The position numbers and the translations under genes were made by a program. A stretch of 64,000 nucleotides of DNA from Neodothiora populina (lineage: Eukaryota): positions 372,001-436,000 of the forward strand of contig NW_027191404.1 in NCBI RefSeq assembly GCF_041146345.1, written 5' to 3'. This document shows positions 1-64,000 of the stretch, one piece after another; position 1 is the first letter of the stretch; each line of letters starts with the position of its first letter. Under the pieces are notes generated by a model. The model was not told the DNA's origin and ran no database searches. It worked only from the letters and a program-made list of their open reading frames with translations.

Positions 1-2339
1 AATTGCGTGTCACAGTTGGTTTCCCGGCTAACCTGAGTTTCTTCTTCCATCTGGAAGTCTCGAGACCGTGAGGCGTCATGCCGCCGGCAACCGGAATCCC
101 ATACCCGTGCTTCGGCGCCTGGCAAGTCACCACAACCTGCAGTACTGAAAGAGGACAGCTGCACTTCCAGTCGCCTTGACTCATCTCCCGTGGTTGACCT
201 CGAAGGTCTATCTCGCACTGAGTACGTTCTGATACCCCCACGTGATCATCAAACAACATCTCTTTGCCGAAATAGCACCAAGCCCGAGTCGAGACACCCG
301 AACAAGTGTTGTTCCGATGGACCAGGACCTAGTGCCGGCAGAACTAGCCGACCCACGTTTTGCTCCCATTGACGTCTTTTCACCCACAGATACAGTGAAC
401 TTGAAGCTCTTCGCAGACGTTGCACAGTACGTGACGGCGCTACGCAGTCCTTGCCAATCTGTCTTCTAAAATTGGGATTGGACATTGAGTCCTTCAAATC
501 AGCCCATGCTGTTTGTAAAAGTACCCAAGATACTCTTTAGCGAGAGTGCAATCTACGTCACGGTTCCCGGCATGCCAAATATACCTTGCCGATGTGGTTT
601 ATCGCAAAAGGTCGTTCCCGCTTCCAGCAAATAATTACGATAAACTCGTCAGAGTGCAGATTCAGCCAATCCCTCGGGCCGTCCCCCAGCGCTTGAGATT
701 GAATTGGGTCCTTATCTAGTATGACGTGAGGGCACCTTGGCTGAGTGCTTGCTGCAAGTAAGGTACCTGGTATCTAGGCCGAGATTGCAACACGGGGAGA
801 CACAGTTCACAGATTGAGATTGGCAATTCGGCCCCATAGACTGGAGCAGCAAGGAGCGAACGATGCTGGACGAGCGGCGGCAAAGTATTAGTGACCGCTC
901 ATGCAGACTATTCGGAACATTTTTCAGTCATGTGTTGTTGCACTGGCTATCTATCACACTGACAATTCACCCTGCAGCTCTATTTTATGATATACGTTAT
1001 GTGCACAGAACTGTATCTGGTGCAGGAGTACAACACACAATCCGGTCCCAAGCGTCTTGGACCCTTGTTTCGTTGGACCCTTTGAATCAGACCCTGTACG
1101 AGCCGTGGAGTAAAAATCCGCGAGCCGTTTTTGGGCAACAGACAGTACGAAAGCACCAGCCTGCACCCAATCTCTTCCACATCTCCACGAGCGATGTCAT
1201 ACCTTAATCAAAAACGGGACAACCCAAAGTACCTAAACTTTCCACGAGACATCTTTCTCGTATAACCAATCCTGAAACACACTTTTGCCATCACAGATCC
1301 AGAGGGTGCGTAACCCCCTTCCCAAACCCCCCCACCCGAGATTTGAACAAGAATTGGAGAAGGGGGTCGCGTCGTCCGCTCAGGGACAATTATAAAGAAT
1401 TGATGATCAGGCGGGATGTCCGCGTAACCCCATGCTGATCGGCTTTCCCGTCGCCGTCGCTTGCGAAGTGCGCACGTTGACAATGTCATTTGGTGCTGTC
1501 GCTGCTGCTGCTGCAATATGCCTCACTCGTCCGCTTGGTGTGGATTCTCTTGCTCTGTTTCTTTTCTTGCCGATGTTCTCTGGATTGTGAGCAAAAGGTT
1601 GTGCGAGTGTGCTCCGTCATGAGTGGGTCTGTCCTCTCGTACCGTATGTTTGCGAGCAGAGGGAAAGAAAATTGGTTCATGCGAAACACACTGCGCATTG
1701 TCGCTCACATGCATTCATCCCGAGGCACAACGACACGGTGGGTACAGCAAACGTCACTTTTCCTTCGCGTTCGTCCCGACGCTGCGTCATGCTCGGTACA
1801 ACACTTCTAGAAGAAAAAAAAAGGGAGTCTAATGCCTAAGATGTGACACGACAAGTTTGGGGACACGAACGAATCCACCAGAGGTCAACACACCTCGTTT
1901 AGGTCCCGTTTGTTGGGGCTGACGACAAGGTGGATATAGTGGGTGACGACCAGTGTGTGAAATATTGCTTAAGCCGTCCTGAGTGCCTCGTGTTTGCCTT
2001 TGTCTTGAAGCGAGGCTTTTGTAGGTGATAGAATATGCCCGTTTCTCATGTACCCACTGCCTTCTTTACTTCTCTTTCCTCTCCTTTTATCAGCATCGCA
2101 TTTTTCTCAAGCCCTTGAATTCTCGAATGACCATCTTGGTATCTAAACATCGTATGTCAAGATAGGAAAGTCACGTGTAGCGAGGCCGCATACCGAAGAG
2201 CAGGCTCACACTCGTACCTGAATCATACTCTCTGCTTCAGTCGAACACTTCTATCTTTCTCGAGATCCTGAGTATCTGCAATCAATTTGTATTGCTCTTG
2301 TCAGCGGTGAGACGGCGTGATGTTACCTGACAACAAGCA

Positions 2340-4001
2340 ATGAATCACACTAAGGCAAGGTCATCAGTGATATATCTGGCGATGCCAGAATGTGGATTCC
2401 AGACAGGAGCGATTGCAGACAGGAGAGATGCTACAACGTATGAAGGACATACGTGGAATCAAATGTATTACGGAAACTTTTTGTATGCGAAGGCTTGTAT
2501 GATTCATATTCATGGGTACAGATGACCAAAAAGTCGAGATGACCGGGTATCATGATCTCTAGTATACATATCTCACTAGCGCACCAGCTTTGATCAGTGC
2601 TGAAGAAACAGAAAATAAGAGGATGCTGCAGCCAACGCAACTCTTCGCGTGTTCTTGTAGGAAACGAAATCCTCGCGACACTCAAACCCCCTTTCCGACC
2701 TTTGAGGCCAGGACCTGAATTCTTTCCATTTAGCAACAACGAGAGGGTCATTGATGTCGCCACCAGCTTGGATAGAGGCGAGGGTCTAGGGAATTGCAGC
2801 ACAACGTAGTTGCATACTGATCAGTGCAGGGGAGAGATCATCGTATTAATCATCTCTCTCCAGAGTGCAAATCAATACAAGGGTCGTCGCATTCGACCTA
2901 GAATGCTATACGAAGACAATCCATCAAGCGAAGCGGGGATCGAGGTAAAAGGTCGCGAATTGAGGTATGACATCCACGTAATTGTGCGGCTGATAGAGGA
3001 GTGAGAGTCGTATATCCATACCACATTGGCCTTGTGAGAGTACAGAATGTGATGAGCCACGACCTGATGTCCGGGTGCTCGGCGACACTTCCAAAAGCGA
3101 AATTTGACCACCAAGGCAAGTTGTATAGAACCGCCATTTCTTCTATCTCGAGGCCCCCATGGAGACCCCACGATTCGACTTGGTCGATCTAAACCAGATC
3201 TGGTAACCACCGTTTTCCGGTTAATATTGTGTCTGATAGACTTCGAAGTTTCTACCGACCTGTATGACAAGAACATGTTGCGGTCGCAATTGCTCCAAGC
3301 TCTATAAAGTGGTTGTGATGTCCTCCTTGTCGGACCAAGCCCGTTTGTATGTGGCTCAGCGTTGGCTTCCCATCGAGTCAGAATCTATCGGATATCTAGA
3401 TACGAGATCGACGTGATTGAAATTGGACTCATCACAGTCGTCTGTCTCGCACATGGATTTCACGTTCTTGAAAGAAGCTTGCAAGCTGTCATTGGAGTTG
3501 TCCTGCGCTGATACTATAGACTTTATCAAGCCGGGACGGAAGCCTATCTTCACCTGGGTCATCCCAATGGGATCAGAGGAACACAGAGTAATAGAGACTC
3601 GACTTTGATGGCCCGCGCATATCACGATCCTCCAAGTGTCACTGGTTCGAAGTTTTAATCTTCGCGGAAGATGGAGAGGACTTCTCATACATTTCCACCT
3701 TGTCCGAACCAGCACGTGAGATGTCCGGAACATTGCTATGGATTTGACCAGTAATTCCTCGCAGTATAGGCAAAGTGACGAGGACATGATCATGGGCAAT
3801 GAGCAGGCTCTGAACGCTCAATCGGCTGGGCCTGACCACATCCCAGGCATTCTTGACATGATCAGTAAAGTCATTGTTAACGAACTGTCGACGATGTATA
3901 CTCGTGCTCAAGTTAACATAGACTCGGTGCGCTCAGAGACTCAAGTGATTTGGAAGGTATTTTTTACTGGTAAGGCCATCGAGAACTCGTTATGTCAATA
4001 A
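2340..4001 (+). pseudogene. Heavily decayed large hypothetical-protein gene; fragments may extend upstream into 1-1207
   Basis: Successive protein-like plus-strand fragments broken by stops and frameshifts: FRLILCLIDFEVSTDLYDKNMLRSQLLQAL (ends 3304); shifted-frame YKVVVMSSLSDQARLYVAQRW; ORF 3417-3608; ORF 3738-4001 (EQALNAQSAGPDHIPGILDMI...WKVFFTGKAIEN). No intact long ORF. Confidence 0.45.
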
Positions 4002-4203
4002 TCTCATGTACAAAGCATTTTATCTATTACACCCAACGAGAATATCTGCCATCGCTGTTCCTATAACGACCATATCGATGCACTCTTTGAAGGAACACTA
4101 TGCTCTTGAGGCGACCAGTGACTGTCAGACCATGAGATTGGAGAGGTCATCTAGTAACAGGTCCGAGACCACGGCTGTCCACGGTGTTGCAATCTGCCGT
4201 TGG

Positions 4204-6761
4204 TCATGGTACCTCATCATAACCTGTGTTGATGGCTCCTAGCAGAATCTTCCATATATTTCCTGAGTAGCAGGGGTTGTGTCGACGATATCCCTACACA
4301 AAGAGTCAGCCCTGATTCCAGACGAGTAAGAGTATATGCATCTCGTACGGATCTGTCCCTAGATCGTCATCCAGATTCTTCAGCTTCTCGATTCCGGAAG
4401 GTTCATCGCCAAAGCGGATGAATTGCAAGCCCACTTGATCGCTGTTGACACGCCTTTCATCGATGGTTCTTGCCATTACTCTGATCGCACGAGCTGCATC
4501 ATCTTGCCATAGTCCATCTGTCAAGATATAGATACTCATCGGGCGGGGATTGCCGCCGAAAATGCCTGGTCGCCTGGATTGGAGCCTTTTCCCATAATCA
4601 ACGAGGATATTTTCTAAAACACTACCAAGGCGCGAGGGAGCAGATCTCATGTCCCTCATAGGCTGTATACGATTCAGCTTGTCAACTGAATTAATTTGCT
4701 TGAACTTCCCATGCCTTCCGTGGATAGTGAAGTATATGTCGATTCCATTGGGATCGTAGTCCTTTGTGATTTCGAGAAGCAGTTTTGTAAGGCTCTGGAC
4801 CGCCGGCCAATGCTGACTCATAGTCTTTGCGTTATCCAGTAGCAGCACCTGACAAAAGTTAAGCTCGAAGGCTCGATCTGGCGTGGTGTCGTTGGTTGAT
4901 ACATACATGATCCCTCTTATCGAGTTTATCCAACATCCCACCATCATCAAGTTTACCTAGTTTCGTTCTTCCTCTAAACACTTTCTCTGCTGCGTCTTCG
5001 ATGCTCATAAGAGGAAGACTGGGTCCCGGCGCGCTGATACTCATAGAAGGTCGACTGGGTCCAGGCTCGCTGATGCCAGCTGTCGCTTTCTCGATGATCC
5101 CTTTGATCTCTAGATACAGAGTCTGAGCACTAGGGCGCTGAGGCGGGGAGGAATTTAACATGTTACGAATCGGTCCCCTGAGGATCTCCAGGGTGAGTTG
5201 ATTGCTGCGAGATGATTCGTTGGAGAGTTCGCGGTGATGGTCCTTGACAATTTTCAACTTTCTTCTGCCGTTGTGGAAGCTAGGTCTCCCGTGCAGACCA
5301 CTTATTCCATCTGTCTCGTTACGCCGCTGTGCACGATACTTTTCCAACCCGTCGATACCATTTACTAGCCAAGTGACAGCCTCGCTAGCTATGCACCCAA
5401 GTGACCAGATATCAGCAGGCTGAGCGAGATGGGTATCGATTTGTTCCCAGGAGCCGTCCGTTTGTATCGTCTCGGGCGCAGCTAGAGCAAGAGAAGTCAG
5501 CCAGAGCGACCTCAAGATGTAAAGGCCTACATACCGTACTCAGCTGAGCCCCATGTATCACTCGTTTCAACACGACTTATCGACCCTCTAGAAACAGCTG
5601 TGGCGAAGTGACTCAATCCGAAGTCCGCCAGCTTAAAGGTATGGCTCTGATAAGCACGCATGTTTTCAACATTGAATACCAATATGTTAGTTGGTTTCAT
5701 GTCCCCATGCCACCTGGTATCATGTGTCAGTCTGGTTCGACAAAGCTGGCGCTAGTAACAAACCCATGGTAGCCCCCATTTTCGTGTACCATGGAGACGG
5801 TCGCGCTCAATGCCAACAAGAAGTTGCGCCAGAAGCTGGTGATATTCATTTCGTCTCGTGGAGGCATTGTGGTTTGGAAGTAGTCTTCTAGGGTTCCAGG
5901 TTCCGCGAACTCCAAGATGACATTGTATGTGCCACCGTGTGTAAATCCTGCAAAGAATTCCACAATCTGGGCATGTTCATTAGGTTCGCCGCTTCGCAGT
6001 CGCATGAAAGCTCTTGTTTCTCGTCCGTAGTGTAAAGCAGCATTAACTGTTTTGTTGTTGTAAGTCTTTAGGGCGTAGCTGTTGGACCTCAGTCTTGACT
6101 ACGCGATAGCTAGTCAGTTTGTTGTAGTAAAGATGACATGCGTTTATGGACCATGAATCGACAAAGATAGATCGTAACTTACAGGAGATTCCTCATCCTG
6201 TTGGAGGCGGTCGTAATCTTGGTGTATCCAAATCCGGTTTATAGTCGAACTTCCACCATCTGTCAACGGTCTACACTCAAGAAAAGGAAGGATCTGATCC
6301 TCGGGCACTTTTGCGTCATGGTGTCGTGTGAATGTTCTCGCACAAAACTCCCATTGTGCCTGATAGAACTTGTTGAATATCTCGGATTCATCTTTTGTAG
6401 ATACAGGGAAATTGGAGGGCCAATTAAGGAATGGTAGCTTCTCGTCGCAGAGATGTTCGTAACCTGTAAATGACTCGATGCAACGAATTTCATTGATCCG
6501 TACAAGTATGCATAGTACTCTTGCATACTTTTGAAAGATAATCTCAAGTGCTAGTGGAGGCGGGTCTGGGTGAAAGATATCGGCAAGCAGTCGATGAATT
6601 TGTTCGTAGTTCTCGAAATATTTAGTTACTTTGGACACTGGGACGAAGCCGATAGCCTTCTTGAGATCATGGTTAGATCTTCCGTCTTCCCTACTCCTCT
6701 CTAGATACTGTAGGAGCTCTCGGGTACTGCGATGGAGGTATTCGGGGGGATGATTCGACAT
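4204..6761 (-). CDS. Ser/Thr protein kinase with C-terminal von Willebrand factor A (vWA) domain; last exon apparently frameshifted
   Basis: Spliced model with introns about 6099-6182, 5714-5763, 5482-5534, 4849-4906, 4294-4348. Kinase motifs YALK, HGDMKPTNIL, LADFG, YAAPE, DIWSLGC. vWA motifs VLLLDNAKTM, DPNGIDIYF, SIYILTDGLW, VGLQFIRFG. The spliced frame stops at 4239-4241; an alternative frame ends at 4204. Confidence 0.85.
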
Positions 6762-7265
6762 CGATGACTGACGTGAAACCGGTTATATTCTACACGAATG
6801 TCGCTTTAGATCAGTCAAATTACATTATAGAGAATCTGCCGAGTTCTGTTATTTGCTGTCTGGTGCAAGGAATAATGATGGTGCAAAGGAATCTTGTGTA
6901 GGCATCCGATAGGTTTGCTTACAATGAGGAGTGGACCGAAGATAAGTGGGGGGAGGGGTCGGTACGTGATCACATCAGCTGCTTATATATGTTGAGCCGA
7001 TAGGCGACTGGTCCGTCTACACTGCCTCCATTTCTGTTGCAAGGAGGGGCTTAGAAAGAAGGCGCAAGTGTCATTGCATGCAGGGTCCGATCAAAGGCCA
7101 ACTTCGCCTGTAGGTTGACCACCCAATCAGACATGAGAACATAGATACAGTATTCGATGAACGGAACCCTTCCACAAATGCCAACTCCCACTGCAAAGAT
7201 ACTTCCGAAGACCAGATTAAGGGAATGCGCTCAGAGGTAGACCAGAAAGATTGTTAAGGAAAGTC

Positions 7266-9149
7266 TTATGCTGATAACGAAACCTGCCTCGGAGAACGTC
7301 CACGTCTTTCCGAGGAATATAACAAAGCCCAAACAGCAAGTGTAAGTACGATCAAAGGGAAGGTCAGGGCCATGAAAAACTTCACGGCTCCAACGTAGAC
7401 GATTCGCTCGGCTTTGTTGGTGACTCCGTTAGTATCCCAAGTTACTATGTCGGTGCTCATGATTGTCTACATGCTATCGTGAGTATTACACGCATGGCTT
7501 AGTATGGCAGAGCTGACTTACTGAAACGAATGTGCCAGGTAGGAAGATGAGCGTGATAAAGGTAATTATCCTCATACTGACAGTCTCCTGTTGAGTCTCT
7601 CTGGCCAATTTGTGCATATCTTTCGTGATACCTTCCATGTCCTGCGTGGACAATTTGCTGGCCTTCATGTTGAGATAATTGAGTAAGCCATATAGCTGCA
7701 CGGTGTCAGTCATCACTTCACAGCAGTGATGGTAGACTTACCAAGCTCTTCCGGTCTTCAACTAGTTTTGCCAACGTCTCCGCGCGTTCTTGGTCAATTC
7801 TCAGCAGCCTTTCCAACTCCTGGAGTTGTCGGTCAAATTGCGCATGATATTCTTCGATCTCGGCCATGGAAAGCATTCCAAGGTCGGCATCAATCAAGTC
7901 CCGGTAGTGGCTCCTTAAAGTCGTAAAAATTTCTTTGTTTGATTCCAAGATCAGGATGGCTTCGTTGCATTTGTCTCCTATGTCTTGTGTTCTCTGCAGT
8001 CTGTCGAAATCGAATCCGAGTCCACTAGATCCTGTATACCGATCATTGAAATGGGCAAACTTAGGCTTTTCGGGAGAAGCAATGTCTGATGAAATGGTTG
8101 ACCGTGTCTTCAGTGATAGAGTCTTCTCCGTGATGCGTCTGATTAGACCTTTATTCTCCAGGGGATCTTGAGAGACAGAGTCTGCCCGGTCATCCGAATC
8201 TTGCGGTCCGTCATCAGCTATAATATGTAAGCCCTTTCTTGTAAGATGCTGTAGCTGAGCTTCTAAAAAATTGATATACCAGCGCCAGTTCTCCACTGCC
8301 CAACGACAGAGAACAAGGTGAATGGCAAACGAAGTCCTAAATCCGACACCAACAGAAGTTGTGCCGTTCGAGGGAGACATAGTCATAACATCTTCCAGTG
8401 ATTTCATTCGTTTTGATAGTAGTTTGTCGGCTTTGACATGTATCCACGTGCTTCGCCCAGTAACCAAATCGAGCGAGTGGTAGAGTGCTGCTTGACGAAC
8501 CGACCAAGGTCAATTCGGCTGGTACGGATGCTTCTCCGGGGCTCTTAAGTTGTAACATATCTCGAACATGGATGTAGATCTCCCAAGTGACGGAATAGCT
8601 GGTCTTTTTCCTGTTCCCAAGACGGGGCTCAAGACATAGCAATTCGTGTAGTTGAAATCGTGTTGTTCCTCCCGTTGCTCCCCGTTCTGCTCGGACATAC
8701 CGAATGAAAGTAGGACATCTACAAAATGTGGCATTACTTGGTGATAAGATAACAACAAATTCGCTGTAGCATGGGTCATCCGAAGTGGCGAACGCGAATT
8801 ATCTGAAGTCAGGAAGCTATGAATGAGATCAGTGTCCGTAAAATAAGACGTAGAGGAGTTTTTCTGACATGAAACGTGACACTGGATCATGATCCCGTGA
8901 CAATTCGTCTAGTCCTAGGTGTTTCTGTAGCGCAATTCTACTTGCACACTTTATCTCTTTGCCGCCTTGATGATGATACGTCTTTCGCTCCCATAGTGTT
9001 ACCAGGTCTGTTGTGTCGAACAATCTCGAGGCCCGGGTATCCAAAGGTTGCTTGAGCCATTCGCGTTGGTATAGATCATCACACGACCATAGAAGATTCA
9101 TCGGGTATTCTTCTCTCTGATGGCAGGACTTCACAAGAGCGTCAGACAT
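7266..9149 (-). pseudogene. Fungal CorA-like domain membrane protein with one in-frame TGA (pseudogene or recoded)
   Basis: Introns about 8817-8868, 7696-7741, 7467-7521. N-terminal LLSYHQVMPHFVDVLLSFG and PWSVRQAALYHSLD, coiled-coil stalk, then ETVSMRIITFITLIFLPGTFVSTIMSTD and a second TM helix, giving the CorA-like two-TM C-terminus. In-frame TGA at 8510-8512. Confidence 0.8.
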
Positions 9150-10560
9150 CTCGATTTAGAACTTGCCGATGTAATGATACATCTTTAAGGAGAACATTAG
9201 GTTTTCTTTATACCGGACAACTGTAGCCCCAAGCTATCTAGAAAACATACAGAACCTGCGGTCACATTGCTGCATGTGGGCAGTGCAACTCGTTCCAATT
9301 TCAAGGTATGCCAGGTCCCCCGCCCCCCGGGCTCAGCCGAGGCGTTTCACGCTGAGGTACCTTGTTCTAATCATGGTTTCTCGGCCTACCCTTGAGCAGC
9401 TGCTCTCTTTCTTCCTGCTCGTTTGTCAGCTTCAAGCAACAAGAAGATACCGGACGGACAATTGCATGTTGACATTTGTTAGGCGTCGCGGTACACGAAA
9501 AGCCCATTCGTTGTCTGCCCTCCACTGAGAAATCATGTCAACAATGTCGCCTGTTATTCTTCCTAAGGCAGCTACCCACCCTAATATGAAAGTTCATTGC
9601 CCCAAATAGTTCTCTTAGATAGCTCTCCACGGCCTCTTCCGTAAGGCGATAAGCAGGAACATAATCCATAACGCTTCGAGTAGACATAGCCGCGCAGGAT
9701 ATATCACGAAACCAGGCGTTTCCAGGTGGGATATTGATCTGGGCAAACTGCTTTTAAATGGATTGGTTGGATGTTGTGTTCAGATGGAGCCATGAAGCTG
9801 GCATGGCGGAGTCTTAAAGCTGTGCATGCCCTGCGAATGGCTCCGTACCAAACGAGCCACCATAGTGGAAGACCTTTGGGCATCATTGAAATCCTATCAA
9901 CTGTTCTCATGAGCCTCAAGTCGCCTCATTCTGAGCGTGAGTCTGCGTTTCATGGCTGCAAATTGGCGGACACTTTGATGGGCCTTTGGCCCCACTCGCT
10001 GTGAGCGCCTAACCGGTGAAGCCTTGATGGCGAATAACAAAACAATATGAGCCGACCTACAGGGCGGGCTGCATCGATTCCCCACCACAACACGGTACCA
10101 GTCAGCGCACCCTTACTGACCTATAGCCATAGAGTACGGCCCTCCAATTCGATGCCGAATCCATATGCGCACTTGCTGGAGTACGGCATCAGAAGCCCTG
10201 CGGCTCAGAAATCTCATTTACAGACCACAAATGAGAAGTTGACCAATTAAAGCTGGACTGAACACAGCAATAAGTACCTAACAGAGAAGCAGTCGTAATT
10301 CAGAAAGTGGCAGAATTAGCGTCGAGGTCATCCGAGTAGCCGGTCATGACCTTAGTTGGCACACGACATTCATGCAACAGCCTTGCGCCGCCCTCTGCGC
10401 CTCAGGCATCAATGACAAGTTGGATTCTACCTACGAGCATTCCGGATCAATGAGCTGCAAGCCAGATGTGCAAATATCAACACCTTCAGCCTCATAGGCC
10501 GGGTGGCACAAATACTTCGAGAATGTCCTGGGCAGGTCATTGAGCACACAGAGACACCAA

Positions 10561-12048
10561 TCATGAGTCGTATATGCATCTCTTCCTGCCTTGGAGGACT
10601 CTTGCCAGCGTATCGCCTACCAAAAGCGCCAGCTCCGCCGAGAAGAAAGCCACCCCTAATTCTTGGCTTGTGTACCAACTGGCACGGTCGAGGTTGCCAC
10701 TTCCTAGAACCACCAACTCGTCATCCACGACGGTACATTTGAGGTGGCTCTGCACTGGCTCTGCTGATGCTGTCACACTACGCTGGCCCTGATCTTGGTC
10801 GCTGACTGCGCCTGAACTAGTATTGCGCCAGGGTTCGTAGAACTCTACTTTCAGATGACCAACGCCTTGTGGCGCGCTTTCGATGTCTATTTTGCTGCTT
10901 TCTCGAAGCCTTGAATGAGCCCTGATGAGCGCCGCGATGCAGCGACTTGTGGTACTGCCTCCAGTGACCAGTTGCTCGAGTATCATTAGACGTGCACTCG
11001 TGACAATATGCACATGTAAATAAGGGTTCTTGTCCAAAGCTTCCAAGATAGCACTGAGGACGGGCGGAGATGTGATATTAGGTGTCTGAATATAGATGCT
11101 CGAGCGTGCCTCTGCGATGGCCAACAGGAGAAATGTGTTCAAAGGAGTCGGAGGCGCAGGCGCATAGTCCTGCCAGGGAAATCGAAAACGCGGGTTTATG
11201 TGATGTGGAGAGGGTAGGAAGATGGTCTTGACGTCTTTCAAGTCTAGCTGGCATGCGGCTGGCAAAGATCGATTCAGCATGGGCTCGTCTGATTCTTGAG
11301 ACGCCGGACTCGTATTGTCCTTGGCCTCAGACCTTTGCGCGCTGAGAAAAGGCTCTGATGATGATGTTTCAATGACCTCTTGGATAGGAAAATGGTAGGC
11401 CTTGTCCGCCGGAGTGGCCCACACTTGCGACCAGAAGTTCAGGAATTGCTCTACTACTGGACCTGTCATTCCCACACAACCCTCGAACCAATCCTCCCAG
11501 CTCACATTGCACGATGGTAGAAACACTTTCTTACGATCGCAGATGATGAATTTAGGGTGCATCACACAGAACGGCAAAAAGAAGATACTCTTGATTTCCA
11601 TGTCGAGACCAGGAAGGGTTTCCACTGACGGCAGGCCAAATTTCGATGGCCATGACGAAGGAGCATAGATTTGACCATTAGGAGAGAAAGTGTGGAAGAT
11701 CTTTTGCAGCAGGGACGACGAGGAGAAGTAGATTCTAACGCGAATTTTTCGGCCTTTTTGTTGCGCTTTGGCAGAGAGGTGGCACAGCACGTCGTTGAAG
11801 GTGTTGAGGGTTCTTGACCGCGCCCAGAAACACGTCACCAAGATTATCTCGCTGGATACTGACTCCAGCGCTGGTCGAATGGTTTTGTATATACCATATC
11901 CAGTACCGAAAGTGAGACTCGTGATGTTGCACGTCGTGGTTAGTGAGGTTGGAGTAGTTGCATAATAATTCGGATGGTCGGCTTGGTTATGTTCAGTCGA
12001 TCCAGAGAGATCTCTACACCATGATTGGAGAAGGCTCTCTTCTCTCAT
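10561..12048 (-). CDS. Phospholipase D/nuclease superfamily protein
   Basis: 495-aa ORF with two HxKxxxxD motifs (HPKFIICD, HLKCTVVD); the second is followed by GSGNLD. Confidence 0.85.
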   Translation of the reverse strand: MREESLLQSWCRDLSGSTEHNQADHPNYYATTPTSLTTTCNITSLTFGTGYGIYKTIRPALESVSSEIILVTCFWARSRTLNTFNDVLCHLSAKAQQKGRKIRVRIYFSSSSLLQKIFHTFSPNGQIYAPSSWPSKFGLPSVETLPGLDMEIKSIFFLPFCVMHPKFIICDRKKVFLPSCNVSWEDWFEGCVGMTGPVVEQFLNFWSQVWATPADKAYHFPIQEVIETSSSEPFLSAQRSEAKDNTSPASQESDEPMLNRSLPAACQLDLKDVKTIFLPSPHHINPRFRFPWQDYAPAPPTPLNTFLLLAIAEARSSIYIQTPNITSPPVLSAILEALDKNPYLHVHIVTSARLMILEQLVTGGSTTSRCIAALIRAHSRLRESSKIDIESAPQGVGHLKVEFYEPWRNTSSGAVSDQDQGQRSVTASAEPVQSHLKCTVVDDELVVLGSGNLDRASWYTSQELGVAFFSAELALLVGDTLARVLQGRKRCIYDS

Positions 12049-12568
12049 AGCTGTGTCTTATCGCAATACAGCCTGCGAGCCGGCTTACTGGATGCAGAAC
12101 TATGTCATAGTGGAAGAAGGAGGATGATACGAAGATAAAACAATAGCAGACGCCTGATTAGATAGGTAGGATCGCCTCACCACATGTCGTCTATCCAGAA
12201 AGACTAGCGGCTTGGCGACGAGCATCTAGTGATACTGTACAGCTAATATTCCAGCGACGACCCTACACTTCTTTCATTTCTTATCTCAACCCCTTAAGAT
12301 CCACTGTTGCTGGGTATATATCAGCAACATCGCCTTATCGAAGATTGTCAAGATCTGAAGTGCCTCCTGTAGTAGGGCGACGCTCTAGCTCTCGCTGCCA
12401 GTTCGAGCACCAGGGATCAGAGGCAAACTCTAAACCCCGACCAATAACAACCTCTCCTATCAGATACCTCAAGCAAATAACAGTCTTGTTTTCGTGCTCG
12501 TGCCATCTTCGCGATATGTAAGCAAGGCGGAGTCTGTAGGACATTGCATTCCGTGTCAATGTCAGACC

Positions 12569-14339
12569 ATGCAGCCATTTCGCTCTCCAAGACTTGGTCA
12601 GCTTTCATCGAACCGTCTAAGTCCTTGCCGTTCTTTCACCACGAGTCGTATAAGAGATCGATTCATCCCATGTTTGTTCACCTGATATATGGCATGCAGG
12701 AGGCTTTTGCTTACAGTGACCAGCTTTCGATCCTTACTCTTACACGCAAGGCCGATGGCTAGACCAAGACACGAAAAGACGAAATGCACGAAGGCTGCAT
12801 TTCGATTTCGACGCCTTGCTGAACTTGGCGATCAAAAGTAGCCCCGGCGCTCATGAAGTAGTGTCTTGCGAGAAGAGGGAAGGTGGTTTCAACCGTGTCT
12901 TCATCATCGAGCTGGATAATGAAGCGAAAGTCGTTGCAAAGTCGCCAACCCGCCTGGCAGGTGCTCCTGGTTTGACTATAAGCTCAGAAGTGGCAACCTT
13001 GCAATATGGTATTCAATCTACAAGATCCTAGGTAAAGGGAACGTTTTGCTGATTTTTCTGCAGTCAGAGAGCACACAGATGTACCTGTCCCCACACCTCT
13101 CGCGTGAAGTTCTACAACGGAGTTCAATCCTGTCGGAACCGAGTACATGGTCACGGACATGGTCTCTGGCGTTGCGCTCAAGGACGTCTGGACTCAAATG
13201 ACCGGGCTACAGTACATACAGTGCATTGAATCACTGGGTAAGATAGCGAGGGACTTGTGTAATCTTGAATTCTCGACGTTTGGCTCTCTCTATATGAACA
13301 CGTCAAAGAGGTCTGTCCGAACACTTCCACTTGACGGAAAGTACTCCATTGGACCTCATTGTGGCCGGCATCACTGGGGTCACAGGTTAGACGAGTCAGG
13401 CGCAGTGAGGATGCCCAAAGGACTTCAGGGGCCTTGTAAGTGTATCCATCTACAGTCACCGATCGCTAAAACTAACACTCGAAAGGGAAAAGGACATTTA
13501 CATATCTTGCTACCCTTGAAAGCATTGCGAGATCAGCCGTTTCGGGCGATAAAGCTCGGCAGACATCGGTCGACAATCATCTGCAGCTTCTGGACGTGAA
13601 CCGAGGCATACTAGGGGCCATCACAGATTTGCAGGTCGTTCGGGATGCTTCTAGGCCTGTCTTATTCCACCCTGACTTTCACGCCCGCAACATCTTTGTG
13701 TCAGCTGACGAACCTACACAGATCACAGGCATCATTGATTGGCAGTCTGCAGCAGTCGAGCCAGCCTACGTCTACGCTGCAGAAACACCCGACTTTGCAG
13801 AGGAATTGTTTTTTGACGAAACGCTAGACGCAGAGCATGGTGCTGATATGGATGCGGCGCATGCTGATACCCAGAGCTGCAACCAAGCCTGGATAGTCAT
13901 GAGCTTTCTTTGTCCCAAGCTAGGCAAAGCCGTGAACCTAGATCCTGTTCTTCTGCAGTACCTCGCTAGTATACATTCCGGCGACCTAGACAACAACGTG
14001 TCTCTTTGCTCGGAACTTACAGATATAAGCCAGAGATGGACGACACTCGGCCTGCCAGGCGATAGCCCCTACAAGCCGAGCCAAGAGGACGCCGAGGCCC
14101 TGGAAACAGAGCTAGATGAGCTTTATTCCACGCAGAGGCTGAAATTGTACCTGGCACGCCTACTTCGCTGCCAGACGGACGGCTGGGTCGAGACGGAGAA
14201 ATGGGAAGAAGTCGTGCCGATATATCGAGCCGAGTATGAGGCTTTCGTCAGGTCTTGTAACGAGAGTCGGGACGAGGGCGAGAGTGAAAGCAATGCTGTG
14301 GCGACGGCGGAGCGGCTGTGGCCGCTTAATATGCGTTGA
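12569..14339 (+). pseudogene. AIM9-like / APH-family phosphotransferase with predicted mitochondrial presequence and one in-frame TGA
   Basis: ATG 12569 (MQPFRSPRLGQLSSNRLSPCRSFTTSR). Introns about 12672-12723, 13009-13063, 13436-13485. Motifs YTQGRWL, EGGFNRVF, SEVATLQY, VPVP, NPVGTEY, LFHPDFHARNIFV, IIDWQ. In-frame TGA at 13105-13107. Confidence 0.8.
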
Positions 14340-14958
14340 TTTGTTTTGATTGCGACGAAACATAGACTCGGTGCACAAGTAGCATTGACGTGAAATGCGG
14401 CTTGTAATGTTGTGGTCGCTATGCTAGGTTGAAGGCCAGGCTTTGAATTCCAGACTTCGGAACCCTCTGGGGTCGTACTTGAGGTTGGACTCGAGATTGG
14501 ACTAAGCCTGAACCTGATTATGAACCTGAGAATGAACCCACAGCCAGATCCCGGATTGGACCTTCCAGCTCTGGACCTAAAGTCAAACCCCACATCGAAC
14601 ATCTCACAGATGGGTTCGATCCTGGGTAATGCAACCTAGGGTACCCTAGGCTGTCTATAACTTCGAGATCCACGTGGGTCTTGCTGTGACAGGCGCTCCT
14701 TCCCCGTCCTCCAACCTGGAACAGGAAATCTCAATTTTCCTCTTCGACTTCTGATTTGACTCCGATTTGATTTTGTGTGTTCTTTTGAATTCGACGTTTC
14801 AAAATAGAGTGAATATTCGTACAGAGAAACGGTGAAAAAAGTGCTAAAGTTACTGACAAAATGCAATATAGCGCGTACATTGACCTTATGTGATCCGGTC
14901 TTTTCTATAACTTTTTCCCTACAAAGACATCAAGAGTCCGACATGAAGAGTTTCACCC

Positions 14959-16204
14959 TCATCGCCTAGCAGCCTTCTGGCCCATCTCCTTCTTTCCCAT
15001 CTTTCCAGACGGCAGGGGGGCTTTGACACTAGCCATGACGGGCGCCTCGACCTTGGCGGCGTTGATGTTCCTGCTGAACTCGATGGCCTGGATACCATCG
15101 ATGAGACCAGCGACGGTCTCAGCCTGCTTGGCCTCTAGAGCGGCACGCGCCGCTCTCTTGTCCTCGAGCTCCTTCTTGCGCTCGACGGTCAACAGCCACT
15201 CGTCGGGGAACTGCAGCTTGGGCTTGGGCTTGTGGTGGCGGAAGTCAAAGGGCAGGTCGGCGAAGGTTTCCTTCGGGTCCTTGGCTTCTGTGATCAGCGA
15301 CTTGATCGTGTCGCCCAGGTAGCGCTTATTTTGGGCTTGGGTTTCGAATTCCTCGGCGGACATTTTGGCGATGCCTGTGTCCGGGTTGTAGCGCGGTCCG
15401 AGGAGCTTGATCAGTTTGTCTACTTGGGGACCTGAGAGAGAGAGGTCCTTGGGGTCGAATTCGACGACGACTTTGCGCGCGGCAGGGTGCTGTTCACCGA
15501 GGTAGGTCGTGTAGCGGAATCTGAGGGGTGTAGCGGCGGTCGGTTTCTCAAAGGCTTTGGCGAGGTCTGTTGGGTGTAGTGGTCAGTAAGCAGGCCTCTT
15601 TTTTCTTATTGTAACAGGAAAAACACATACGAGCAAGCAAAGGCATCTCCCACGCAGCATTGCGGGCGTATTCCCGAATCTCCCTCGTCTGCTCGAGTTC
15701 TCCATGCGCAGTACTGCTGATATCGTCGCCCTTGAAGTCGTCGTCGGGGCCGATATCCTCCTTTTCACCCATATTGAAGAAGCCATCGCTCCTGTACTCT
15801 CTCTCCTCGAGCGGATCAGGAAAGCTCTCTTCAATCTCATGCAATGCGTTGCGGATGGACTCGTCCATCTCCCGGTGTGTTCGGCTGCCGGGGCCGAGCT
15901 CCTCGCGCATGATCTTGCCCACGCGCTCCATGTCTTTCCTGACCTCGGGCGAGCTGGTTTGGTACTTGAGGCGGTCGGCGCGGTTCAGTCTGCGCCAGAA
16001 GTGGCTGTTGAAGTGGGGTGCGTTGCCGTCCTCGCCGTCGCCGCCTGACTCTGTCTGCTTGTCTTCTGCGTTGCGGGTCATGGGGCTCGTCGAGAGACAT
16101 CTTTTTGTTGCTGTTGCCGTCTGTCGTAGCGAAAGCCATTGTGTGCGATGTGATGAGAGGTGCTGTCGTGCCTGGCGGCAGACCTGCCGTGCTGCTGTCG
16201 CCAT
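14959..16204 (-). CDS. RSM24: Mitochondrial small ribosomal subunit protein mS35 (Rsm24)
   Basis: Arg-rich presequence; DDISSTAHGELEQTREIREYARNAAWEMPLL; one intron (about 15567-15630); PLRFRYTTYLGEQHPAARKVVV and KLIKLLGPRYNP motifs. Confidence 0.9.
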
Positions 16205-16496
16205 TACTTGCTTGGTTGTCGTGGTTGCTGTCTGAGGTATTGCTCCATACAGAATCAAGATCTTGGGATTAATCTTCCTGGTCGCATCATCTTCGGCGCT
16301 TTGCGGAGTCGTACTGGCACCTCCGAGCCTGTAGAGGCTTGGCGTTCTGAGTGTCTAAGGTACTGTACTTGTACCTAGACTTGGCATTGTCGTCGTCTCT
16401 TTGTACAAGGTACTACAATGGTAACAGTAGGCAGTATTCCAACCCAAGTAGACAACTCGACTCTTCATTACAAGCACCTTCACCCATCATCATACT

Positions 16497-18349
16497 CTAT
16501 AATACAAAATTCCACTCATAGCAATCCACGCACTCCTCGTCCACCACACACTCCGGCACCTTCTGATACTGCTCCAGCACATAATCTATGACGTTCAATA
16601 TGCGATGGTTCTCAATACTCACCCTCCAGCCCAGATCGCTGACGGTGTCGTACACGCATCGCCGACCGGTGTGACACTGGCTCTGCATCGCGTACCCGCC
16701 TAGTGTGCATGCCGAGTTCCATGCGTTGCAGGAGCCCATGAAGACGGGGTCTGCGGTGTTTCCGAAGTGGTAGGTGGGTGGTGATGCTGAGCTCCCTCTC
16801 GTTCTTCTAGTCCCAGGTGAAGAGGAGAAATTGCCTTGATTCGGTGGCACGAATAGTCCCAGCCTGCTTGCCGCTAGAGCGTCCGGAAAGGCCTCGAACG
16901 TCAGAGTAGGTAGACCAAACGTGTGCCCTAGCAGACTCGCCACGACGCCTCCCAGGGAGTGGCCTGTGAGCCATATGTCGGTTGCATTGGGGAATGCAAG
17001 GCTGATGCTATGGTACATGTCGATGGCCGCGCCGTAGTAGCGGTCGCGCTCGCTTAGTTCGGTGGCTAGGCAGCTGCTGTTGCATGTGTAGGGAAGACCG
17101 GCTGAGGGCGAGGCGCAGCTGCAGACTTGGTGCCAGAAGTACTGTCCGCCTTGGCCGCAGCAGCATGAGGCTAGGAGATTGTCGTTGAGTAGATCTCTTG
17201 GTACGGTGTTCGGCGGTGTTGTCTTCATGTCTTGTTTGTTTTCATGTGGATTGCCGAAGTTGAGATCGAGGTAGCGAGAGAATGCTAACAGAAGTGAGAG
17301 TGTAAGTGTAAGATTCCAAGGACTAACCAAACATGAAGCAGTGAAGTGCTTCAATATGTTCATGTTCTTCTCGATCCTCTCTCCTATTTATCTCCCAGCT
17401 TCTTGCCTCTTCGCCTTCCATCCTCAGTCTCATCACGAAAACGCACACCAAGGGGTGCAAGTCACAAATATCACAAATCCACTTACATGTTCCCTTAATA
17501 CCAATGACTACCGTGGTATTATCCTCGTCTGCAAACACATGGCCTCGAATGCCATCCGAGTCCCACCCAAAAGGCAGTGACGCATTCAGGTTCGTCTCAT
17601 TGACCTTTCCGTCTTGTTATAATCAAAGAATGTCCGTGTCTTGCACAATACTAGTATTCGCAGATGGACGGTGAAATAGAAGAGGAACGTGCAAGAGTAG
17701 AACGAAAGAAGAGGATGTGGTCTTTTGCAGGGACAAGGGAAGAAAGTGATCTAAAGTGACAGAAGAAGAACTTACATCCTTCCACTCCCCGGTCCCAGGC
17801 ATCCAGATATACGCATCAGCAGCCATCTTGGCGAAGTTGATCACAGTCTGCTTGTCGGTGACATCTGGCGCTTTCATCACCACATCATCTACCGTTGAGT
17901 CCACAACTCCTTCGTCTACGTCCTTTGACGCCGTTACGGAAATCAGTCTCTGCTTGATAGCGAATGGACGGCTGCTAGACTCCGTACGCCGCACTGGGCC
18001 TTCTTCTCGAGAAAGATTCATGTCTGAGCCGGGACCTGCACTTTGAGGTACTTCCATCATGACATGTAATGAAGGAAATTCATGAGTGCCGCGGTGGTGA
18101 ATACTGCGTAATGTCTAAACAGTACATTGAGGAATCAGATTCTCCTGTTCTATATCTTATTCCCAAGTCATGGACATGACTTACGAATACGCGCTCGGAT
18201 TGCGAGACAGAGTCCGTGGTTTTGTCAACTGTCTGGAGCGAGAGAGGCTGTTGTTGACGTTGTAATGAGTCGTGTTGTTGCGCATGCGCGGTCGTCGCTG
18301 TTGAAATCGTACAGATACATGACAGGAACACGAAGATCCCTGCCCGCAT
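16497..18349 (-). CDS. ATG15: Atg15-like lipase (lipase class 3)
   Basis: Hydrophobic N-terminus; three GTAAGT introns; [37 protein letters not shown] nucleophile elbow, [18 protein letters not shown]. Confidence 0.85.
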
Positions 18350-18773
18350 TGGATGGGGATATGCGCAATTAGAACTTTCTTGATAGGGTCGAGAGTGTGC
18401 GGGGTCTACATGTACATTAGAGAGTGGGTGTCGCCATAAGGTCGATATATAGGCGAGGTAGTTGTACGATAAAGTACCTTAGCATATCGCGGGGTTCGGG
18501 AGTGTATCGTGGAGATATACTACGGTACCTTACTCTGTTATTGCGGGATGCAGTATAATCATAGGCAGCCATCTCAATGTGCTCTTTGGCTTCTTCGGGG
18601 AAGGACCATCCACCATCTGCGACTTCACATGATAGTACACGAGATTGAGATATGTTCAGTGGAAACTAAGAATACTATGGAAGTTCTCATTTAGGCACCT
18701 CGTATACAAATGGGTATCTATTTTCGCTATTTGATGCATCGCCGTCGTGATCTTTCGATACAGCCACATGTCC

Positions 18774-21316
18774 TTAACCATACTGCGTGCGAAGCCACTC
18801 GATCCACACGCCCAGATCGCCCGTCACTTCCAGAGCGCGACCCATTCTCCTAATATGCTTCTGCACTTTGTCTTGTTGGCCCGCATTTTCAAGCTTGTCG
18901 CCGCCGTCGCCTCGATCCGACTTTTTCTCGCTTCTGACAAGATTCTGGCCCAGCACTGTGATCTCTCCATCGGCCAAGACGGACACGCTGATGCTGGCAA
19001 GACCAGATTCGAGATTTGACATGGGGAACACAATGTCCAGAGCGGGCGACGGGCTGGTCACGAGTGAAATGTCGATTGGCAGCACACCTTCATTGCCGTT
19101 CACTAAGTGGGTGCTTTTCTTGACTGTAGTGGTGTCATTGCTCGCATCATCCATTTCTAGGTCTCCATCGTTGTCCTCGGGAGATGATGGAGGCGGCGTG
19201 AGCAACTCAGCAAGCGTGAACATTTTTCGTGTCGTATTCTTCTTGTTCTCTGCCTGTTTTGTGTCACTTGCCTGCTGTGAAACTGGTGTTGTACTTTCAT
19301 GAGAGGACGTTGCCCCGCTCACTTCAGGCGTCCTCGGCAAAAACGATTTCTGCAGCAAAGATCCGACGAATGCCCATTGCCGAAGGACTGGAAGCGCTTG
19401 GATGATCTGTCTAGGGTGGGCGAACGGAATACTCCTGAGGACATATCCATACTCTTGCTTCGGTACCCAGAGCTCCACCTTCTGTGTGACCTCGCCACCC
19501 TGGTCCTTTTGTGATACTGAACTTTCGGCGCTAGCCACAGCTGCCACACCGCCCAAGGTACTAAGCGAATTACTAGGTTGGGTACCTGGGGCAGATGTTG
19601 AGGTAAAGGCTGGTGCAGCGCGAGCGAGTAAGATCGATGTATACGTATGGAGGATGTCGACGTCGCTACCGGCTTGAGCGCCCACTGATTGAAGGATGCT
19701 GTTGGCTACGTTCCAAGGCATAGCCAATGGAGGATCCAAGATTGCTGCAAATCGAGCATTCGGGAGCTTCTGCTTTTGCTCCCCGTGCTGCTGCGGTTGG
19801 CCACTGGTCTGCGTTTGAGCATCGTCGGCAGAGTCCAGGTACGTCGCAGGTGGGTCTTGCCAGTCTATGCTTGGACTACCGCTCAGTATTGCGGTTGGCG
19901 AGGTGGTTTCAGCAGAAGGTACATAAACGCGGTCGCTTATCCAGGCGCTAGTCGAACGTAATGAAGGATATTGGCTGGGGTCACTGGCTTCGACAATTAC
20001 CTGGAGTGCATATGTGTCGGTATGGTCCTCCTCGACATCGTCCTTGGTGACGTCGGAGTTTTGATTTTTTGACGCTTTAGTATCGGCGGTGTTGCCTCTG
20101 TTTCTGGACAGATGACGGTCATCCATCCAGTATTCTACGGTCATGCCAATCTTGCGGCGGGCATGCATCCTCGGTCGCCCACTCCTTCTGCAGGTAATCT
20201 CCTTGTCTGCCAGATCGTTCTTCGTCGACGCCTCTCTTGCTTCGAACAATGCGAGGGCGGCTTTCTTCTCCTCTTCGTACAGTCTCTCGAGGGCACTGTA
20301 AACACCGGTAATGGCTTCGAAACAGTTCAGCTGACCTGCCACGCTGAGCTTATCGAGCTTGGCAATAGTCTCAAGATTCGCAGCGAAACGATCGAGTGAG
20401 GTGTTGATAGCAGCCACACCAGAGGGAGAGGCCAAATCGCGCATCAGCACTCTTCCTGCTGCTTCCTGATGCGCGGTCACTGCCGGGTCCTCGCTGAAGA
20501 AAGACACATCGATCTGCGTGGGAAGGTTGTGCTTGAAAGCGATCTGTATAAAGGATCAGTAAAGTGTAAGATGTAGATCAGTCCATGCGCACTCACATCG
20601 ATCATGACAGCAGCCTTACCCGCTATCGTCAGAGCTCGGTTGCCCTCGAATTTCTTGTCCTTGCTTTCGCTTTCGATGTCCATGCCCACCCAGCATCCTA
20701 CTCTCCTCACCCCCTCCTCGCTCACTCTGCCCATTCTGGTCGCGCGCCTGGTGTCATCCCTGCCTCGACTGCGCCCATGCAGCTTCGCAAGAACACTCTC
20801 TATTTTCGCCCTGCGCTCCTCGTCTTCGTTGCCCTTCCTAGAACTCATCCCCATATCCGAGAAGCTGATGTTCATTGCATGTGAGCCTTCAGTGCCCAGC
20901 AGCGCACCAGGCGTGCCGATATCAAGACCTGCTAGACCCGCAGGACTTGTGAATGAGAGCAGGTTCGCCGGGCTGGCGCCTACCAGACTGCTCCCAGTGC
21001 CTGACACACCCAGCCCGATACCGCCGCTGCTGCCACCAGTGCCTCCATGAGATGTGTTGCTGATTTGACTCAAGCTTGGAACCATGGCAGCGCCGCCCTG
21101 GGAAGAGGGGGTTTGCTTGCCAGCTGCATGTTGAGGTGTACCCGTGAAGGACGTTGAGTGTTTTGTCGCGACTCCATTCGCAGTGCCTGGACGAGGGATT
21201 GCCGGGGATGGAATACTGCGAGGTGTTGTTGTCGTGATATGATGGGCCGGAGTTGACACGGCATGCGCAGCGTATGACTGAGGATGTTTATTCGAATACT
21301 GATTAGGAGTCGTCAT
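18774..21316 (-). CDS. MED1: Mediator of RNA polymerase II transcription subunit 1
   Basis: Low-complexity N-terminus; GRVSEEGVRRV; one intron near 20546-20595; FAANLETIAKLDKLS, LNCFEAITGVYSAL, GRPRMHARRKIG, IPFAHPRQI, ALEVTGDLGVWIEW. Confidence 0.85.
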
Positions 21317-21626
21317 TGCTGCCTTTCCGTTCTATTATTTGAGCTGCTGACTCGCTCTGTCTTTTCTTCCAGACGACTGTATCGTTACTTGCATCACCCG
21401 TGTAGTAGAAAGAGAAACAATCGGTGAGTCGTGATTGTGTATGTCATGGACCGAGGTGACACTAATTTCAGTAGTCCATAAACAACGACGGAGTGTATGG
21501 TATAAAAAATACTCCGCAGTCGGAAGGATGATAGATGCCTCACTGAATCTACGGCGGCTCTCCCTTGCATGTGAGATCAACAGCGCTTGAGCCCGCCAAT
21601 CGATAAAACACTATGAACACTTGAGT

Positions 21627-21639
21627 CCAATCACGTGAT
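21627..21639. promoter_or_regulatory. CCAAT overlapping the palindromic E-box ATCACGTGAT, upstream of MED1
   Basis: Sequence ccaatcacgtgat about 310 bp upstream of the MED1 ATG; bHLH-type consensus. Function inferred only. Confidence 0.3.
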
Positions 21640-22203
21640 GCGCATATCACAACGGCTAAGTCCTCACATGCATGGATCGGCGTTCGTGCGATACGAAGGT
21701 TTACAGATGTAAACACGGGGTAGTGCTAGGTTCGTGCAGTTCACATGGGTAGCTCGAGATAAGGCGAGGTGCAGCAAGGCAAGCTATCTACCTTGCACAG
21801 GATAAACACCCAGTCAAAGCATGTGAGTGCAGATCACGACAGATGAGCCCATAACTATCACATGCGAGTGTAGGCCATGTCGGATTGAGCAGAAGGTAAA
21901 GAAAATCGTCATTGCACGAGGTACGGAGTACATATGATAAGGCCGCTAGGAGGCCATGTCTCCAAGCACCGAATACCAAATTCTCCTTCGTCTTGATCGA
22001 CTCGAAGAAAGGGCGACAAACCCGTGCCTCCCGTCATCGGTCATCAGTATAGTATGTGTTTTGTGATTACGCATCGTTTAGTCCTCCTCCACCTTCCACA
22101 TCTCAGCATCCAGAGTTCGTCGATATTTGGTTCAAGTTCATCTCCCATCTCGCCCGTGGTATCGCACGGTGTGTATTATTCGGCCGTCAGTCGAGCACTT
22201 CGT

Positions 22204-23951
22204 TTACGGCTTGGAGATAGGGACAACCATGTCGACCTCGACGTCCTCGGCAGCCTTGGCGGCTTCAACCATATCGGCGCCCTCGGTCTTACCGCAGAGC
22301 TGTTCACATGTCAGTAAGTTGCACTGAGAGAAAGAGCCAAATGATGATAGCTGGAATACATACCGTCTCGACGATGATGCCGGTGATCTGGTAGGGATCG
22401 GCGTTGGAGGCAGGTCGGCGATCTTCGAAGTAACCCATCTGCTTGTCGTAGCACTCGCGGTTAACACGAACGGAAGCACCACGGTTGGCGACGCCCCAGG
22501 TGAACTTGTCAAACGAGGCGGTCTCGTGGGCACCAGTCATACGGAGATTGTTGTCCTCTCCGTAGACGACCATGTGCTCCTTGTGGCGGGCGCCAAGCTT
22601 CTCCATGGCAGCCTCGATTGCCTTGTAGCCACCCTCCTTACGCATAGCCGCGGTTGAGACGTTGGAGTGGAGACCAGCACCATTCCAGTCGCCGGGGATT
22701 GGCTTGGGGGCGAAAGTGACCTTGACACCAAACTCCTCGGCGACACGGTGGAGGATGAAACGAGACATCCAGAGTTGATCACCGACTAGCAAAACGGTTA
22801 GCCAGAAAGTTGCAACTTGAAACCATGATGATACACTACTTACGATCGATGCCGTTGCAGGGGCCGACCTGGAACTCCCACTGGGCAGGCATGACCTCGG
22901 CGTTGGTGCCGGAGATGTTGATACCGGCGTAGAAGCAAGCCTTGTAGTGAGCCTCGACGATGTCTCTGCAGAAGACCTTGCCGGTACCGACACCACAGTA
23001 GTAAGGACCCTGAGGAGCGGGGAAGCCGTTCTTGGGCCAGCCGTAAGGCCAGCCGTTGGTGTCGAGGAGGGTGTACTCCTGCTCGAGACCGAACCAGAAC
23101 TCCTCGCTCTCGTTTGCCTTCATGAGCAGAGCAGCTGGGTGGCGGTGGTTGTACTTGTTAGGCTTGCCATCGCTCATCCAGGTCTCGCACATGACCAGAA
23201 TGTTGGGTCTGCAGCGGAAAGGGTCGTCGTAGACGGCGACAGGACGGAGGTAGACATCAGAGTTGTCACCAGGGGCCTGGCCGGTAGAGGAACCGTCAAA
23301 GTTCCACTCTGGGAGATCCTCGACCTTGATGTCAAAGTCGGCGACAGTCTTGCCGGACTCGTCCGTCTTGGTCTTTGCCTTGATGGACTGTAGCAGGCTA
23401 TGTCAGTTCAGAGTTCCGTGAACCTCGCATGACCGCCGGTTCCACTCCACGACGATGTGCTTGTGCAGAAGTCGTCAAGAAGGTTATGAAATGGCATCGT
23501 TGTTCTTAATTGATGACAATGATGATGATGAATTTTTCTGTCTTTCTTTTTCATGGCGATCGCTGTCGCCGCCGCGTTTCGGCAGTGACGAAACGCGGGG
23601 CGGCTGGCATCCCACCAAACTCACGAAACGCGAGAATGGATGGGAAGGACAGAGCAATTGCGTACCTTGCACTTGGAACGAACTCCGTTGGAGCCGTCAA
23701 TCCAGACGTACTCGGCAATAATGTACTGATCTGCACCCTTGCCCTGCTCGAGCTTGAGGTATTTTTGCAGCTGTTGTTGATGTCGTTAGCTTTACTGTTG
23801 CAGAATCTTAAGCGGCATTTTTCGTTTGTTGTGAGGGACTTACATTTGCAGTGTTGGAAATGTACGGTGATTCAGCCTGCGATAGGAGTGTCAGTCTTCA
23901 CAAGTCCTCCTTGTGCGCAGTCTCTTAGCGATCTCGGAGCTGGCTCACCAT
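22204..23951 (-). CDS. GLN1: Glutamine synthetase (GSII)
   Basis: ATG-only first coding exon (23949-23951) and five introns; [67 protein letters not shown]. Confidence 0.97.
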
Positions 23952-26453
23952 TGCGACGAATGTGATGTGGTTTCTGACTGGTGAGTCAAGAAGAGAAAAA
24001 AGACAGAGATTTGAAAAGGTGCACGCTGCGCGAGACAGACGGTGACGATGCTACGTGAGCAAGTGGAGGGAGAGGGGGGAAAACTAAAGAGTTGCAAGTG
24101 AGAACCGATGAGTCGAATGGATAAAGGGTGGGGAAGGTATTTGAACAATCGAACAACTGCATGCAACTCTTGATTGAGGCGGCTCACAATACACCACGCG
24201 ACGCTTTGGCATTGGATTGGGGCCGGTGGGCAACCTGGCTTTGCTAGCCCACCGATAAGAGACCCTTGCCTCACGCTATCATTCGCTGCCGAGACTGTTT
24301 GTGCCTGCATTTCACCATGGATACTTGGGTCTTGCAAAACAAACTACACACACAATGACCATGTATCCCAGTATCTCAGGTTCTTTGTATCCTGTGTCTT
24401 CTGTTGGTTGAGACCATGAACCAGATACATTTCTCTCGTCTGCGCCAGATGGGTTTTTATTACGTGGTTCGAAGACTTCCTAGCCGTTGGGCCCCCATCC
24501 GATAGAGCCAGCGCCTGCGTGAATTGCTCGTCTTCTAGGCATACCCCAAGCTGTCCTGGATACGGCCGCGGCATAAAGCTGTCATGGAACCCTTATCGTC
24601 ACACCCACTATTGCCGTACTTATCGGCCTCTCGAGATAGCAGGTACAAAACATGCCTGCTTCCTTGGTTCTACAAAAGGTAAAGCGAAATGAGTGCTAAT
24701 CAGAAGGCTGCACATGATTCAGCCCGCTCGCGAGTATAGATATGCGTGTGCAGAAGGATCACCCTATACAGTAGCATGGTTCCCGCGATCTGACTTCGCA
24801 ACATGCCCAGATAGCGAGCCAGGCACAGCATAGCGATCCCCCAAGCTCCCACGACCAATCATCCTTAGCCGCGCTTCGATTTGCGCCGATTGTGCAGAAC
24901 TACATTGAAGGAAGAGCGATGCATAACGTGCGCCTGTCTGCATGGATTGCACTCTTCGGCACGCGACACACACGCACGATGTATACACATTAAAGATACC
25001 GGGTTCCACTCGTCCCAGCAGATACAAAAGACGAGTGAACTTGTCGCGCGCTCTGCTAACAACTACCTTACGGGCATACAGTGCTCGCAGCGGAAAAATC
25101 CATCGTCCTTGCGCCAACCGCCGCATTGTGGCTTAAGCCAACCCCGCTAAACGCAAAGGCAACGAGAAGCTCCACAATCTATCAGCCGGGCTTATCGTAG
25201 CCAATGAGCGACTGATAGATGACATTGATCACCGCGTAACCTGAAAAGGAATGTCTCCGGTCTTGGAACTCGAACTAGAATCGTCCCTCCGCTTTCGGCA
25301 TCAGTTCTTGGCACCTCACTACAGTTGCTCCTTGCCTGTGTGCTGCTAAGACTCGCGCGAATGCAGAAACGGTCGTACGGACGCTATAAACCCCAATTAC
25401 GTTATAGGTAATGGAATATGACTCGATTTTGAGGGACTTTGATATATTTGACCAACTCGAATACAAACGGCAACTCCGTCTACCAAGATCTCACCAAGAG
25501 ATGTCTCTTGGACCTACAAGGGTCTTAAGCACGTTTTTACAATTTAGTCATGTTTTCTCTTCAGAGTGCAAGACATACGCAATCCTTTGCCCATGAACCA
25601 TTGTCTCAATGCCCTATTTTCACCTACGTTCATCGCTGTCATATTGGCGGCAATTGCTTCGGCTACACGCGGGTTTCATCGGCTATATGTCGCAATCAAT
25701 CGTCTAATGGACCACAATGCTGCCTTTAGCGGAAAAGCATATACAAGTATAGTATAGCAATTTTTCTCGGCTATCAATTACGGTACAATTTGTTTATGGT
25801 AGCTTCTGGACCATCATGTTCGTGTTTGCTCCTTGTGGATGACATCGATCTCGATGGGTTGCAACTTGAACAAGATGTATGAAAGACAGTACCGCTCCAT
25901 GCCTGTTATGGAGAATCGCAATGAATACTGTAGTTTGAACGAACCCATAGTCAATTGAATGATAGATTTTTCGGATCTGCATACTAGGCGAGGAATGATA
26001 GATGAAGAGCCAGGTTATATATGAGCATCCTCTCTATCTCTAGTACATCAGTATACCCATCAGCGTATTTTTTTGTCCTATCATAATCGGCTTGGAATGC
26101 TCGCAACCATGTCTTCAAAATCGACCAGATCGAGGGTGGTTTTGAGACAGGGTCGCCCTCTGGCAATTGGTCCTCGCCACATCGAGTCATCGTGCCAAAC
26201 GCGTTTGACATATTCTGTTCTCGATTTTCGGCTTCCAATATGCTCGAAGTATTCTAGTCCACCATTAGACTTGCTTGAAACATGTGCTGTGACCGTCAGG
26301 CGTCAAGCTTGGGTTTCATAGGATGCTCTGAAGGCTATGTATTCTTGTACATCTAGGCTTAGTATGTAACATCTAAGTCATATACATGTATTTGTGACCG
26401 ACGAGTCGAGTGTCTACATGCTCAAGACAGAGTATCAACCATGTCTCGTCTGA

Positions 26454-28145
26454 TCAAAGCCGTGAAGCCAGTCCCGATTTGGCGCCATCCTCATTGAGTG
26501 CGGACCAGACGGTCAGCCCATCTTCCCATCGCTCGTCCAGCCACATATCCATTGTACCTCGAGCAGTCAATCTATGCATCCATTGTGGGCCCTTTTGTGT
26601 CCACTGTACATCATCGCCCTTGACAAATCTCGAGAAGAAAGAATTGATCTCTTCGACGACGCCCTTCTCCGCATCCGTCAATCCCGCCCCGAGTCCCATA
26701 CCCCAGAACCAGATCGGCAGATCGCTCGCGTGCGTGACTTTCCACGCCGGCGGTAGCATGGCATCTGTGCACTTGGCTCGCCAGTCGATTCTGTATCTTA
26801 GTAGGTCCACTCCGACGGTGAGACCACCCTGGGCAAGTTTGTTGGCGAAGCCGCGCTCCATGGTGTGGACTTGGGTGTCGGCGTAGACTTTGCCGAAGAA
26901 GTCCTGCCAGTTCTTTGCCCATGCGGGTAGTCTGCGATCGGGGCAGTAGACGGACATGAGATTTTCGACGCAGGCTTCGGGGTAGTCGGCGACGAGGCGG
27001 TAGTAGACAGCTTGATAGGAGTTCTGGGGCTTGCGCCACTCACCGTATGAGAAGTGCTCGTCTCGGCATTCGCCATTCAGGATCTTGACGCCCCGGTCTT
27101 TGATTCGTCTAGCGAATGTTCCGTTGTTGATCTTTGTGAACAGTTCTTTGTCGATGAAGGCGCCATCGGACAGAGCGCGGAACTCTGATTTCGCAAGACT
27201 GTCCTGCACTGAAGCAATTTTGTCGGCCGGAACAGAACGCAAGCTGGCGAGCTTGTCTGATGGTGATAAAGTCAGGGGGATTTGTAGCGCTTCAAGGAGT
27301 TCATCAAATTGTTGCTGGTGCTCAGACATGAACTTTGGTTGCACACCTGAGCCGTTCGACCACATTATTGCGCGCTTGATTATTGATGACTCCTTGGGAA
27401 GGAAAATGTCATGAGCAAGTTGCTGGAATGTCGAGTAAGAGCCTACCTGAAGTCAATACAAACACGGTCATCTCGTGTAACCTTACTCACCTGCAGAGTA
27501 TCCACCAACCGTGATATTCTTGGGATTGCCACCGAAACAGGAAATGTGATTGGCCGTCCATTCAAGCGCTGTTCTTTGATCCCAGAAGCCCATGTTTCCA
27601 GAACTCTCGCCATTCTTGCTCGCCTCATCTGCGAGCTCTTTGCTTGCGACAAATCCGAATACATTTAATCGGTATGCTGGCATTACAATCATGCACTTGA
27701 ATTCAGTCTCACTTAACAAGGGAGCATATGCAGTACTCTGAAGATTCGGGTTTCCCCACTGCAAGAAGCCACCGTGAATGTAGAAAAAGATAGGCCATCC
27801 TCCAGCAGGTGGCTTGCCTGCCGGGATCCAAATGTTTACTTGGAGACAGTCTTCATCCCATAAGCTCTTGTCGGGTGGACCGAGATTTCCTGGCTGTGGA
27901 CACACTGCTGTACCACCAGTGAAGCGGCTTGGATTTGCCTTTGTACCATACTTGAACTGCGAAGGTAAAGGACGTGGTCGACGGAAGCGATACGGACCAG
28001 TTGGAGGAAGCGCATAAGGGATACCACCAAAGTAGTGACAAAGAGCTTTATACGGTGCAGCAGAGTCCGAGACAGTGAGACCGTCTATGTAGCCCAGCGG
28101 GCCTGCTTGGAATGGGAAGAGAGAAGTGCTGTAGTTGGAAGGCAT
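26454..28145 (-). CDS. Type-B carboxylesterase with C-terminal PTS1 (SRL)
   Basis: GIPYALPP, EDCLQVNIW, IHGGF, YRLNVFGF, FGGNPKNITVGGYSAG (GxSxG), THASDL. One intron near 27443-27490. Confidence 0.92.
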
Positions 28146-29051
28146 TGCGTCTTTATGAGAGATCTGGATGTAAAAAGAAGAATTACATCAATACTTACTT
28201 ATCAAGGGTTTATGCTAGCTATATCCGTAAGTGATAGTGAGTAGATGCGGAGATGCGTCAGTCAACTTTGATTGATAACCGGCACCACGGCATAAGTTTA
28301 AGTTGGCCGAGGGCAGGTGTTGATTGTACGGTGCAAACTTGACAAACAATAATTAATGACCTTCGTGTGAACCACAGACCTCAATGTACTCGCAATATAG
28401 TAGATAGGCTTCACTGGCACACTTACCATTAAATATCACGGCGACATAGGAATACTCTATGATAGCAGGTCTTGTCCAACATCAAGTCACTTGCCTTGTC
28501 TTCTCCACACCCACGAGTAATGTATGAAAAAGCAACGCACAAGTACCTTACACTTATGGTTCATACATATATCACACCTTAAGCTGGTCTGATTAATTGC
28601 GACGCTGGTGACCCTTGCACCCTCACGTCCTTCAGTCTACTCACTGCGGTAGACTGAAGTATAAAGAACGACTCAATTGACAGCCTGCTTCTCGAGTTTG
28701 CTACATGTGCATCGTTGGCCCGTGACACTCACTGCTAGCACTGCCTTAACAACATGACAATCAACAGCTGCACATGCTGATGTTCTGACATCCTGCATGG
28801 TTCGCAGCTGTGATACATGACATTGTCCGGCCTGTTGTATGCCTAGACAACGAAGCATGATGAAGTCATTCTATAGCACATGAGAGCACAATGTGATATC
28901 CTCGGGAGTGTCACGCCTGCAATAGCAGATGCGGTGGCGACTTGGGCATAGTATGTTTGGAAATAGGTCCGTCTAGATTTCCTCTCTACACTTCAGCCAC
29001 AAGATCAACTCAACCTTCAATTGAAAGCCCTCGATCGATACCGCTGTTAGT

Positions 29052-30299
29052 ATGTCTTCGACATCCACTAAAGATATAGACGCCGCCCAGGTTCTTCTTA
29101 CGCTTGCCGTAAAGAAGCCCCTTCTGAACGCGAGGAAAGGCTCTGTTCATGATACCGATGTTCCGGACTCTACAACGGTAGTCCCAGGTGCAACCCTTCC
29201 TCCTCCAACAGCCGAGAACCGTCCATCGGAAGCAAACGCTTCTGTCATAAACCCGGACGATCTTACAGACGAACGTCGTGAGATTACAGCTGAAGTAGCT
29301 TTTCACAACGCTCGCATCACTGCCTTCAATACTTTGCGAGGCCGATCTGATTACAACGACGATATACTACAGCAATTCAAGAGGGACTCTGCCCAGTCTT
29401 ACTGCAATGACCGATGCAAAGCCTCTTGCCCCAAGTTCTTTACATGCTCGTTGCATTTGCTTCAGCAGACAGATACGCCTTGCGATTCCAAGCAGGAGTA
29501 TGGCGCACTGAGCCTAGCGCGTGCTTCCGTGTCGCGTTACTTTGGACACAACAAAATCGAGTGGATGCAGATACCTTCGCGCTACCGCGTCTTACTTTGC
29601 CGGAAGCACTATCAGACCAGCAATTACGTTTGCCGTAAAGCACACTCGACTGGCGCCGCTACGCCTGTATCTGGGCCCGAGCATCACACTACTGCGAGTA
29701 ATGTGATTGAGATGAAGTATAGTCTTCCTCTGACGCAACTCACACTCATCCGTCATCAACTTGCGAAGCTGGAAGAGTGGCGTGGTACTACCGAAGCCAA
29801 GTTTACCATCCAACCTACGACCGGCGTGCAGAAACGTATAGCTGTTTACCACAAGCTCTGTTCTCAAGGGCAGATCTCATCTGTGGAAGCAGCAGCCCGG
29901 GTAGATTCTACACGCAGAAGCAGCAACCCTAGGGCCGGACCCACCGCTGAAGAGAAGACCTCGGTCGAGTTCGTCGTCGCTTTTGACAACCGCTTTGGCG
30001 CCGAAAATGTAGGACCTTTAGAGACCGGTGCCGCTGTCGACTTTCTCGAGGCAAAAGTGAGAGATGGAACACTCAAGACCTTGCCAGCAGTGGAGTTTCT
30101 CTTACAGTGTAGACCTTCGGACAAGCAGCGAGAGAGACGTGTGAAGCATTTGTGGAAAGCAAGCAAAGTAGAGATGCTGAGGATCCCTGTGGAATTGGCA
30201 CCACAGAAAAGACGTAGGGAGAACGTAGATGACGATGATGATGCGGCTTCTGAGACTGATGGTGGCCAAAAGACGATCAAGAAACTGAAGACAGGATAA
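29052..30299 (+). CDS. Fungal hypothetical protein with ORP1-like Cys/His motif, possibly nuclear
   Basis: Intronless 415-aa ORF; VSRYFGHNK...IP...LCRKHYQ resembles the fungal FGRNK...CRKHYQR motif (from memory); basic PQKRRR near the C-terminus. Confidence 0.6.
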   Translation: MSSTSTKDIDAAQVLLTLAVKKPLLNARKGSVHDTDVPDSTTVVPGATLPPPTAENRPSEANASVINPDDLTDERREITAEVAFHNARITAFNTLRGRSDYNDDILQQFKRDSAQSYCNDRCKASCPKFFTCSLHLLQQTDTPCDSKQEYGALSLARASVSRYFGHNKIEWMQIPSRYRVLLCRKHYQTSNYVCRKAHSTGAATPVSGPEHHTTASNVIEMKYSLPLTQLTLIRHQLAKLEEWRGTTEAKFTIQPTTGVQKRIAVYHKLCSQGQISSVEAAARVDSTRRSSNPRAGPTAEEKTSVEFVVAFDNRFGAENVGPLETGAAVDFLEAKVRDGTLKTLPAVEFLLQCRPSDKQRERRVKHLWKASKVEMLRIPVELAPQKRRRENVDDDDDAASETDGGQKTIKKLKTG

Positions 30300-30817
30300 G
30301 AAGAGGGGTCAGATATTGAGATGTCATACTGAAACTATACCGTTGTCGATGAGATCTCGGATTAGTCGAAAGAAGGTTTTATGGAGGAGAATATGTTAGA
30401 AATCATTGACTTGGGAGGATGGAGAAATCTGCTTTGATATTTTATCACATCAGTAGAATTATCACTATATCTTTAATTCTACCACACCCATGGGCGAGGT
30501 ATTGACTTCTACAGAGGGTATATTATACCCACAACTATAGAGTGCAACTCTGTCAGCTTTGTATTCGACCATCCATCATGAATGCTGTACATCCGAAAGT
30601 ACGGTGACATACAGTATGGTATATTTCTGCAATTCGCGCTGATGACATAAGCCTGAAGCACGTCCGTCAGGCATCAAGTGCATCCCTTGTTTAGATGATA
30701 AGCCATCCATTTCATGCCGAACGACTCGCTGTACAGCAATATGCCATATATGTTGTCTTATCCGATAAACTCAGGCCTGATATATATATCTACGCAGACT
30801 CAATCTATGTCATCAAT

Positions 30818-33006
30818 ATGGCAGACGAAGGTACTGTCGTGTACGAGAGGGATCTGCTGTGCGAACGATGTCGTCAAATGCCTCCAATAATGGAGCTTGA
30901 GGCCTATACCTCTTATGGGCTGCATGAATCCTTTGAAAGTTTCATTTCCTGCGCATGTCCATTCTGCGTCTGGCTTCATAAGTGCATCAGGACCAATCAT
31001 CCGAAGTACAGAGACCATATCGACGGTCCGCGACGTGTTGCAGGGCTTGCCAACGACTCATCTGTTAATCTGCTTGTACACCAAACGGAGGTCATCCAGA
31101 CGACCATCATCATCCAGGTAGGAGGTTCATTCGCAGGCTTCAGCATGGAACTACCACTGTTTGCAGATCCAGGTAAGCGACGATTTGCCATCCTCTGACA
31201 TTCAGGAGTGCACCTGTTTCTAGCGAATTACCCTGATCACGGAATGGTAGCTTGTACTACTTCATGAGCAGGAGAAAACAAATAACAATACGTCTAATTT
31301 GTATCGAACCAGGTACAACCTCTGCATCCCTCATCAGAGGTAGACGCGTTGGTCATGATCCATCATCAGATCTAGTATTTGCGTTGATTCATGCATGGAT
31401 CGAACAATGTGTACATAATCATCCTACTTGTAAACCGCCCACACAAACTAGATTACCATCATATGTCATAGACGTCGGATCTGAGGAGAACCCAGCGCTG
31501 CATTTAATGGAGACGAAAGGTACTTCTTCTTGTCGCTACATCACCCTTAGCTATGCTTGGGGTGTCTCAGAACAACCCATCATGCTCAAGGAAGATAACC
31601 GCGATGCTCTACTGGAATCCATTGCAGAAGACCGTCTACCGAAAACATTGAAAGATGCCATACTTATTACACGAAAACTAGGCGTGCCGTATATATGGAT
31701 CGATGCCCTGTGCATAGTCCAGGACAACAAAATCCAAAAGAAAGGCGAGATAGCAAAGATGAAGCATATATTCGGTGATTCCTTCCTCACGATCCAAGCG
31801 GCCAATGCTCACTCCGTGCATGAAGGAATACTGAATCCGCGAGCGAACTATGAAATTCCACCTCAGAAGCTCCAGCTGTGTCGTTACGACCAGGCATTTT
31901 GTTTCCTCATGTCAAGAGATCTCTCAAGTGAGCTGGGCGCAACAGAAACAAGAGCCTGGTGTTTCGAGGAGTCAGTTCTCCCTAAAAGATTACTGATCTT
32001 TGCCAAGGAACAGATCATGTTCAAATGCGATCAAGGGGTGCAGCTGGAGGATGGACGGATAACAGGAAGCACGACCTCGGCCAATGCTATAAAGCTCAAA
32101 CCTTGGTTCAACGGGTTGCCACTTGCAAAAGAGAAAAGAGTGCCAGACACCAAACTCGATGCATTGAAGGCGTGGTACAACGCTCTAGATCTACATTATA
32201 CACCCAGACTACTCACAAGCCCACACGATCGTCTTCCGGCTATCGGCGGAGTCGTAAAGCAGTTCCAACCTTGGATCGGTGGGCAAATTCTTGCTGGAAT
32301 CTGGAAAGCAGACATGATCTGGGGCCTGCTCTGGTCATCTCACAACCACATCGTCGGATTGTGGGTCAGTAAAGAACTTTCGACTTACTGGACAAATCGC
32401 AAACATAGTAAAATCAAGAAACCACGGCTCCACGCACCATCCTGGTCGTGGGCTTCCTTAGATGGGCGCACTATACATAAGTTCGCCGCGAGATTGAGCT
32501 CAGACACCCAAAGAGCTCAGATACTTCGCTACCCTGAATCGAAAGACGACTCTGCTCTAGGTGATCTCAAGGATTGGACACTAATCATGTCCGCTCCACT
32601 GAGAATTGCTCATCGTCTGCCTTATGTCGAGCAGAATGTAGAGCTGAGGAAGAAGCTGACCTCCGGTCGCGGCCTGAACTACCCAGGTCTGCACCGAGGC
32701 GAGCTCGCGGAGTTTCTGCTCGACGCACCAGATGATGGGCACATCGCTGGTATAGCCTGCTACGACATCTTGCAAGATACCCCAGACAAAGTGTGGTGTG
32801 CCCTATTCACCACGACATGGGGGGTAATGCTCGAGCCAATCGACTCTTCATCCTTCGACCTCGACAGCACTGAGATGAGCTTTGATCAACTCAATCTAGA
32901 CCCTTCGTACCAGACATTCCGGCGTGTGGGCACCTTTCGTACCTATAAAGAGGAGGAAACACAGTGGATCCTCGAGGAACATAGAACGGAATTTTGCATT
33001 ATTTGA
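30818..33006 (+). CDS. Heterokaryon incompatibility (HET) domain protein
   Basis: N-terminal CxxC pairs; intron about 31172-31312; YITLSYAWG, LPKTLKDAI, YIWIDALCIVQD, TRAWCFEE, DRLPAIGG, APSWSWAS. Confidence 0.92.
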
Positions 33007-34707
33007 CGAAACGATATAGACACGCACTGACGTTTATGGAGATGACAATTCAGAAGCGGACCAGCATTCGCCCCCAAGGTTGAATACCCAAATACTATCA
33101 CGTTGAGATTCATCCCTGTTTGCACATGTTTTTGCATCACTTTAAAAGCACCTTCATTAAATCATCGTTCACTGTGGCTAGCGAGTGAGCCGCAATTGTC
33201 CAGTTCATTGACTAGACAGGCAGTATAGCGACCTCATCTTCCTATCTTTCTCTTTTGTTTCTGATGAGTTCTTTCTTTTCCAGCCTCTCGCACCCGGATG
33301 GATATGGATCCGCAGAGAGAAACTGTACCTCCCACGCAGAGAACAGGATAACCAGTCCACTTCAACAAGCACAAAGCGCAGCGCAGCCACGAGGCACCAG
33401 CCCTCTTGAGTCAAGATCTCAAGCAAGCAGCGACCATATCTACACACCTCTGAAGCAAGGCACAGCACCTTATTCTCTCAGTATAACCCTATAAGAAGTA
33501 GCGAAGGTTCGGTCGTGTGCCTGGTGGGTGTTCCTCTTTTCTAGAGAATGCATGCCCGGGGCGACGGCCAGATTTGGTGATGCATGGGACCTTGTTTGTC
33601 GTGCGGGTTATACACGCTGCTGCTTCGGGCTCTTCGAGAGAGGTATGTATGGAGCTTGTTGCGCTGTTCATTACTTGGATTTTTCATTTTCTCACTCACT
33701 TGTATTTTCTCACTTTGGTCCTTCCCATTGACCACCACTGCTACTTGACCACAAAGGGCTGGACCTCCCAATGAGTAGATACAAGAAAGCAACCTCCCCC
33801 CGATCTTCACTTCCAACTCGAACTCTGACATATCGATCCGAGATGGCAAGGAGCCCGAGGGTTGACATACATACAACCTGCCAAAGTCCGCACTACCTTG
33901 TTTTTGTTTTGCTCTCACTGGTGTTCGTCAAAGCCTTCTTCTGAAATGGCTAGCTATGTGCTTTACTCTGCTATATTCTGCTTGACGCCGAGTTTGTTTT
34001 TGCTCTGCTCTTGCTATATACGTGACTCTCTCTTTTAAAACCCGTCTGACCCACTGTCGTATGACCTGCATGTTCATGTAATCGGACTTATTGTTACTAG
34101 CACAAGGTAATTAGTGCCCTTTAGATAGCAGTGCAGAAGCGAGTAAGGACCAGAGACTTAGAACGAGGTTTCAAGACGAAATGGAGCCGAAGACAAAGAC
34201 TTGACCGAAGTCTCGGACCGAAGTCTCGAGACTGTTCGAGAGCTAAGCACCAGCATGAATATATATGTGAGATGGGACAACAGGAAGAGAAAAGGTGACT
34301 GTGAGTGAATATATATATAAATATTGTGTGGATCTTTTCATCATCCGAGCTCCCACACCTTTTTCGAATGATATATAGGGGGATTTATTGTAACGAACAT
34401 GGACTATAGGGGATATCTAAATTTCAGAGAAGAAAGAAGCAGAAGCAAAAAAGTGCATCCAGCCAGCCCAGGAATGCTTTCCTTTTTCCTTTCACATGCA
34501 TGACACAACAGCAAGCCAGCTAGTCAGCCAACCCGACCACAAGAAAACGTCGTGTTCGCCCATCCGTCAAGCATGCCAGATACGAGCAGAAAAGTGTGGG
34601 AAGGAAAGACAAGAAAAAGAAGAATCGACAAAGAGGAGAAGCATGCACATCGTCATGGCGAGCACCAGTAAGGCCAAGAAGCTGCTGCCGCCGCCAGTGG
34701 AGCCTCG

Positions 34708-36083
34708 TCATAGCTTCAAGGACTTATCAAAAACGTCTAGCGAGAAAGCCTCGTTCCTGAAGGTATCTGACCCTTCAGCGGCGGGGTATTTTCTTCGTGC
34801 TTCGACTTCGTCCTCGCGGATCTCCTCGTCATGAGTGATTACTGGGCTCTGAGGTAGCGCGGGTACGACTGCTACGCTACTTCGACTGCTTGCTGGGCTG
34901 AGGTTCTCGCCTTCTGAGGAGTCGGTCAGGTCTATGCTTGGCGGTCGTGAGACATCGCGGCTGACGAGCACGCGAGCGGTAAAAAATCCTTTGACACCGT
35001 TCGATAGCCAGATGATCTCACCACGCCGCAAGGAATCGATAGGGACGTAGCCGACGTAACAGAGACCGTGTTCGATGGCCCATCGTCGCGTCGTGCCTTG
35101 CTGACCTCCGCAATCGTTATGCGGTGTCACCCATTTGCCGTCACGGTGGAAATAAGGGGTCGTTATGCTGCCGTCCATGATGAAGTTGTCCTTGTTGTAA
35201 AGTAAAACTTCCTTGGCGTCTTGGTAACTCTGGATGCCTGCGCAATGCCGTGCGTAGTTGTACATTGTCCGGTAATACGTCTTGTCCCGCGTATATGCCG
35301 TGTTTCGCGTAGGTAAGACGTCGAGGACGACTTTGAAAATCGGTTTCGTCGTGCCCGCGGAGTGAGATTGCTTGTTCAACTCGAAAGTTTCGGGAAACAA
35401 CAATGCAGGTTTCGGCGATAGGATTGGGTCTATGCCGAACTCGACCTTTCCGTTGTGTCGAAGACATACGCGGACCTGTTGATAACGTCAGACACCACTG
35501 ACGGTAGCGACAGAGTTCGGACACGCGAGTAAGATCGGCAAGTGGTCAAGAGTCATGTTCCTGCGCAAAGTGGCAAAAATCTACGGAAGCGATTGGCTGG
35601 AAAAAATGCACCGAATGATGAAATACACCAATAGGGATTCAAGGGGAAATATGCAAAGAATCGAGTCTGCATCAGATATTCGCACGCATGTCGCCGTGAC
35701 AAGTAACAAGAGAGGGGGTGGAACAAGATGTGGGGAAAGTGCATGTGTACATGTGGACTTACCTTGAATGGGCACTTGTTACCGGATTTCCTTTTGTGTT
35801 CGGCCACGGCTTTTTCAACGCGGTTAAACAGTTCGACAGGACCTTTCAGGGTTTTGTCCATGTTGTACCACCCAAGGTGATCGGCAGCGCATATCAGTCG
35901 TTCGTAGTGATACTTCATGAGATATGCAGAGACACTGGCATCCGGACAGTTGGTACACGGGGGGTTGTGCGCCTTTCCGCTGTTGAACGAGTTTCGCTTG
36001 ATGGGGCCGGATTTGAGGTTGCCAGCGTCGTAGCGCATCGAGGTGAAGACATATTGCTCGGCTATGGGGATTTCCTCCAGCAT
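34708..36083 (-). CDS. Aminotransferase class IV / aminodeoxychorismate lyase (Abz2-like)
   Basis: FTSMRYD, YHYERL, KTYYRTMYNYAR, EVLLYN, DGSITTPYF, GTTRRWA, LSNGVKGF. One intron of about 280 nt (about 35478-35762). Confidence 0.8.
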
Positions 36084-37401
36084 GGTTGTTTATGTCGTAT
36101 CAATGAAACTGGATAAGTGTATTGTTAAGCTGTAGATGAAAAAGAAAATATGTGCAGAGTGGAGACTGGATTGATGGCAAGTAGTCCGAGTTTCAAATTG
36201 CATCAAGCATCGCTGGTGGTGCGAGAGTAGTCGCGGAGAAGATGACTAGCAGTGTTGTATATCATGCAGGAGAAGGGTGTAGGGACGGGGCCATCTTAAG
36301 AGCGCCCTGAAAGGCGGTCGCGCGCACCTGATATACCAGGTGGGATGAGTTGCGTGATGTTTCTCGAGGAAAAGAGATGTCAATAGCGGCGCCAGGCAGG
36401 CTGGAGAAATGACAGGAATTATGTAGGGGCGAAGCGGGTTAACAATCGGGTGGAACGGGGCGATGGATTTGTGTCGCTTTCGCACAAGCGCGAGCAGCGA
36501 TAGGCCCAACCGGCGGTACGACGAGACGCTGATGAACGCCCGCAACGCAGTCCAGCCAAATACCCTCGCCGTTCTACCCGACTTCTTGTTCCGACTGACC
36601 AATCTTGGCAGATGTCTAGAAACACGGAGAAGACAAAACGTTGGATATATTAAAGCATGACGGCAGAGTGCAGGATTATTGGGAGTCCAAGAACAATCGG
36701 GAGATCTCAGGTCTAGCTATTTGATCTACTGTACTCTCTCCATAAGTCGCTAATTAGTCAGGCTTTGCATGCAGTATCGGTGAAGCGAGGGTGCTTGTCT
36801 TGTCGAAGCTGTTGAACATGGCGATCATCAGGTAATCAGCTAGCTGGCTGTGGCAACGTGCAACAACAACAAACCCGTCCGCGGCGCCGGAAGTGTCAGG
36901 AAATAACTTGCTCCGGTTATTACATGAGACGGAAGCAGCACAGCAGCAGGATGGACGATGATGATGATGATGAATTGTGAAACCGAACAGACTACAAGTA
37001 CGTAAGGCAGGAATACCGCGGTGACAGCCTGCTACAGTGTTCCCCGTTAAACCGTAGCGGTGTCGCAACGGGAGCTCGGATCATGATATCAGCGAGGGTG
37101 GAAACCATCTCGATACAGACAAAGTTGATGGTCAGTGTCCAGGGAGATCCTGAGCAACCTTGAACTGCAATTGGCGACGGCGAGGTGTGGAGCAAAGTCG
37201 CGCGTCACAAGGCTTGGCATGAGGCGACGGTCACGGAACGGACCTCGCTGGACACCTCATGATCGTCTATGCCATGTGAGGCATCGACTCGGTCTCGGGG
37301 AGAGCGAGAGACAGAAGAAGAGAGAGTCACGAGGATGATCAGGCAACCACCAACGACAGTAGGTCAGAATCATGAAGGTGCACAACTGGGCTCATTGAAT
37401 A

Positions 37402-37431
37402 GAATCTGAATCTGAATCTGAATCTGAATCT
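37402..37431 (+). repeat. (GAATCT)5 microsatellite
   Basis: Five perfect hexamer copies between the ABZ2-like gene and TOM70. Confidence 0.95.
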
Positions 37432-37759
37432 GGGTCTGAGCCATACTCAGCTTTACTTCTGCACAGTAGAGAGAATACTGCATGTCTCCGTACAAGATAT
37501 CAGGTCAAAGGTCACCAACTCAAGCACAAGCTTTCACAGCACAGCTTCAAAATCAGAAGATTATTATATCCGTGCCTTCGTCATACAGTAACAGTCCCGT
37601 CGCGCACCCGTTCACACTTATCGGCACCAACACCATAATTTTTTTCCCCCATCGTTGCGCACAGCATCTCTGAAGCCGCAACTGCCGCAAGGAAACAGAG
37701 TGTTGTATACTTTTTCTTGTAAAATAGCTGCATCGGGCAGACTCCAGCAGTGATCGATC

Positions 37760-39790
37760 ATGCCTGCCTTGCCACAGTCCGGTGTTGACCAGGTGAAAGT
37801 CACACTTGAGCCGACATCGTCATCACTATTCGATCGCATCAGCAATTGGGCATCTGAGCACAAGGGCGCCGTCTATACCATTGCCGGTGCCACGTTAGTC
37901 GTCAGCGCCGCCGGTGTTGTATATTATCTGTCGGACTCGACACCCAAACTCACTCCGGACGAGGCTGCCGAGAGGAAGAAGGCGAGAAAGCAGAGGAAGG
38001 CGGCCAAGAAGCATGCTGGCGCTCAGGCAGAGGCTGCTCCGGCAGAGAAGAGCGAAGCAGGTGGGTTTTGATCTTTGATCTTTGATGAGTCGCTCTCGAT
38101 GCTGATTGGTCTTCGTTTCCTTCTCACAGCCAAGCCAGCGGCAGCAGCACAGGCATCGGTAGAGGCAGAAGATGAGCTCCCGCAAGTCACAGAGTCCAGC
38201 GTGACCTCGTTGTCTGAGCAGCAAAGGAAAGACTACGCTGCCAAATTGAAGGCGGCCGGCAACAAGGCCTACGGCTCAAAAGACTACAACCGCGCAATTG
38301 ACCTTTACGGGCAGGCCATCCTGTGCAAGGCGGATCCTGTTTTCTACTCTAACCGCGCCGCTTGCTACAATGCCATGTCTGACTGGGAGAAGGTCATCGA
38401 AGACACCACTGCCGCCATCCAGCTCGACCCGGAATACGTCAAGGCTCTGAACAGACGGGCGAACGCTTACGAGCAGTCGGAGAAGTACAGCGAGGCTCTC
38501 CTCGACTACACGGCCAGCTGCATCATCGACGGCTTCCGCAACGACACCAGCGCCCAGGCCGTCGAGCGTCTTCTGAAGAAGGTCGCCGAGTCAAAGGCTG
38601 CCGCCATTCTCAAGGCCAAGGACAAGAAGCTCCCCAGCCCTACTTTCATCTCCAACTACCTCCAGAGCTTCCGACCCAAGGACGCGCCGGCTGCTCTCTC
38701 AGACTCGGCCGATCTGCCAGCCGAGAGCGGCAAGTGGTACCTCCGCAAGGGTCTGCAGGCCATGCAAGTCCGCACCGGAGACGCCTACGCCGAGGCCAAC
38801 TCGTCCTTCGAGAAGGCCATCGAGGTCGGCGACCTTGGTGAATCTGAGGGCTACGCCTACAACATGCGCGGAACCTTCCACTACCTCCGCGGCGACGCCG
38901 ATGCCATTGACGACATCAACAAGGCCATTGAGCTTGACCCTGCCCTGATCCAGTCCTACGTCAAGCGCGCCAGCATGCACCTCGAGGGCGGCCGTCGCGG
39001 AGAGGCCAGCGCCGACTTCGAGACCGCCCTGACCCAGGACGACAAGGATCCCGACATCTACTACCACCGCGCACAGCTGCACTTCATCCTGTCCGAGTTC
39101 GGCGAGGCCGCCAAGGACTACCAAAAGTCCATCGATCTCGACCCCTCGTTCATCTTCTCGCACATCCAGCTCGGCGTCACACAATACAAGATGGGCAGCG
39201 TGGCCTCGTCCATGGCCACCTTCCGCCGCTGCATGAAGAACTTCGAGACCGTGCCCGACGTCTACAACTACTACGGCGAGCTCCTGCTCGACCAGCAAAA
39301 GTACCAAGAAGCCGTCGAGAAATTCGACCGCGCCGTCGAAATGGAGCAAAAGGAGCGCGTGACCGGCATGAACGTGCTGCCGCTGATCAACAAGGCGCTC
39401 GCCCTCTTCCAATGGAAGCAGGACTTCACCGCCGCCGAGGACCTCTGCCAAAAGGCTCTCATCATCGACCCCGAATGCGACATCGCCGTCGCCACCATGG
39501 CTCAGCTGCTGCTGCAGCAGGGCAAGGTCACCGATGCGCTGACGTACTTTGAGCGCGCCGCAGAGCTCAGCAGGACCGAGGGCGAGATCGTCAATGCGCT
39601 GAGCTATGCTGAGGCCACTAGGACGCAACTCGAGGTAAGTCTTTCTTTTTCTTTTGTTTCAAGCTCTATCATTCTGCCGAGAAAGCATTCTAAATCGTTT
39701 CTGTCGCAACAGGTCCAAGAAAAGTATCCCCAACTCGCCTCTCGTCTCTCGGGCATGGGCGCCGGAGGCCCCCCGGGAATGATGAGGTAA
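37760..39790 (+). CDS. TOM70: Mitochondrial import receptor Tom70
   Basis: N-terminal anchor ([20 protein letters not shown]), basic linker, TPR repeats ([18 protein letters not shown]). Introns about 38061-38129 and 39634-39711. Confidence 0.96.
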
Positions 39791-40336
39791 ATCAAAAATC
39801 GGGGAAAAGATGCACGAGTCGAATGCCTAAAGCGCCCGATGAGAGCAAAGAAGAAGCAGCACCATACACTTGCGAGGAGGGCGACAGACGTGGACCGGGA
39901 GGAGAAGGAGATGGGAAAATACTTGTAAGATTGTAGAAGACGAAAAGGCGGCAGCAGCGACAGAAGAGGAGAGGTTCTGCCCGCAGTCGTGTTGTGTGCG
40001 AGAGCAAAAGAACGAAAGAGGGAGATGCAGAGAATATAACTGTCAATACATTACCACTCGACACCAAAACCATATATCCTTTCTTTATGAAACTTTTGTC
40101 GCTGGAGGGCCCGTGGAAACACTCTGATGAGCGAGTACATCTGTCATCCAAAAGAAAGGTGAAGAAGCAAAAACAATAGCAACAGCGGTGAGAAAGATGT
40201 CTTCTGTCGCTCATACACACACGCGCTATATAACGGCTTCTCCTAACCTTTACTCTCTCCTTCGCAGTCACTCCCTCCCTCTCATGCGACTGCCATTATT
40301 TCGACATCGAAACTCGAAACCAGTCTCAAAGAAAAT

Positions 40337-43230
40337 CTACGACCCTTGAGCGAGTTGCACGATGAGACTCGCCGCAACGTCCATGAACGGGAACGGACTG
40401 GAAATGTCCTTTTCGTCAGTGGCTCTGCCGGCGCCCATGAAGCCCTCGTCCAAATCCTCATCGTCGGCGTCCGAGTCTTCGTTGCGCCATTCGTCTCTGT
40501 CGTTGGTCTTCTGCCCGTCGTCTCCATTATAATTGCTCGCATTATGACCATCGCCGCTTTCGCCGCCGCTGCTGCCGGACTGATGGCGGACCTCTCGCCG
40601 TAAGCGTCGCACGAGGCGTTCGTAGCCCGCACACTTGAAGTCGACCATGTAGCTGTCCGCCTCTATACAATACAGCTGAATGGTCACGTAGACCCACACG
40701 CTCTCGTCCGGATTGGGATAGTTGTGGCTTCCGAAGCTGTTGCTGGCCCCACGGCGGAAGGAAGAGCCGCCCGTCGAACCCACAGAGCCGGGAAAGCCAT
40801 CTTTGCCGCCACCAGCGCTGGTGCCTGTGCTGGTGCCTGTACTCGTGCCTGTGGCTACATTGTCTGTCGATGCGGATGCGGATCCATGGCTGCTGACTGC
40901 CGTAAGGGGAGGCGTCGATGCTGCAGGGGAAGCGTTGAGAGAGGCAGATGAACCCATTGTTGAGGAACGTCTGCGGCCGGCTTCGCTGAGGTCGACGCGT
41001 GACGAGTGGGCTGAAGATGGGTGCATGACGCCTGGAGGAAACATACCGTCCTTGCGGAAACGTGCATTGATGACCCAAGGATCTCCCGGGATATGGTAGC
41101 CCCAATCATTTCTGGGTCCGTGGCGTTCTCGTCCGCGCTGTTCACGACGTCTCTGCGCATTGCTGCTGCGATGGCCACTGTTCCGAGATGGATCAGACGT
41201 GGAAGGGTCCGGACCCTGACCATCCGAAGACGACGCCGACGCTGTCCTGGAATGGCGAGCCTTGCGCGCGGCGCGCTCTTCCTGCGTCGCGTACTCGGGA
41301 TCTGTTCCACTGGCTGGATCAGAGTCCGAGTATTCAGGACTCTGCGAACCTTCCCTTTCCTCTCGACGCGATGTGCGTCGGTCGCGTTTGCTCTCTCGCT
41401 CGGGGCTTTCATCCCCGGAATTGCCGGGTCTTCGCGGTCGTGGACATTCCCACACAGCGCCCATGGCCTTGAGAGCCTTGTAGATGGCGAGCATGGCTTC
41501 AGACGGGCTGTTGCGTGAGCGAATACCAAATTGCCACTTGGACGGTTTTGGCTTCTTGACGACTTCTCGGGGCGGTAGTGGAGTCATCATCTCCGGCTTG
41601 TCACGGCCAGCCATGGGGTTGATTCTGGACTGGGGTTTCAATCGGCGCAGAGCCGCGACACGCTGATCGTCGTCGAGAGGGTGATCCGAGACGGCAAAAT
41701 CGGGATGACTGTCGGCCACGGGCACCTGACCCTTCATGAAAGCCTCGTGGAATCCGGGAAGAGAGGATGGCAAGATGCCTATCGTAGTCGTGGGAGGGCG
41801 AACTTCGTGATTCGAGCTCGTAGACCCGTGACGGGGATGCTCGACATTCTGCGAGACAGGCGTGGCACCTGTCGAAGGGCGACTAGTGGGCGGAGTCGCG
41901 AGCTTGGTGGTGAAAGTCGGAGGAGATTGCGCAAGCCAAGGTTGAAGATCTGGATTAGAAGCAAGAGATGCTAGGTCAATAGTCAGTTCAAGAGAAAAGG
42001 GGACGAAACGAAATCCAAGGACCTACGGTTTGCTTTCATGATTGTGTTCTCCCTGACGATGAGGTAGGCGTCCTTGATGGCGCTGGGCTCATCCTTGGCG
42101 AGGGCTTCTTGCACATCGTCCTTGGCGTATCCCATTGTCTTGCCGAGTTTGCTCACGACATTGTCATGCAGTTTCTCCTTGACGACGGCGGGCTTGTTGG
42201 GTGCGAGCTTGTTGGGGTCGATGGCCTTGTTCGGGTCAACGCCGGTGTCGAGGAACTCTTCGACGGGCGGCTCCAGGTAGTCGGGGATGTCCTTTGTGAA
42301 CCAAGGATCTTGTCGAATCTCCTCGATGGTGATTCTGGTGACGGGGCTGACTTGCAGCATGCGCTTGATGAGTCTGGCAGCGCCAGAAGATATGTAATTG
42401 GGCATGTGGTATGTACCTGACTGGATCTTCTTGAAGAGAGTTGGGATGTACTCGTCGTCGAAAGGCAGGCGTGCGCAGAGCAGAACATAGAGGATGACGC
42501 CACAACTCCAAACGTCGACTTCTGGACCAGCATACAGCTTTCCTCCGACAACTTCGGGGGCGGCGTAGTTGGGACTGCCACAGCTGGTCTTGAGGAAATT
42601 GCCGTCGGTCATGATGTTGCTCAGACCAAAATCGGCAATCTTGACATTCAGAGCGTCGTCGAGCAGCAGGTTCTCAGGCTTCAGGTCTCGGTGGACAATC
42701 TTGTGCCTGTGGCAATACTCGACGGCGCAGACAATCTGCTGGAAGAACTTGCGGGCCTGCTCTTCTCGTAGTTTGCCATGGTCGAGGATGTACTGGAACA
42801 GCTCTCCGCCGGCATACTCGAGGACCATGATGATCTCCTTGGGGGTGGTGATGACGGTGTACAGCTTGATGATGTGCGGATGTCTCAGCAGTTGCAGGTA
42901 TTGGATCTCGCGCTCGATGCGACCCGCCATGTCGCGGGTGACGAGCTTCTGTCTCGAGATGATTTTCAGGGCGACCTTCTGGCCGCTGACTTTGTGTACG
43001 GCAAGCTTGACCTTGCCAAAGGAACCTTCTCCCAGTGTCCTGACGATGTCATATTGCCCCAGTCTCGTCTTCATTCTGGTCTGGCCGTGTGAGGATCGTG
43101 GTACCTGACCCATCGGATTGGGTGCCTGAGGAGGGCGGGTGTCCGAGTCTTCTCTTGTGTTGGCGGGTCTGCGAGCATGAGAGGTTGTCATGGACAGGGA
43201 GAGATCGTCATCGTCAAAGGCGGACGCCAT
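40337..43230 (-). CDS. SNF1: Snf1/AMPK catalytic subunit
   Basis: LGEGSFGKVK, HRDLKPEN, DGNFLKTSCGSPNYAAPE, KWQFGIRSRN, C-terminal SPFPFMDVA. One intron near 41971-42026. Confidence 0.97.
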
Positions 43231-43276
43231 GGTGGATCGACTCTACCCAGCGGTGGGGGCGGAGGTGGTGATGGGA

Positions 43277-43300
43277 AAGACCAAGACCAAGACCAAGACC
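43277..43300 (+). repeat. (AAGACC)4 microsatellite in the SNF1 5' leader
   Basis: Four perfect copies about 50 bp upstream of the SNF1 ATG. Confidence 0.9.
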
Positions 43301-43787
43301 AATGGGGCTCCAGGGCGGTCTCTTGCACGACGTGCCTGAGAAAGAATGAGCCGAGGATGCGAGTGCTGGGAAATTGAGCGGGTAGTGGGGCTGGAAGATG
43401 TCGGCAGCGACTCGCGAGACAATGGACAAAGGGATTCGGGGTCAGGTTTCGGCTACTGCGATGCGATGGAGCTATCGGCCGGGAATGGCGTCGAGTGGAT
43501 TGTGGAGAGGAAGGCGACACTTGATGATGCCCAATGCGAACAATGCTTGATGCTTGATGCCTGGCCTCTGATGCTGCTCGGTACTCGGTGCTCGATGCTG
43601 TTTGCTGATGACTCGTATCGTGTATCTTGTGGCTTTCGTGATGATTTCCTCTGATCTGCGCGATCGCTGTATGCCTAAGCTGCAGGGTCAGACTCTTGTT
43701 GTGGGCTTATGCAACACTTGAGAGTTGGTTGCGTGACAGAGTCAGAGTCAGAGTCGTTAGTGATGCAGGGCACGTGTATTGGATCCC

Positions 43788-43803
43788 GGGGGGGGGGGGG
43801 GGG
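43788..43803 (+). repeat. G16 homopolymer
   Basis: 16 consecutive G. Confidence 0.9.
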
Positions 43804-44418
43804 ATATACAACAAGTGGCCGAAGTGCAGCAGAGCCGGGCGCTTTGGATTGGGCGACAACAGATGGAAACAGCTGTGGTTTGAAATGTGGCTTGGAGGAA
43901 AATGATGGAGATGGTGTTGGTCGAATGTAGTTGTGGTTTGCGATGGCTCAATACTGCCTGTGGTGCAGTGATCGAGTCACTTTCCAAACGGGCATGTGCA
44001 GCCTGTTCCTGCAGCTTTTGGGCTTTTTTCTGTCGATTGGTCGACTGAAGGATGGACTGATGTCGTGCTGCTCTGAGACAGGAAGGATGTCGCTCTATCA
44101 TGTAAGGTACCTTGAGGTGACTTGCTCTCGACGCCGTTGCGCAGCACTCAACGAGATCAGATCAATATTGAAAGTACAGGGACAACAGCAGCAGCAGCTA
44201 GAGAACAGACAAGTGTGTCAGCAGGTGAGGTCGTTGGCCTTGTCTCTGATCTCGATATATCGTGTGCGTCTGCAGAACGACCGACCGATAGATAGCAACA
44301 GTGCAATCTAACGACACCTTTTCTGTCTATCTCACTCTCTCTACTTGCTCTGCATACCGTACTGCTGCAGAGGCGCTGGCTTGGACTCTGGACGCTGGAA
44401 TTTCGGGCTCGTGCTTTC

Positions 44419-44453
44419 GTGCTTGTGCTTGTGCTTGTGCTTGTGCTTGTGCT
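44419..44453 (+). repeat. (GTGCTT)5+ microsatellite
   Basis: Five full copies plus a partial copy. Confidence 0.95.
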
Positions 44454-46125
44454 AGAGCGGGGGTGAAAAGAGTGGAATGACGTCCGGCAAGTCAACCGAC
44501 GTCAACCATACAAGTACCTGACCTTACTTTACCTAAGGTAGAGACCTACCTCACTTGGTCCGCAGCAAGGTACATGACTATAGAGTACTGCGCCACATTA
44601 AACTGTGTCTGCGGGCCGCCAGACTGCTAGGTATACAAGTATGGTATACCTTCTCCTCCCCATCCATATTACATTTCCTGGACATGCCCGAATGCACTGT
44701 CGCTGGATCTACCTCTAGCGACGCACATGCTGTACGGATTTACCGTCAGAACCTTCCGCTTACTGTAGTTCCCCGCTCATCCGTTCACCATCAGACCAGC
44801 ACAAAAGAAAGAGGACATCATTTGTTTGTTTGATGTGACTACGGGGTATTTGAGCTACCGAATAACAGGTACCATACTATACTTTTCATGCATCACATCC
44901 ACGCTTTCTGCACTTGTACCAGACCACCCTTTTGTTCCTACAGGTACTGTACTTCATTCTCCCGACTGCTCTGTGCTCTGTGCTTTTGCTGAGGATTCGA
45001 AATGTGGAGGCATCAAGCGGGGCAACCTGGCCTGAGCACGCGACCGGGCCTTTCGAGTAAAGGTCTTTGTACAGTACAGTACACGAATGTCGACACTTCG
45101 AGAATCACCTTGCCTCAGCGTCAACATATTCCCGATGGCGTGTTTTCTTCGTATCAACCATGCTGTGAACATCATGTGTCGCTGTGGTATCACATTACCG
45201 ATACATAATACATAGGCATGAATACTGCCCCTTGCCGCGGATGCTGTCGTATCTCGCAACAGTCGCATGACTACCTTACGTCGAGGACGCCCACATCCGC
45301 GTGTGCCCGGCTTCCTTGTTGAGAATCAAGACAATGCAAAGCAAAGCACCGCGGCAAGGCAGATGTACGCGAGCATGGACTAGTACCGGAGCAGCATCAC
45401 ATCGCCTTGCATCAGGGTAAGGTAGGTAGCCTGCAGGTCAGGCACGCCGAGCTAGCTCACCATGGGCACACATGCACAATCGCACACCCTGCATCTCTAG
45501 TAGGGGGCGCTATCATGAGACCGCTAGCACAGTACTGTACTTGTATCACAATCCATCCCGAGTTTCACAACCCCTGATCTAGAACATTCGTCCACAATGG
45601 TGGTGGTAGTTTGACATCCTTATCCAATTGAAAAGCATCTTCGACGCAGACTGCTGAGCTATCCTACTTGTCTGCAAATCCGCAGTGCTGAGATACAGTA
45701 CTTCCCAGTCCGCATATTGTTGTGACTTCCAGTCACCTCGAAGGCAGCAATGCTCTAGTGCAAACCTTGCTCCTTCCGACATGCTGACAGCTTGTGACAG
45801 CTCTTGGCTCAAATCTCTCGCGATAGACTTGATATGCATGAATCAATTGTTGCCAAGTCGCACATATCAGCCCGATCGCAGCTATCACACCTCTGTCGGG
45901 TCATCGATCAGGAAGACGATTTCTTCAGCTGCTGAGTAGATTTCAAATCTGCCCTCCTTGTTGTAATCCTAGTCATACTTTCATGCAGCAGGCTCAACAC
46001 AGTCGTGACCCTCCACTTCTTCACACCATAATTGGACGACTCATATTCGACTCGGTATGCTCTTCCGCGTATTCTTTCACTTCTCATACAAGTCCTATCT
46101 TACACTCCCCGCAAGTGCTCTGTGG

Positions 46126-46969
46126 CTACTTGCTTCCTTCAGCTTCGAGTTGTTTCAGTCGTTCGATCAGTTTGGTGCGAAGGTAGCTAGACAAGCCCAG
46201 TCTGTATCATGTTTGTCAGCCTTTCGTCACATCATCAGATTCACTCCTGCAGCGCCACGCCGACTTACATGCCCTCCCTTGTGACGATCCGATATGTGCC
46301 ACTTTCTTGGTACCCTCCGTTCTCGCCAACGAAGTTGCCAATGCTGTCCACCTCCAAGCTCCCGAAGATGTCCTCTGGCCAGGCCGTCCTTCCGTAGTCA
46401 GGTGGGTTTCTCTGATCGCTGACATGGATGTATCCTCCTCTACCCGCACCACCGGCACCGCCTTGCGAGCTCGCACCACCCGCTCCGTCGCCGCCGGTGC
46501 CACCGCCTCCACCACGGACGACGCTCTTGCGCTTCTTGGTCCGTTGGTGTTGCTGCGGGAAAAACACCCCTCCGCTACCGAGAGAGGCGCCGGCTGTGCT
46601 GGCATAGGCCCCTGCCTGTGCAATGACATCTGGGTCTTTGGTTGCGTTTTCTTTGATTACTGAATGCAGGATGCGCAGGAAATTGTGGTTCTCTTCTAGC
46701 GAGTCGGGAGTCGGTGAGACCTGGGTTGTCGTGCCGATCGCAAGGGCGCCATTTGGAGGTGATGTCGATAACAACGAGAGAGTGTGTGTTGTCGGCGATT
46801 GCGAGTGCACATACTTTTATTCGATCATGTGGTTAACACATTGTCGATGTCCTTGACCCTGCTATGGCACACTCACTATGTATGGGTTGTTCGGTAGCGT
46901 GGATACTGCTCTGCGGTATATCGACGAAATTCGCGAGGCGGCCCGCCATTGATGATGTGTTAACAGCAT
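46126..46969 (-). CDS. Conserved fungal hypothetical protein, presequence-like N-terminus
   Basis: Three-exon model: MLLTHHQWRAASRISS... / ...GGAGRGGYIHVSDQRNPPDYGRTAWPEDIFGSLEVD...SGTYRIVTREG / ILGLSSYLRTKLIERLK. Canonical splice sites. Confidence 0.8.
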
Positions 46970-47897
46970 GTTGCGGTAGGTTTGTGATGCGAGTGATATA
47001 AGATGGTATTATCCAAGGCTACGAAAGATATTCCAAACATAAACCTCGAACATTATTTGTTCAGTAAATCCGAGGTTCATTGGACGTGAAGCTCTGGCCA
47101 CCAAGGATTTGCTTCTATGACGTTTCCTTTCTTCATTCCGTTTATCAAAGGCGTAAAGAGCTTTATGCCCGCTGTGCGCAAAGTGACCGAGGTTGCCCTG
47201 CTCGAGCAGTTCTTTGTTCTCGCAATTGATATATTGTGTTTGATAGTATTATACATGTTCTCTTCACAGATAACATCAAGGGAACGACACGCAAGTCAGC
47301 ACCAAAGGTCAAACGAAGATTAAGAATTGAAAAGGCACTAGGTCAAATAAAGTCCGAAGCCGAACAGACGCTACGGCTGAAGACGACAGCAGACCATACC
47401 ACAAATGTCCGCCCATCTCGACCCGGGCCGACCAGAAAAGAGCTTCTACGGTTCAGTCTTCTGATAAATCCCCCCACGGCCGAAATCGCATCCGTTGAGC
47501 CAACCAAACCTGTGCTGCAGAGCCGATCCAACTCAATCAACGGCTCCTCTCTGGAACAAACGCACCTTAGCCAGCCTGCCAAAAAAGCTTACTGTGGTGG
47601 AAATAATGTGTTTCTGTTGATCGTATGGATGTGCGTTTGCAGTAATCTGCTCAATAAATTCTACCCGTGACTCATTACTTCTTGCTCGAGCACACAACTG
47701 TAATGGTCTGATTTGTTTTCTTGATCGACGTAATGTTGTAATCGATAGTTTTACCCTTCACATCTCTCGTGCTCGTATTGTGTTGGCCGTCCATCTTTTC
47801 ACGAAGGCAGATTGACTCGTTTCTCGGGGTTCGAGTGGCTTTTTATCTGATCAAGCGATAAGCGAGACCCTACGTCCGTACTCGATCGGTGTTGGAC

Positions 47898-49647
47898 ATG
47901 ATGCAGAGATCCGGGCCTAGCAAGACCTCTTTCAAGCATTCGAAAAAACAGGAACCATCCCAAGTCAGAGAAACGCGTGTCTCTGAGGATGTAGAGACGA
48001 GTCTCGAGGCTACACATGATGCTCGCTTGAAGAAGATCTTTCGGTATCATGACCTTGGACATACTAGACACGAAACATCTCACTTACAAGTGTCGACAGG
48101 AAAATTGATCGCAGGATCATTCCTCCCTTCTGGGTTCTTTACTTTCTTTGCTCGGCGATAAGAAGTAATGTCAGTCTGGCCCAGACCATGAACAGCGCGC
48201 AGCATCACTCGCTGAAGGATGTGCTGCACTTGACTCCCAAGCAAGTCTCTACTGGTCTCGCACTGTTTTATGTGTGCTATGTCGTCTTCGACTGCCCTAG
48301 CAACTTGATCATGAGCAAGCTGAGTCCCCATGTCTGGATGAGCAGGATTGTTATCAGTGTTGGTATCATTGGGACATGCATGACTGCCATGAAGGCTGCC
48401 TGGAGTTTATAGTGAGTGTTCTTTATTGCTTACCGCTTCATACATTGACTGACTCTCCATTCCAAAAGTCTGCTCCGTCTTTTGCTGGGTATAGTCATCG
48501 CGGGAATGTGGCCCGGAATGACCTACTACCTGACTCTCTTCTATCCACCATCTCAATGCGCCAGACGTATCGGTCACTACTACACCGCCGCGCAAGTCAG
48601 CGCAGCAGTGGTCGGACTTGTCTCTGCTGGCTTCCAGAAGATGGACGGCCTCGGCGGTCTTGTCGGTTTCCAATGGATGTTTCTCATCTACGGCTTACTA
48701 GCAGTGATTCTCGGTTTCGCCCTGCTCTGGTGGCTCCCTCCCCGACCAGTCATCCCTGGAAGTGAGACGCAAAAGGCAAAACCACAAGGCTGGAAGAAGC
48801 TTTTGCCACGAAGTCCACCTGCGCTGACGGGTGACGATGCTCTCTTGCACTACCAGGAGATGAGCAGAGTGTACCAACGACCCGCGTGGGGCTGGAAGGA
48901 CCTCGGTCGCGTGTTGATTGACTGGCGCCTCTGGCCTCTGACGCTCATGTACTTTGGAGTCGTCGGAGTCGGTAAGTCTTTCTCATCTTTCGTTACCTCA
49001 TCGCTCTACCACACCTCACCAGAACTAACAGAAAGAAAGGCATCGGCGTCCAATCCTACGGCACAGTGATAATCCACGCCATCAACCCCTCTTTATCAAG
49101 CATAAACCTATCTCTCCTCTTCGCCCCAATCTGGATCTGCGACCTGATCGCCATCCTCCTGATCACCCCCTTTTCAGACAAATACCACCACCTCCGGCCC
49201 TTATTCTTCATCTTTCCAGCCCTGATAATCATGGCGGGCCTGCTCATAACGACCTACTCGAACTCGACGGCCTCCTGGTCGCGCTACGGCGGACTACTGA
49301 TCGTAGGCTTCGGACTCGGGCCCACCGTGCCCGTCACCATGACCTGGACTTCGGAGATCTTCAGCACGAGACACGGAGAAGTCGGCGTCGCGGCCGCCAC
49401 CGCACTGGTTTCTGGCTTGGGTAACCTGGGCAGTATCTTGACGACGTATGCGCTTTATACCGGTTGGCCTGAGGATGCGAACTCGGAGGAGCCGTACAGG
49501 AAGAGTAATCTTGTGGCGGTGGGTATTGTGGGACTGAGTATTGTCAGTTGTGCGCTTATGAGTGTTGTGTTGAGAGCCAAGGGGGAGTTCGGGGGGAGGC
49601 GGTCGAAGGTGGAGGGGTCGAAGAGGTCGTCTGTGTCTGGTTCGTGA
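47898..49647 (+). CDS. MFS transporter, anion:cation symporter (Dal5/Tna1-like) family
   Basis: RKIDRRIIP, PSNLIM, GGLVGFQWMFLIYG and multiple TM helices. Three introns. Confidence 0.88.
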
Positions 49648-49920
49648 GATGTGAATACACAAGATGGGCGGGTGGCATGCCGAAGAAGGGGGTTGGTGTA
49701 ACGGTTCTGATGATGGGAGACTTATAGATATAGATGAATATAATGGAAAAAAGTACGATTACAGGAAAGCAAAAGATATGGGACTTGGAGATCATTCGCC
49801 AGCCGCTTGTGCTTGTGACCACTTTTGTGCGTTCACTCTATTCTCTATGTATATCTCTTAGGTCCACCACAACATATACAACGAACCTTTCATCCTATCA
49901 AAAAGCAAGTATTTTCCCAT

Positions 49921-50726
49921 CTACTGAGCAACCGGAAACCCAATCCCAAGCAACAGCGCAGGCTCCTCGACACTATGATGCTGATAACTCAAAACCCCGA
50001 CACCACCGGGTTCCATCATGAGACTCAGCCCGAAATCCAACGGATACCCCAACCAGCGCTTCGCAAAGCACCTCGTGAAGTGCCCGTGAGCGACGACCAT
50101 GATGTCCGCGGGGGCTTCGCCGTTCATGTTGGGAGCCTGCAAGGCACGGATTTTGGCGATCAGCGCGTCGCACCGCTGCGTTACCTGCGCGGGGCTCTCG
50201 CCGTCGACGCAGCCGTCGCGCCAGATGTCCCAGGGGCGCGAGGGCGAGTTGAGGCCTTGGTCTTGACGCAGCTGTTTGATCTCTTTGGGCTTGAGGCCTT
50301 CGTAGGCGCTGGGGGTGGACTGTCAGCCTTTCCTTCTTTTCTTACTTTTCATTTATTCCTTCTCCGTGGATAATGGATAAGGGAGGGATAAGAAAAAAAA
50401 ACGCACCCATAATTCCACTCCTGCGCCAACTCCTCGGTCTCGAAAACGCCCTTCTCCTTCAGTTCCGCAATCGTCTCGCCGCCGAACAGCAGCTCTGCCG
50501 TCTTCTGGGCGCGGCCGCGCGGACTCACGAATAGCTTGGTCAGTTTGGCTGGGTCGACGAGTTTGTTGGATCCGACTGCTAGTGCGCCTGTGCCGCGGAC
50601 TTGGTCTTCGCCGTGCGCGGTCAGTGGGATCTCGGTCTTGCCTGTGTGTTTGCCGGATTGAGACCATTCTGTCTCGCCGTGGCGCACCAGGAAGAGGCGC
50701 GGGGTTGAGGCGTCTTTGTCGGGCAT
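49921..50726 (-). CDS. Histidine phosphatase / phosphoglycerate mutase family, sedoheptulose-1,7-bisphosphatase (Shb17)-like
   Basis: LVRHGETEWS, EWNYGAYEG, WDIWRDGC, VAHGHF. One intron. Confidence 0.88.
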
Positions 50727-51115
50727 TTTGCTTTTGGGGGCCGATGTTAACTGATGAGTGTGATGTGTTTGTGTAGAAGTGATTGGGGTCGGTAAAGCCG
50801 GGGTTGGGAAGTCGAAAGAGGAAGACTAGAAAAGAGACACTGCTAGGTCATGTCATGTGGCATGACTATAGGGAAAGTGGACGAGGGTGCTTTTGACTCA
50901 TGTATATTCTTCGTCTCTCAAGGGGAAAAGTAGTCGTTTGTGGAAAAGCAGGTGTACTCGAGTGAAGGAGATTTGGATGCTTACGAATATCAATCAAAGA
51001 CCCCGTCTACTATATCCTCACGGTGAGGCGGTTTGTTTTATCAAGTAAATAATGTTTACCATTGATACCTCAGTTTTGTCCACTTTGGTATAGGGAGATA
51101 GAGGGGTGATGCTGC

Positions 51116-51144
51116 GATAAGATGCGATAAGATAAGAACGATAG
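51116..51144 (+). promoter_or_regulatory. Cluster of GATA-factor sites (three GATAAG plus GATAG)
   Basis: gataagatgcgataagataagaacgatag in the divergent promoter of the SHB17-like and PHYHD1-like genes. Confidence 0.5.
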
Positions 51145-51351
51145 CCTCATCTCATACTGCACAAGTAAATGCCTCGGATTGAGGGATATATCTATATCTA
51201 CCTCGTTCCCTCTGAATCATTGCCTTGATCCTTTTCATCTCTTGTTCCATTGGGTGCAGGTAGACCTGAGGGTGAGAAACTAGTGTGACTGACCATATTC
51301 ATATCTTTCTCTGTTTCTTACAATCATCTCCATCACTATAACATCTCCATC

Positions 51352-52364
51352 ATGTCTCCCGCCCGCGTGTCCCCGCCACCGCCTCAGGACCTCGGTCAAG
51401 GTCTCACCAAAGAGCAGCTCGCTTTCTGGGACACGAATGGCTATCTATTGGTCCCCGATGCATTGTCACAAGACCAGACCAAGGGGCTGTTGGCAGACGC
51501 ATATAAACTGCTCGGTGACTTTTCCCTCGATGACCATCCCATGACCAAGTTCAGTACGGGCGAGAAGAGCGATCATGTCGGGGACAGCTACTTTCTCGAG
51601 TCGGGCGATAAAGTGAGGTTTTTCTTCGAGGAAGGTTAGTGAATTGAAACAAAAGAAAGAAACATGGGAGAAAAATTGACAGGATGCCTCACTCAGACGC
51701 TTTTGACGCCAATGGCAACCTCACCAAACCCAAGGAGCGCGCCATCAACAAGATCGGCCACTATCTGCACTCTCTCCACCCTTCATATGCCGACGTATCC
51801 ATATCATCACAAAACGCCGCCATCGCCCAATCACTCGGCTTCCACGATCCTCGCGTGCTCCAATCAATGATCATCTGCAAACAGCCCGAGATTGGCGGTC
51901 GCGTTCCTCCTCACCAAGACAGTACATTTCTCTACACCGATCCTCCTTCGGCCGTGGGCTTCTGGTACGCATTGGAAGACTGCACAATCGACAATGGCTG
52001 CCTGTCATTTGCAGCCGGGTCTCACAAGCGCGCTCCAATCCGCAGCAGATTCGTGCGCATATCAAGCCAAGGAGAAGACGGAGCAGAGTCGACAACAGGC
52101 ACCGGCTTCATCGAGAACAACACCTCACATTGGCCGCGCGGGCTCGAAGAAGACACGGAAGTAAAGAAAGAAGTCTACGATCTCGGCCAAGTGAAAGCGG
52201 GCACTTTGGTCCTGATCCACGGCAACCTGCTGCACAAGAGCGAGAAGAACACGAGCAACAAGGGACGAATGATTTACACTTTCCATGTCATCGAGGGCGA
52301 GAATGAGTACGATGCGAGGAACTGGCTGCAGCCTCCTTCTTCTGGCTTCTCGAAGCTGTTCTGA
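51352..52364 (+). CDS. Phytanoyl-CoA dioxygenase family (PHYHD1-like) Fe/2OG dioxygenase
   Basis: YFLESGDKVRFFFEE, INKIGHYLH, QSMIICKQP, PPHQDSTF (HxD), LLHKS. One intron about 51635-51697. Confidence 0.92.
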
Positions 52365-52639
52365 GCCATGTATCTGCTGTTGGGTACAATGTCGGTGATG
52401 ATGTCCATGATTTTTGGATTCTACGTCTTGATCTGGGTAATGAAATGGAGACGAAGTTGCAGTCAAGAGGTAAATCAGGTATGTAGACGAAGCAACAAAC
52501 ACGGCTTTTTGGTCTCGTTTGTCTTTTGCAATAGAGACCGTCTTCTAATCTACTCTACCTTTCCCTCCGTCAACCAACTGGTCATTACTCCGTGACATCA
52601 TGAATAAAGAAAAGACAGACAGAAGGGGAAAAAAAAGGA

Positions 52640-53626
52640 CTACACATCGTTATGATCATAAATCCACTGCAACAGCCTACCCAGCACCAACCCGCCATCA
52701 TGACCCACAGTCTCACACTTGGTCGCAATCTCCTTGGCCTGCTCCGGCGACTTGCCTTTCGTGTATGCGTCTGTCAGCGTCACTATCGCTTCGACAGTCG
52801 ACGCGTCCATTTCCAGGTGCGTCTGGAATGTGAAGACTGTGCCTGCTGCTGATAAAAAGGCCTGGTTGTTCTGTGCTAGGGGGATGAAGCCTGGGGCTGG
52901 TCGGGTCACCATGCGTTTGTGAAACTCGGGAGCCGTCTGTTTGGGTCCTGGTCAGCCTTTTTTTTTTCTTTTCCTTTCCCCTAGGGTGCTTTCTATTCTG
53001 CGGATTGGGAGGTCAGGGGGGAAAACTCACGAAACTCGATTTCCGGCTGGGGAATCCGAGGAATGCTTGACCTTCTGGAGTCAGGTCAATGGTTGATATA
53101 TCGCCCTGTTCATCAGAGATTGATCAGCTCATGCTTCTTCAAACACAGCACTCCCCACAAAACATCACACAAGAGCAAAAGAAAAAAAAAGAGAGAACAA
53201 AAAACTCACGACAGGCCCCCCCTTCATCTCCTCAATCTCGCCCCCAAGCGCCTCAGCAATAATCTGGTGGCCCCAGCAAATGCCCAAAATCTTACAACCC
53301 GTAACAGCACTTCCTCTCCTGCCAAAAGACGCCCTCGTCATGCCCCCTTCCTCGACGATTTCCCTGACAAACTCCCTCATCTTGACGACCCACTCGTCGT
53401 CGCGCGACCGCGGGTCCACAGATCCTCCACTGAGCACTATCAGGTCATAGTCCAGGGGATCAGGAAACTGCGATGCGACGATGGGGTCGTAGAAGTCGAT
53501 TTGAGACGTTGGCTCGAGGGCCTTGAGCGCGCGTTTCCACGAGCCTCGCACGTGTGGCTCTAGCGGCGACGAGGGCTCCGTGTTGATCAATACTGCTATT
53601 CGCATGCAGTTTGTTGGTAGAGACAT
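52640..53626 (-). CDS. Class I glutamine amidotransferase-like protein
   Basis: YDLIVLSGG, LGICWGHQ (catalytic Cys), FQTHLE (His-x-Glu). Two introns. Confidence 0.85.
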
Positions 53627-53669
53627 TTTTGCTATTCTTTTGTTCTTTTTGCTTGCTTTTCCTTTGTCT

Positions 53670-53682
53670 GGGGGGGGGGGGG
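53670..53682 (+). repeat. G13 homopolymer
   Basis: 13 consecutive G about 45 bp upstream of the GATase-like ATG. Confidence 0.9.
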
Positions 53683-56476
53683 TATATATATTTTATCTCG
53701 CTTTCCAATGGAAGGATTCTTTAGGCGTGGACTCGAAGCTTGGTTCCTTTATTGATCTGGTATGTAATGTTCTTATGGTAGCGATGTGTATGTATCGCTT
53801 CAATTGAAGAACTGAGACCCCGTCGATCTGTTCTTAATGATGTTGACGTTCTCTCCCCCTTCTATTATCTCTCTCGTAAAGTGGGGGGACCAAGGTACAA
53901 AAAGAAGCGCAGTAGTAGCGGTTTTGGGAGAAAGGTTAGTAGTAGAGCCAAGGTGTGTCTCAACAACAGCTACTCTTTCCCCGACTAGTACCGTGAGGAC
54001 GACCAGAGATCAACGTCGGAGTCGTCACAAGATCACAATTTATCTTCTTCACAGGAGCGTAAGACGAACACCACAAGACAGCAGATAGAGAGAGACTTGA
54101 AGATACGAGAAAAAGGAGAAAAGGCTAGAGGTATACTAATTTCGATTCTCAAAGATCCCACGGAGCTGCGTCCCTTCCAACCCATCTATCTCCCTTTCTC
54201 CTCCTTCTCCCCCGCTGATAAGCACAATCAATGGGCTGGCTTTTTTACTGATAAAGGTTACGTTGACCTATCTCCAGCCGCCCTTTTCTCCGAGCCCTCT
54301 CTAATTGGAAATGGTATCCACAATACCACCCGACTGGGTTCACAGGTAATGGCACTGCGTTCTCGGTGGTGTAGATAAGGTTGGTATAGTATTTATCTTG
54401 GTACGGTACTAACATGCTCCGAAAAAAGATTAATAAAGGTTTTGTTAGTCGAGTTGGGGTAGGGTAAGGGTTTCGGGTTTTCCCACTTTCTGCGTTGCTT
54501 TGGTTCGGCATCACGATGATCATGACCATGTACAGTAGGTTGTTGCTTAGGATACTGTGATACCTTACCTTGATGATGATGACCCATTATGGAGTTCCCT
54601 GAATCATGTCCTCGTGTGAACGGACCTGGATTCAGTCGATGATATGCGTTTTCTTTGTTTGGGCTGGCTGTCGTGGCTGCCTGGATGCGGTGTAGATATA
54701 ACTGCCTTGCTGTACGGTAGAAAGATGATCTGCCCAGCACCTCTGCGCAACCAATTGGCGTAAGCATTCGCGTACGTTGGTATGATAGGTCGACCGGCTG
54801 GATTTGATGGCCCTTTCCCACAAGAGCTATGCGCAGAGCCTGGCGGCCTCCAATCAATCAAATACTAATACAACTCTATTATAATCACTAGCCACGAACA
54901 TCCAAAGCTCTGTCGGCGAACATGTTTCTTTACCTCTGACCACTGTTCCGTTATACGAATTACTAAACTCCTAATGGCTATGATGGAAATGGCCAAGCAC
55001 GTCACGCAGTCGCTAACAGATAAGGTACGCTCTATGACGAGATGGTCCCCGGACGTCGAGTCTTTGGAGAGCTGACTTGAGTATCTGGTCGAATTAGTCT
55101 CTACCCTATGCCATCGGAGTTAATGGACCGATTCTCCGCTAGTCTTCGACTTTGTCATTCACAAGTTACGTCGTCACATCACAAAGCATCGAAGTCTTGA
55201 GAACATGATAGAGGCGGGACAGAAGCGATCCGAGCGAAAGTCTTGCATGAAAAAAATTCAAAAGAATGTCGTTCTGGTCTCGGTAGGCGGATCACCCACG
55301 TCCGACTGCTTCTCGTTAGCTGTCGAGGCATTCATGATTCACGCTCGGAGACGGATGGTTCGTGTTCCCGGTCTCGGCCGCAACTGGCGCATACGGCTTT
55401 TGAATGTGGGACATTGGTCAGCCAGAGAAGAAATTTCTACTCTGGCTCATGTAATACACAAACGATCATGGGGCCATGTGAGCAGCAGATGGTTTCTGTC
55501 AAGTAATAAGCAGGTGGGTTCGAAGCATTTACAAGGTAGGCATTGAGTATATGTAAACAGTTTGTGCACGCCTGTTGTTCTCTTGAAAATCTAATCTACT
55601 GTGATACTTGTACATGGACGGAAACTCATCTAATGAAACAAAACGACTTGGCAATTTCGGGACAACACTGAATGGTCGCCTCATGAAACAAAAATAGGTA
55701 TGGATCAGCTTTCTCGCATCTCGCATTCTTGGCCACGTCAGGGCAGCTACTGTACTGTACAAACGGCTTTAGGGTCAAGTTTGTTATTGACGCGAGTCAA
55801 GGTTTCATGCAGCTGTGCAGGTAGTACCTACGTAAGGTATACACAGATCCCCCGGCAATGAGCGCATAGAGGATCCAAACAACTTGGTCTACGAGAACTA
55901 GGACTCGGCCCTACAACAGGAGAACAAAATAGGTGTACATTATCTGGATATCCTGTATCCCTGCTCCACCACCGCTTCTTTCTTCTTGGATTTGATACAA
56001 GGTTCTGTAGTACTCGTCTTGTGTTTCACTACTATACCATACTGGAGTACAAGTGCACCTAGCTTCGACCTCCGCCCCCAATCGACAACGGAACCATCTC
56101 AATACGATCCGAGAGTCAATCGCACGTGTCAGATCCTGGAGCGGGAGTTTGAGAAGCTACGGGGAGGTTGTTTTGGATTTCGGTTTCTCCAGTTCCTCTT
56201 CGGCCGCAAGGCTGTCCAGGCTGTCCAGGCTATTCACACTACTGTACAAGTATTAGCCTTGTACACGGAGCTGCTGCTAAAATCACCGCAATCTTTAATC
56301 CCTCGGATTCTGTCTCACTGCGACTCCGAAGCTCCTACTGGCCTGATTGTCGTATATTACCTGGCTTCTTGGTCTGGTCAAGACCACCATTGGCATTTGC
56401 ATGCTTGTTCTCTATTTTGTATACTTACACCACAATTGCGCTGGACGCGTAAGCGACTACGACCACAGCAGCAACA

Positions 56477-59400
56477 ATGGAGAACGTCCAGATCCATTCC
56501 AGGGTGAGTGAATTACTGAGCTCTAATGAAACAGCAGTGTATTGATCATGTTTCCAGAGTTACATTGTGCGCTGGGTTCATGTCGCCGAAGGCCATTCGA
56601 TCACCTGGAGTGTGCAACCACACAAAAAGAGCATCAATTTTGGCATCTTCAAGCACCCCGGCGCCAAGAGTGACCTGTCTGCCAATGATGGTCTCGATAG
56701 CGGAGAGGCCATCTCCCCTACCGGTGACGACAAGAGCAAGAGAAGAGGCTCCGTCTCGGTCGGCGGCAAGCACGGCAGTAACACCATCATCGAGAAGCTC
56801 CAACACATTGGCCTGAAATGCGTCGACTGGGTGGGCAACTGCGAGGCTGACAAGGTGTCAATGGGCACCTACGATGTCCCCGCTGGCCAAGAAGGAACCT
56901 ACGGTCTCGTTTTCGACAACACCTTCTCCAAGACTGTGTCCAAAACCGCGACATTCGTGCTCATGACACACCCCACGAACGCCCCACCAAAGAGCAAGGC
57001 TCTCTTGACTCCTGCTTCACAGAACCCTCCGCCAACCGCGAACGGAGCCTCTGGTAAAAGCCCAGGGCTCCGTCCAACCACAGCGTCAACCGAGACCTTG
57101 GATCGTGACACTGCACTGCAGCCCCCGGTCGAGGCTAGTCAGCCCGCAAGGCAGAGAAGAAACACGATTGGGAACAGCCTGGAGATATTAGACATACACA
57201 CAGGAATCATGTGGAAGAAGCGAAGAAAGAAGGGTCAGGGCTGGGCAAAACGTTTCTTTTCTCTCGACTTCACCTCGAGCACCCTCTCTTACTACCGCGA
57301 TCGCCATTCTTCGGCCCTGAGAGGCGCAGTCCCCTTGTCACTGGCTGCTGTGGGTGCAGACGAAAACACGAGAGAATTCTCTATTGACTCGGGCGCTGAG
57401 GTCTGGCATCTGAAAGCCAGCAACACGAAGGAATTCGAGGAGTGGAAATGGGCATTGGAGAAGGCATCGAATGCTTCCATTCACACCCCTGGTCCTGGCA
57501 CTCCTGCCGGGTTACAGACCTCCTATCCCTTTGCCCCGGCGAACTCAGAGCAGCTCGGCAATGTGGAGTGGGAAAAGGCGGAGAGTCTTCTCAGCAGGAT
57601 TTCAGGAAGTCGTGACGCGCTTAGAAGGCTTGCCCAGGACACGGAGCCAAAGGCCACTTCTAACGGACTCAGTAATGCCGAGTCCGCTTCGCCAAGTGGC
57701 TTGTCTCTCGAATCTGCATCAAACCCCTTCTTTGCCGACGCAGACGAGGCTGTTCCGGAGAGGCGATCGTTCTGGCAGCGCAAAGCCAGCAACGCCAGCA
57801 CCTCACCTGCCAATTTTAAGAGAAAGGCATCAGCCCAGCAGCTTTCCGTGCCGGGCACTCCCCCTGTTCCCCAATCATCACCATCACCGGGCTCGCTCAA
57901 TGTGTCCAAAGTTCGTCCAAGCACTGCGAACAGCGTAGCTTCGCAAGCTCCTCCTCTCGGTGATGTCCACGACCGATGCGTTGCACTTTTGAAAGATCTC
58001 GATGCCGTCGTCACAGACTTTTCCGCCCTACTCACCGAGACAAAGGCACGAAGACTGCCCAACAAGCCATCCATGATCTCACGCATGTCGATAGACTCGA
58101 CAGCATCATCCGAAGAATTTTTCGATGCAGAAGACAGGCGACCGGCAGGACCAGTCGAAACCCCCTCTCAACTACTTACTATCAGACGCTCGAGTGACCA
58201 GAGGAGTGGAGAAGCTGAACCACAGGACACTTCCTCAGTCGCTGACGACAGTGAGTCGAGTAGTGACGCTGGTGATAGCAACACGTCTTCGTCGCTTGCG
58301 GGTGCTGCAGTTGACCCTGCCACCGCTTCTTCTCTCTTCCCTGTGAAACCTAGAACCTTGGCTGCGACCATGGCGCACCCAACCAAGTGGCGAATCAGTA
58401 TACCACCGCCCAAACAACCTCCCCCGAGCTTGGTCAGCTTTCTCAGGAAGAACGCTGGTAAGGACCTCAGCACTGTCAGCATGCCTGTCAGCGCGAACGA
58501 GCCGCTTTCGGCCCTTCAGAGACTTGCCGAACCTTTCGAGGCTGCCGAGCTATTGCATACTGCCGCATCACTTGACAAACCCGATCAAGCGGCTGATAGA
58601 TTGCTGTATGTTGCCGCTTTTGCCGTGACGAATTTCGCCAGCAACAGGGTAAAGGAAAGGGCGCAAAGGAAACCTTTCAATCCCATGCTGGGCGAGACTT
58701 ACGAGCTCGTGCGAAGTGACCTGGGCTTCCGTTTCGTTTCCGAAAAGGTCGTCCACCGTCCTGTTCGGATGGCCTGGCAGGCCGATGCCCTGAGTGGAAA
58801 GTGGAGTCTCTCACAATCTGCACAACCCACCCAGAAGTTTTGGGGAAAATCCGCGGAGCTAAACACCGAAGGACGCATGCGACTCGCCCTGCATGATGCT
58901 TCCGAATCAGGCGAACACTACAGCTGGGCTTTGGCCACTGCCTATTTGCGCAACGTCATAGCTGGTGAGAAGTATATTGAGCCTACCGCCAGCATGACGA
59001 TCCTCAACGAGACCACCGGCATGAAGGCTGTAGCTACCTTCAAGGCAGCGGGTATGTTTTCCGGCCGTAGCGAAGACGTTTCGGTCGCGCTCTACGAAGC
59101 AGGATCGACCACTCCAATGTCGTTAGGCTTGAACGGCAAGTGGACTTCGTCGTTGACTCGGACCGACTCTGAGGCTATTGTCTGGGATGCAGCACCCCTG
59201 GTGGAGAATGCAAACAAAAACTGGGGCTTTACTACATTTGCTGCAGCTTTGAATCAGATCTCGTCCAGTGACCAGAAGCTCTTGCCACCGACTGATAGCA
59301 GACTCAGGCCTGATCAGCGAGCGCTGGAAGAAGGCCAGCTCGACGAAGCTGAAGCCTTGAAGGCAAGGTTGGAAGAGAGACAGCGTGCGAGGCGCAAGGT

Positions 59401-59572
59401 ATTCGAGAGCCACGGCTCCGAATGGAAACCCAGGTTCTTTGAGAAACTTGATACCGCCGAGCAAGGTGCCAGCGACGAGGAGGTGTGGATCCTCAGAGTC
59501 GGAAGGGAGGGCTACTGGGAGTGTCGCGAGAGGAACAGCTGGGAGGGTGTCAGCAGAGTGTTTGAAGTGTAA
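56477..59572 (+). CDS. OSH3: Oxysterol-binding protein, Osh3-type (GOLD-PH-FFAT-ORD)
   Basis: Short first exon MENVQIHSR, then intron about 56504-56557. GOLD (LVFDNTFSK), PH (KKRRKKGQGWAKRFF), FFAT (EEFFDAED), ORD (KPFNPMLGETYE, EKVVHRP, LPPTDSRLRPD). Confidence 0.93.
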
Positions 59573-61041
59573 GATGTGATGGTGTGCGCTTGACTATACG
59601 AGCTCGTTACTTCGAAGCAGGTCGCCGCTCGTTCCGATGATAGCAAAGAAACCAATACGATACCTACGATTGACCTACATGTGGATACTGCCTTGTCTTC
59701 GTATTCCGAATTTGCGAATTAAGATGGCAACCGCTTCTCCCGGACTACAACGATATTATATCTACTGCACCTTGAAAATCAACTCTTCCTTGGTGTTTCG
59801 CATGTGCTTGCATCAAAGCAGCCTCAGCAGCAGCCGCCTGTTCGGTTGATAGCAGAAAATCAATATTGATCCTTTACGTATTGCTCATGTTTGTGCTGCC
59901 TTGCAGCACTGCAAGCATGCAGCCCTACAGTGCCCATAAAATCCATGCATCCACGTCTCAACGTGCGCATCTGATAGCTAATCTCATCTATCAGCGTCGT
60001 CCAAGTCGTCATCCAACACTCTCGTCTTCTATCTGCTACGATGATGTACGAACACATACATGAAGCAACACACTCACACACACATCCATCCTCTCTCTCA
60101 ACGGCAGATACGAAGCCATCAGTCGACGAACGTGTGCAAAATGCCACATTCATTCAGGCCTGCCTTGGTTCTTGCTCTCCACATGCCTACTTAGCTATCT
60201 TAATCTCCATATAATGGAATGAAATGGGGATAAGCATGCCGCAAGCGGCTAATATCCGCCCCGTCCGCTGTCGCGGAGAAATCTCACTGCCCTCAAGGGC
60301 TTGTCTCGATTTCAAACAATTCGCTCGAGCCAGTGATGAGTAAGGAAACAAACCCCAAAGGCCTGGTCGGTTTGCCGCACGCGCGAACCCCACGACCAAG
60401 AACGCCTCTAGGCTTGCCAGTGCCGAGATGGGAGATTGGGGGGGCCGCCAGTAGGTAAAGATGGCTACCTTACAGCATCAGCAGCTACGGCAGCATATGA
60501 GACACACCCATGGTAAGCATGACTTGCGCCTCGGACACGTTTTCTGATATTTCTTCATATATACATTGCATGGTGACATCCACGGAATAAATACTCCCCG
60601 CATTTGTGGCTTGCACTAGGGGTGGGTCAGCTTGATTGGACGGAAGAAGTTTCTCCAGATATCGCAGGGCAATAGCGTTTAATTTTAGGGTCTTGTGTGA
60701 GATTTTGCGGAGAGAGAGAGAGAGACAGAGCAAATGCTGGGGTTGATTGGCGTGGGCTTCCCCACAGTTTCTTGTGTGGGAGGGTGAAGACTAAGGGAGC
60801 TAGCTCTGTACGTTGTTCCTCCACTTGACTACATATATAACATGCTCGTCTTTGCATCTTGATTCTTCTCATCCGTAGGCAGATTAGAGTGGTCCTTGCT
60901 TTTCCTCTCTACTTCTCTGTATCTCGTCAAGTTCAAGAGGTCTATACTCGAGAAGCAAGCTGCTTTTTGGTTGAGTTGTGGTATTTCCTGCCAAGCCTTT
61001 TCTCACTTCTCACCTCTCTTCCACACATATCACCACCCACC

Positions 61042-62878
61042 ATGGTGAACGCATTCTTCAAGAACAGAAGAGTCTATCTCCTAACAACCGTGTCGTAAGT
61101 TCTCATGTTCTACAGAAGGGCTGGCTGCATTCAGAGTGTGGCCTGAGGCTGATCTCAAGGTCACCCTCGCCACACGGCATGAGAAACCACCCCATTTGTA
61201 TCTGTCTCAAGTATCATCCAGTCATTGCTAACAACCTCGAAACAGCTATGCGGGATCAACTCTATTCGGTTTCGATACCGGAGTGATGGGCAGTGTGCTC
61301 GCATTGCCCAGCTTCAAGAAAGATTTTGGTCTTCCTACCGACAAGTCTGGCTTCTCCTCGAGCAAGAATGCCGAGATCTCCTCGAACGTCGTTTCTCTGC
61401 TCACTGCTGGCTGCTTCTTTGGTGCCATTGCTGCAGCTTTCATCAACGAACGCTTCGGCCGAAAGTACTCGCTCATTCTCTTCTGCTCTATCTTCATGGT
61501 AGGCGCGGCGATCCAAACGGGCGCTCACCATGCGCTTGGTGCCATCTATGCTGGTAGAGTCATTGCTGGTCTCGGCGTTGGTGGCATGTCTGCCATCACG
61601 CCTGTGTTTGTGAGCGAGAACTGTCCTGCGAACGTTAGAGGAAGAATCACTGGTCTGTTCCAGGAGGTACGTCCACTCCCTAGCATATCAACTTGATTCC
61701 ATTCACTGACGACATGCACAGTTCCTCGTCATCGGTGTCTTCCTTGCCTACTGGATCTCTTACGCTGTTAAGAAACATGTGGAGCCGTCGACTAAGCAAT
61801 GGAGAATCCCTGTCGCCTTCCAACTCGTTCCCGGTGGAATCATGCTCGTGGGCCTGTTCTTCCTCAAGGAAAGTCCTCGCTGGCTCGCCAAGCGCGCTCG
61901 TCACGACGAAGCTTTGGAATCGCTTGCTTACATCCGATGCACTGATGTCGCTGATCCCATCGTCCTCGAAGAAATGGCCGAGATCCGCGCCTCCATCGAG
62001 GAGGAGTTCGCCGCCACCGAGGGCCTCACCTGGAAAGAGTGCATCAAGCCTGGCATCCGAGGACGCTTCGCACAGGCAGTCGGTATCATGGTCTGCCAGC
62101 AGTTCAGTGGCACCAACAGCATTGGATACTGTAAGCCATTACACTACTCCAGTCCGTTCATCACGTGAATTCTGCTAATCACTGTCATCGATCAGATGCG
62201 CCCCAAATCTTCGAGTCCATCGGTATCTCGAGCGCAGACTCATCTCTTTTCGCCACCGGTATCTACGGTACCGTCAAGGTCATCGCCACCGGTATCTTCC
62301 TCGTCGTCGGTATCGAAAAGCTCGGTCGCAAAATCCCACTTCTGGCCGGTGCTGGATGGATGGCTGCCATGATGTTCATCATCGGTGCACTCCTGACCTC
62401 CTATCCTCCCGACCCAGACTCGACCACCGTCTCTTCTGCCTCCATCGCCATGGCCGTCATGATCTACCTCTACGTCATCGGCTACTCTGCATCCTGGGGT
62501 CCAGTGCCATGGGTATACGTATCAGAGATCTTCCCGACTCGCCTGCGCGCCTATGGAGTCGGCACCGCCTCGGCAACGCAATGGCTCTTCAACTTCGTCG
62601 TGACGAAATTCACCCCCGCGGCCATCAGCAACATCGGATGGAAGACGTTTATCATGTTCGGCATCTTCTGCGCCGCCAACGGCTTCTTCGTCTTCTTCTT
62701 CATGAAGGAGACCAAGGGCCTCAAGCTCGAGGATATAGACATCTTGTTCGGAGCAGTAGATGCGGAACAGAGACGGCGAGACGTCGAGGCTACGCTTGCC
62801 GAGGAAAAGGGCGTCGCTCACAAGATGGCTGTTGAACGTGTAGAGCATGCTGAGCATATCACTGAAGTGCCCAAGTAA
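61042..62878 (+). CDS. MFS sugar porter (quinate permease-like)
   Basis: LFGFDTGVMG, ERFGRK, ESPRWL, QQFSGTNSIGY, SEIFPTRLR, ETKG. Three introns. Confidence 0.93.
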
Positions 62879-63362
62879 GAGGGATTGTGCTGGTTCACAT
62901 TAGTGCCCAGAGGCACTGTCTTTTACGATTGATTCCAGAAACTTATGTATTGCGTTTCGATGACGAGAACGTTTTTAGCTATTATTGTTCATGATATGAA
63001 ACGTTACGACTTGTTACACTTTGTTTTGCAATCCGAAATGTACAGGTCATCAAGTGAAATGTTGAAGCGTTGGCTCCATACATGCCCTAGTTTGCAGCTG
63101 TTCACCTGTAGCCATCGAAGCTTGACATGAAAGGACAGGGTCGCCCATTTATCAGCATGAAATATTGGCAGCACTGCCTATTTGAAACGAAAGACAAGTC
63201 CTGTTCTGGCCAAAGCTCATACTCTCTGTGATGTAAACATATCTGTAGGTTACTACCAGTCCACCTCTCACCTACATTCCCAACTCTTTCTGCCTATATA
63301 ACCCCAGCCCATTTACAACTTCTCCACATCAACGTCCCCTCCCAACCCACCACAGCACACCC

Positions 63363-64000
63363 TCACCCACCGAGAAACTGCGCGATAAGCGCGGCCGTCC
63401 CGTTATTAACCCTGAATCCAGGATGCAACCAATTGAGCCAGAAATACCTATCGACACTAACCCCACACTCCTCGATGAACGTATACATCTCAATATCCGC
63501 ATCATCGACATACGCCTGACAATAAGCTGTGTTGTTAGCTAGATCGCACGTCTGCGGCAAGCTACAGGGGTCGGCCAGGATCTGCGCAAACGCGGCATTG
63601 GTGTCGAAGAGGAACATTGTGGCGTCGGGATAGCTCGACGATAGATCCGTGGCCAGCGCGGACAGCCGCGAGTTGTAGTCTGCTATCATGCTTGCTTCAA
63701 GGGATTGGTTCGTGGCGCCTACAGTTCCGGGGGAGCGATCGATCGGCGGCACGTTCATGAGGAGGAAGTTGCGCGCGCCGGTGGAGTAGAGGTCGTCGAT
63801 GAGGCTGGCGTAGACGCTGAAGATTTCGGATTCCAGAGTCGATCTGCTGCTGGTGTCGTTGTTGAATGTGTAGTAGGTCCTGTCGATGTCGTTTATGCCT
63901 ATGAAGACGCCGAAAAGGGTGTTGGAGGATTGCCAGGGGAGGAAGGATGGCGAGGAGGAGTAGACTGGTAGGTATTCTTCTTGGACTTGTTGAATGAAGG
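63363..64000 (-). CDS. SGNH/GDSL acetylesterase (CE16-like), 5' part outside the window
   Basis: Frame open to the window end: FIGINDI, GARNFLLMNVPPIDRSP, YFWLNWLHP. Confidence 0.85.
   Translation of the reverse strand, partial: FIQQVQEEYLPVYSSSPSFLPWQSSNTLFGVFIGINDIDRTYYTFNNDTSSRSTLESEIFSVYASLIDDLYSTGARNFLLMNVPPIDRSPGTVGATNQSLEASMIADYNSRLSALATDLSSSYPDATMFLFDTNAAFAQILADPCSLPQTCDLANNTAYCQAYVDDADIEMYTFIEECGVSVDRYFWLNWLHPGFRVNNGTAALIAQFLGG

What the first reader, a model, noticed from the sequence alone, without database searches (positions are those of the whole stretch)
2340..9149. Candidate three-gene fungal signalling/conflict module: CorA-like membrane protein, kinase-vWA and a convergent large hypothetical protein
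Seen: a CorA-like two-TM gene lies about 500 bp upstream of, and co-oriented with, a kinase-vWA gene that has a full set of catalytic motifs. The kinase 3' end abuts a convergent large gene, now decayed. None looks like a housekeeping gene. Established: in prokaryotes, vWA plus kinase pairs (the TerY-phosphorylation triad) and CorA-family membrane effectors (type III CRISPR-associated CorA) act in stress and defence systems. Inference: this is a linked sensor/kinase/membrane-effector cassette, perhaps for non-self recognition or regulated cell death. All three genes carry lesions while the core genes further along are intact, as expected if a dispensable unit is being lost together. My recollection that these families co-occur in other ascomycetes is unverified.
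Basis: partly seen in the sequence, partly recalled or inferred. Interest (0 to 1): 0.75.

Follow-up and report, generated by a model that had tools for sequence, protein, structure and literature searches.

The report
Decaying fungal channel-kinase three-gene cassette
Three neighbouring genes of this fungus (a tiny protein, a magnesium-channel-shaped membrane protein without the usual pore motif, and a kinase joined to a vWA domain) stay together in many distantly related moulds and lichen fungi, so they probably form an undescribed working unit, although this copy is breaking down and its job is untested.

Summary
The CorA-like and kinase-vWA genes are real, co-oriented and 503 bp apart; each has one lesion (an in-frame TGA; a last-exon frameshift). 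In 16 independent groups of related loci the small gene precedes the CorA-like gene in 12 of 12 informative groups and a kinase is adjacent in 10 of 11, while other neighbours differ. All three evolve under purifying selection. The membrane protein has the CorA fold but a conserved STD for GMN. Best mechanism (about 0.4, inferred): a sensor kinase gates a non-Mg2+-selective pore held in check by the small protein, in stress or cell-death signalling. No binding or function is shown. Earlier scan notes reported the same cassette in other fungi and gave me the small-gene lead, which I tested here. Ten paper searches found no description.

The parts
9367..9687 (-). Small gene, 68 codons, exons 9687-9580, 9524-9474, 9414-9367; intact; predicted beta-alpha-beta-beta-alpha fold; no Pfam family
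   Evidence: Model; both introns (55 and 59 nt) skipped in a same-sample contig; homologues upstream of the CorA-like gene in 29 of 33 loci examined; spliced homologues P0054, P0057 and an NCBI-annotated one from Extremus antarcticus; fold
7265..9149 (-). CorA-fold two-TM membrane protein gene (PF26616 in homologues), 4 exons, GMN replaced by STD; broken by one nonsense codon
   Evidence: fold of homologue P0035: Z 17.4 to M. jannaschii CorA
8510..8512 (-). In-frame TGA in exon 2 of the CorA-like gene (codon 196), upstream of the stalk and both TM helices
   Evidence: no other letter at this place in run X1, which may be the source of the window
4204..6761 (-). Kinase-vWA gene: about 160-residue helical N-terminal domain of no known family, non-RD Ser/Thr-type kinase, linker, vWA domain; exons 6761-6183, 6098-5764, 5713-5535, 5481-4907, 4848-4349, 4293-end
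   Evidence: two of five introns seen as skips, and contig ends at 5482 and 5535 fit a third
4239..4275 (-). Frameshift in the last exon and the early stop it causes (740 residues); the last conserved vWA helix is lost
   Evidence: the spliced contig of run X2 covers 4149-4292 with no other letter and no gap
2340..4157 (+). Decayed coding-like remnant, convergent to the kinase; NOT part of the conserved cassette
   Evidence: Coding signal; stops; no homologue

Best explanation
This is a decaying copy of a conserved three-gene cassette of filamentous ascomycetes: small protein, CorA-fold membrane protein, kinase-vWA. Shown: the three genes, their linkage, purifying selection, the fold, the loss of GMN, the lesions (about 0.9 that they work as one unit). 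Inferred mechanism (about 0.4): the C-terminal domain of the kinase (vWA, or a beta-propeller in one group) is an exchangeable sensor; on activation the kinase phosphorylates the variable Ser/Thr/Pro-rich loop of the channel's cytosolic domain and opens an oligomeric, not Mg2+-selective pore, which depolarises or kills the compartment; the small protein, never separated from the channel gene, is a bound inhibitor or assembly factor that keeps the pore shut. It would work like RIPK3-MLKL or CRISPR-associated CorA without being a member of either. In this genome the channel is dead, the kinase has lost the end of its vWA domain, and only the small gene is intact.
For: Linkage: of 40 loci fetched with the CorA-like alignment, 22 hold a kinase of this family and 1 a more distant kinase within about 3.5 kb; collapsed to 16 independent groups a kinase is adjacent in 10 of 11 informative groups, the small gene directly upstream in 12 of 12, 217-466 bp before the CorA ATG. 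Other neighbours are shared only inside one group. The small gene keeps its place when the kinase flips to head-to-head (2 groups). Merged CorA-kinase-vWA models in Bacidia and Xylaria and the small gene in Extremus span three classes. dN/dS 0.09-0.31 for every comparison with dS of 0.1 or more. CorA fold, Z 12.8-17.4 for the ten best rows, all CorA/ZntB/CmaX/Mrs2; TM1 nearly invariant, STD for GMN. Non-RD catalytic loop in 21 of 21 matched kinases. vWA in 6 of 7 groups that reach the C-terminus, a beta-propeller in the seventh. Dispensable: broken CorA copies in 2 of 16 groups and here. [quoted passage not shown]
Against: No function, substrate, localisation or binding is shown. Purifying rather than diversifying selection and a single copy per genome here are unlike typical het genes. 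One group (L013/L021, 8 kb up and 6.4 kb down) has small gene and channel but no kinase, so the kinase need not be adjacent. In 2 groups (L007, L037-039) the catalytic-loop Lys is Ser, which may impair catalysis. Small-protein distances do not track CorA distances significantly (Mantel r 0.22, p 0.07). Intact small gene beside broken channel genes is expected from target size alone (68 against 576 codons). The reverse test (how often kinase-vWA genes lack a CorA-like neighbour) was not run. vWA identity rests on motifs and weak Pfam hits in 3 of 11 members.
Confidence: 0.45

Rival explanations
1. The same three-gene unit, but a non-lethal ion or stress signalling module: a regulated cation channel (Zn2+, Mn2+, Ca2+ or other) whose kinase senses metal through the vWA MIDAS, with the small protein as accessory subunit.
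For: Purifying selection; conserved TM1 and an acidic/hydroxyl STD motif that could still bind cations; MIDAS-like Asp, Ser and Thr-Asp conserved in 11 vWA exons; ZntB and CmaX are among the best fold matches; low copy number.
Against: Repeated pseudogenisation (and this window); vWA replaced by a beta-propeller in one group; the cassette sits among different neighbours in each independent group.
Confidence: 0.3
2. A developmental unit (hyphal fusion, septal plugging, sexual development) that is dispensable in lineages that have lost that stage; the TGA might even be restored by stage-specific RNA editing.
For: Restricted to filamentous ascomycetes in my searches (none in prokaryote genomes or viral contigs); kept under purifying selection yet lost repeatedly.
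Against: The TGA is not shared with any of the other loci; stops in relatives fall at other codons; the kinase frameshift cannot be mended by base editing; UGA is a poor context for fungal A-to-I editing (recalled).
Confidence: 0.15
3. One reading: the convergent gene at 2340-4150 is the third member.
For: It abuts the kinase 3' end and is decayed; plus-strand coding signal.
Against: No match in 0 of 40 related loci by tblastx or six-frame phmmer; no shared gene downstream of the kinase between independent groups; far more decayed than the cassette genes.
Confidence: 0.04
4. Linkage is inherited synteny with no functional meaning.
For: Loci were found through one gene and many come from a few related lichen or soil fungi.
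Against: Flanks are not shared between independent groups, and even inside one group flanking genes change side while the trio stays; none of seven other CorA-family loci of this genome, nor 64 kb of control DNA, has a small-gene, vWA or kinase N-terminal-domain match.
Confidence: 0.03

Closest known systems
CorA / ZntB / CmaX / Mrs2 / Alr1 channels (MIT or 2-TM-GxN superfamily, PF01544)
   Same: Fold of the cytosolic alpha/beta domain, long stalk helix and two C-terminal TM helices (Z 17.4, rmsd 5.5, 271 aligned to 4ev6); the Pro-x-Thr of TM1.
   Different: GxN replaced by STD; long disordered Ser/Thr/Pro-rich insertion; 7-12% identity; dedicated partner genes; dispensable.
Type III CRISPR-associated CorA effector (PMC10600005)
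   Same: Divergent CorA-family membrane protein tied to partner genes; there it is toxic alone and tempered by its partner.
   Different: No Cas10, SAM-AMP or NrN; its N-terminal domain is described as a unique fold, whereas here the cytosolic domain is CorA-like; no prokaryotic relative found.
RIPK3-MLKL necroptosis and fungal HeLo/HELL, gasdermin and NLR two- or three-gene cell-death clusters (PMC12881547)
   Same: Small cluster with a candidate sensor or kinase and a candidate membrane effector; variable C-terminal domain on the sensor.
   Different: No NLR, HeLo, gasdermin, protease or amyloid motif seen; effector fold is CorA; purifying selection.
Grass kinase-vWA fusions, wheat Lr9 WTK6-vWA (PMC10260399)
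   Same: Kinase fused to a C-terminal vWA domain proposed to sense or act as decoy.
   Different: Independent fusion; single kinase with a fungal N-terminal helical domain; no Vwaint; linked to a channel gene.
TerY-phosphorylation triad of prokaryotes
   Same: vWA domain with a Ser/Thr kinase.
   Different: vWA is fused to the kinase; no conserved PP2C phosphatase neighbour; channel and small protein instead.

Membership tests
CorA/MIT superfamily (fold) | CorA cytosolic fold with stalk helix | tested here: met
   Model of homologue P0035 (pLDDT 68): 22 Foldseek matches at E<=0.001, listed rows all CorA; VIA Z 12.8-17.4
CorA/MIT superfamily (fold) | Two C-terminal TM helices | tested here: met
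   Hydropathy; model
CorA/Mrs2/Alr1 Mg2+ channels | GMN (GxN) selectivity motif after TM1 (PMC9276622, PMC13022745) | tested here: not met
   STD in the window; no GxN in any of the 30 loci (with the window) where the loop could be read
CorA/Mrs2/Alr1 Mg2+ channels | Pentamer that conducts Mg2+ | not testable with these tools
Type III CRISPR CorA effector system | Cas10 cyclase and NrN/DEDD/lyase partner | tested here: not met
   Eukaryotic locus; no such neighbour; no PADLOC match of that kind; no prokaryotic relative
Protein kinase (ePK) | Lys, alphaC Glu, HxD-x-K-x-x-N, DFG, APE, DxWSxG | tested here: met
   non-RD (HGD)
Protein kinase (ePK) | Catalytic activity | not testable with these tools
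   Gly-rich loop is atypical; Lys to Ser in 2 groups
vWA domain | Rossmann-like vWA pattern with MIDAS (DxSxS ... T ... D) | tested here: inconclusive
   First Asp and Thr-Asp invariant, fifth-position Ser nearly so, third position variable; window has D-N-A-K-T; Pfam VWA/VWA_2 only weakly in 3 of 11; related to a stand-alone vWA protein of this genome with DxSGS; not folded
TerY-phosphorylation triad | Conserved PP2C phosphatase partner (recalled) | tested here: not met
   No flank gene shared between independent groups
Fungal het / allorecognition loci | Diversifying or balancing selection, allelic incompatibility | tested here: inconclusive
   Gene-wide dN/dS 0.09-0.31; no population data or site models
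Fungal NLR / HeLo / gasdermin cell-death clusters | NLR, HeLo, gasdermin or HET domain in the cluster | tested here: not met
   No such Pfam match in the cassette exons or homologues

The most novel reading that the evidence does not exclude
A fourth kind of fungal regulated cell death: a kinase with an exchangeable sensor domain opens a CorA-fold pore that has lost Mg2+ selectivity, and a 70-residue protein encoded just upstream (possibly on the same transcript) is its antidote. It would be a eukaryotic recruitment of the CorA fold as executioner, convergent with RIPK3-MLKL and with CRISPR-associated CorA.
Probability: 0.3. Interest if true: 0.9.

Novelty: categorically new. Interest (0 to 1): 0.62.

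Why it matters
A three-gene unit kept across at least three ascomycete classes, with a different neighbourhood in each lineage, marks a pathway that has not been described in the papers I could search. One survey of eukaryotic Mg2+ transporters kept only sequences with GMN (PMC13022745, passage), which would drop this family, and the 68-codon three-exon gene is easily missed by annotation. If the unit is a kinase-gated death pore it adds a new executioner fold to fungal immunity; if it is an ion channel it is a CorA with a new filter, its own kinase and an accessory subunit. Both are directly testable with intact orthologues. This particular copy is broken and is useful mainly as evidence that the unit is dispensable.

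Tried and rejected
RNA editing of the TGA: rejected, see rivals. Assembly error as the cause of the lesions: not supported, but X1 and X2 are one sample and X3 does not cover either site, so strain variation is unknown. No RNA holder was listed; X2 is labelled DNA but shows four intron skips; it gives no cover of the CorA gene below 9019, which is no evidence either way. Complex prediction of small protein with the channel: not available, no verdict. Fold search of the small protein: no Foldseek match at E<=0.001, best Z 4.8, only a common alpha/beta arrangement; Atlas hits 0.79-0.85 to unnamed clusters, leads only. Kinase N-terminal domain: no Pfam or PDB sequence match; not folded. Trees of the three proteins are mostly unresolved; CorA against kinase distances correlate (r 0.62, p 0.0002, 13 rows) but kinship alone can give that. 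No relative in prokaryote genomes (33 pattern hits, 0 confirmed) or viral contigs (41, 0 confirmed). PADLOC and NCBIfam gave generic kinase hits only. A TATA-like word lies in the small-gene/CorA gap here and in 6 of 13 loci, so a bicistronic transcript is not established. In one search I looked for a kinase at 32.8 kb through an offset slip; the hit is the kinase at about 42.5-42.9 kb. Paper searches found no description of the cassette; the library lacks most subscription papers and no supplements were read.
Full report
The locus. The window is G000:C3:372001-436000 of a 24 Mb genome in 18 contigs, with short spliceosomal introns, so a fungus. The CorA-like gene runs 9149-7265 in four exons, 576 codons, with two C-terminal hydrophobic helices and one in-frame TGA at 8512-8510, at a column where most homologues have Trp. 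The kinase-vWA gene starts 503 bp further on at 6761, has six exons and a complete set of kinase motifs. A frameshift near 4275-4266 ends it after 740 residues; the last conserved vWA helix lies in another frame up to 4204. Each gene is single-copy in the genome at the sensitivity.

Are the lesions real? Run X1 matches the window at both sites but may be its source. Run X2, the same sample, has contigs that skip two predicted kinase introns and cover the frameshift with no gap or other letter, so the shifted form is what is spliced. No independent strain covers either site.

The convergent region is not part of it. 2340-4157 has a plus-strand coding-like signal (z 4.1 against 30 shuffles) but 26-27 stops in each plus frame. 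Its best frame has no credible homologue among 1.84 billion proteins, no frame has a Pfam match, and it matches 0 of 40 related loci. It is an old remnant that happens to abut the kinase.

Linkage of channel and kinase. An alignment of 26 CorA-like proteins (all 28 hits carry PF26616, whose name CorA-like I recall) fetched 40 metagenome loci. A kinase of this family lies within about 3.5 kb in 22 of 40, a more distant kinase in 1, and a vWA domain in 17; 15 of the 17 without a kinase end too soon to tell. The loci fall into 17 DNA clusters, 16 after merging two that share flanks. A kinase is adjacent in 10 of 11 informative groups, tandem in 8 and head-to-head in 2; L013/L021 has none. Of 7 groups that reach the kinase C-terminus, 6 have vWA and one (L035) a beta-propeller. 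Merged CorA-kinase-vWA gene models in Bacidia gigantensis and Xylaria multiplex may be annotation merges, but show adjacency in two more classes. Apart from one weak hit, no flank gene is shared between independent groups or with this window.

The real third gene. Earlier scan notes mentioned a small upstream gene in other fungi; I tested that here. All-against-all tblastx of upstream DNA showed a conserved short frame about 1 kb before CorA exon 2, and the window has it: 9687-9367, three exons, 68 codons, intact, ending 217 bp before the CorA ATG. With the window's protein alone as first query, a model was found in 29 of the 33 loci examined; the 4 misses had only 315-633 nt to search and one of them shows exon 2 at its edge; 7 loci were too short to examine. 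For L015/L029 only exons 1 and 2 are well supported. That is 12 of 12 informative groups, including both head-to-head groups and the group without a kinase; the gap to the CorA start is 282-466 bp in 23 loci. The profile hits nothing else in the loci or the window. Both introns are skipped in an X2 contig, spliced homologues exist in the protein collection (P0054, P0057) and one is annotated in Extremus antarcticus. That contig continues through the gap into CorA exon 1, which fits a shared or overlapping transcript but does not show one. The predicted fold is beta-alpha-beta-beta-alpha (pLDDT 79) with no specific match.

What the proteins are. A full-length homologue from an intronless contig (P0035) folds as CorA: the ten best VIA rows are CorA, CmaX, ZntB and Mrs2 (Z 12.8-17.4), above unrelated helical bundles (10.1 and lower). 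TM1 is nearly invariant, and the GxN filter that defines the Mg2+ channels (PMC9276622, PMC13022745; passages) is replaced by STD in most members. The genome has other CorA-family genes, at least two with GMN. A low-confidence, variable Ser/Thr/Pro-rich insertion (residues 296-369 of P0035) sits in the cytosolic domain. The kinases are non-RD in 21 of 21 matched cases, with Lys to Ser in the catalytic loop of 2 groups, and carry a conserved N-terminal helical domain of no known family. The vWA call rests on motifs and weak Pfam hits. Across 18 pairs of close loci, dN/dS is 0.09-0.31 for all three genes wherever dS is 0.1 or more, and up to 0.53 where dS is smaller. CorA exon 2 is broken in 2 of 16 groups as well as here.

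How it most likely works. Shown: three genes, tight linkage without wider synteny, purifying selection, CorA fold without GMN, exchangeable kinase C-terminus, repeated decay. Inferred: the vWA or propeller is a sensor, the kinase phosphorylates the channel's loop and opens a pore of altered selectivity, and the small protein binds and restrains or assembles the channel. I put a cell-death or defence role at about 0.4, non-lethal ion or stress signalling at 0.3 and a developmental role at 0.15.

Comparison and novelty. It belongs to the CorA fold superfamily but fails the GMN test for Mg2+ channels; it has none of the defining partners of CRISPR CorA, the TerY triad (recalled) or fungal NLR/HeLo/gasdermin clusters. 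Ten searches of the open-access library found no description; passages of PMC8195603, PMC7159879 and PMC2441471 were read and do not describe it; no supplements were read and subscription papers are mostly missing. Earlier notes of this scan report the same pair or trio in other fungi; they are leads, not support. No relative was found in prokaryote genomes or viral contigs. I rate the cassette as an undescribed kind of system with an unproven mechanism, seen here in a broken copy: interest 0.62.

Noticed in passing
window 10561-12057 (-): Phospholipase D-family gene (PLDc_2), open for 498 codons, directly upstream of the small gene; the 2930-nt X2 contig that holds the spliced small gene runs about 2 kb beyond 10000 and may reach it. 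Not shared with any related locus.
   Followed up: partly
window 12694-14339 (+): APH-like phosphotransferase gene with introns.
   Followed up: no
window 31237-33003 (+): HET-domain gene (PF06985, E 7e-26), 22 kb from the cassette; no sign of linkage.
   Followed up: no
L003 (G000:C6:2022119-2025310): Stand-alone vWA gene with a full DxSGS motif, the only other match to the cassette's vWA exon in this genome.
   Followed up: no
L035 1846-5312 (-): Kinase of the same family, head-to-head with the small and CorA-like genes, with a beta-propeller in place of vWA.
   Followed up: yes
L043 97-2824: Distant CorA-like gene followed by a different kind of kinase, hinting at a wider set of CorA-like / kinase pairs.
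   Followed up: partly
L013 6821-9500: Small gene plus CorA-like gene with no kinase and almost no other coding frame in 15.9 kb.
   Followed up: partly
L016 against L024 and L033: Within one related group the flanking dehydrogenase and another gene change side while the trio stays intact.
   Followed up: partly
L015 8493, L029 8043 and 8990, L040/L041 about 8430: Independent stops or frameshifts in CorA exon 2 of relatives.
   Followed up: partly
window 9323: One-letter length difference in a C run between the window and run X1, in the gap between small gene and CorA-like gene.
   Followed up: no
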